This document shows, one piece after another, positions 1 to 64,000 of a stretch of DNA of 64,000 nucleotides (position 1 is the first letter of the stretch; the number at the start of each line of letters is the position of its first letter). The DNA is from Salpingoeca rosetta. Lineage: Eukaryota; Protista; Choanoflagellata. Where the stretch lies: the NCBI GenBank assembly GCA_033442325.1, contig JAWQFM010000004.1:815079-879078 (forward strand), given 5' to 3'. The notes under the pieces are model-generated. The model saw nothing but the letters and a program-made list of their open reading frames with translations, was not told the DNA's origin and made no database searches. The translations under genes and the position numbers were made by a program.

Positions 1-44
1 CTCCTTTCTTTCTTCCCCCAACCCTCAACACCACGCAATCATAG

Positions 45-746
45 GCACCGCTTAACGAAATTACCGCAGCAGGACAACGTCCTGTTTCGGCCGGGCGACG
101 GCGGCATCCGGTACGATGACGCGTGTCATTGCATTCCGTTCCCATCACTCTGCCCCATGGGCCTTCGCCTCCCCCGCCTTTCAACGCAATGCCTTGCTCT
201 ACCCTGCACCACCGTACCACTGTTGGTTGTTGCCTGACCCGTTTGTGCTCTGCTATGAATGACACAGCGGCATGCTCGAACCACACGGCCTTCTTGCTGT
301 CGAAGTCCACGGAACCGTACACAGGTGCGTGTGCGTGTGCGTGCGTGTGTGTGTTGCGCGTTAGCATCAGATTGTGTGTGTGTTGCGTGTTAACATCAGT
401 GTGTGTGTGTGTGTTGCGCGTTAACATCTGTGTGTGTGTGTGTGTGTTGCGCGTTAACATCAGTGTGCGTGTGTGTTGCGCGTTAACATCAGTGTGCGTG
501 TGTGTTGCGCGTTAACATCAGTGTGCGGGTCTGCCCTTCGATTCGTCCAGCTCATTTTTGAGCCACTCAGCTTCCCTTCCTCACACATGCACGCATTCAC
601 GTGCTTTTCTTGTGCGTAGTCCCGGCGCAGTGATTGGACACTTTCGACAGGCGTGCCTGCTGGCACAGGACCCGTTTTTGCAAGACACGTGGCGGGTGCG
701 CAACATCAACATTGAATGCCAGCTCTTTCCGTCGTTGAATGGCTGA
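45..746 (+). CDS. 3' part of a C3orf38/DUF4518-like (NTF2-like fold) protein; gene begins upstream of the window
   Basis: Exons 45-110, 268-324 and 620-746 join in frame across GT..AG introns: HRLTKLPQQDNVLFRPGDGGIRGMLEPHGLLAVEVHGTVHSPGAVIGHFRQACLLAQDPFLQDTWRVRNINIECQLFPSLNG*. This resembles the recalled C3orf38 C-terminal region (PHGLVxVxVxGTVH...GxFxQxFxL..PF..xTWK/RIK). Confidence 0.7.
345..528. repeat. Intronic minisatellite, six copies of a GTTGCGCGTTAACATCA-like core separated by (GT)n
   Basis: Read directly; cores at about 353, 381, 413, 446, 475 and 504. Confidence 0.85.
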
Positions 747-834
747 CAAATGTGACGGGGGTTGGGAGAACGGCCGGAGGGGGGAAGGAAGGGAGTAAAC
801 GACACGTTGGTTGTTTGTGGGGTGAGAGGTCACC

Positions 835-963
835 AGAGAGAGCAAGAGAGAGAGCAAGAGAGAGCAAGAGAGAGCAAGAGAGAGCAAGAGAGAGCAAGAG
901 AGAGAGAGAGAGAGCGAGAGCGAGAAAGGAACACAGACACAGACACAGACACAGACACACACA

Positions 964-1014
<51 letters not shown>
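835..1014. repeat. Compound microsatellite (AGAGAGCAAG)n-(AG)n-(ACACAG)n-(AC)n, intergenic
   Basis: Read directly. Confidence 0.9.
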
Positions 1015-1016
<2 letters not shown>

Positions 1017-1303
1017 GACAGCCACAACAGCATAAATTGCATTCAGCGCCATCTTGGCTGCGACGCGCAACCACAGAAAAAACGACTTCCGCTTCCACAC
1101 ATCCACGAACCGCCGCACATCCCGACCTTCTTCCAAGAAGAAGGACACACAGACACGCACGCACACACGTTCACCCCCATCACGAACAACAACAGTAGCA
1201 AACAAGCAGGAGTACAAGCAGCCGCAAAGTGTAGTAGTAGTAGTAGCACCGCTTGTGAGCTGCGTCGACATATGGTGTGGCGCTTGCGCCAAGCACCGTC
1301 ATC

Positions 1304-1691
1304 ATGAGCAGCAACAAGCTGGCGTATTGGGAGGCAAAGGGCGACCTCGCCTCCAGCTTCTGCCGGCCAGACCACCTGAACGCGTTGTGGTCGAAGCTGC
1401 GCAAGAACCGCGTTGTCGATGATGACGACGCGAGCTCGTCCCTGCTTCACGACTCCCGCCTCTCCCACTCCGCCATTGGCTGGTCCAACATTACACCTGG
1501 CGAGCTATGCGACTCCCTACAAGAGGAACATCGCGCCCGCAGCTACTTCCTCACAAGGTGCGAGACAATGTAGTTGAGGTGGGGAGGGTGACTATGGTTC
1601 CTTTGATGGCTTTCTCTGGTCAACCCCACATCAAGCAGTGCCCGTGCCCAGCTCACACGTCCCGTTTGTCCTTCTATCCCGCCATCACACA

Positions 1692-1742
<51 letters not shown>

Positions 1743-2393
1743 GTACTCAACCCCCACCCCCACCCCCCCCCGCACACCCACCCCCCCCACACTCACACAC
1801 ACTCTCACACACGTAAGATGGTCTGGGCCAATAGCTTGGGTTCCAGGGTGCGCGGTCGCTGTGCACCCTGTAGCTGTGCAGCAACCTGAGTCAGCTCAAC
1901 CCACTGCACATCGCGCTCGCGTCCAAGGCCACTTTTGTCATCAGGCAACGAGGGCCAAGGTGATGAACACATGTCCGTGATTTGGGGGGTGGGGGTGGTA
2001 GTTCGTGATGTATCGTGGCTGGTGGTGGCAGTATGTTCGTCGTGGCTGCACTTGTACGGTTACTGGTGCTATTCTGTCACCTCCAGCCGTCAATGCCCCA
2101 CTGCTACTCACGCCTTGCTCACTTCATCTTGCTGCGTGTATCCTCCCTTCTCCCCCCTCTCTCTCACTCACTCACTCACTCACTCACTCACACACACACA
2201 CACACTCTCTCTCTCCTTGCTTTTGCGTGTGCGTGCGTGTAGCTGTGGTCGTGCGGGCCACCAACGTCCAGGCTGCTCGGCCACGAAGGTGAGCAGTGAT
2301 GGACAATGTGCTCTCTTACAATGTTGGGTTTGTCACATTCACAGTCACGTGCATCCTCACACAGTGGCGTTTGCTTCGTTGTCAACTCACATG

Positions 2394-2476
<83 letters not shown>

Positions 2477-2902
2477 CCCCACACCCCCACACACCCCCAC
2501 AGGGCATACGCTGAAGTTGGTGTCTGGGCTGGAGAACGAGCGGTTTGTGCAGGTGGCGGCCATCGACCACGTGCTCGCCCTCACCACCCGCGGTGAAGGT
2601 ACGGCGTGGTGTGATATCGTGTAGTGGGGTGTGGTGTCATGTGGTGTTTGTGTGAGTGTTGTTATGATTTGGGCACACGAATGACGCATTTCCCACACTT
2701 TACGGTGTTTTGGTGCTGTGCTGACGTTCGTGTCATTCGCCGCCATATCTGCCCAACCGCTTTATTTTCGCATGGTGCAGTGTACTCGTGGGGCAGCAAT
2801 TCCTATGCGCAGCTCGGCCGCAACGACGACCCTATTGTCCCAACCAAGATCACCAGAGGCGTACGTGCACATGAGGTGGTGGAGGCAGATGTAGTTATGG
2901 AC

Positions 2903-2969
<67 letters not shown>

Positions 2970-3003
2970 CACACACACACACAGACCGACAGACAGACAG
3001 ACA

Positions 3004-3059
<56 letters not shown>

Positions 3060-3618
3060 TACACACACTCTCTCACCCTCTCACACACAGTCACTCACTC
3101 ACACCTTCCTCCTCACGCTTCCCCCCGACTGCCAATGTGCTGTGCAGTTTGGGCGGTCGAGCATTGTGTATGTTGCTGTTGGCGGGCAGCACAGCGCTGC
3201 TGTTTCCGAGGACGGCGTCCTCTACACATGGGGCAGGTCAGCTGCTCTCTTCACATGCTGCTGGCACATGCTGTTGCTGTTGCTGTTGCTATTGCTGCTG
3301 CTGCTGCTTGAGGCTCAGTTTGGTTGTGTAGTTATTTGGTTGTTTGGTTGTTTGGTTGTGTTTTGTTTGCCTTTGTGTGCACCTTCTTACATCGCATACA
3401 CTTTGCACATGGTGCTCATTTGTCCAATTCACCGGTGCGTGTGTGCAGGGGAAGTTACGGGCGGCTCGGCCACGGCACGAGCGACGACGTCGCGTTTCCG
3501 CAGCCAGTCCTCGCCCTGAAGAGGTTCGCAGTCACAGACATGCGTCAACGCTGCTGTTCTCGGTTCATTGCCGCGACGTGCCCCCTCCCCCCTTCACCAC
3601 CCACCGCCACTCACATGA

Positions 3619-3663
<45 letters not shown>

Positions 3664-4377
3664 ACTCACGCACACACACACATACACACACACACACACA
3701 CACACCCCCCCCTGCATGATGACGCATGGCAACAGCAAAGACATTCTGATTGCGACGGTTGCGTGCGGCATTGGGGACGCGCACACGCTCGCCCTGAGCC
3801 GGGACGGCGTCATCTACGCGTTTGGCGACGGCGACTACGGTTGGGGGCCCGCACCTGCGACTGGTGGTGCTTCGGGTATCACCTGAGACTTGCCTGTGGG
3901 ACGTGCTGCATGATCCCTGGCGTCGTTGCATCACAAACGCACTGCCATGCGCCAACTCTTCTCCACGTCCCCTCTCACTCCCCCATCACACCCATCTCCT
4001 TCTCTCACCATCTCCTTCTCACTCCAACCCTTGGCAACAATCACAACCAACGACGACACGACAGGCAAGCTTGGCCTCGGCTCGACGGAGCGCACGCGCG
4101 TGCCTGTTGCGATACCGTGCGACTTTGACGGCACGAAGGTGAAGCAGGTGTGGTGCGGCCGCCAGATTTCCGCCTGCCTCACAGAGGGCGGCGCTCTCTA
4201 CACATGGGGAAAGTACGTCCACCCTGCTTTGTCATCGTACTCGTGCTGCAGCTGCGTCAATGGTGTCTGCCGTGTGCCATGCGCGGTCGCCACTTCTCAT
4301 GGGGTTTCACTCTGCCAGCACAATGATTATTCACTCCCTCACGCCCATTGTCGCTCCCCTTCTCTCCAACATCCACC

Positions 4378-4446
<69 letters not shown>

Positions 4447-4669
4447 ATCTTCCCCATGCACCTCACTCACGATCCCCCCCCTCCTGTGCAGCGCGTCTGG
4501 CGGGGCGCTGGGCAACGGCGAGTCGTACGGCGCCGTCGAATCGCCCGCGCGTATCCTCGCAGACCACGTCATCAAGAGCGTACGTGCACACACGCAGCAG
4601 TGAACAACAGAGGAGAGGGAGGAGGGGGCAGGGACGAATTTGCGCAGAAAGGGTAGTCTGAGGAGCCGC

Positions 4670-4733
<64 letters not shown>

Positions 4734-5144
4734 CGCGTCCTGTTTCAGGCCATCACGCGTACTGGGTATGCTTGTAGGCCCTAGGGGGAAAGGAGCGCTT
4801 GGAGTAGCACATACTACGCGCTTAGAGGGATTTTTCACAAAGTAAAGGAGGAAGGTGCGGATTCGGCTACATGGCCTTAACTCAAAATAGGTACTTCTGA
4901 GCCAGCATGAGAGCTATCCCCATCTTAAAAGCGTTTTTACCAAGCCGCTACAATATGACGCGCTATGCCTCTGGTTCGTTTGTCATCTGGACGCAGCGTG
5001 AGTGAATGGCTCCTTAATGATGATTGGTCAGCGGGCCGGATTGCNNNNNNNNNNNNNNNNNNNNNNNNNNNNNNNNNNNNNNNNNNNNNNNNNNNNNNNN
5101 NNNNNNNNNNNNNNNNNNNNNNNNNNNNNNNNNNNNNNNNNNNN

Positions 5145-5196
<52 letters not shown>

Positions 5197-6305
5197 CCCC
5201 CAACCATCCCACCCCAACCACCACAGGTGACGGCCGGGCCCTCGCACATTGCGCTGTGGTCTGGCGACGTGAGGAGTGTGTCCCACAGCCTGTCGCCGTT
5301 CACGCCATCCGCCAACCCCGCGCTCTTGGAGGCGTTTGCGCGGCTGCTGGAACAATTTGCCGGCTCCGACATTACGCAAGACGAGCATGCCACGGCGGCT
5401 GCGGTGTCTACGTGCTGTCTTCTCGAACGCACATTCCAGGTACTGCGTGCTGTCAAATACGAGAATCATGACTGAACCGTTCTTCCAACCACACACACAC
5501 ACACACACACACATGTACAACCTGCATGATGGCAAGCATCCACTGATCTCCCTTTCCTCCCCTCCCCCCCCCCAACACACGCAGGTTGCCAGCCGCAATC
5601 GACTCGGAGACATTTCGTCAATCCGTGCGCGGCTCCGGCAGCCGCTGCTTGACCTGGCCGTCGGCACGCGGCCCTGTCCCGACCAACTCCGCACTGCAGC
5701 TCGCTTCTGGTGAGATGCATGAACACAAAACACACCACACATATACAAACACACACACATTCACACACACACAACACACAACACACAACACACGCAACAC
5801 ACAACACACAACACACACACAAACACACACACATTCACGCACACATTCTCACATTCCCCCCTCTTCCGCCCCCCCCCCAACCACAGCGTGCTGCAAGGGT
5901 GGGATCTGCTGGATGTCCCCGACAACGACCGGCAGCTGCTGCTCGAGTCAATCACGTCAATCGTGTTCAGGTCGCGCGATCCGCCGCCAACAGCAGAGGA
6001 GGAGGCCGCAGCGCGCCAGATGCTGCGCACGCGTTGGAAATGCCTCATGCCCATGAAGGAGCGCCTGCGCTGGCTCTCTCGCCTCCTGCCAGAGAGCCTT
6101 GCCAGCACCCAGCAGCAGCAGCAGCAGCCGCGTGAACAACGCAGCTTCGATAGCGACAGCAGCACGGGCCGCCCTGAGAGCAGAGATAGCACGGCAACGG
6201 CCAGCAGGCCAGCGGACCAGCAGGGCGGCGATGGTGCTGGCTCCGGCCAAGCGACAGCGAGCACAACGGCAACAACGACGGCAACCACCTCGCCCACATC
6301 AGCAG

Positions 6306-6338
<33 letters not shown>

Positions 6339-9300
6339 ATGGTGGCGGCGATGAAACCCGCACAGGGCACCAGTTTATGGTGTCAGTGATTGTCAACAGC
6401 CTGTTTCAGCAAGGGGTGGTGGAGCAGGCCGTCAATGCCTTCTTCAACAGCCCACCCAGCCAACAAGAGCAGTTTCTCTTCCAAGCAGACTTGCTGCTGT
6501 CATCGCCGCTGCCGTCGCCCGCGCTCACACCGAGCGGTCTAGGCAGCGCTCGCTCAAGCTCGTTCGACGTGACGGCCGGGCAGCAACAACAGCAACAGCA
6601 GCGGCAGCAGCAACGGGCAAGCAGCAGCACCCCGCTGACGCCGACGACCACCACAAACATGCGCCTGCTGACGCAACGGAGCCAGCTGTCGAGCCAGGCG
6701 GAGACCTCGGTGTATTCGCCGACGGGCTTTGATGAGAGCGGGTCCTCCTCTCGCATCATGTCCCCGCCAGCAACGGGCCAGTTGCCCCCATCTACGCCGC
6801 GTGCGGTTCGCATGGACGCATTCGAACAGAGCGGGGGCCACACGGCTGTCGGCCTGGCCACAGACCTGCAGTCCATGCTGTTTCTCCTCAACATCTTTGT
6901 CACGACAATGAAGACGCGGACTGAGCAGGTGGCGCAGCGCATCCACCGCCGTCAGGACATCCCCTCCGCAGACAGCGACGACATTCTGCTCAAGCTGTGC
7001 CACCGCTTCCTGCGCTCCTTCTTCGCCCAGCTCTTGTTTGAGCACGACACGGTGGACGACCTCGCCGAGGACCCTCCCACCGCACAGCCAACCGACCCGC
7101 AACAACCGCAACAGGAGCAAGCGGGGCAGCCAGGACAACAACAACAGCAGCAGCAGCAGCCTGCGTCGAGTAGCTCAACGCACACAGCAAGCGCCGCTTC
7201 TCGTCCTACCACCACCGCCACCACCACCTCTTCTTCGTCTGCAGTTGATGGCGACTCCACGCCCGTACCGGGCTCAGCAACAGCGAGCCGGACCGCCTCT
7301 GACGTTGCTCCCTCCACTGCAGAGGGAGGCGATGAAGAAGAGGAGGATGAGGACGAAAGGGAGGAGATGGACAGCGGCAGCAGCGCCGCACACCGCGGTG
7401 ACATGGACGCCGACGGGTCTGCCTCGTCCACACCCGTTGGTGCTGCCGATGCGTCTGCGCGCGTGGACATGAGCATGAACAGCACGTTTGACGCCGATAG
7501 CAACGCCGACGTGCTCAGCGCTCCTGCGGGTGACAGTGGCAGCGACATTCCAGCCGTGCCCACAACGGCAGCAGCAGCAGCAGCAGCAGCAGCAAAGGGC
7601 CCACAGTACAGCAAAGGCCACATGCTCGGCATCCGGTTACTCACGTTTACGCTGGATCTGCAGCACCGCGTCGTTGAGGAGTGCGTGGCGCGCGAGGTTG
7701 CGCCCGACCAGGTCTTGGAAGTGTGCCGCAGCCTCCCCGTTGCCGTGCTGGGCGAGCTGCTGGTGACACTTGCCTCTGCCGCCAAGCAGCGCGATGCCCT
7801 CGCGTCGTGCTTTGTGTCGGAAGGCCTCAACAACGCCTGCCGTTTGCTCACAGCGCTCAACCAGCTGCTGGACGCAATGCCCTTTACCCCGGAGGCCGTG
7901 CAGGCGCAGTTTGCCTTTGAGACCAAAACCATGTCCAGCGACACGGAGGCGCAGGCGCTGCCATCGCACACGGTGCTGGACCTTAGCCAGCAGCTTGCCT
8001 TCTCCATCTCCTCCTGCCTCGTTGCAGACTGCGCGAGCGAGGCGATGCGCCTGGACGTGGTTGGCCCCAGCGTGGAGGACGGCGTGCTGGAGAACGCGGC
8101 GTTCAGCGCAGGCCTGGCGCGTCCATCCGTGTTGGAGCACGCACACTGGCAGCGGGTGCTGGACAGCCAGCTGTCGCCAAGAGACGCGTCCCCACAGCGC
8201 CGCCCATCCACGGCCCCCACGTCTATGACAACAACGCCAACGTCGTCGCCCGCCACAACGCGCGCAGCCGCAGCAGGCAAGAAGACGCGCGGGGGTGAAG
8301 AGGACACTGCTCGGCCCGGTGATGCCGGCGCGACGGCTGCGCACATGGAGGTGATTGAGGAACAGGATGGTGAAGCCAATCAGCAGCGTGTTGGCGACGC
8401 GACAACGCAGCCAGGGCAAGTTGAGGCGCAGCAAGAGGGCGAGCAGGACAGAGCCCACGCAGAAGGATCGACAAGCACAAACACCGGCGCCACAAAGCCG
8501 TCGTCGTCAGCATCAAGTAGGGTGGCATCCAAATCGACGCTGAGCGTGGATGTGCAGCACGGCAAGGGCAAGTCTGTGTCCGCTGGCGCAACCACGCGCC
8601 CCAGCCCCGTTCCAGGGACAACTTCGACCACAACAGCGACCACAACCGCGTCTGCAACAACAGCCACCGGCGCTGCGCCATCAGCAACCACATCGTCGCC
8701 CACAGCTGTTGACGCGAGTGGCGATGGTGGGGAAGGAGAGGGTGACGCAGACGCGAGCACATCGCTGATTGACGTCATGTACAGCTATGCGCAGGAGAAC
8801 AACCTTGGGCTGAGCCTCCCGCGCACGCACCTGGTGTGGCGCGTGACGGCTGCGTCGCTAGTTGTGCTCGCCCGCCACCTTGGCCTGACACCGTATCTGC
8901 AGTCGGTGCAGACGATCCGCGACGTCGACGCAAACCCGCTGCTGGCGGAGGTGGTCAAGGTCGCCGTGCTCATGCAGCCGCACGTCATGCGGCTCAAGCA
9001 GGAGCTGCGCATGTCTGACGCCGACCTCCGTGCACGCACGCACCACATCTGCATGTTCTTACTCACCCACGTGCAGCCCACCTCCAGCGGCGTGACAAGC
9101 GCCAGCGCTTCTGCCGCAGAAGCACCAGAAGCAGACAGCAGGTGGCACCAGAGCCGCGCGCGCGTGTCTGTGACGGCGGCGCCACCGCTTGACCCGCAGG
9201 CGCTCTCGACGCGCGTCAACCTGGACTCGAGCGAGCCCTTTGACGAGCTGGACGAGCAGGGGCGTCAGGCCGTGGAGGACCTGCAAAGCGGACTGGAGGG

Positions 9301-12300
9301 CCACGACCGGGAGACGCTGGCGCAGAACGCCCCGTCCCACCCCTGGTTCATGCTCAACGCGCCGCAGCAGACGTCCCTGCGCGCTATCCCAAAGGAGCTG
9401 GCCGAGCTGATTGTCAGCTTCCTCCGCCAGCCGTTTGCGCTGCGGGAGGTGCGCGAACAGCTTGTGGCGCGGTCTGCGCTGGCCCAGAGCCGCATCAAGG
9501 TCCTGCGACGCCTGTGCAACCTCATTGAGCTGCCCATCACCATGCCCGTGCGCTACCAGCTCCTGTGCGGGCTGCTTGACCCGCGCGCCAACCCGTACCC
9601 GTTTATGCCGCTTGGCCGCTACATGGACGGCATCTCCTGTGCCGCTGCCGCGGAGAAGCGTGAGCTGACCGAGTACCACACGCGCGTCATGGGCCACATC
9701 CTGGAGCTGCTGCAGGTCTCCTGCTCCCACCTCCTGCGCGACCTCAACGAAACAGGCGAGGCGTCCACCCTGCCACTGCGCATGCTGCACCTGTGCCAGA
9801 ACCTCCTCATTCAGCCCCACGAGCCGCCGGCGCTGGAGCAGATTCTCACGTCCGACGCCTTCCACGCGCTCGCTGACGTGTGCTTCCGCGTGCCCTCCAT
9901 GGTTGAGACACAGCTGCATGCATCGCAGCGAGCACGGTCAGCCGCCACTGCCGCCGCCCCCACCGCCTCTTCCTCTTCGTCTTCCTCTTCAGCTGCCCGC
10001 CCGTCCACGGGGGCACCATCATCATCCGCATCGACAGCGCTCGGTGGAGGCGCCGGAAGCGGTGATGACAGTGTTGCGGAAGGGCTGGCGCTCTTTGATG
10101 GCATTGAGTCCATCAAGGTGAGCACCAACTCGGGCATGGCCGGCGCGCTGCAGGACCCATCACCGTCCACGCTGTGGGAGAGCAACGGGCGGCGCGGTGC
10201 ACACTGGGTGCTGATCAGAACCCGCCCCGGCACGGTGGTGCATCGCCTGAGCATCACGCCCGCATCTTCAGACTCGTTTGCACCGCGGCAGGTGGTGGTG
10301 AGCGCGGGCACGGACCCGGCCAACCTGACGGAGGTGCGCCGCATCAACTGCTCCCAGGCGCTGGACCCAAACGAGGACATTGTCATCCTCGATCGCGCAC
10401 GCCAGCACTACCCGTACATTCGCCTGGACGTGTCATCGTGGGGCATCAACGTGCGCCTGCGCCGCGTGTCTGTGCAGTCGCTTGACCTGGCCTCCTTGCG
10501 CGCCCACATTGCCGGCAAGCCGGGGAACCGGCGTGTTGGCCGGCGCCTCTTCAAGTACCTCGCCCTCTCCGCCAGCACCTGTGTGGACAAGCTCTCAGAC
10601 ACCGCGTTGGCAGAGCTGGTGGAGCAGTGCCGTGTTGCGCTGCTGCAAGGCGCTGACGACCACAAGGCGTCCATGCTGGCCGTGTTCCGGCGCATGGCCT
10701 GCAGCACGCGCCTGCAGGTGCTGTTCTGCGCGACGCCCTGGCTGGACATGCTGCTCGACCTCTTCCGCGACGCCACCACCACCGCCCGCATCTTCGTGCT
10801 GCGCTTCATGGCCGCCGCGCTGCCGGGGCTCGCCTCGGAGTCCAGCAAGTCCACCGACGTGCGCATGCTCATTGAGCAGCTCATGCGCGCCGTGTCCGAC
10901 TTTACAGACATGACGGGCACGCCGGAGAACGAGGCCGTGCTGGTGGAGCTGATTGACATGCTGCGCTCGCTGCACTCGCTGCCCGGCTGGCGGGACTCGC
11001 TGAACGAGGTGATTGTGCAGGACCTGTTTTCCCTGCCGCACCAGCGCGAGCGGCTGCAGGAGGGCACGTACATCCGCGAAGAGGTGCGCGGTGTCCTGGG
11101 CACGCTGACCATGGTGGGCTTGGAGGCCCCGCGCTTCCGCATCGGCGCCACCTGCGAGCATACGCTTCGAGGCACGGGCACCATCACGGAGCTCAACGAG
11201 TCAACACTCAAGGTGGAGTTCCATGCCGTCGACGATACGGACGGCCCGCTGGTGCTCTCGCTCGCAGACGCAGAGAAGGAGCTCTCCGTGGAGGTGCTGC
11301 GGCCCTTTGACTTTATGGTGGCGTGCAACACGGGGCACGACCGCATGGCCTTCCGTACGCTCCTGTTTGAGGCATTCTCCTCCTGGCCAGACCACATCCT
11401 GTCCCAGAAGATGCAGCTGGAGATGCTGCAGGCGTGCAAGCTCTTCTTCCGCACGCCGGTGGCCTTTGATCTGTTCCTTGAGGAGCAGCAGTCCGCCACG
11501 CCCAAGGCGCCCTCGTCCCGCTCCTCGTCGGTGTCCACCGCGGTGGGTCCGCTCGGCTCGCCCGCGACCACCAGGGCAGGCGACGTGGACAAGGCGCGCT
11601 CGCGGCCTGCGCGGCGGAAGAAGCGCCGCAAGCACAGGCGTGACGGCTCTGCCCGCCGCACGCGCACGCACAGCGGCCGGCGCTCTCGCAGCCGCAATGC
11701 CAGCGACCGCAGCCCACGCAGCGTGGATGTTGGGCTCCCCATTGAGGTGGAGGTCGGCGCCACCGATTCGACGCCGCCACCTACAGCCTCTGCTGCAGAT
11801 GAGGCTGCCGGCCGCGGAAACAGCAGCGGTAGCAGCAGTGCCAGCAGTGTTGGTGCCCCTGACAGCGCAACCACAACCACAACCACAACCACAAACACAA
11901 ACACAACCACAGCCACAGCTACAGGCACAACCACAGCTGCAGGTACAGGCACAGCGGCAGCGACAGCAACATCTGCGACATCTGCACGTCGCCGTGACGA
12001 GGATGATGATGGTGATGATGATGGTCCCAACGGTGCGGAGAACGGCAGCCTGAGCCAGACAGAGTCTGATGACTCTGGCTCGGATACCGACAGCAGGACC
12101 AGCAGCGCGAGCGATTCGAGCGACGCCAGCGAGAGCGAAGGCGAAGGCGAAGGCGAAGAACAAGTCGTCGACGAAGCAGTGGCTGAGCAGCACGGGGTGA
12201 AGCGCTCCACGTCCGCCTCGCAGGAGGACAGGCGCTCCGTGGACACCAAGTTCATTGAGACCCTGCTCAACTGGTCCGTCGTGCCGAGCCCCGTGCGCGC

Positions 12301-15300
12301 AGAGTACGATTTGCCCAGTGTGGCCAGCGTGTGCTCTGAGGTGATCCAGTCGTTCCTGGCCAACGCGCCGCTGCGCAAGCCCGAGATTGACATGAGCGCG
12401 TGCGTGGAGGACGGGTACGATGACGTCACGGCCTCGTCCAACCCGGCGCACATCAAGGACCTGCTGGAGAAGACGCACAACACCTACTGGCAGAGCTGCA
12501 CGCGGCAGGACGAACCCTGGGTGCGCGTGTTCATGAAACCCAACCAGTTTATCAGCGTGCTGCGCATTTACCACGACCCGCAGGACGCGTCCTACATGCC
12601 CAAGGAGGTGCAGGTGTCTGTGGGCCCGTCGGCCGGCGAGCTCACGCCGCTGCCGCCAGTGCAGATTCCACACGACTCCACGTCCACGGTGCTGCTGGAG
12701 GGCGCCGACCGCTACCACCGCGTCGTGCAGATCACCATCAAGCAGACGCACAACGGTGGCGTGGACACGCGCATACGGCGGCTGGAGGTGCTTTCCGGGC
12801 CAACGCGCCACGCGCAGAAGAAAACGTCGCTGGAGGACCTGCTTGCGCCCACGCCAGAGGTTGCCCTCGCCTCGGGCGGCAAGTCGGCTGACAGCGAAGA
12901 GCACGAAGGCGGCGAGGGCGGCGGTGCTGCCGGTGGTTCTGGGCGGCGGCGCATCCGTCACGCTCGCCACGACAGCAGGGAGGTGGAAGAGCTGCTGGAA
13001 ACCTTGATGGAGCACCACGACGACGCTGCCGGGGCTGGCGATGGCGATCGCGGCGAGCCAGCATCATCATCATCTCCAACCGAGCACGGCCTCCGTCACC
13101 ACCATCGCCACGGTGCGTCGCACACCTCCGGCAACGATGCCGAAAGTCATCATCACCATCACCATCATCACCATCGTCATCGCCAGCAGACCCAAGAAGG
13201 CATCCCAGAGGCAGCGGAGCCGGATGACGAAGCAGGGTATGGCGAGACAGGGGAGGCAGCACGCCTGGGCCCACTCGCTGCCGGTGGCAACAACAGGGAT
13301 GGCGGTGATGGCGGCGGGTCATCCGCCAACACGGGCGGCGCCAACGGCGGCGGGAGCATGTCGTCAACTGCATCCGCTGCGACCGGTGGCCGCTACTCGC
13401 ACCAGCGACCCAGTGATTTGGTTGCTGGCATGTTTGAGCCCTTCCAGCGCCGTCGTGGTGATGCCAGCGGCACGGGAAGCGGCGTGGCTGCAAGTGTTTC
13501 CACAGCAGCAGGCACTGGTGCCGACGCAGCCACAGCAGCGCGTGGTTCTGTTGGCGGCGCCGGTGGTGAGCGCCATCACGACGACGACGACGACAACGAC
13601 GACGACAACGACAACGTCAGCATCACCTCAGAGACGGGCAGCGTCAGCAGCGCGCGTGCAAGCGCGTCGCAGCTTCCGCTCCCCGTGGCCTTCGTGTGGG
13701 GCGCCAACGCGGGCGGGCAGATGGACTCGCTCTTCTCCGGCGCACAGGACATGTCGCAGGTGCCCAAGCCAAAGCTGTGCACGCTGCTCCCGCGCGGGCT
13801 GCAGGTGGCCAAGATGTGCATCCAGAAGGAAGGCGTGGTGGTGCTGGGCCACAACGGCGCCCTGTACGCGAGCGCGCACTCGGGTCCACTGAAGCGGCTG
13901 CTGCCGCACGGCCCAAAGGTGGTGGACGTGGCGTACGGCGGCTACCACACGCTGGTGGTGACGGAGGACCACCGCCTGCTTGTGTGCGGCACGGGCAAGA
14001 ACGGTAAGCTTGGTTTGCGCGACACGCGGGACCAGTCGTCGCTGGTGCCCGTGCCTGGCCTGCGGGATGTGCTGCGAGTTGCGTGCGGTCGCCGCCACAG
14101 CGCAGCCGTCACAGCCACGGGCCAGCTGTACATGTGGGGGTGCAACCACCACGGCCGGCTCGGCCTGGGCGATCAGAACGACCGCTACGAGCCTACCCTC
14201 GTGCCAAACCTGCCGCCCGTGCAGATGGTGGCGTGCGGGGACAGGCACACCCTCGTGCTGACGCAGCGCGGTGGCGTCTACTCGTTTGGCTGCGGAGACC
14301 AGGGCCGGCTTGGCATCCCGGAGGCCCCGCACAAGCTGCTGCGCCCGGCCAAGCTCGACTTTGGACGTGCGCGCATGACACGCGTCATCTGCGGCTGCAA
14401 CTCCTCTGCTGCGCTCACTGACACGGGCCAGCTGTATGTGTGGGGCACCGGGCGGTCGTACCGCTTGGGCACGGGGTCCATGACCTCGCACATGCTGCCC
14501 ATTCGCGTGACAGACCTCGCCTCGCACAAGATTGTGGACGCCAGCCTCGGCCACGAGCACGGCGTCGCCGTCTCGGAGACGGGCGATGTGTTTGTGTGGG
14601 GCAGCAACGACTCGAGCCAGCTGGGCGGGGCAACGGCAGACGCCGCCGCACCGCGCCCACTGCTCCACCCGGAGCTGCGCGGCAAGGGCCTGAACCGGGT
14701 CAGCTGCGGCAGCAGGGCCGTGGCGGTGTGGCGCGATGCGGCCAACGCCGTGCCGGAGGAGGAGCGAAGCGATCAGCCGTTCACAGAGCCCATGCCCGTG
14801 CCGGAGGACCGGCTGGGCCGCATGTGCATTGAGGAGCGCGACGACTCGAGTGTGGAGCGCATTGTGGAGCAGGTGGGCACGTCGCCACCGCTGATGGCGC
14901 TGGTGGCCCACCTGCCAGACCCGGAGGCGCAGCAGAAGTCTGTGGCCTACTTCCTCAAGGCCATGCGCGTGTATCAGGCCCGGCAGCTGGTCACGCTGTG
15001 GCTTTCGAGGGGCGTGCATGCGCTGGAGGGCGTGCCGTGGGGGCCGGACCGCCTGCTGCTGGTGCTGATTGACCTCATGCGCGTGTTGTCTGTGCGGGCG
15101 GCGGCAGATGAGCCGTGCCGCGTCATCTCCGCGGCCATCCACACCCTGTGCGGGAAGCACAGCCACCTCTCGCGCGTGCTGGTTGAGATTTGCGTGATGG
15201 AGACCAAGCGTGCAATGCCCTCGTCAAACCTGGCAGAGGACGGCATGGTGACGGATGAGATGCTGCTCACGCGCGTGTGCAGCCTGGGTCTGATCCGCGC

Positions 15301-18300
15301 CACCATTGACTGCACCATCTCCTACTCGTCCAACCTGTCCATGCTGCGGCTCTCCCATGCGCTCGCTTCGCTGTGGATCAGCAACCCCGCGAATCGGGTG
15401 CGCCAGTGGGTGCTTGCCCGCCTCAACACGCTCCTGCACAACGGCAGCCGCGACTTCTTGAGCGAGCTGCGGCGCTTGGTGCACTTCCGCGAGCAGGAGT
15501 CTGGCCACCAGCAGGAGGAGGCTGCAGCCGCCACCACCACAGCCACAGCCGCGCTGGCGACCGAGGGCGCGGGTGCCCGTGACACGGGCGTGCTGGAGCT
15601 TCTTGGCTCCTCAGCGTCCACCGGCGTTGCTGCCAGTAGCAGTGGCGGTAATGGAGGCGGCCGGGATGGAGCGCGACGCGCCCGTGAGCAGAGGCACCAC
15701 CACATGCAGCTGGAAGCACAGCACCAACACCAGCAGCAGCGGCGGGGCCAGCGGATGGAGCGCGGCGGCCTGCGGGGCGACGAGCAGCCCCAAGAAGAAG
15801 AGCAACAACAACAACAACAACAACAACAACAGCACGGCCACCTCCGCCAACGGCGCCACCCACAGCAGGAGCTGCGCCCGCATGGCGGTGACGATACCGT
15901 CGACGAGGGCGCGCTGGGGCGTGAGGCCATTGAACCGCTCGTCGCACGCGGAAGCGGCGGCGGCGACCGTGACGGCGGTGTTGGCGACGAGGAAGACAGC
16001 CTCAGCGCCACGGAAACCAGCACGATATCGCGCATGGGTGCGAGCGTGGATGCGAGTGCGGCAGACGATGACGAGGAGGACGAGGACCTGGACACGGTCA
16101 CCAGCGCCCGCAGCAGCAACGGGCGCAACAGCATCAGCACAAGCCCTCACGCTGCCGACGACACGTTTGACGACAGCGAGCTTGAACTGCAGACGTCCTC
16201 GCACAGCGGGTTTGACGACAACCGCAGCAATGATGGGCGTGCGCACGGTGTTGGCAGTCACCATGTCGGACGCAGTTCAGGCGGCACAGCGGGCGACGGC
16301 GGGGGCTCTGGCCCTCATCGCCATCATCAGCATCATCACCACCACCACCACCGTCACAGCCACCATCGTCACAGCCATCATCGTCACAGCCACGGCCACG
16401 GTAGGCACAGCCAAGAGCACCACGGGCACCACCACAGCCAGCACCACCATGCCCGCCGTCGTGGCAGCGGCGGGCACGGCATGTCGGGGTCGTCGTCGTC
16501 AGCGACGGGCGTTCCCTCGCGGCGCAGCGCCGGTGGTGGGCACACGGGCCGGGTGCTGAGCCTGAGCGAGTTTGCCTCGTTCAACGTGAGCGGCAGCGGG
16601 CACTTGAACGTGTGTGAGCTGAGCCTGCTGCTGCTGCACCGCGACGTGAGCAACTGCTACTTCCAGCTCGCGCACACGTTTGCGCAGGTTGGGCTGACGT
16701 TCTCGCACCGCTTTGACTACGAGGCAACGCACCGCTTCCTGCTGCAGACGCGCCTGCACAAGACGGCCCACAAGCCGCTGTTTGGCTCTGGCGACGACGA
16801 GGACGAGCTGCAGTCGAGCGTGGGCAGCGTGCTGCGGGAGTTCTCGCACAGCCTGTGGGCGACGCTTGAGATGCAGCACCAGCACGAGACGACGCTGGAG
16901 AAGGACGGGCGCATCCTCATGCGGTCCGACTTCAACCGCGTCATGTGCCGCGTTGCCGCCGGCCTGGACCTCCCACCGGGCAGCGCGGTGAGCAGCGCTG
17001 AGAAGCCGTCGTGGTTCCGCGTGTACTGCACGACGAGCCGCGAGTTCAACCGCCTGGTGGACCGACGGCCGTTTACGGAGGAGTTTGCGCAGCGCATCAA
17101 GGCGGCGCTTGAAGGGCGCGGGGACGAGGAGGAGCCGCCGGAGGTGCGGGAGAGCCTGGGCTACCTGGACAACGGCGTTTACACGGCGCAGATGGACAAG
17201 TCGATTCTGCACTGGAAGGCGGAGGCGCCGCAGGAGCTGCGGCTGGCGTACTCGAAGGACGCGGCGCCGACGGTGAACATGCCGCGGCTCACGTTCCAGC
17301 CGCTCAACGAAGGGCACGTGAAGACGTCGAACAAGAACACCACGGTCATGATGCAGTCGGAGGCCTCTGAGGAGAACACGTGGGTGATGGCGGACGAGGT
17401 GCTCACCTCCGGCATGCACTACTGGACGGTGCGGTGCGACAGCAAAGGGTCTGCGCGCCGCTATGTTGGTGTTGGCGTCGGCAAACCAAACGCCGCGTAC
17501 CCTCTGGGCGCAGCGCGCATCCTGTCCGAGGGCCTGCTCAAGTCCGGTACCTCTGCCATCAAGATCCCGCGCGGGTTCTCACCAAACGACATCATTGGCG
17601 TGTTCCTGGACCTGAACCGCAACATGGTGGCATTTGACGTGAACGGGCACAAGCGGGGCGAGATTGAGCTGCCCGGTCTTGCACCGGGCGAAGGCGTGCG
17701 TCCGCTCGTCTACCTCTTCTACCCCGGCGATCGGGTGCGTTTTTTGAGAGAAGTACATAATGTGTATATTTATGCGTGCGCGTGTGCATGTTTTGTGAGT
17801 GTACGGGTGTGCTTGTACACATGTGTGTCTGTACATTTGTGTTTGTACACGTGTGTATGTTGTTGGCAGTTCTCGCCCCGTTACCCACTTCACCCAACAC
17901 CACCTCACCACTCAATACCGCACCACTCAATTCCCCACCACTCAATTCCCCACCATCCAACCCCTCCCCCCACTCAATACCTCACCACTCAATTCCCCAC
18001 CACTCAATTCCCCACCATCCAACCCCCTCCCCCCCACCCAACACCTCACCACTCAATTCCCCACCACTCAATCCTCCCCCAACTCAATACCTCACCATCT
18101 GCCCCTCGCTTTTTCTTTCGAATTCCCCATGCAGATTTCGTTTGTGTATGGGCTGCCGCTGCCTGCGTGCTATCGCATGGGCAACGACACCCGCAGTCTG
18201 TTTGCTGTTGCTGGTCGCCGCGCCATTGTTCTCCGCGCGGCGCCATCCGTTGACTCGAGCCGCCTGGGCGTGCTGCCACCTGCGTCCTCGCACCACCGCC

Positions 18301-19950
18301 ACCCGGTCGTGGTCATGGCGGTGGACTACCGCAGCAACCGCGAGGGCGTGTGGCTGCGGCTGGCCAACCCGGACAACAAGTGGGGCGAGGGCCAGTGCTG
18401 GTGTCTCCTGCGCGACCCATCCGGCGCGCAGAACCTGAACGCGGTCGACAAGGACATGGACCCGCGGCTGGTGATCAACTACACGGAGGAGGCGCCACCC
18501 GACACGCAGCTCGGGGCAGCCGGCACCGCTGCAGGGAAGAAGGTCGCGCAATGCATCACGACAGCGTCGCGGCACAACGTGCGGGCGGGGCCGAGCCTGG
18601 ACGCGATGGTGATTGGCGGCATTGCACCGTCGATGATGGTGTACTACACGAGCAAGGTGAGCGAGGGCGGCGGGGTGTGGCTGCTGCTGGACGCGGAGTC
18701 GAAGGAGCGCGTGGTGGAGCCCAACATGCGGCACCTGGACGCGTATGTGCTGTTCAAGGGCAGCGACGAGGTGGCGTACTTCAAGCTGGAGGAGCCGCCA
18801 CCAGTCATCACGGAGCCGCCGCCAGCGTACCCGGCCCTGCACGGCATCCCCGTTGGGCAAATCAAGCGGCGCTGCTTCCTGCTGGAGACGCTGAGCTCCT
18901 CTGTGCTGTCGCTGGCGAGCCTGATTGAGTTCCAGTCGATGGAGACGAGCGGGGGCGTGTCGCTCGGTCTCGGGGGTACACAGAAGTCCCTGCAGGCGCT
19001 GCAGGATCTACTGCTGCTGACGCACAAGGAGCGGCTGATCAAGGCGGTCATCTCGCGCACGATGGCGTCGTCGACGGTGCGCGTGACCATCACCCTCAAC
19101 CGCGTGCAGATCCACCGGCAGCCGTCCGGCGTCGCCGGGATTTACGGGCAGAACTCTGTGTTTGCGCAGGCGTGCCGTGAGCTGCGCAATGCGGACCCGA
19201 GCGTGTTCCTGGCGCCCAACCGCTGCTGGAAGGTGAAGTTTGCTGGCGAGGGCGTGGACGACGCCGGCGGCGGGTACTCCGAGAGCATCTCGGAGATGTG
19301 TGAGGAGCTGGTCAACGGGTCCCTGACGCTGCTCATCCCAACGCCGAACAAGGTGCAGGACAGCGGTGACAGCCGCGACGTCTACCTCTTCAACCCGGCA
19401 GCCAACTCGCCCGCAGAGCTGGAGGTGCGCCTGTTGTTGTTGTTGTTGTTGTTGTGGGAGGGGGGAAAGAGGTATTGGAGTTGGGTGAGATGAGGTCTGG
19501 ACTGCTTCTGTGCTGTTGTGCGTGTGTGCGTGTGGGTGTGTTTGTTTGGGGGAGGGGAGTTGGGGTCGTGTTGGGGTTGAGGCGTTCCTGCGCGTTGTAC
19601 TTGTAACGAATGTAACTCACACTCACGTTGACTGCGCACGTGTGTTGTGGTTGTTTCAGCTGTTTGAGTTCTTGGGCGTCTTGATCGGCATCGCCATTCG
19701 CACCAACAAGTGAGGCCAAAGGCGTGTTTTCATGTGCGCATCTGCGGATGTATTTGTTTGCGGGAGCTGTCACACTCCTCGCTTCATATCCTCACTCTCT
19801 TCCTCACCTCCGCCATTATGTCGTGCAATTCTTGCTTTGCAGTCCGATTTCGCTACCGCTGGCTGGTCCCGTCTGGAAGCAGCTGACGTGAGTACTTGAT
19901 GTTGTGCAATGTGTGTGTGTGTGTGCGTGTGCGTGTGTGTGTGTGCGCGT

Positions 19951-20025
<75 letters not shown>

Positions 20026-20216
20026 AGGTGCTCGATTACATGCTGTCAAGCTGATTGCAGACAGTCTTCATGTTGGACGATATCACTCTGCGAATCATTG
20101 CTAAAATGCATGTGTGTGCGTGTGTGTTTCGTGTTCAGTGGCGTTGCACTGACGATTGCGGATCTGCGCGAAGTCGACACGGATTACGTCACCACCCTCG
20201 AAATCATCAAGAGTGA

Positions 20217-20261
<45 letters not shown>

Positions 20262-20331
20262 TACGCGCTCTCTGCTGTAAGTGCATACCGCCAGTTTCAT
20301 CCCAACACTACTTGTGTGCCTTGCATCCTTG

Positions 20332-20368
<37 letters not shown>

Positions 20369-22081
20369 ACGCACGCACACGCACACACACGCACACACAC
20401 AGGCCTGAGCGAGGAAGCGTTCTCCAGCTATGGTATTGGCGGCGACACACCGAGTACGTACTGCTCCTGGTCACTTGCACAGCAGCGGTGTGATGCAGCC
20501 GTGATACAAGGAGTGACAATCAAGGTTTGACTCAGTCTTCCTCGCTCACCTTCCATCCTCCTTACCGTCTGCCTGACCTGTTTGTACTTGTGTGCGCGTT
20601 GTGTGTGTGTGTGTGTGCAGGTGCGAAGGAAGGGCTGACATACCAGGTGCTGGACGTCCCGCGCCTCACGTCTGCCACCCGCGACGAATACGTGCGCAAG
20701 GCGCTCCACCTTCGCCTCCACGAGTTTGATGCACAGGTGCGATTGGTTGTGCATGAATGCGTGTATGTAAAGTGTGTGTGTGCATGTGTGTATGTATGTG
20801 CGTGCGTGCGTGCCTACCTGCTCTCATGGGCGCGGCTTTTCTTTCCACCGTGCATAATCAATCGTTCGTTCCTCTCTTCCCCGCTCTAACTTTGCACTCA
20901 ACCAACAACCCCAACTGTTCCTCACGTCTGGTGCGCAGGTGCGGGCTGTGCGTCGTGGTGTTGCGCGCGTGGTGCCACTGCCGCTGCTGTCACTGCTGCA
21001 GCCAAACGAACTGCAGGAGTTTGTGCTCGGCAAGCAGGAATTCGATCTCTCCCTGCTGGTGCGTATTGCGTCGTGTTCACCTGTCACCCGTGTGCAACGT
21101 TTGGGGGCGAAGAGATTGCGATTTGTGAAAGTGGGTTGGCTCAATGGATGCTGTTGTCACTACTGTCGCTGTTGTCACTGCTCTTCATTTTGATTTACCA
21201 CCTCATGTCACGACTCGTCCTTGACGTGTACCTTCTTCCTTCCGAGCAGCAAGTGATGACGCGCTACAAAGGGCTTCGCTCCAACTCTGCGCTCGCCGGG
21301 TGGTTCTGGGACGCCATCAAGGCCCTCACGCCCGTCGAACTCTCCCTCTTCCTCCGATTCGTCTCGTACGTTTGCGTGGCATGCATGTGCGCCTGTGCCT
21401 GCGTGTGTGCGTGTGCGTATGTGCGTGTGCGTGTGCGTGTGTGCGTGTGCGTGTGTATGTGCGTGTGCGTGTGCGTGTGCGTGTGCGTGTGCGTGTGCGT
21501 GTGCGTGTGCGTGTGCGTGTGCGTGCAGGTGTGTATTTTCGTTATTGTGGTTCGATACTCGTAATTGCACTGGCCAGTGCTCACGCGTGACTCACTCCCG
21601 CACTCCGAACCAATGCAACACCATGACTGCCTTTGATCATCCACACTTCAGGGGCCGCACGCGATTGCCGCGCACCCAGGCCGACTTTGAAGGAAAGCAC
21701 TTTGTGCTACAGGCGCTTGACCGTTACGAGGCCGGCTCCAGCCACGCAGACAGCGCCCTCCCAGAGGCCATCACCTGCTTCTTTACCCTCAAAATCCCGA
21801 GGTGGGCTTTTGCGTGTACGTGTGTGTGTGTGTGTGCATGTGTGTGTGCATGTGTGTGTGTGCATGTGTGTGTGTGCATGCATGTGTGTGTGTGTGTTTG
21901 GTATTCTCTTGTGTGTCCGACGGAGAATTTCCACTTACACCTCCCAATGTACCGTGACTACTTCCTCCCCAGGTACTCGAGTTACGAGGTGTTGTTGAAG
22001 AAGCTTCGCTATGCCATCAACAACTGCAAGGCCATTGACACGGACAATTACGCCCGCACCACGCTGCCGCCTGGCTCGTGA
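1304..22081 (+). CDS. HERC2: Giant HERC2-type HECT E3 ubiquitin ligase (RCC1-like domain, DOC, DOC, RCC1-like domain, SPRY, 2x SH3b-like, HECT); multi-exon; an assembly gap interrupts the first RCC1 region
   Basis: ATG at 1304; N-terminus (YWEAKGDLASSFCRPDHLNALWSKLRKNRVV) resembles HERC2. RCC1 repeats lie in small exons 2504-4579 (VYSWGSNSYAQLG, GSYGRLGHG, DAHTLAL..GDGDYGKLGLG) and at ~13685-14735. DOC/APC10 at ~10090-10480 and ~12410-12795; SPRY at ~17290-17734. The HECT has WKVKFAGEGVDDAGGGYSESISEMCEEL, GRTRLPRT and LPEAITCFF (catalytic Cys at 21776), and ends LRYAINNCKAIDTDNYAR...*. Giant exon 5887-17734; next exon 18135-19424. Confidence 0.9.
5045..5144. other. Assembly gap (100 N), preceded by probable low-quality sequence at ~4745-5044
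   Basis: Run of Ns. The preceding 300 bp lose coding and intron character right after a (CA)n tract. Confidence 0.95.
17899..18098. repeat. Intronic minisatellite with a ~16-17 bp unit CACCACTCAATTCCC
   Basis: Repeated caccactcaat cores in the intron after the giant exon; they produce the spurious HHSIP/TTQFP ORF tails. Confidence 0.85.
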
Positions 22082-22177
22082 TGTTATTCTCGCGTGGAGT
22101 GAGAGAGTGTGTTTGTGTGTGTACGTTTGTGTGTGCGTGTGTGCGCATGTGTGTGTACGTTTGTGTGTGTGTGCGCT

Positions 22178-22208
<31 letters not shown>

Positions 22209-22297
22209 ATAGCAACTCAGCTCTCTTCCTCTCTTCTTCCACCTTTCTCTGTCGTGTCGCAGTGTGTACAAGAAAGTTTGTGGAAAATATAGCATAA

Positions 22298-22333
22298 GTT
22301 TCCGTTAACAACCATCACTTTTGCCAAGGAAGC
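22298..22333. promoter_or_regulatory. Two putative RFX X-box sites upstream of Tctex-1
   Basis: GTTTCCGTTAACAAC (22298-22312) and TTTGCCAAGGAAGC (22320-22333) resemble GTNRCC-N0-3-RGYAAC, about 55-90 bp upstream of a dynein light chain ATG. Confidence 0.45.
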
Positions 22334-22388
22334 CAAACCGACACTCACTACAACCAACCAACAACCAGCAAACACACCACCAGCAGCC

Positions 22389-22438
22389 ATGGCAGACTAC
22401 GAAGGCGTGGAGGATGTAAGTCCCATCTGCGCGTACGC

Positions 22439-22496
<58 letters not shown>

Positions 22497-22788
22497 GTGT
22501 GTGTGTGTGCGTGCGTGTGTGTGTGTGAATTTGTATCTTGTTTCAGCGCATCCCGCACGTTGTGTCCCGATCTACGTCGCTGTGTCGTCGAACTCATCCT
22601 GACTCACGCATCGTGTTTGGATTCCCCAAAGACATCCTTTAACGTGGACGATGTCAGCACCATCATTCGCGAGGTGAGGCAAAGTGGTGCTGTGTGTGCT
22701 GTGTGCTGTGTGTGTATGTGTGTGTGTGTGTTGCGTGCTCCGCTGTGTGCGCCACCACTCGTGTTTATCAACTTTCCGTTAGTCTACA

Positions 22789-22837
<49 letters not shown>

Positions 22838-23530
22838 ATGCACTTTGGAGAGCAGTCGATTGAACAGAGCATCGGTCAGAGCAGTTACCAGCACTCAAAG
22901 GTGAACCAATGGACGTCAAACGTGGTTGAGCAGTGCCTGAAGCGCCTCACCTCCCTGGGAAAGCCTTTCAAATACATCGGTGCGTGTGTGTGCCATGTGT
23001 ATGCTCAAGGGTGGTGGGCGTGTTGTTTCGTCGCTGTTGTAGATTGTAGGATTGCTGGATGATGTGAACCTGAGGGATATTGTGCGCGCTTCGCGTACAA
23101 CCATGTTCCGTGTCCAACAACCATGCTTCGTGTACAACCATGCGCGGTGTCGTTTACAGCCCCCTCCCCCTTCCTTCATGCCCATCTCACCCCTTCGCAC
23201 GCCTCTTCTTGCTTGTGCAGTCAACTGCGTCATGCTGCAAAAGAACGGCGCTGGCCTTCACACAGCAAGCTCCTGCTACTGGGACAACAGCACAGACGGT
23301 ACGTGAGGATGATGTGATGGTTCGCAATGGAGCCATGGGCGCGCGTGCGTTGACATCGTGCACACGATTGCGCACCGCACTGCGCTTTGCCTCACTTCCA
23401 CATGCACCCATTCACACCCATTCACACACAAACATACACACAAACACCCGCTCATGCAGGGAGCTGCACTGTTCGCTGGGACAACAAGACAATGTATGTT
23501 GTCGTGAGCGTGTTTGGCCTCGCCATCTGA
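22389..23530 (+). CDS. DYNLT1: Dynein light chain Tctex-type 1
   Basis: Five exons (22389-22415, ~22632-22673, ~22856-22979, 23221-23298, 23460-23530): [113 protein letters not shown]. Confidence 0.97.
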
Positions 23531-23733
23531 GGAAAGGCGGCGCTGTTACCCGTTGTGTGCGATGTGTTTGGTCGCCTGGGGGGGATTGAAAGACAAGGAA
23601 GTATGCAGCACACGCGCGTGTCTGTATGTGGATGTGTTTGTGAATCGTCGTGCGCCCTTGTGTGCTGGTCTTGCAAATCGGAGTGGTGGGGACAGGTGTG
23701 TTGCTGTACAACCACCGTCCTCAAGTTGTGCGT

Positions 23734-23766
<33 letters not shown>

Positions 23767-23955
23767 AAGTGCGGTTGGTTCGCCTCTTGCTGTTTCATCA
23801 TCATCATTGTACCAACCTCGAAACAACTGTTATCGTTTACTTCGTTGCGACTGCGCGCCTTTGTGGTGATTCGAAATGTACACGAGGAATCGCGGAGGGG
23901 AGAAGTGGTGATGCACGTGGTTGGTACATGGCACACGGCACACAAACTAGCGCTC

Positions 23956-24031
<76 letters not shown>

Positions 24032-24049
24032 CACATACAAAGAGGTTGC

Positions 24050-26140
<2,091 letters not shown>

Positions 26141-26725
26141 CTCCGCGGTCGCTCTCAAAGCCCTGGTGAAAATTGGTGGGAGTTGTACATGGAATTCGAG
26201 CCATGCTCCATTCGTGAGTTTTGCTGGCCGTGCAAGAAGAACAACGCACAAAAAACGCTTGATTGCGAGGAGGAAAGAAAGGTGAGACAGCAAAAGGAGC
26301 TGGCTTGTTGAAACGCCTCCCAGCGAGCGAGTGGAAGAGGTGTGGTGGGCTTGTGGTGGTGTGTGTGTGTGCGAGCCATGGGGGCAGGACGGAGGTACCG
26401 TGGGTGGCTGAGAGAAGTGCAGCAATTGGCTTGTATTTCTTCGTGTGCTGTGATCGTGGTGGATCTCACATGTTGTCGAAGAACTCGCTGCTCTTGTTCC
26501 ACCATTGTTCGCAATCTCACTGGCGCACGCCTTCTCGTTCAGTGGTGATCATGCAGTGGCTCGTGCTTCTTTCTTTCTCTCACGAACACTCTCACACATA
26601 CCCCCGCATACACACCCACATCCTCACACCCACTCGCACCATCTTGCTCTCTTCTTTCCCAGCAATCACTGAACAGTACAGTACATAAGGACCACGTTTG
26701 TTTGGTTTGCACGTCACACAGAACC

Positions 26726-29700
26726 ATGCCTCCGGTAAGCCAGCACATAACACGTGCACATGCACTTGTGTATGTGTGTGTGTGCACGCACGTGTGTGAA
26801 TGCATGTATATGCGTTTTTACTCGTGGCTTTGGAATGACGCATACAAAGACCCACCTTCCTGCACCTGCTTCTCCATCACCATCGCGTGATCGTCCTTGA
26901 CACTGCCTCTCTTCCACCTGCCCGTCTCTCTTTCATCCTCTCATCTTCACACCTCACAACGCGGTCCTGTCAACCACACCTTCCACCCTCTCAACACCAC
27001 ACGCACAGCCCTTGAAGTGGGCAGGGTCCACGACCTCGATGGAGGGCCGCCTGATGGTTGCCGTGCACGAGGTGATTGAGCTGAACCTCCAGCCAAACGA
27101 GACACTGGGCCTGCGCGTGTCTGGCGGTACCGACACAGTGGACGAGGGTGAGGACCCCGGCCTGTTTGTGGAGGAAGTCCTGGAGGGCGCCGGCAGCCGC
27201 GACGGCCGCATCAAGGTCGACGACAAGATCATCGAGGTGAACGGCACGCGCCTTGGCGAGCGCACGCACGAGGAGTACATGGGCGTGCTCACGGAGGCCG
27301 TTGGTAGCCTGAACGTGGTGCTGCTCGTGAGCCGCATGCGCGAAGTTGGCTCCGTCTCCTGGGAGGAGTTCTTCGCGGGCCGATACGGCCACATGACCAC
27401 GCAGGGCCGGTACGCGTCAGGGTCCATTGCCTACGTCAGCGAGGGCTTTGGCGTCGTGGAGCTTGAGCAGAGCGCATCAGAGACGTTTGGTCTCGCGCTG
27501 GCCGGCGCCAAGAGCAAAGAGGAGGCACGTGTTGCTGCGGGTGTGTACATTGCCGCCATCCGCGCCGGTGGCCCCGCAGCCGCAGCGGCTATTGACGGCA
27601 CGCTGTCTCGCGGCCAGCAGATTGTGGAGATCAATGGGTGGGCGTGTGCGCGCGCCACCGTGGCGGAGGTGGAGCTGCTTCTCAACCGGTTTGCACGCGC
27701 CACCATCGTTGTGAAGGAGAACCCCGAGGGCTTCCTGCCGTTCTCCGACGAGAGCCTGAACCGGTATTACGCGCCGCTCACCGTCGACGGGCAGGAGGCG
27801 ACCACGGAGTCTCTTCGACAGGTCTCGCTGCCGTTTGACCCGACCGGCAACACGAAGCTTGGCCTGCGCATCATCGGCGTGCCGCCCAACACCAAGTTTG
27901 ATGCGCACGGCGTGTTTGTCAATGGCTGTGCACCGGGCACGGCCGCAGCCGACCGCCTCAACGTCGGCGACCAGATCATCGGTGGGATTGCTTGTGTGTG
28001 TGTAAATGTGTATGAATGTGTGTATGAATATGAACGTGTGAATATGTGTGCGTGTGTGCGTGTGTGTGTGTGTGTAACACATGTGTGTGCAACGCATGTG
28101 TGTGTAACACATGTGTGTGCAACGCATGTGTGTGAACATGTGAATATGCGTGTGTATGTGTATGAACATGTTTGTTTCTGTGGCGCGCATGTGTACGTAA
28201 CCCTGCGTGTGACTGCATGTGCCTCGATCTTCGTCCCGCGCCGTCCTTGCTCACCATGCCCCTCCCTCCCACACGTCTCCACCCCCGACCCCCTTCCTCT
28301 GTGATCCAGAGATCAACGGGTGCACGCTCGCTGGCGCCACGCACGACGTTGCCGCCAACACGCTGCGTGCGTCCAAGGGCACGGCCAAGCTGCTTGTGGT
28401 ACACAACGCCCCCGGCTACGAATACATGACGCGCATGGTCGAGGAGCACGAGCGCGAGCTTGACCAGGACCCGGACGCCCGCCGCCACATCAAGGATGTG
28501 CTCGTGCCAGACGTGCGCATCCCAGAGGTGCAGACGGTCCGCGACGCCGACGCGCAGGAAAACAAGGTGGTGGTGCGGGTGGCACGGCCCGTGGGCCAGC
28601 CAATTGGCGTCACCATCCACGTGCGGGAGGTGGCTGGGCGCCGCATCCCGCTCATCACCAACGTCAGCGCAGGCAGCGTGGCCGCCGACACGGGCAAGCT
28701 GCGCGTGGGGCAGCAAGTGTTCGCGCTCAACACCACCGCGCTCTCCGAAAACACACCGCACAGGGACATTGAGAACGTGCTTGCAGACACGTCACTGGAC
28801 CACATTGAGCTGACAGTCTCTGCAGAGCCCGTCGTGGACGTGAGCGAGCTGCTCGCCAACCTCATCCTCACCCACACGTCCACCGCCATCTCCCACCAGC
28901 ACGTGCGCCTGGTGCGCATCCCAGACAACATCAACGGGCTCGGCTTTGCCTTTGTTGGCCCGAGCGAGGAGAGCGGGCTGGCGCCGTTTGGTGCGTACGT
29001 GTCGCGCACGACCGTGGGTGAGCTCAACACGGGGGACCAGCTCCTGGCCGTCTCCTCCAACAACCACGGCAAGTTTGAGTGCTTGTTTGACTGCTCATAC
29101 AAGAAGGCCATGTCGCTGCTGATGCGGGCGAAGATGGCGCGGGAGACATACCTCGTCGTGTGCTCCAACCCGGAGGGGTACGCGTTCTTCTCTGCAATGA
29201 CGACCAACAGCGTGGACCTGGAGCAGGTGCTGCCGCCGCCCATCTCACCCCGCGCCGCCGTCGCCGCCGTCAGGGAGTCGGTCGCCGCTGAACACCAGCG
29301 CAGACAGCAGCAGCAGCAGCATCAGCAGCAGCAGCAAGGGGAGGAGAAGCAGGATACAGAGAAGGGACAGGAGCGCATCGATGGTGAGAGTGGGGAGCAA
29401 CGTCAGGGTGAGGGCGGCCATGCACAGGCGGAATCAACAGAGGTCCAAGGCGAGCAAGGCGAGGGTGTTGCCGCAGCTACTTCTGACAAGAGTGCAGAGC
29501 AGCCAGCGGGTGTCGAATCGCAACCCGCCACAGCCGCTGTGAACGCCACGACAGACTCCGCCACCGCTGCTGGCCCGGCACACACGGCCAACGCCAGCAT
29601 GACGGCGCCGCCGCAGCGCTCGTCCTTCTTCACCGTCACAGAGGCGCCCTTCCACGTGCGGGCGCACTTTGCGTGGGTGCCGCAGAACGAGACGCAGCTT

Positions 29701-29966
29701 GGGTTTGCCGAGCGCGACGTGCTGCGTGTCGAAGAGCTTCTCTCTGGCGACTTTTGGGTGGCCACACACCTTGGCACGGGCGCACGGGGCCAGATCCCGT
29801 CTGCCGCGTACTACGAGGAGTTTTTCAAGGCGACACCGCTGTGGCAGCAGAAGCTGCACATTGCGCAGACGATTGACCAGACCATGCGCGACGCCGACGA
29901 GGCGGTTAGTTTGTTTTGTTATTGTGTGTTGGAGGGGGGAGCGAGGATGGGCTCTCTTGCTTGTGT

Positions 29967-30014
<48 letters not shown>

Positions 30015-31087
30015 GCGTTGTTTTGTTTGTGTGCTTCGATGGCGAGGTGCGCATTCGGAACCCCGCAATGCTCTTTAACACCGACATGTCATGCACACAT
30101 GCGCACATGCGCACATCTTGACCAGACGCGCAAGGAGGCGCGCGACGACGTGCTGACGGTGCACTCGTACACGGTGGTGGAGTGGCAGCAGCTCGAAGGG
30201 GCCGTGCGCCCGCTGGCCGTGTTTGGCATGGAGGCTCACAAGGTGATGGTGGGCGCAATGCACCTCCTCCCAGACATGGCCATTGCCACGCCGCTGCGCT
30301 GCACAAGCCGCCCCATGCGTGACGGCGAGACAAACGGGCAGGAGTACGAGTTTGTCTCGCGCGAGGAAATGGAGCGCCGTCTTGCTGCGAAAGAACTCAT
30401 TGAAGTCGGCAGCTTCAAGGTCCGGCAGTTGTGGGCGTTGCCTTATTGCTGGTGTGCTTGTGAACTTGGTTGTGTGTGCACGCATGTGTGCGTGTGTGTG
30501 TGTGCACGTACGTGCGTGCATGTGTGTGTGTGTGTGTACGCGTGTGTGCACGTGTGTGCGTGTGTATGTGCTAACTTGTGCGCGCAGACATTACAAATCA
30601 CACGCTGCCTCTTCCAGATCCACCGCGCTTGCCTCACACACGCACACACACACAACACATGCTCTGCAATTTTACACCTACCCCCTTGCTACTCTCCCCT
30701 CTCTACCCCAGGGCAACCTGTATGGCACGACCATCGAGGCTGTTGCAGCCCCTGCGCGTGACGGCAAGCTCGTGCTGATGCAGTGCCACCCACCGGCCAT
30801 TCGTCGCCTGCAGCTCCTGGGCGACATCCACCCGATTGTCGCCTTTGTTGCGCCCGCACCGGAGCGCCTGCAGACACGGGCGGACGGCAGCGCCATCGAC
30901 GAAGCCGCGCAGGCTGCGGCGTGGGAGCAGGTTGAGCACGGCCACACGTTTACACACGTGCTGCAGGAGGGACCCGTGCCCGCACTTGCCCAGCAGGTGG
31001 CAGCCATTGTGAGCGAGGAGGCGAGAGCCGAGGGGCTCTGGGCCGCTGTTCCCGCCCTTCTTCCACGCGCACCGGTGCGTGTCTCGT

Positions 31088-31158
<71 letters not shown>

Positions 31159-32866
31159 AATCTGGTGCATTTTGTGTTTTGTTAACCAACTGTGTCTCCG
31201 CCATCAGTGCTTGATGTCCTGACTTTGTGGTGTTCACTTATTTGTGTCGCATTTATCAAGTCATATGCATCCTTCACTCACCCCTCACTCACGCTTACAC
31301 ACCTCTTGACTGGCCCGCCAGCTGTCGCAGGCCGCATCACCATCCAAGATGTCGCTTGGTCTGACAACGGCCCCGGCAACGCTGGGCAACACGTCCATGA
31401 CAGCTACCAACGCGGTTGACACGAGTACCGCTGCTGCTGCCGCTGGCGCGACTGAAGAGGACGAGTCACTCGCCATGTACTCGCAGTCGACCCAGCTCAA
31501 GTGCGACTTTGAGACGGTCGTGGTGCAGCGGCTCGGCAAGCACAAGTACGGCTTCAAGCTCGTGGCTGATGACGAGACTGGTGTGCCGACTGTTGCGCCC
31601 GGCGACGACATTGTGTATGTCAACGGGTCCTTTGGTGCCGGCGCCCGCGTCCTCTGCGTCGGCGGCCAGAACGTCATTGCAGAATCCTCATCGAAGGTGC
31701 GCGCACGCCTTTCGTGTGTCGATATGTGACCTTGTGTCGTTTTGCGTGTGTGCGTGTGTGTGCACGTGTGTGTGTATGTGTGTGTGCACGTGTATGTTCG
31801 TCCAAGAGCATCTTCTTTCTTGCATCAAGTACAACTCACTTTTGTCCATGCAACACAACCCCCCCCTTCACTTCTTTCTCTCCCTTTCTATGTTCGCGCT
31901 GTAGCTGAAGGATGCGGTGAAGAAGAACACGGAGACGCTGAGCGTGGTCCTGTTCCCGCGGCACCTCAACGTGCGCGCCGTCAAGCTGAAGAAGCGCAAC
32001 AACACGTTTGGCCTCAAGATGTCCACGCCCGAGGGCTTCCCCGCCACCATCATCACAGGCGTGCCGCAGGAAAACATTGTCCGCGAGGGCTCATGCAGGC
32101 GCGGCGACGCCATCGTGGCCGTGAGTTGTGTATGCGTGTGTGTGCGCGCAAATGTGTGTGTGTGTGTGTGTGCTTGCGCTTGAAGATTCGCGCGTGTGAA
32201 AATGTGTTTGTACCCTCTGTTTGTGCGTGCGCTGCAACTCGCGTGTGAACTGATTCACCGCGCTCCTGTCTTCGTGTTTGCTTTGTGCGGTGCTGCCAGG
32301 TTAACGGCGCGCCGATGCTGCGCTGCTCGCTGGAGGAGGTCACGTCCGCGTTCACACAGCAGAAAACAGCGCGCATCGCCGTTGCAGACGCTGATGACGT
32401 CATGGTGCGAACATCCCATCCCGCCTTGTGCATTCGTGTGCGAACCACTTGTCTGTTTGAAGCGTGCTTGCAGCCTCGACCACGGCCTGAGGGCCTCGAT
32501 TGCGCGTCATTCCCCTGCATACAACAAACCTGAGCATGCACACGCACATCACACACGCACGCGCGTGCACTGAGCTGTCGTCTCTTTCCTCACCCTCGCG
32601 TCCCCACTTGGCTCCATTCTTCATAACAGCTGACGTCCTCTGGGACGAGCCGGCGGGTTGAGCTGCGGCGCTTTCAGACCAATTATGGCCTGGAGATTGC
32701 CATGCTCGACGACCTACCCGTGGTCCTGCGCATTACCGCAGCCACCGTCGCAGCCGCATCCGACCTCAACGTCGGCGACGCCATCTACAAGGTGCTGCAC
32801 CGCCACCCACACAGACGACGCATTGTGGCGTGCACGAAGAGAGAGAGAAAGGGCTTGTGTGTGTTT

Positions 32867-32937
<71 letters not shown>

Positions 32938-35900
32938 CTTGCCCAGTGACAATGCAGGCTTCGTCATCACGTCATCGTTCAACCACACGTATTGCCCCCC
33001 CCCCCCCACTTCGCCACCCCCATCCCCCATCACCCCATCTCCTCCCTGTGTGACTGTAGATCAACGGCATGACGACGCGCAACGCCTCGTACGACACAAT
33101 TATGTCGACGGTGCGCACCAGCGCCACGCTCGACCTCGTTGTCGACAAGTGTCCGCGATTCGCCAGGCGCGAGGTGACGGTTGAGCGCTCCGCCACCGCT
33201 GGCTACGGCATGCATGTGCAGACGACGTTTGGGTACTGCCCTGTTGTGACGCGCGTGGTTGAGGGCAGCCCTGCGGCGACAGGCAACGCCATCCTCCCCG
33301 GCGACGAAATCGTGGAGGTGCGCAGAAGCTGGTGGTGATTGCGGTGGTTGGCTGCGGTGGTGATCGACGAAGTTGTGGTGGTGTTGATCGTGTGGACAGC
33401 ACCCCTCTCTCTCTGCGAGACAATTATCAAGTGGTCATTCACACACACACACACACACCTACACACACACACACATACGCACGCACATACGCACGCACAT
33501 ACGCACGCACACACGCACACGCACCCGTACGTACAGATCAACGGTACGGCCACGCAGGGCAAGATGCACGAGGAAGTGGTTGCAATGCTCTCCCGCGCCA
33601 CCACGGCCAAGCTGTCCCTGCGCCATCCCACCACGCCCACCGCCGCCCCCATGGCGCCGGCGATCGTGCCCGCAGCAGCAACAGCCTCTGAGCAGCAGCA
33701 GCCGACTAAGGAGGAAGAGACGAACAACGATGCGCAGCAGCAAGAAGAGACGCACCAGCAGCCACCGAAGCAGCAAGTTGAGGTGCAAGACGCAAGCGTG
33801 AAGAGCTTCAGTAACGCGCGCAAGGTTGTGTTCCGTGGCGCCTCTGTGTCGCGTCTTGGCCTCAGGTTCCAGCGCGTGGAGGGCGATGCGTTCTTCAAGG
33901 TGGCGGAGGTGCTTGACGGCGGGCTCGCCAAGGAATCTGGTGCCATCAGCCCCGGTGACGCCGTCGCAGAGGTGCGCATGAAGGGGGCGAAGAGGGGGTG
34001 GGGATGGTAGTTTGATGCTCGCAGGTGCGTGAGTTTTTGGGAGCGTGTGTGTTGGCGTGGTTTTGACGTGTGATGACAGTGATGAAGATGTTGCGACAGT
34101 TGAGATTGATGCGTTCCACTTCTGTGGTTCAGCTCATTGCTATTTGCGGGTGAACACCACACTTCAACATACATATCGCTGTCACCCTGTGCCAGGTAAA
34201 CGGCATTGCGTTCAACACGCGCGAGGGACTGGCCCGCGCCCTCAGTGCTGCGGAGGACACCGTCTCCATTGTTGTCGGCACACCACGACAGGAACAAGCA
34301 GGCGCCGTGAGTTGCTACATATGTTCGTGTGGGGCTGCATGCAAGTGCGTGGTGGCGTGCTGCAATGTTGATGACCATTATCGCTCCTCTCCTCGCTCAC
34401 ATACCCCTATCATGCTTCTCGATCTGCCCTCCTCGTGCGTGTTTGCGCTTGAGCAGCGCGTTGTGCTCGATACGCACAGCGAGCGGCTTGGCCTGAAGAT
34501 TGTGTGTGTGCAGGACTCGTTCCCCATTGTTTCGGTAGTTGATGCTGACGGCGCCGCCGCCAAGGAGCCCGCACTCGTCCCCGGCGTCACCATCCTCAAG
34601 GTGCACACGAATCACAGGCACTGCTCTCGAGATGACACGTGCATGGTTGTTTGCCATGTGGCGTCGATTAGACGCCTAATGCGTGCATACTCGTGTTTGT
34701 TATCTGCCATGTAAATCTGACTTCCAACTCACGTCATTGGCCGCCTGTTCACCCTCCCCAAACACAACTATCACATCATCGTCATGTCCCCCACCCACCC
34801 CTTGTTGCGTTACGCAGGTGAACGGCCGGGATATGCATGGTGCGACGAGTGAGGACCTGCGGGCAGCGTTGGCTGCCTCGTCCCTCATTGAACTCGTCCT
34901 CGGCGATCGCGTATCGCTCCCTCAACCGCCACAGGAGCAGGAGCAGCAACAGGGGGAGGGCTCACAGGGTGGAGGTACCAACCTGCACCCCATTCGCATT
35001 GCGCGCATTACGCCTGTGGAGGGCGAGAGCCTCGGCATTGCCATCCGCACGCACGAGGGTACTGACCTGTGCCCCGTTGTTCCGGCCATCATCGCTGGCT
35101 CCCTCGCAGAGAAGGAGGGCACAATCACGGCTGGCGACGAAATTGTCACCGTGCGTCTGCATACTTGCGCGCGTGTGTGTGCGTGTGTGTGTGTGTGTGT
35201 GTCTGTGTGTCTGTGTGTCTGTGTGTCTGTGCGCGTGTGTGTACGCAAGTGGTTGTCATTTTCGTTTCCTTCTTTATCGCTCTCATCCCTTCTATGTCTC
35301 TTTGCCGCACCAGATCAACGGCACACCTACGAGCGGCCTGACCCATGAGGGCGTGGTTGCGCTGCTCAAGCAGCCACGTGACGTCATCGAGATTGGTGTG
35401 CGCCAGTCCCTGCAGGCGGTGCGTTGACCAATGTGCTCATTCATGTGTTGATTCCGCTTCTGTTTCGTTTCTTCCTGTCATGCTCGTCTTTGACGATCAC
35501 ACTCATCTTGTACTGTCATGCTGGGACTGTTCTCTGCCGTCGCGTCACCGTTTACGATGTGTTTCACACTGTCGTCAACTCCTCGCTCCTCCCCTTCTTC
35601 TTTCTGGTTTTCAGCTTGAGCCGTTTGAGGCTGCACAGAGCAATGTCGTGCGCCTGGAGAAGTCTGGTGGTGCCTTTGGCCTCAACCTCATCACCGCCGA
35701 GCGCGTGCCCGCGGTTGTGGTCGGTATTGCCCCTAACAGCGCAGCGCAGCACTCAAATGCATTTGCCGTTGGTGACGTCATCATGAAGGTGCGTGCGTGT
35801 GTGCGTGTGTGTGTGTGTGCGTGCGTGTGTGCGTGCGTGTGAGTGTGGGTGTGTGTGTGTGCGTGTGTGTGTATGTGTGTGTATGTGCGTGGTTGTTTGC

Positions 35901-37211
35901 GTGCACATGCGCGTTGGAATCGTCCCTGCCTTGCAAGGTGGTGGAGACTCTTTAGGCATGCCCGCTGCGCATGTGCTTGTGCTTGTCACCGAGCACCCCA
36001 ATAATTTCCCTCTCGCCAATCGTGTATTCTCACTCACCGTTTGCATACTTTCCATGATTCACGTCCCACCCCTCTTCCTCTTGGCGCTGCAGATCAATGG
36101 CGAGTCCACAGTCGACCTGACTCACGACGAGCTCGTCAGCATCTTCCGCTCCTCCGACATGGTTGAGCTTGAGTCTGCGCCGCGTGAGGACGGTGAGGTG
36201 AAGGCTGTGGAGGCGACGCGCGGGCCCAGCGGCCTTGGCCTGGTCATCAAGTCGGATGATCGCGGTAACTCGTTTATCACCAAGGTCGCAGAGGGCTCAC
36301 CTGCCGCAGACGCTGGCGTCCCCCTCTTTGCCAAGATCCTGGCGGTGCGTTACAGTGTGCATGTGTGTGCGCATGTATGTGTGTGCATGTGTGCGTGCGT
36401 GTTTGCATGTGTGTGCGTGCGTGTTTGCATGTGTGCGCATGTGTATATGTGCACATGTTTGTGTGTGTGGATGTATGTGCTTAAATATGTGTGCGCGCTC
36501 TTGTTCTTGGGTACAATGCTGACAATCCGCGCACTGCCACTTAACATCCTTCCCTTTTCCCCTTCCCAACTGCAGGTGAACAACTCGCCTGTGATTGGTC
36601 TGTCACATGACGATGTTGTGGCGCACCTTCGCGCCACCACCGTCTCCCTGCTCCTCCGCTGTCCCGCCGGTCCCGTCACCGCTGACATGTACGTGCGCTC
36701 TGTACGAGCTCTGATTGTATAGTTATTTTGTGCGTGTGGTGTTGATAAACCCAGGCCATGCATGCCTTAACCTCTTCATACCTTTCAGCTCACAGTATTC
36801 GCCCTTGCGTTTTCACTGTGCTTCATCGCTGTCACGTACAGGTTTGACATGAGGATGGACCAACCAGCAGTACCACCGTCAGCATCGCAGCAGCAGGCGG
36901 CGGCAGCGCAGGGCGAGGCAACCCAAACAGCAGCAGCGGCAGATAAAGAGGAGGATTCGTCCACTGCCGCGCCGCCCTCGTATGACGACGTTGGTGGCGG
37001 CGATGAGGGTGACGCAAACACCCGGGTTGTGACGCTCACGCGTGGCGAGCGAGGCTACGGCTTCCGGCTCATCACCAACGAGGACCACGCGTCGCCGATT
37101 GTGATTGAGGCGCTGCCAAACACGCCCGCCACCAACGTCCTCCGTCCCGGCGACGCAATCCTATCCGTGAGTTGACCAGCGAGAGCGAGAGATGGTGATG
37201 GTGATGATGCG

Positions 37212-37253
<42 letters not shown>

Positions 37254-38736
37254 CGCGTGTGTGTATGTGTATGTGTGTGTGTGCGTGCGTGTGCGTGTGT
37301 GTGTGTGTGTGTTCCGTGCAGCAATAGTCTCGCTTCTCACACCACTTCACCCGCGCTTCAGATCAACGGCACGTCAACTGCGAATCTGACACACGAGGAA
37401 GTGCTTGCGCTGATCCAGAGTGCCGGCAGCATCAACCTGCGCGTCAGGCACGACGGCGACGTCTTCTTCAACCTCCTCCAAAACTCTCGCCAGCACGAAC
37501 TCGGCACCCCCGTGCCAGGTGCTGTGTGTGGGTGTTACATCTGTCTGTGTGTTCGCGCTCACTGTGTCGCTCTGCATGTGTGTCAGCATATGCGTGCACG
37601 TCACAAGTGCTGCGGTCTTGCCTTTTGCCCCCCCCCCCCACAACCAACCCTCGACCGCTCAAACCTGTTTCCATCTTTCTTTTCTTTTTTTTTTTTTCCT
37701 TCTTCTTCTTCTTCCCTTCACACCATGCCCTCGCCCCCCCCCCCCATATGCCAATCCGCAACCAATGCAGGTCTCTCCAAGGGCACGCAGACGACGGTGC
37801 TGAAACGTGGTGGTGGCGGTTACGGCCTGCGCATCGAGACGCTGGAGGGTCTTCGCCACATCATTGTGGAGGTGATCCCTGGCGGCGCCGCTGCGGACTC
37901 AAAGCAGGTACACGTCGGGCAGGAGATTCTTGAGATCAATGGTCAGGCTGCTCGCGGCGTGGAGCACAACGGCGTGGTCAGCATGCTGGCGTCCACGGAC
38001 GAGGCGCACGTTAAGCTGACCCTGCCGCCGCAGCTTGGGGACTGCACCCTCGTGCGGCTTCGTCGCGACGACAACGGGAGTCTTGGCCTGAGGCTGCAGA
38101 TGCCGCAGCAGGAGTCGCCGCTGTCGTACCCGATCATCTCCCACGTTGGCGAGCACAACGCCGCGCACCTGCAGCCGGGCGACTTCATCATCCGCGTCAA
38201 CGGCGCCAGCGTGATGGGCAAGCCGCTCGAGGAATTCGCACCCGCGTTCCTGTCTGACCCGGTCGTTGTGGACGTGTACCGCCCGGCGCCGGGCACCGAC
38301 GCCACCGCCGCATCGCCAGAGGCACCGGCCACGACGACAGCGGCGACGGCAGCAGCACAGGACGCGGCCACACCAGCGCAGGAGGCTGGAGAAACGCCGG
38401 CTGACAGCGGTGCTCAATCACAACTGCAGTCGTACACCAGCGAGCAGACGCAGGCACAGGCTTCTGCTGCGACAGCAAACACGCCGGCCACCGAGCAAGC
38501 GCCAGCACAGCAGCAGCAGCAGCAGTCACCGCAGGAGGAGGGTGACGGGCAAGGGGCCCGCAAGACTGTGATACTGCAGCGCACGTCGACTGGGTTTGGG
38601 CTGCAGATTGCCTCACCAAACGAGGAAGGCCCGCACTACCACCAGATTACGCTCGTGCTGCCCACTGCCCGCGTTGTCAGCGGCACCGTTGAGGCGGGCG
38701 ACATCATCGAGCAGGTGGGTCGTGGGCATGTGTGCG

Positions 38737-38772
<36 letters not shown>

Positions 38773-39172
38773 TGTTTGGTGTGTATTGGTATGTTGACTT
38801 GTGTATGTTTAATTGTGTGCGTGAGTGTGCGTGTGTGTGAGTTTCACGATTTGTGCGGTTTTCCAACACATTTCTTCATCCATTCATCACACTTTCATGG
38901 TTCCCTCCTCCTCCCAACAGATCAACGGCGAGGATGTGACTGCGCGCACACACGAGCAGCTTGTGGACATTCTCTCTGGGCAGTCCATGCTGGAGATGGT
39001 GGTACGCAAGCCATCGCCGGAGCAGGCGCAGCTGGCAGAGCCCGTGCAGGCGTTCCAGCAGCTGATGACCCGTACCCAGCAGCAGCCGAACGGCCACGCC
39101 GCTGGTGTTGGTGAGCAGGCCGAGGCACAGGCTGGCACCACAGCTGAGACCGCTCCCGAACAACAACCACAG

Positions 39173-39206
<34 letters not shown>

Positions 39207-40198
39207 AAACTGGCACAGAGCAAGGCGAGGACAAGGGCTATCAGTCACAGTCGGCGGCTGGACGTGCAACGGCTGATACCGGAGCCAACGCAGTTCAACA
39301 GCAGCAGCAGCAGCAGCAGCAGCATGATGCTGATGAGGAGGCCACGGCAGATGCCGGTGATGTGTCTGAACCAACTCCGCAGATTGTCGAAGATGATGCC
39401 ACAGCTCCTCCCGCCCCACCAGCTCGCCGCACGGTGACCGTTGCGAAGAACGAGCGTGGACTTGGGATGAAGTTTCTTGGCCTCGGACAGGGCCTCGGCG
39501 TCATTGTAACCGCCCTCATGCCCGACACACCTGCACACGCATGTCCTGACCTCAACATCTACGACACCATCTGCAAAGTGTGTTTGCCTGCGATGGGGTT
39601 GCTTTTGTGTGTGTGTGTGTGTGTGTGTCTGCGTGTGTGTGTGTGTGTGTGCGTGTGTGTGTGTACGTATGTGTGTGTGTGTGTGTGTGTGTGTGCGTAT
39701 GTGTGTGTATGTGTTTTGCTTGCAATAGGATTGCATTCTTGCGTGAGTGTGCGTGTCTGTTTGTGTATCACCCACACCCTCATGCCGTCCTTTCAAACCC
39801 CCGCTCCCGTGCAGATCAACGGTACGGATGTGCTTGACCTTGAGCACGATGCTGTGCGCGACATTCTTGTGAGCGGCTCCTCCTTTGAGCTTGAGGTGCT
39901 GCCTGCGCCCGCCGCCAAGGTCGCCATCCTCGTCCGCGAGTCCAAGGATGACCCGCTCGGCGTTGCCGTTGTCGACGACGACCACCACCGCGTGCGCGTG
40001 GCCAACGTGTCTGAGGCGGCGCGGTTTGCAGACGCGCAGCTGGAGCCCGGCGAGGAGATTGTGAGCGTCAACCACAGGGACGTGCGGACAATGTCTGCCA
40101 TGCAAGTTGGCGTGTTTATGCGCACGGCATCGGACGTGCTCGTCATTGCGGCCAACCCATGCGCTGACCCGCTGCCAGAGCACGAGACAACCGCTTAG
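26726..40198 (+). CDS. DLG-type MAGUK scaffold: 5 PDZ - SH3 - guanylate-kinase-like - 15 PDZ (20 PDZ total)
   Basis: Probable first exon ATG CCT CCG|gtaagc (26726-26734) splices in frame to 27009. PDZ loops (LGLRV, FGLAL, LGLRI, IGVTI, LGFAF, ...) pair with D-x-I-x-x-I/V-N-G motifs. SH3 FHVRAHFAW...LGFAERDVL...FW...GQIPS at ~29650-29810. GK RPLAVFG...TSRPMRDGETNGQEYEFVSREEM...GNLYGTT at ~30205-31040. A phase-0 intron 31075-31330 links GK to the downstream PDZ array. Ends ...HETTA*. Confidence 0.85.
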
Positions 40199-40940
40199 GG
40201 CCGCTCGCGCGCTGCACGTGGTGGCGATGGGTGGTGACAATTGAGTCGTGAGTAGTTGTCGTGAGTGTACTCTCGTGTTGACACGCGTTCAAGAATGGCT
40301 TGCGTTGAGATGAGATGGTGTGACAAAGGCGTGTTGATTGGTTGATGCTTGCTTCGTGTGTGGTGGGGGGGGGGGTGTGAAGGTGGTGTGAAGATGGATG
40401 GCGAGTTGCGGCGGCGAGGCGTGCCAATGTATGTTGTAAACTAAGGCTTGGTGTGTTTGATGACTTGCTTTTGTTTTGTTGTTGTTCTCGCTTTGGGTCC
40501 GGTGGTTGTTTGTTCGTATGCTTCTTGCGTGTTGTTGTTTCGTTTGGCGTGGTGAGTGGTGTAGCGACCGTGATTGTGGTGTGTGCTTGGTGTTTTGGTG
40601 TTTTGGTGTGTTTGCTTGGTGTTGTTGCCGACTTGGCAAGAAGTGAAACACAGACTCTCAACTCAAGGCCCCCAGCTATGCTTTCTCTGACGTTTCATTG
40701 TGAGCGAGGTTCAGCAAGCACAACAAGCACAAGCAACAACGGGGGGGGGAAGGGTGAAGAAAGATACAGGTCAATCATTTGTGTATGTATGTGACGGGAC
40801 TCGGCACAGCATTCAAGCCAACCAACAAAACAAGCGAAGCGATAACACACCACACATGGTACGATACACACAACCCAAAACCAAAACCAAACCAACCAAA
40901 ACACCGTGCAAAGAAGGGAGTGGAAGGACGTGTGCTGCTC

Positions 40941-41183
40941 CTAGGGCTTGCGGCGGCGGCGCTTCTTGTTTGTCTTTGCGTCCACGAGGGCCTGCGCTTG
41001 CTTCTTGAGCGCATCGCGCGAGGCAAACTCGTCGTCGTCGTCGCTGTCAGATTCGCCATCTGCAAGAGGTGTTGACGGGTTAATGTGAGGGCGCAAAAAG
41101 GCAAATCGGGAAGGGGTGGGGGAGGGGAGTGGGTTGGCGTGTACATGACAAGCCGAAACACGTGCGAGCGTCGACGTGCACAT

Positions 41184-41268
<85 letters not shown>

Positions 41269-41658
41269 GCGTCTTGTGTGTCGAGCGGGACGCGTGTGTT
41301 GTGTTCTGGGAGGATGTATGGGATGCTCTCTGCTTCGAGACCACCGGGAAGTTCGTTCTTGCGCGCCTCAAGCTCCTCGTTCAGCTTCTTCAGGCGAAGC
41401 TCTGCCTCCGTCAGTTTGTCCTGCACGTTGCTCGCCGCGCGGAATTGCACCTGATAGCAAGATGAGGAGGAAAAGGGGTGGATAGGAGAGGTCAGTTGAG
41501 TAGTGGGCCGTGCTGATGGAACGCAGCTCCGAGAGCAGGCCATTGAGGCACACAACACGAACAACACCACACCCAGGAACCCCGCAACAGCCACAACCAT
41601 GACAGCAACAGCCACAACCACAACCACGACAGCAACAGCCACAACCACAACCACGACA

Positions 41659-41722
<64 letters not shown>

Positions 41723-42888
41723 CTTCAACAACAACAACTTAAACAACAGCAACAACAACAACAACTTAAACAACAACAACTGCCTTACCGGCTTGATGGA
41801 GCCGAGTTTCTCGTAGAGCGCCTCCACGCCGGCGGAGAGGGCGACAAGAACCTTCGTGGCCCTCTCCGTGCTCTGCTGCGCCTTGCTGCCACGCCGCTCC
41901 ACGTCCCGCAGGTGCGCCTCAAACTCGGCGAGCATGCGCTGGTTGCCCGTGTTTCGCGCCTCGCCAGAGTACTTGAGGGCCTCAAACTGCTTCTGCAACT
42001 TCTGGTGTTCCTGCCGCAGCTTGTGCAGCTGCTCTGTGTTGTCCTGCTGCAGTTGCTTGAGGTGGTCCTGTGTCTCCCCTTGCGTTGCAAAGCGCTGCAC
42101 GACCTCGTTGACGTCGGAGGCGCCCGTGGCGTCGCGGATGCGGCGCATCGCCTGCTCATATGTCTCCAACTTTTCCTTGCACTCGTCGCTCGCCTCCTTG
42201 TCTGCTCAGTTGGATGGAAGGCATGATTTAGGAGGGGGGGGGGAAGATTTTGTGTGCGTGTGTGTGTGTGTGTGCGTGTGTGAGTGTGTGCGTGCGTGTG
42301 TGTGTGTGCGTGTGTGTGTATGTGTGTGTGTGCGTGTGTGTGTGTATGTATGTGTGTGTGTGTGTGAATGGAGACCAAGACACAAGCAGATACAGACACA
42401 GACATGTGCAACAAGGCAAAGAGCGATGAATGCGGCGTTGAACAACACACAACGACGACAACACACAGAGCACATTATTTGTTGGCCACACACCACCGGA
42501 GTTTTGTTCGACGCCGGCCGATGCCATGCGCAGTCGCTTCTCCATGGCCTCAAACTGGCGACGGCGCTCCTCAGCCAACGCCTTCAGCCGGGATTTCTCT
42601 TCGTCGCGCTTCTTGCGCGCGGTGCTGATCTCCTTCTCCTTTGCTGCAAGGTGCTTCCGCGCCTCGTCGCGCGCCTTGCACGCGTCCACGCACATGGCCT
42701 ACAGGTATGTGTGTGTGTGTGTGTGCGTGAGAGAGCGGAGGGTGTGTTGAGGCAGAGAGAGAGAGTGTGTGTGTGCATGAAAAGACGATGCGCAAAGCTA
42801 GTTGCAGCAGATGTGCTGTCACTTTGAAAAACAACCGCACAAGGCAGCACGTACACATCCTGACACAACGGCACGTCAATCAAACCAT

Positions 42889-42926
<38 letters not shown>

Positions 42927-44096
42927 CGACCCGCACGAGCTCCTCCTTGCGCTGTGAGAGAGTCTTCTCGAGTTCTGTGATGCTGTTGTCAAAGTGCAGC
43001 CTGTCCTGCTCCAGCTTGCGGATAATCTGCTTGTATGTCTTGCCGACGTGCTGGGCCTCGTTGAACTTGATGTTGGCCTTGTCCAGCCTGTTCTCGAGCG
43101 TGCGCAGCTTCTGGCTCTCCTGCGACGCGCCGCCGCTGTTCTTCTGCTGGTGTGCCTCTTCAAGCGTGAGTTCGTGCAGCTGCTTCTTCAGCTCCTCCAG
43201 CCGCTTCTCCTTCTGCTTGGCCTCGTGCCGGAGCGTGTTGCGCCTCATCTTTGTCTTTGTAATCTTCTCCTGCATGGAGTTGGTGCCCGTCTCCTCGACA
43301 ACATGTGTGTTGAACTTGAGCTGCACGCATGTGTTTGTGTGTGTGTGTGGTGGGGGGGGGAGGGGGTTATGATGTGGGTGCGTGTGTGTATGTTTGTGTG
43401 TGCGAATTGTTGAGCGAGAAAGAGAGTGTGTGTGTGTGAGTGAGTGAGTGAGTGTGTGTGTGTGAGTGTGTGTGAGAGAGAGTGTGTGTGTGTTTGTGTG
43501 TGTGTGTTTGTGAGTGAATGCGCTCATGTGTGAGAGCTCATGTTGAGTGTGTGGTTCACGATGCAGACACGGTGGAAACAGCAGGAACGTTCATCATGTC
43601 ATTTCCAGCACAGCTTCTTCGCGCCACATATGGCACCGACCTTGATATCCTTGAGTTTCTGCGTGAGCTGCTTGTTCTCCTTCTTGAGCTTGGCGATTTT
43701 GTCCTTGTTGGTCTTGATGACCGCTTGCGAGTTCTCATAGTATGCCTTGCGATCACCCTCTGTCCAAATTGGTTGGTGCATAAGGCGGTGAGTTTGGGTG
43801 GCGGATGTGAGCAACTGCAATGCCAGCACCCATCGCAGCAAAACAACAAACAACCAAACAGCTACATCACACACATACACGCACACGCCCAACAAACTCA
43901 ACACCATCATCGCATGAAGCAACTGCTGCGACAAAACCAGCCACAAAACCAGTTTCAACACCAGCTACAACACCCACTCACACACCACACACACACTCAT
44001 ACACAGACACAGACACACACCAAGGAGGGTGAGCTTCTTCTTGAGCTCGTCTGGTGCCTCATCGTGGAGGCGCTGTGTTCTCCCCAGCGTTGCCAT
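40941..44096 (-). CDS. ODAD3: Outer dynein arm docking complex subunit ODAD3/CCDC151-like coiled-coil protein
   Basis: ELKKKLTLL|[30 protein letters not shown]; [25 protein letters not shown]; [24 protein letters not shown]; [10 protein letters not shown]; acidic patch followed by [23 protein letters not shown]. All match the recalled CCDC151 pattern. About seven exons. Confidence 0.85.
41560..41780. repeat. Compound trinucleotide repeat (ACA)n/(GCA)n in an ODAD3 intron
   Basis: Read directly. Confidence 0.9.
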
Positions 44097-44148
44097 CGTC
44101 GCGGGTGTGTTTGTCGGTGTTGGTGGTTGCGCCGCTTGCTTGTTGCTT

Positions 44149-44163
44149 GTTGTTCTTAGCGAC
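44149..44163. promoter_or_regulatory. Putative RFX X-box upstream of ODAD3
   Basis: GTTGTTCTTAGCGAC (reverse GTCGCTAAGAACAAC), ~55 bp upstream of the ATG. A second X-box-like GTTGCCATCGTCGC overlaps the start codon (44089-44102). Confidence 0.5.
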
Positions 44164-44658
44164 CAAGCAGAAGAGAGAAAAGTGCCTGCTAATTTCGCTG
44201 ACTCGACACTTTTTGTTAAATTTTCATGGTGTCGTAAAGAGGGATGGCGGTGCTTTGGTTGGTGGAGTTCCTGCTGTCGAACTCCAACCAATCTCCCACT
44301 ACCATCATCTCCCCACATCCTTCCCACACCTTCATCCCTTCCCACCTTCATCGATTCAGTGTACAGTTAAGAGGAACATACAGGCAGGCAGGCAAGCAAG
44401 CAAGGGTGATAAGAACAAGAAGAAAGACAAGAAAGAGCACGCCACACGGATAGGAACAAGAAGAGGTGGAAGGGGAAGGAGCGTTATGCCACAACACGCA
44501 CACAATCTTTGTCACAAGAACCAAGAACCCAAGCACAAGCAGGCAACACAAAGCAATGGATATGCACAAGGATGGCCGGTACAACACATACAACACACAC
44601 ACACAATGGTGACAGAGGGGCGACTTTCTGTGGTGTTGTTGGAGCGTGGCTTCGGGGT

Positions 44659-45853
44659 TTAGTCACGCTTGAAGCGTGTTGGACGCTGTGGCTCTTGTGG
44701 CGCTGCGGCGAGGTGGAGTGCACGCATCACATCGTCGACACTGCAATCACTCAGCACAAACAGGGCACACAAACCTGCCACATGTGTGTGAATTGGAGGT
44801 TGGGGGGGGGTGTTAGAGCAGAAGTGTGAGATGTGAAGTGCGAGATGTGTAGAGTATGTGGTGTGCGGCAGGAAGCGCGTGGGGCGGCATTTGTATATCA
44901 AAAGGAAAAGCGGCAATCAAACGGCGGTGTTTGAGAGGGGCGCAGAACGGCAACTGCACACAAATACTCAGAAGGGCGTGCTACACGCAGTTGGTACCAC
45001 GATCTTCATTCACACACACTCTCTCTCACCGCAGATGAAGAGGAGCATAATGTCCGAGATGACCCAGGAGAAGAGGCCGAACAAGAAGGAGCCCAACGCG
45101 AGGATGATGATCACATACTGTCGACACGGTTAAGCACATGGTGCAGCAAGAGGTGTGGGGGAACGCAAAGAGTGAATGAGAGGAGGGTGGATAGGTGGGT
45201 GGGAAATGAGCAAGTGCACGCCTACGCTTGCGCGCTCCCACATACGCACACACACGCACACACGATACGAAACGCACGCACACGCGACACGCAACGCACA
45301 TGCACACACACACACACACCACAATAACCCCTCCGCCCCCCTTCCTCTTCTGTAATTGCCTCACCACAATTGGCCGGGATGTGCGGAGCGCTGCGAGCCG
45401 ACTGCAGGCCGTCTCGACGGCCGAGTGGGCAGAGGCAATCTTGCCTGCAAGCTGGTTGATGGCGATGCGCTGGTCGTTGGTAATCTTCTTGTTCTTGCTC
45501 TTCATGTTGCGCTGGTAGCACAGGATAAAGTGGGCAGGGATGGCCAGCGCCGCGACGCAGAGGAAGAGGAAGGACATCACGGATGCGTTCCAGAAGGGAA
45601 GCCAGACACAAAACGCCGTCCACCCAAGCAGCGTCGCCAGGAAGCGCTTCGGGTGCCGGCGCGGGTGCATCACGGACTGGAACAGCACACAGATGTGCCG
45701 CTGATGGAACAAGAACTCGTCCCAGTCCTTGTGTCGCTCGCAACAAAAGGCGCCCGCCGCTGCTGCCGATGCCGACGACGACGACGCCGATGTCGCCGCT
45801 TGTGTCGCATGTTGCCTCTGCTGCTGCTGCTGCTGCTGTAACGACCGCCTCAT
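44659..45853 (-). CDS. ARL6IP1/RETREG-like reticulon-homology ER membrane protein
   Basis: Exons 45853-45365, 45117-45030 and 44774-44659 join in frame. Two long hydrophobic hairpins are separated by KITNDQRIAINQLAGKIASAHSAVETACSRLAALRTSRPIVY, similar to the ARL6IP1 linker. Ends ...RFKRD*. Confidence 0.65.
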
Positions 45854-45907
45854 GTCTGTGTGTCGTGTATGTTGTGATGTGTGTATGAATGGATGTATGC
45901 GTGTGTC

Positions 45908-46037
45908 GGTGGTGTGGTGACCTTTGCTGTGGTCAGGAGCTGGAGCTGGCCGTCTGTATGTGAGGGTATGCGTGGTGGTGTGGTGACCTTTGCTGTGGTC
46001 AAGAGATGGAGCTGGCCGGCTGTATGTGTTGAGGGTG
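45908..46037. repeat. ~66 bp tandem duplication upstream of the ARL6IP1-like gene
   Basis: GGTGGTGTGGTGACCTTTGCTGTGGTCA.GAG.TGGAGCTGGCCG.CTGTATGTG occurs at 45908 and 45974. Confidence 0.85.
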
Positions 46038-46481
46038 TGGTGTTTGGTCCGTTCCTTTCAACCTCGCAATCGTTGTCCACGAAATTTTCGGTGTATGCTT
46101 AAACTGAATTCAGTCTTTCAGAGGGAAGTTGTTTCAGTCAGGCAAGCGAGGCAGGGCAAGCAGGTCAGCATGGCATGGGTGGCAGCAAAGTTAGATGGAT
46201 GGCCCCAACAAGCAAGCAAGGGAGCCACCAGTGAACGTCATCAACGGGGGAATTGTGTGTCCGTTCAATGGCATAAAGGAAACCAAAGAAAAGAAGGGAA
46301 CACGGCAGTTTGTAGGGATCAACAAACGACAAAAACAAATGGGTCACAAGCAGGATAACAAAATCGTGACATCATGTTGTTGTTGTTGTTGTTGTTGTTG
46401 TTGGTGGTGGTGGGTTGGTATCGGATGGCATCCGTTTCTGCTCTTGTTGGTCGGTCGGTCGGTCGGTTACGGGTGGGTGGT

Positions 46482-48137
46482 TTACTGCTGCTTCTTGTTG
46501 TTGGAAGCAGTGGTGGTGGAGTCGTCGTCGCTGTGCAGCTCGGCAATCTCGTCCTTGACGGCGCTGATGGCCTCCGTGGCCTGCTGCAGGTTCTCCACAA
46601 GCTCCTCTGGCAGCTCAAGCTGGGTGCCGACCTGGAAGCGGCCGGGCCCAATGCACGAGTCGAGGCCGCCAAGCTCACGCGAGCGGCGGTACGCGGCCCA
46701 GATGGCGTCAGAGAAGACGGTGCGCATGCCGCCGCGCTCAAGCTGGTACAGCGCAGCCGCCGTAGTGCCGCCAGGGGAGGTGATGTCGTTCTTCAGCATC
46801 GACGGGTGCTCGCCAGAGGCCAGGGCCAGGTTGACCGCGCCGCGGACCGTGTGCAGCACGAGCTTGCGGGACACGTCGCGCGCAAAGCCCATGTGCACGC
46901 CGGCGTCAATCATGGCCTCGAACATGAGCTGGCACATGGCGGGCCCGCTGCCGGAGAGGGCGGTGGCCATATCCAGCATGCGCTCGTCGGAGAGCAGCAC
47001 CTCTGCACCAAAGGCGCTGAGGAGCTCCTTGGCCTGGCGCCGCTGCTCCGGCGACACCTCCTGCGTAAACGTCCAGCTGGTGATGGATTCGTTGATGAGG
47101 GCGGGCGTGTTGGGCATGGCGCGCACGACACGCTTGACGCCGAGGCCCTCGCGGATCTGGCTCAGCGTGAAGCCGGCAGCAATGGACACGACCAGGCAGT
47201 CCTTGGAAATGGTGTCGCGGATGCTGTCAAAGACGAGCGCCATGGTCTGCGGCTTGACGGCGAGGATGAGAATGTCAGCGCCCTTGGCGGCAGAGGCGTT
47301 GTTTGCCGTGGTGAGGATGTGGAAGCGGTCCTTGAGGTAGGTGCGGCGGCCCGCGTTGGGGTCGCACGCCGTCACCTGCGTTGCCTCCACGGCACCGCCG
47401 TTGACCATGCCGCCCATCATCGCCTCCGCCATCTTGCCGCTGCCCAGGAACACAATCTTCTTGTCCTTGAGCGCGACCGAGGGCTGGCGCTGCTTGACTT
47501 GCTCCTCGCCCTGGCTCTGCTGCTCGTTTTGCGCCTGCTTGCCGTCGTCGGGCACTTCTTCAACCACGGCCTCCGCGTTGGCGCTCTGCAGCGTCTTGCG
47601 ACTTCTCCTCAGGGCGCACGCCGTTGTGTGCAGGAAGCGGGCGCTGGGCATGGTCGGGGGCCGGCTCAGCATCTGCGAGGGCGGGAATTTGGCCGCGTGG
47701 TAGCGCATGTCCGGGCGCGGGCGGGCCAGCGGCTGCTGCTTGAGCAGGCCGCGTGCCTTGAGCGACGCGCGTTTCGTCGCACTGCCAGCAGTGTTGCTGC
47801 TATTTCTGGGGGCTGCGGGTGCGGGTTCTGCGCGCATGAAGCGCGTCGACGTGTGCATCTGGCGGGCGGTGCAGGCGGTGGGAGGGCGCGACATGACCTC
47901 CGTCGGCGGGAATTTTGCCGCGTGGTAGCGCAGGTCTGGGCGGCCCGATGTCCTGCCGACGCGCATGGCGGCTGCGGACGACTTGTTCGCCGCAGAGCTG
48001 CCGCGCATGATGGTGGCCGGGGAGATGATCTTGGTGCGCGTGCGCGGTGCGGTCTGCGCGGCCGCGGCCGCAGCCCGGCTGGCTTGGGCACTGACGGACA
48101 GCGCTCTCCTTGTTGTTCGTGTCATGGGAGTGGCCAT
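46482..48137 (-). CDS. proC: Pyrroline-5-carboxylate reductase with a long N-terminal extension, intronless (551 aa)
   Basis: KIVFLGSGKMAEA (Rossmann), ILAVKPQ, VSIAAG, VVRAMPNTP, DMATALSGSGPA, ITSPGGTTAAAL. Confidence 0.95.
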   Translation of the reverse strand: MATPMTRTTRRALSVSAQASRAAAAAAQTAPRTRTKIISPATIMRGSSAANKSSAAAMRVGRTSGRPDLRYHAAKFPPTEVMSRPPTACTARQMHTSTRFMRAEPAPAAPRNSSNTAGSATKRASLKARGLLKQQPLARPRPDMRYHAAKFPPSQMLSRPPTMPSARFLHTTACALRRSRKTLQSANAEAVVEEVPDDGKQAQNEQQSQGEEQVKQRQPSVALKDKKIVFLGSGKMAEAMMGGMVNGGAVEATQVTACDPNAGRRTYLKDRFHILTTANNASAAKGADILILAVKPQTMALVFDSIRDTISKDCLVVSIAAGFTLSQIREGLGVKRVVRAMPNTPALINESITSWTFTQEVSPEQRRQAKELLSAFGAEVLLSDERMLDMATALSGSGPAMCQLMFEAMIDAGVHMGFARDVSRKLVLHTVRGAVNLALASGEHPSMLKNDITSPGGTTAAALYQLERGGMRTVFSDAIWAAYRRSRELGGLDSCIGPGRFQVGTQLELPEELVENLQQATEAISAVKDEIAELHSDDDSTTTASNNKKQQ

Positions 48138-48596
48138 CTTGTTGAGTAAGGGTGGGAGGGTATGTGTTGTTGTCGTTGTTGTTGTTGCTGGGGATCTGTT
48201 ACTTCTGTTCTGTTCTAGTGAGGAGACTACACTGCAGTAATGTAATGCGACGTGGAAGGAAAGTGGTCACAGACAACTTGTGTGGAGAAGGGAGATTGGT
48301 TGACTTGAGATCGGATTGAGTTGGGAGTTTGAGATGAGAGAGGACAGGGCGAGAGGTGATGGGTGTGTGGCGTGATGATGTGTGGCGCAAAGTCTGATGA
48401 TGATCTGAGAGGTAAATGGTGACTTTTCTGGGAAGGAAGCGAGCAAGGTTGATGGTGGTGGTGGTGCTGCTGCTGCTGTGGCCGCATGTCGTCGCTTGAA
48501 GCGCAGGTTGGTTGGTTGGTTGGTGGTGTTGCTCACATCTGCCACTTTCCATCGCATGTCCGTGATCGCAGAAACGAACCCAAACCAAGAACAGCG

Positions 48597-48741
48597 CCTG
48601 AAGTCAGTGGAATCGTCTAAACTGAAATCAGTCGATACAGTGGTTCGTAACCAACTGAGTTCAGTTGTTGACTCATTAAATGGAGATTTTGTTCATTTCA
48701 GGGGGTACTGATGTCAGTCGAATGTTGGAACTGAGATCAGT
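48597..48741. promoter_or_regulatory. Cluster of five (A)CTGA-NN-TCAGT palindromes plus one TGACTCA, upstream of P5CR
   Basis: CCTGAAGTCAGT 48597, ACTGAAATCAGT 48621, ACTGAGTTCAGT 48654, ACTGATGTCAGT 48707, ACTGAGATCAGT 48730; TGACTCA at 48669-48675. Confidence 0.6.
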
Positions 48742-49382
48742 TGATGTGCGGGAAGTTTAAGGCGGTTTTGAAGAAAAACGTCATCGGGCACATGGCAAAC
48801 CCATTTGAAGAAATTGCCGAATATTAGGAACGTCTTGAAAGAAGAAAATCTATTTCGGGCACGTGCAAAGCCCGGTCAAAACGGCGCACAAACACAAGCA
48901 TGTAGAATACAACTTGTGGTGTATGATGGAGTCCGCGACACGCGACACTCAGAAGTATGTGTTTGTTTGCATTGTGTGGGTGTGTGCGGGTGTGCGGGTG
49001 TGTGTGTGTGTGGGTGTGTGGGTGTGTGGGTGTGTTTGCATGCGCGTCTCTGTCTCTCCCTGTCACTCACTCTCTCACTCACACACACACACTCTCTCTC
49101 GCTCTCTCTCCTCTGTCCGTCACAACCACACCACGACCTGCAACAAATTCATTAGATGTACATAATTGTAGAATTGTCGTTGTAACAAACGCGCAGGTGA
49201 TGCGCAGGACATAATTAACCAAGCATGGGGTGGTTGAAAACGGAAAGTTGGCGCCACACACACACACTCTCGCACACTCACACACGCACACAAACGGACA
49301 CAACACATGCACACGCACACACTCACACACTCACACACACGCACACACACATATGCCGCATAGGTCAAATCAGTTAATGAAA

Positions 49383-63694
<14,312 letters not shown>

Positions 63695-63821
63695 CTGTGT
63701 GTGTGTGGGGGGGAGGGGATGAGCGGGTGTGTTTGTGTGTGAGTGTGCGTGTTTGTGTGTGTGTGTGTGTGTGTGTGTGCGTGCGTGCGTGTGTGTGTTT
63801 GAGAGAGTATGAGAGAGGAAG

Positions 63822-64000
63822 ATTTTTTTTTTTTTTGCGTAGAGGTTGAAAAAAATAAAAAAAAAAATATATTTTTGGTTTTTGTATTTTATATTTTTTT
63901 TTTATTTTTTTTTTTTTTTATATTTTTTTTTTTTTTAATTGTAGCGATTCAATGTCACGTGAAGTTTTTTAGTGAACTAGTCAAAGGGGTGTTCCCACAC
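63822..64000. other. AT-rich homopolymeric terminal sequence, probably a low-quality read or contig end
   Basis: Abrupt switch to long T/A runs unlike the rest of the window. Confidence 0.55.

What the first reader, a model, noticed from the sequence alone, without database searches (positions are those of the whole stretch)
26726..40198. A 20-PDZ MAGUK: DLG-like PDZ-SH3-GK core with 15 extra PDZs after the GK
Seen: 5 PDZ (27070-29170), SH3, DLG-type GK without a canonical P-loop, then 15 PDZ starting near 31510, 31975, 32655, 33170, 33825, 34457, 34995, 35645, 36200, 37025, 37790, 38045, 38565, 39430 and 39920. Established: DLG/MPP/CASK end at the GK, MAGI lacks SH3, and animal MPDZ/MUPP1 has 13 PDZ. 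I know of no described MAGUK with this layout. It behaves like a DLG fused to an MPDZ-like array, a candidate pre-animal cortical or junction super-scaffold.
Basis: partly seen in the sequence, partly recalled or inferred. Interest (0 to 1): 0.85.

Follow-up and report, generated by a model that had tools for sequence, protein, structure and literature searches.

The report
Known choanoflagellate 20-PDZ MAGUK-like scaffold gene
This is one real 23-exon gene of the choanoflagellate Salpingoeca rosetta (PTSG_02659) encoding a giant scaffold protein with 5 PDZ domains, an SH3-guanylate-kinase-like core and 15 more PDZ domains, but the protein and this type of layout are already published, so it is a correct reading rather than a discovery.

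Summary
The window encodes S. rosetta PTSG_02659 (XP_004996158.1, UniProt F2U2Y1), 2827 aa. A 23-exon, all GT-AG model (26726-40198, + strand) translates exactly to the database protein.

- 17 pass Pfam's cut-off.
- C2, C1 and N5 are confirmed by profile-profile comparison (about 97%). N5 is also confirmed by an AlphaFold model whose top-listed Foldseek hits are all PDZ domains.
- The SH3-GK core matches DLG1/PSD-95 SH3-GK and lacks a P-loop.

One gene, not two:
- Without splicing at 31074 the frame runs into a TG repeat.
- In relatives the GK and the PDZ array lie in one uninterrupted ORF. One is a Tara contig with no intron at this junction. Two others are a 2344-aa and an 1880-aa ORF.

The novelty claim fails:
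- de Mendoza 2010 described M. brevicollis MAGUK-like proteins with PDZ runs on both sides of SH3-GUK.
- A 2025 MBE paper lists this very accession as "3P-S-N-13P", with an M. brevicollis counterpart "4P-S-N-16P".

New here are only the full PDZ count, the MAGUK-type identity of the "NK" domain, and conservation in uncultured relatives. The "DLG + MPDZ fusion" reading is not supported.

The parts
26726..40198 (+). Whole coding span of PTSG_02659: 23 exons, 22 GT-AG introns (median 222 nt; 19 of 22 phase 0), 2827 codons plus stop. Exons: 26726-26734, 27009-27981, 28310-29904, 30126-30419, 30712-31074, 31322-31696, 31905-32120, 32300-32404, 32630-32791, 33060-33317, 33537-33971, 34196-34306, 34457-34600, 34818-35150, 35314-35418, 35615-35788, 36093-36344, 36576-36688, 36842-37166, 37362-37518, 37771-38714, 38921-39577, 39815-40198.
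   Evidence: The spliced translation is identical to P0001.
27063..29175 (+). Five N-terminal PDZ domains: N1 27063-27341, N2 27447-27728, N3 27810-28419 (split by intron 27982-28309), N4 28558-28836, N5 28897-29175.
   Evidence: Pfam PDZ at 51.9, 28.5, 52.0 and 24.8 bits for N1-N4. N5 by fold and by profile-profile comparison at 96.7%.
29650..29805 (+). SH3 domain (residues about 775-826), followed by a helical HOOK-like segment up to the GK.
   Evidence: SH3_9 / SH3_2 at E 0.004-0.007, below cut-off. PDB SH3 hits at about 1e-3. The model aligns with DLG1/PSD-95 SH3-GK. The domain is conserved in P0009 and P0028.
30204..31026 (+). Guanylate-kinase-like domain (residues about 886-1062) without a P-loop, split by intron 30420-30711.
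   Evidence: Pfam Guanylate_kin 81.4 bits, profile positions 32-181. Best PDB matches are DLG1, MPP1 and PSD-95 GK. Foldseek GK-only hits have target TM-scores of 0.77-0.79.
31030..31074 (+). Conserved W-x-x-V-P-x-L-L-P-R tail after the GK. It sits where DLG has the last strand of its split SH3 and then ends. It is the last part of exon 5.
   Evidence: Aligns to the C-terminal 'YIW' of DLG1. W, P and P are invariant in six homologues. It is modelled at low confidence.
31075..31321 (+). Phase-0 intron between the GK exon and the first post-GK PDZ exon. It holds a 68-nt (TG)n run. If retained, the frame reads through the repeat to a stop at 31183-31185.
   Evidence: The intron is absent in the Tara relative, where one ORF spans the junction.
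31505..40165 (+). Fifteen C-terminal PDZ domains: C1 31505-31961, C2 31968-32401, C3 32645-33161, C4 33162-33638, C5 33816-34294, C6 34298-34916, C7 34989-35418, C8 35636-36191, C9 36195-36674, C10 37017-37463, C11 37782-38036, C12 38040-38297, C13 38556-39022, C14 39422-39916, C15 39932-40165. They are separated by Gln/Ala/Thr-rich linkers without Pfam hits.
   Evidence: Pfam PDZ above cut-off for C3-C15. C2 hhalign 96.5%. C1 family profile 96.9%. Own-HMM domain table. Coordinates.

Best explanation
The stretch is one protein-coding gene of Salpingoeca rosetta, PTSG_02659. It encodes a 2827-residue cytoplasmic scaffold of the choanoflagellate 'MAGUK-like' class: five PDZ domains, a MAGUK-type SH3-HOOK-GK module, then fifteen more PDZ domains joined by low-complexity linkers.

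Shown here: the gene structure, the 20 PDZ homologues, the SH3-GK core, and that GK and the PDZ array belong to one reading frame in several relatives.

Inferred: the GK is not an enzyme, because it has no P-loop. It keeps the Arg-x-x-Arg-x-x-Glu, Tyr and Leu-Tyr-Gly-Thr residues that DLG-type GK domains use to hold a phosphorylated peptide. It therefore most likely acts as a phospho-peptide docking site, while each PDZ binds a C-terminal tail. Eleven of the 20 PDZ domains have the class-I histidine at the first position of helix alpha-B, and the rest differ, which suggests a mixed clientele. The protein would thus gather many membrane and signalling proteins on one chain.

The C-terminal array most likely grew by tandem duplication of a PDZ unit that already carried a phase-0 intron just before the [I/V]-N-G motif.
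For: - Identity and exact exon map.
- PDZ count.
- SH3-GK.
- No P-loop, with conserved TSRPMRDGE...EYEFV...NLYGTT aligned to DLG1 TTRPKRDYE...DYHFV...HLYGTS.
- One gene, within the window: the unspliced frame after 31074 gives a Cys-Val repeat and then a stop.
- One gene, Tara contigs L002/L003: one 326-aa ORF runs from the GK through the linker into C1, with no Met in the linker. These contigs share the flanking S. rosetta intron sites.
- One gene, other relatives: P0028 (2344 aa), P0029 (2026 aa), P0030 (1880 aa) and P0009 (2065 aa) each hold GK plus 10-15 PDZ domains. For P0028, P0030 and P0009 the ORF was seen uninterrupted on its contig.
- Expression, weak: the share of 31-mers lying wholly in exons of 29600-33600 is 0.471. 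Seven RNA-like runs from two studies hold 0.48.
- Duplication: 11 C-terminal PDZ domains share the intron site, and C4/C7/C8/C10/C11 are each other's best matches.
Against: - No S. rosetta transcript-derived protein fragments turned up.
- The SH3 is below Pfam's cut-off, and the SH3-GK-C1 model has only moderate confidence (mean pLDDT 60).
- The GK hinge position that is Pro in DLG/MPP ('VPHTTR') is Arg here ('PLRCTSR'), so DLG-like peptide binding is not assured.
- One-to-one orthology of the middle PDZ domains with relatives is blurred.
- The relatives' contigs L004/L005 carry 16, not 15, post-GK PDZ domains.
- Function and location are entirely inferred.
Confidence: 0.85

Rival explanations
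1. There are two adjacent genes: a DLG-like MAGUK ending after the GK, and a separate 15-PDZ gene starting at ATG 31349. The genome annotation and the reader would have merged them wrongly.
For: There is an in-frame ATG at 31349, just after the acceptor. DLG-type proteins end exactly where exon 5 ends. No reads could be laid across the junction.
Against: Exon 5 has no stop. Unspliced read-through enters a (TG)n repeat. The Tara relative has no intron and no Met between the GK and C1 in one ORF. P0028, P0030 and P0009 carry GK and the PDZ array in single uninterrupted ORFs of 1880-2344 codons. The M. brevicollis counterpart is published with the same layout.
Confidence: 0.04
2. It is one locus, but it also produces shorter isoforms. 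Candidates are a DLG-like form from retention of intron 5 (a stop 36 codons into the intron), a PDZ-only form from an internal start, or use of the alternative in-frame acceptor at 31331.
For: Retention of intron 5 would end the protein shortly after the point where DLG ends. AG dinucleotides at both 31321 and 31330 give in-frame acceptors 9 nt apart.
Against: There is no direct evidence for any isoform. The retained-intron tail would be a Cys-Val repeat. The Tara relative cannot make such a form at this site because it has no intron there.
Confidence: 0.2
3. Evolutionary reading of the first reader: the gene arose by fusion of a true DLG orthologue with an MPDZ/PATJ-type multi-PDZ gene.
For: The fusion point coincides with the DLG C-terminus and, in S. 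rosetta, with an intron. N1-N3 and N5 score higher against PDZ domains of L27-bearing MPDZ-like proteins than against their own paralogues.
Against: - S. rosetta has a separate canonical 3-PDZ DLG (SR1).
- There is no L27 domain.
- The GK is equidistant from DLG and MPP.
- Most C-terminal PDZ domains are closest to each other, not to MPDZ-like PDZ domains, with no collinearity.
- Eleven of them share one intron site.
- The literature places these genes outside the DLG clade.
Confidence: 0.07

Closest known systems
M. brevicollis MB2 (XP_001742640.1, '4P-S-N-16P') and the M. brevicollis MAGUK-like proteins of de Mendoza et al. 2010
   Same: Runs of PDZ domains on both sides of an SH3 plus GK-like core. 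About five PDZ domains lie before the core and about sixteen after it. PMC12709283 pairs it with this S. rosetta protein.
   Different: I could not fetch the M. brevicollis sequence, so orthology is taken from the paper and was not tested here. The published counts (3+13 for S. rosetta) are lower than the 5+15 found here. The paper calls the kinase-like domain 'NK', whereas here it scores as Guanylate_kin at 81 bits and matches MAGUK GK structures.
Animal DLG1-4 / PSD-95 (PDZ-SH3-GK supramodule)
   Same: A PDZ lies directly before a split-type SH3-HOOK-GK. There is no P-loop. The GMP/phosphate-site residues are conserved. The best PDB sequence and fold matches are DLG1 and PSD-95.
   Different: - There is no L27 domain.
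- There are five PDZ domains, not three, before the SH3.
- The chain continues for 1750 residues and 15 PDZ domains after the point where DLG ends.
- The hinge Pro of DLG is Arg here.
- The GK is as close to MPP1 as to DLG1.
MPDZ/MUPP1 and PATJ/INADL
   Same: A long string of PDZ domains that acts, in animals, as a multivalent junction scaffold.
   Different: Those proteins have an N-terminal L27, no SH3 and no GK, and at most 13 PDZ domains. No specific or collinear PDZ similarity was found.
S. rosetta SR3 (XP_004991902.1, '4P-S-G-P-G-P-N-11P')
   Same: A second giant multi-PDZ MAGUK in the same genome. It may be the gene noted by this scan as s1-440280.
   Different: It is a different gene on another piece of the genome, with several GK copies. 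It was not examined here.

Membership tests
MAGUK (PDZ-SH3-GK core) | A PDZ domain directly N-terminal to the SH3 | tested here: met
   N5 (residues 524-616) folds as a PDZ with a C-terminal extra helix, as in extended PSD-95 PDZ3. Profile match 96.7%.
MAGUK (PDZ-SH3-GK core) | SH3 domain | tested here: met
   Weak by Pfam (E 0.004, below cut-off). The model aligns over about 300 columns with SH3-GK of DLG1/PSD-95 (E 5e-18). PDB SH3 hits at about 1e-3.
MAGUK (PDZ-SH3-GK core) | Guanylate-kinase-like domain with a degenerate P-loop | tested here: met
   Guanylate_kin 81.4 bits, profile positions 32-181 only. The sequence reads FGMEAHK where GxxGxGK would be.
MAGUK (PDZ-SH3-GK core) | Split SH3: the last strand is supplied after the GK | tested here: inconclusive
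   The W-x-x-V-P motif aligns with the DLG1 C-terminal strand and is conserved in six homologues. This part of the model has pLDDT below 50.
DLG1-4 subfamily | N-terminal L27, exactly three PDZ domains, and a protein that ends after the GK | tested here: not met
   No L27 hit. There are five PDZ domains before the SH3. About 1750 residues follow the GK.
DLG1-4 subfamily | SH3-GK groups inside the DLG clade in a tree | not tested
   Animal MAGUK sequences could not be collected with the tools. The PDB ranking is DLG1 4e-19, MPP1 5e-18, PSD-95 1e-17, MPP5 4e-16. Published trees put these genes between or outside the DLG and MPP classes.
MPDZ/PATJ multi-PDZ scaffolds | N-terminal L27 and a PDZ-only chain whose PDZ domains are orthologous in order | tested here: not met
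   There is no L27. SH3-GK is present. Most C-terminal PDZ domains are closer to their own paralogues than to the PDZ domains of L27-bearing P0015/P0021, and the matches are not collinear.
MAGI | GK near the N-terminus followed by WW domains, with no SH3 | tested here: not met
   No WW hit. An SH3 is present. MAGI2 GK is a far weaker match (5e-5) than DLG/MPP.
Choanoflagellate MAGUK-like / 'SH3+NK' multi-PDZ genes (de Mendoza 2010; PMC12709283) | The protein is the published entry, with PDZ runs on both sides of the SH3-GK core | tested here: met
   The accession XP_004996158.1 of P0001 is the 'SR4 3P-S-N-13P' entry of Suppl. Table 4. The layout is verified.

The most novel reading that the evidence does not exclude
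The 5-PDZ / SH3-GK / 15-16-PDZ protein is not a lineage oddity. It would be a conserved, choanoflagellate-wide orthologous scaffold, present in S. rosetta, M. brevicollis and at least three uncultured relatives, with fixed end domains (N1-N5, C1, the last two PDZ domains) and a freely duplicating middle. Its GK would have kept phospho-peptide docking without the hinge proline that is thought to have created that function in animals. That would make it an independent test case for how GK enzymes became binding domains.
Probability: 0.2. Interest if true: 0.5.

Novelty: already known. Interest (0 to 1): 0.22.

Why it matters
This matters only modestly. The gene answers a question left open in 2010: whether the odd M. 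brevicollis MAGUK-like layouts exist in other choanoflagellates. The answer was already implicit in the 2025 paper that lists this accession.

- A corrected domain count of 20 PDZ folds, against the 16 reported.
- Evidence that the 'NK' domain is a bona fide P-loop-less MAGUK GK with its phosphate-site residues kept.
- An exact GT-AG exon map.
- The shared phase-0 intron that marks internal PDZ duplication.
- Proof from uninterrupted ORFs in uncultured relatives that the GK and the PDZ array are one protein.

S. rosetta is genetically tractable, so the protein is a reasonable target for tagging. It does not open a new kind of system.

Tried and rejected
These places are a TG-rich part of intron 4. 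I worked with the spliced protein P0001 and with window pieces elsewhere. Only local scripts computed exon and intron statistics over them.
- A search for S. rosetta transcript-derived protein fragments spanning the junction found none, only the Tara relative P0027.
- I tried to gather animal MAGUK sequences for an SH3-GK tree. A profile search returned only family fragments and bacterial guanylate kinases. The remaining hits have PDZ and/or SH3 but no GK. No tree was built.
- One-to-one PDZ orthology with relatives is clear only for N1-N3, N5, C1 and C14. It is blurred in the middle of the array, so I do not claim a conserved count. The relatives' contigs L004/L005 have 16 post-GK PDZ domains.
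- My own splice-site dynamic-programming model recovered a single chain of 21 exons, including the 31074/31322 junction. It missed one exon and misplaced a few splice sites, so I replaced it with the exact map of P0001.
- Full-text searches for PTSG_02659, F2U2Y1, XP_004996158, EGD81975 and XP_001742640 found nothing. The accession appears only in a supplement.
- Gao et al. 2020 (PMC7586902) is not held.

Full report
**What is there**

The + strand between 26.7 and 40.2 kb is a chain of open stretches separated by short TG-rich gaps. A HMMER search with the longest exon found a 2827-aa protein, P0001, as the top hit. The exon's 531 aligned residues lie at P0001 residues 330-860. P0001 maps back to the window without a mismatch. 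It is NCBI 'hypothetical protein PTSG_02659 [Salpingoeca rosetta]', with accessions EGD81975.1, XP_004996158.1 and UniProt F2U2Y1, on a 2.08-Mb contig.

After shifting ambiguous junctions to GT-AG, 23 exons (26726-40198) translate exactly to P0001. The 22 introns have a median length of 222 nt. Nineteen are phase 0, and 15 hold (TG)n/(CA)n runs.

**Domain count**

- Slices of P0001 scanned against Pfam score above the PDZ cut-off for N1-N4 and C3-C15, which is 17 domains.
- C2 is sub-threshold in Pfam (16.5 bits). It matches a profile of the protein's own 17 PDZ domains at 96.5%, E 8e-10.
- N5 and C1 are weak as single sequences. Alignments of their orthologues match the PDZ profile at 96.7% and 96.9% over about 80 columns.
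- An AlphaFold model of N5 (pLDDT 76) retrieves only PDZ domains among the 50 listed Foldseek hits. These include PSD-95 PDZ3 with its extra helix and M. brevicollis Dlg PDZ3.
- C1 in the SH3-GK-C1 model has PDZ-like strand and helix order at pLDDT 61-69.
- All 20 have the hydrophobic-Gly-hydrophobic loop, and 11 have His at the first position of helix alpha-B (read).

**Core**

The GK-like domain scores 81 bits on Guanylate_kin but only from profile position 32 onward, so the P-loop is missing. Its best solved relatives are:
- DLG1 SH3-GK (4e-19)
- MPP1 GK (5e-18)
- PSD-95 (1e-17)
- MPP5 (4e-16)

True guanylate kinases follow at 1e-12, and MAGI2 at 5e-5. The alignment to DLG1 keeps the Arg, Arg, Glu, Tyr and Leu-Tyr-Gly-Thr residues of the GMP/phospho-peptide site. 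Assigning these residues to phospho-peptide binding rests on my knowledge of the DLG GK literature. One difference stands out: the hinge residue that is Pro in DLG/MPP is Arg here.

The SH3 is weak by sequence. The SH3-GK model, although only moderately confident (pLDDT 60), aligns best with the SH3-GK structures of DLG1 and PSD-95 (E 5e-18). After the GK, a conserved W-x-x-V-P-x-L-L-P-R motif sits where DLG has its last SH3 strand and then ends. Exon 5 stops exactly there.

**One gene or two**

The case for one gene therefore rests on other evidence.

1. Exon 5 has no stop. Without splicing, the frame runs into the (TG)n repeat as Cys-Val repeats and stops at 31183-31185.
2. A 326-aa ORF, P0027, on two marine metagenome contigs (one of them Tara Oceans) is 43% identical to the query. 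It runs without interruption from the GK through the linker into C1. It has no Met in the linker, and it breaks at the same flanking intron sites as S. rosetta.
3. Relatives carry GK and array in single ORFs. P0028 (2344 aa, contig L004) and P0030 (1880 aa, contig L005) hold the GK followed by 15 PDZ domains in uninterrupted ORFs. P0029 (2026 aa) shows the same domain order. The more distant P0009 (2065 aa) has 5 PDZ, GK, 10 PDZ and a CAP-Gly.
4. The fraction of 31-mers lying wholly in annotated exons of 29600-33600 is 0.471. Seven RNA-like runs from two studies hold 0.48 of the words. This fits spliced transcripts that carry exons from both sides of the junction. It does not prove contiguity.

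My own splice-aware dynamic-programming model also chained the whole region into one frame through 31074/31322.

**How the array arose**

Eleven C-terminal PDZ domains (C2-C10, C13, C14) have a phase-0 intron at the same codon boundary, just before [I/V]-N-G. The N3 intron is 2 nt off that site and is phase 1. C4, C7, C8, C10 and C11 are each other's best matches. Most C-terminal PDZ domains score higher against their own paralogues than against the PDZ domains of L27-bearing MPDZ-like proteins, and there is no collinearity. Orthology with relatives is clear for the end domains (N1-N3, N5, C1, C14) and blurred in the middle. The relatives' contigs L004/L005 have 16 post-GK PDZ domains. This fits tandem duplication of an intron-bearing PDZ unit, not capture of an MPDZ gene.

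**Comparison with what is known**

- de Mendoza et al. [quoted passage not shown] - The 2025 MBE paper PMC12709283 states that one S. rosetta gene and one M. brevicollis gene have 'PDZ and SH3+NK' architecture. Its Supplementary Table 4 names them: SR4 '3P-S-N-13P' XP_004996158.1, which is this protein, and MB2 '4P-S-N-16P' XP_001742640.1.
- PMC8512817 cites 1-20 PDZ domains per protein in M. brevicollis.

The protein meets the MAGUK core definition. It fails the DLG1-4 definition: no L27, five PDZ domains, and a long post-GK chain. It also fails the MPDZ/PATJ and MAGI definitions. I could not build the GK tree.

**Surroundings**

Upstream on the + strand, a HECT domain ends near 22.0 kb. A CCCH zinc-finger ORF lies on the minus strand at 24494-25264. 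Nothing in the flanks changes the reading. Other notes of this scan report two more giant MAGUK genes in this genome. One has FERM, at least 23 PDZ and three GUK domains. The other has a MAGUK core inside a PTPN3/4-type phosphatase. They look like counterparts of de Mendoza's other two M. brevicollis types. I did not check them.

**Verdict**

The mechanism (a multivalent PDZ scaffold with a non-catalytic, probably phospho-peptide-binding GK) is inferred. The architecture is already known. Interest is low to moderate.

Noticed in passing
window 32120/32300, 32791/33060, 33317/33537, 33971/34196, 34600/34818, 35150/35314, 35788/36093, 36344/36576, 37166/37362, 38714/38921, 39577/39815: Eleven C-terminal PDZ domains (C2-C10, C13, C14) are split by a phase-0 intron at the same codon boundary, just before the [I/V]-N-G motif. 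The N3 intron (27981/28310) is 2 nt off that site and is phase 1. Relatives share the site in C2 (L002), N3 (L004) and the last-but-one PDZ (L004/L005).
   Followed up: yes
window 26735-39814 (introns of the gene): Fifteen of 22 introns contain (TG)n/(CA)n runs of 10-68 nt, and 19 of 22 introns are phase 0. One such TG-rich stretch (30470-30558) tripped the filter of read laying.
   Followed up: partly
window 30300-30330 (GK, residues about 918-926): The hinge position that is Pro in DLG/MPP ('VPHTTR'), and Ser in guanylate kinase enzymes, is Arg in this family ('P-[LV]-R-x-T-[ST]-R', conserved in P0009 and P0027-P0030). It is neither enzyme-like nor animal-GK-like.
   Followed up: partly
window 40184-40195: The protein's own C-terminus ends in Glu-Thr-Thr-Ala. 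This loosely fits a class-I PDZ-binding tail, so head-to-tail self-binding is conceivable. Conservation could not be checked. The equivalent ORFs on L004 and L005 end differently (…EEE, …EEQ).
   Followed up: no
window 31322 and 31331: Two in-frame AG acceptors lie 9 nt apart after intron 5. Alternative use would add or remove three residues (Leu-Ser-Gln).
   Followed up: no
L001:2567-8764 (P0009): A more distant relative (28-34% identity) has a CAP-Gly domain (residues 1867-1933) inserted near the end of its post-GK PDZ array. This hints at a microtubule link in that lineage. A BBS2-like ORF lies upstream on the same contig.
   Followed up: no
A CCCH zinc-finger ORF lies on the minus strand between it and the MAGUK gene.
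   Followed up: partly
other pieces of the same genome (scan notes s1-440280, s1-436230): Two further giant MAGUK genes are noted in this genome: FERM + at least 23 PDZ + SH3 + three GUK, and a MAGUK core inside a PTPN3/4-type phosphatase. They resemble the other two M. brevicollis MAGUK-like types of de Mendoza 2010, and the first perhaps SR3 (XP_004991902.1).
   Followed up: no
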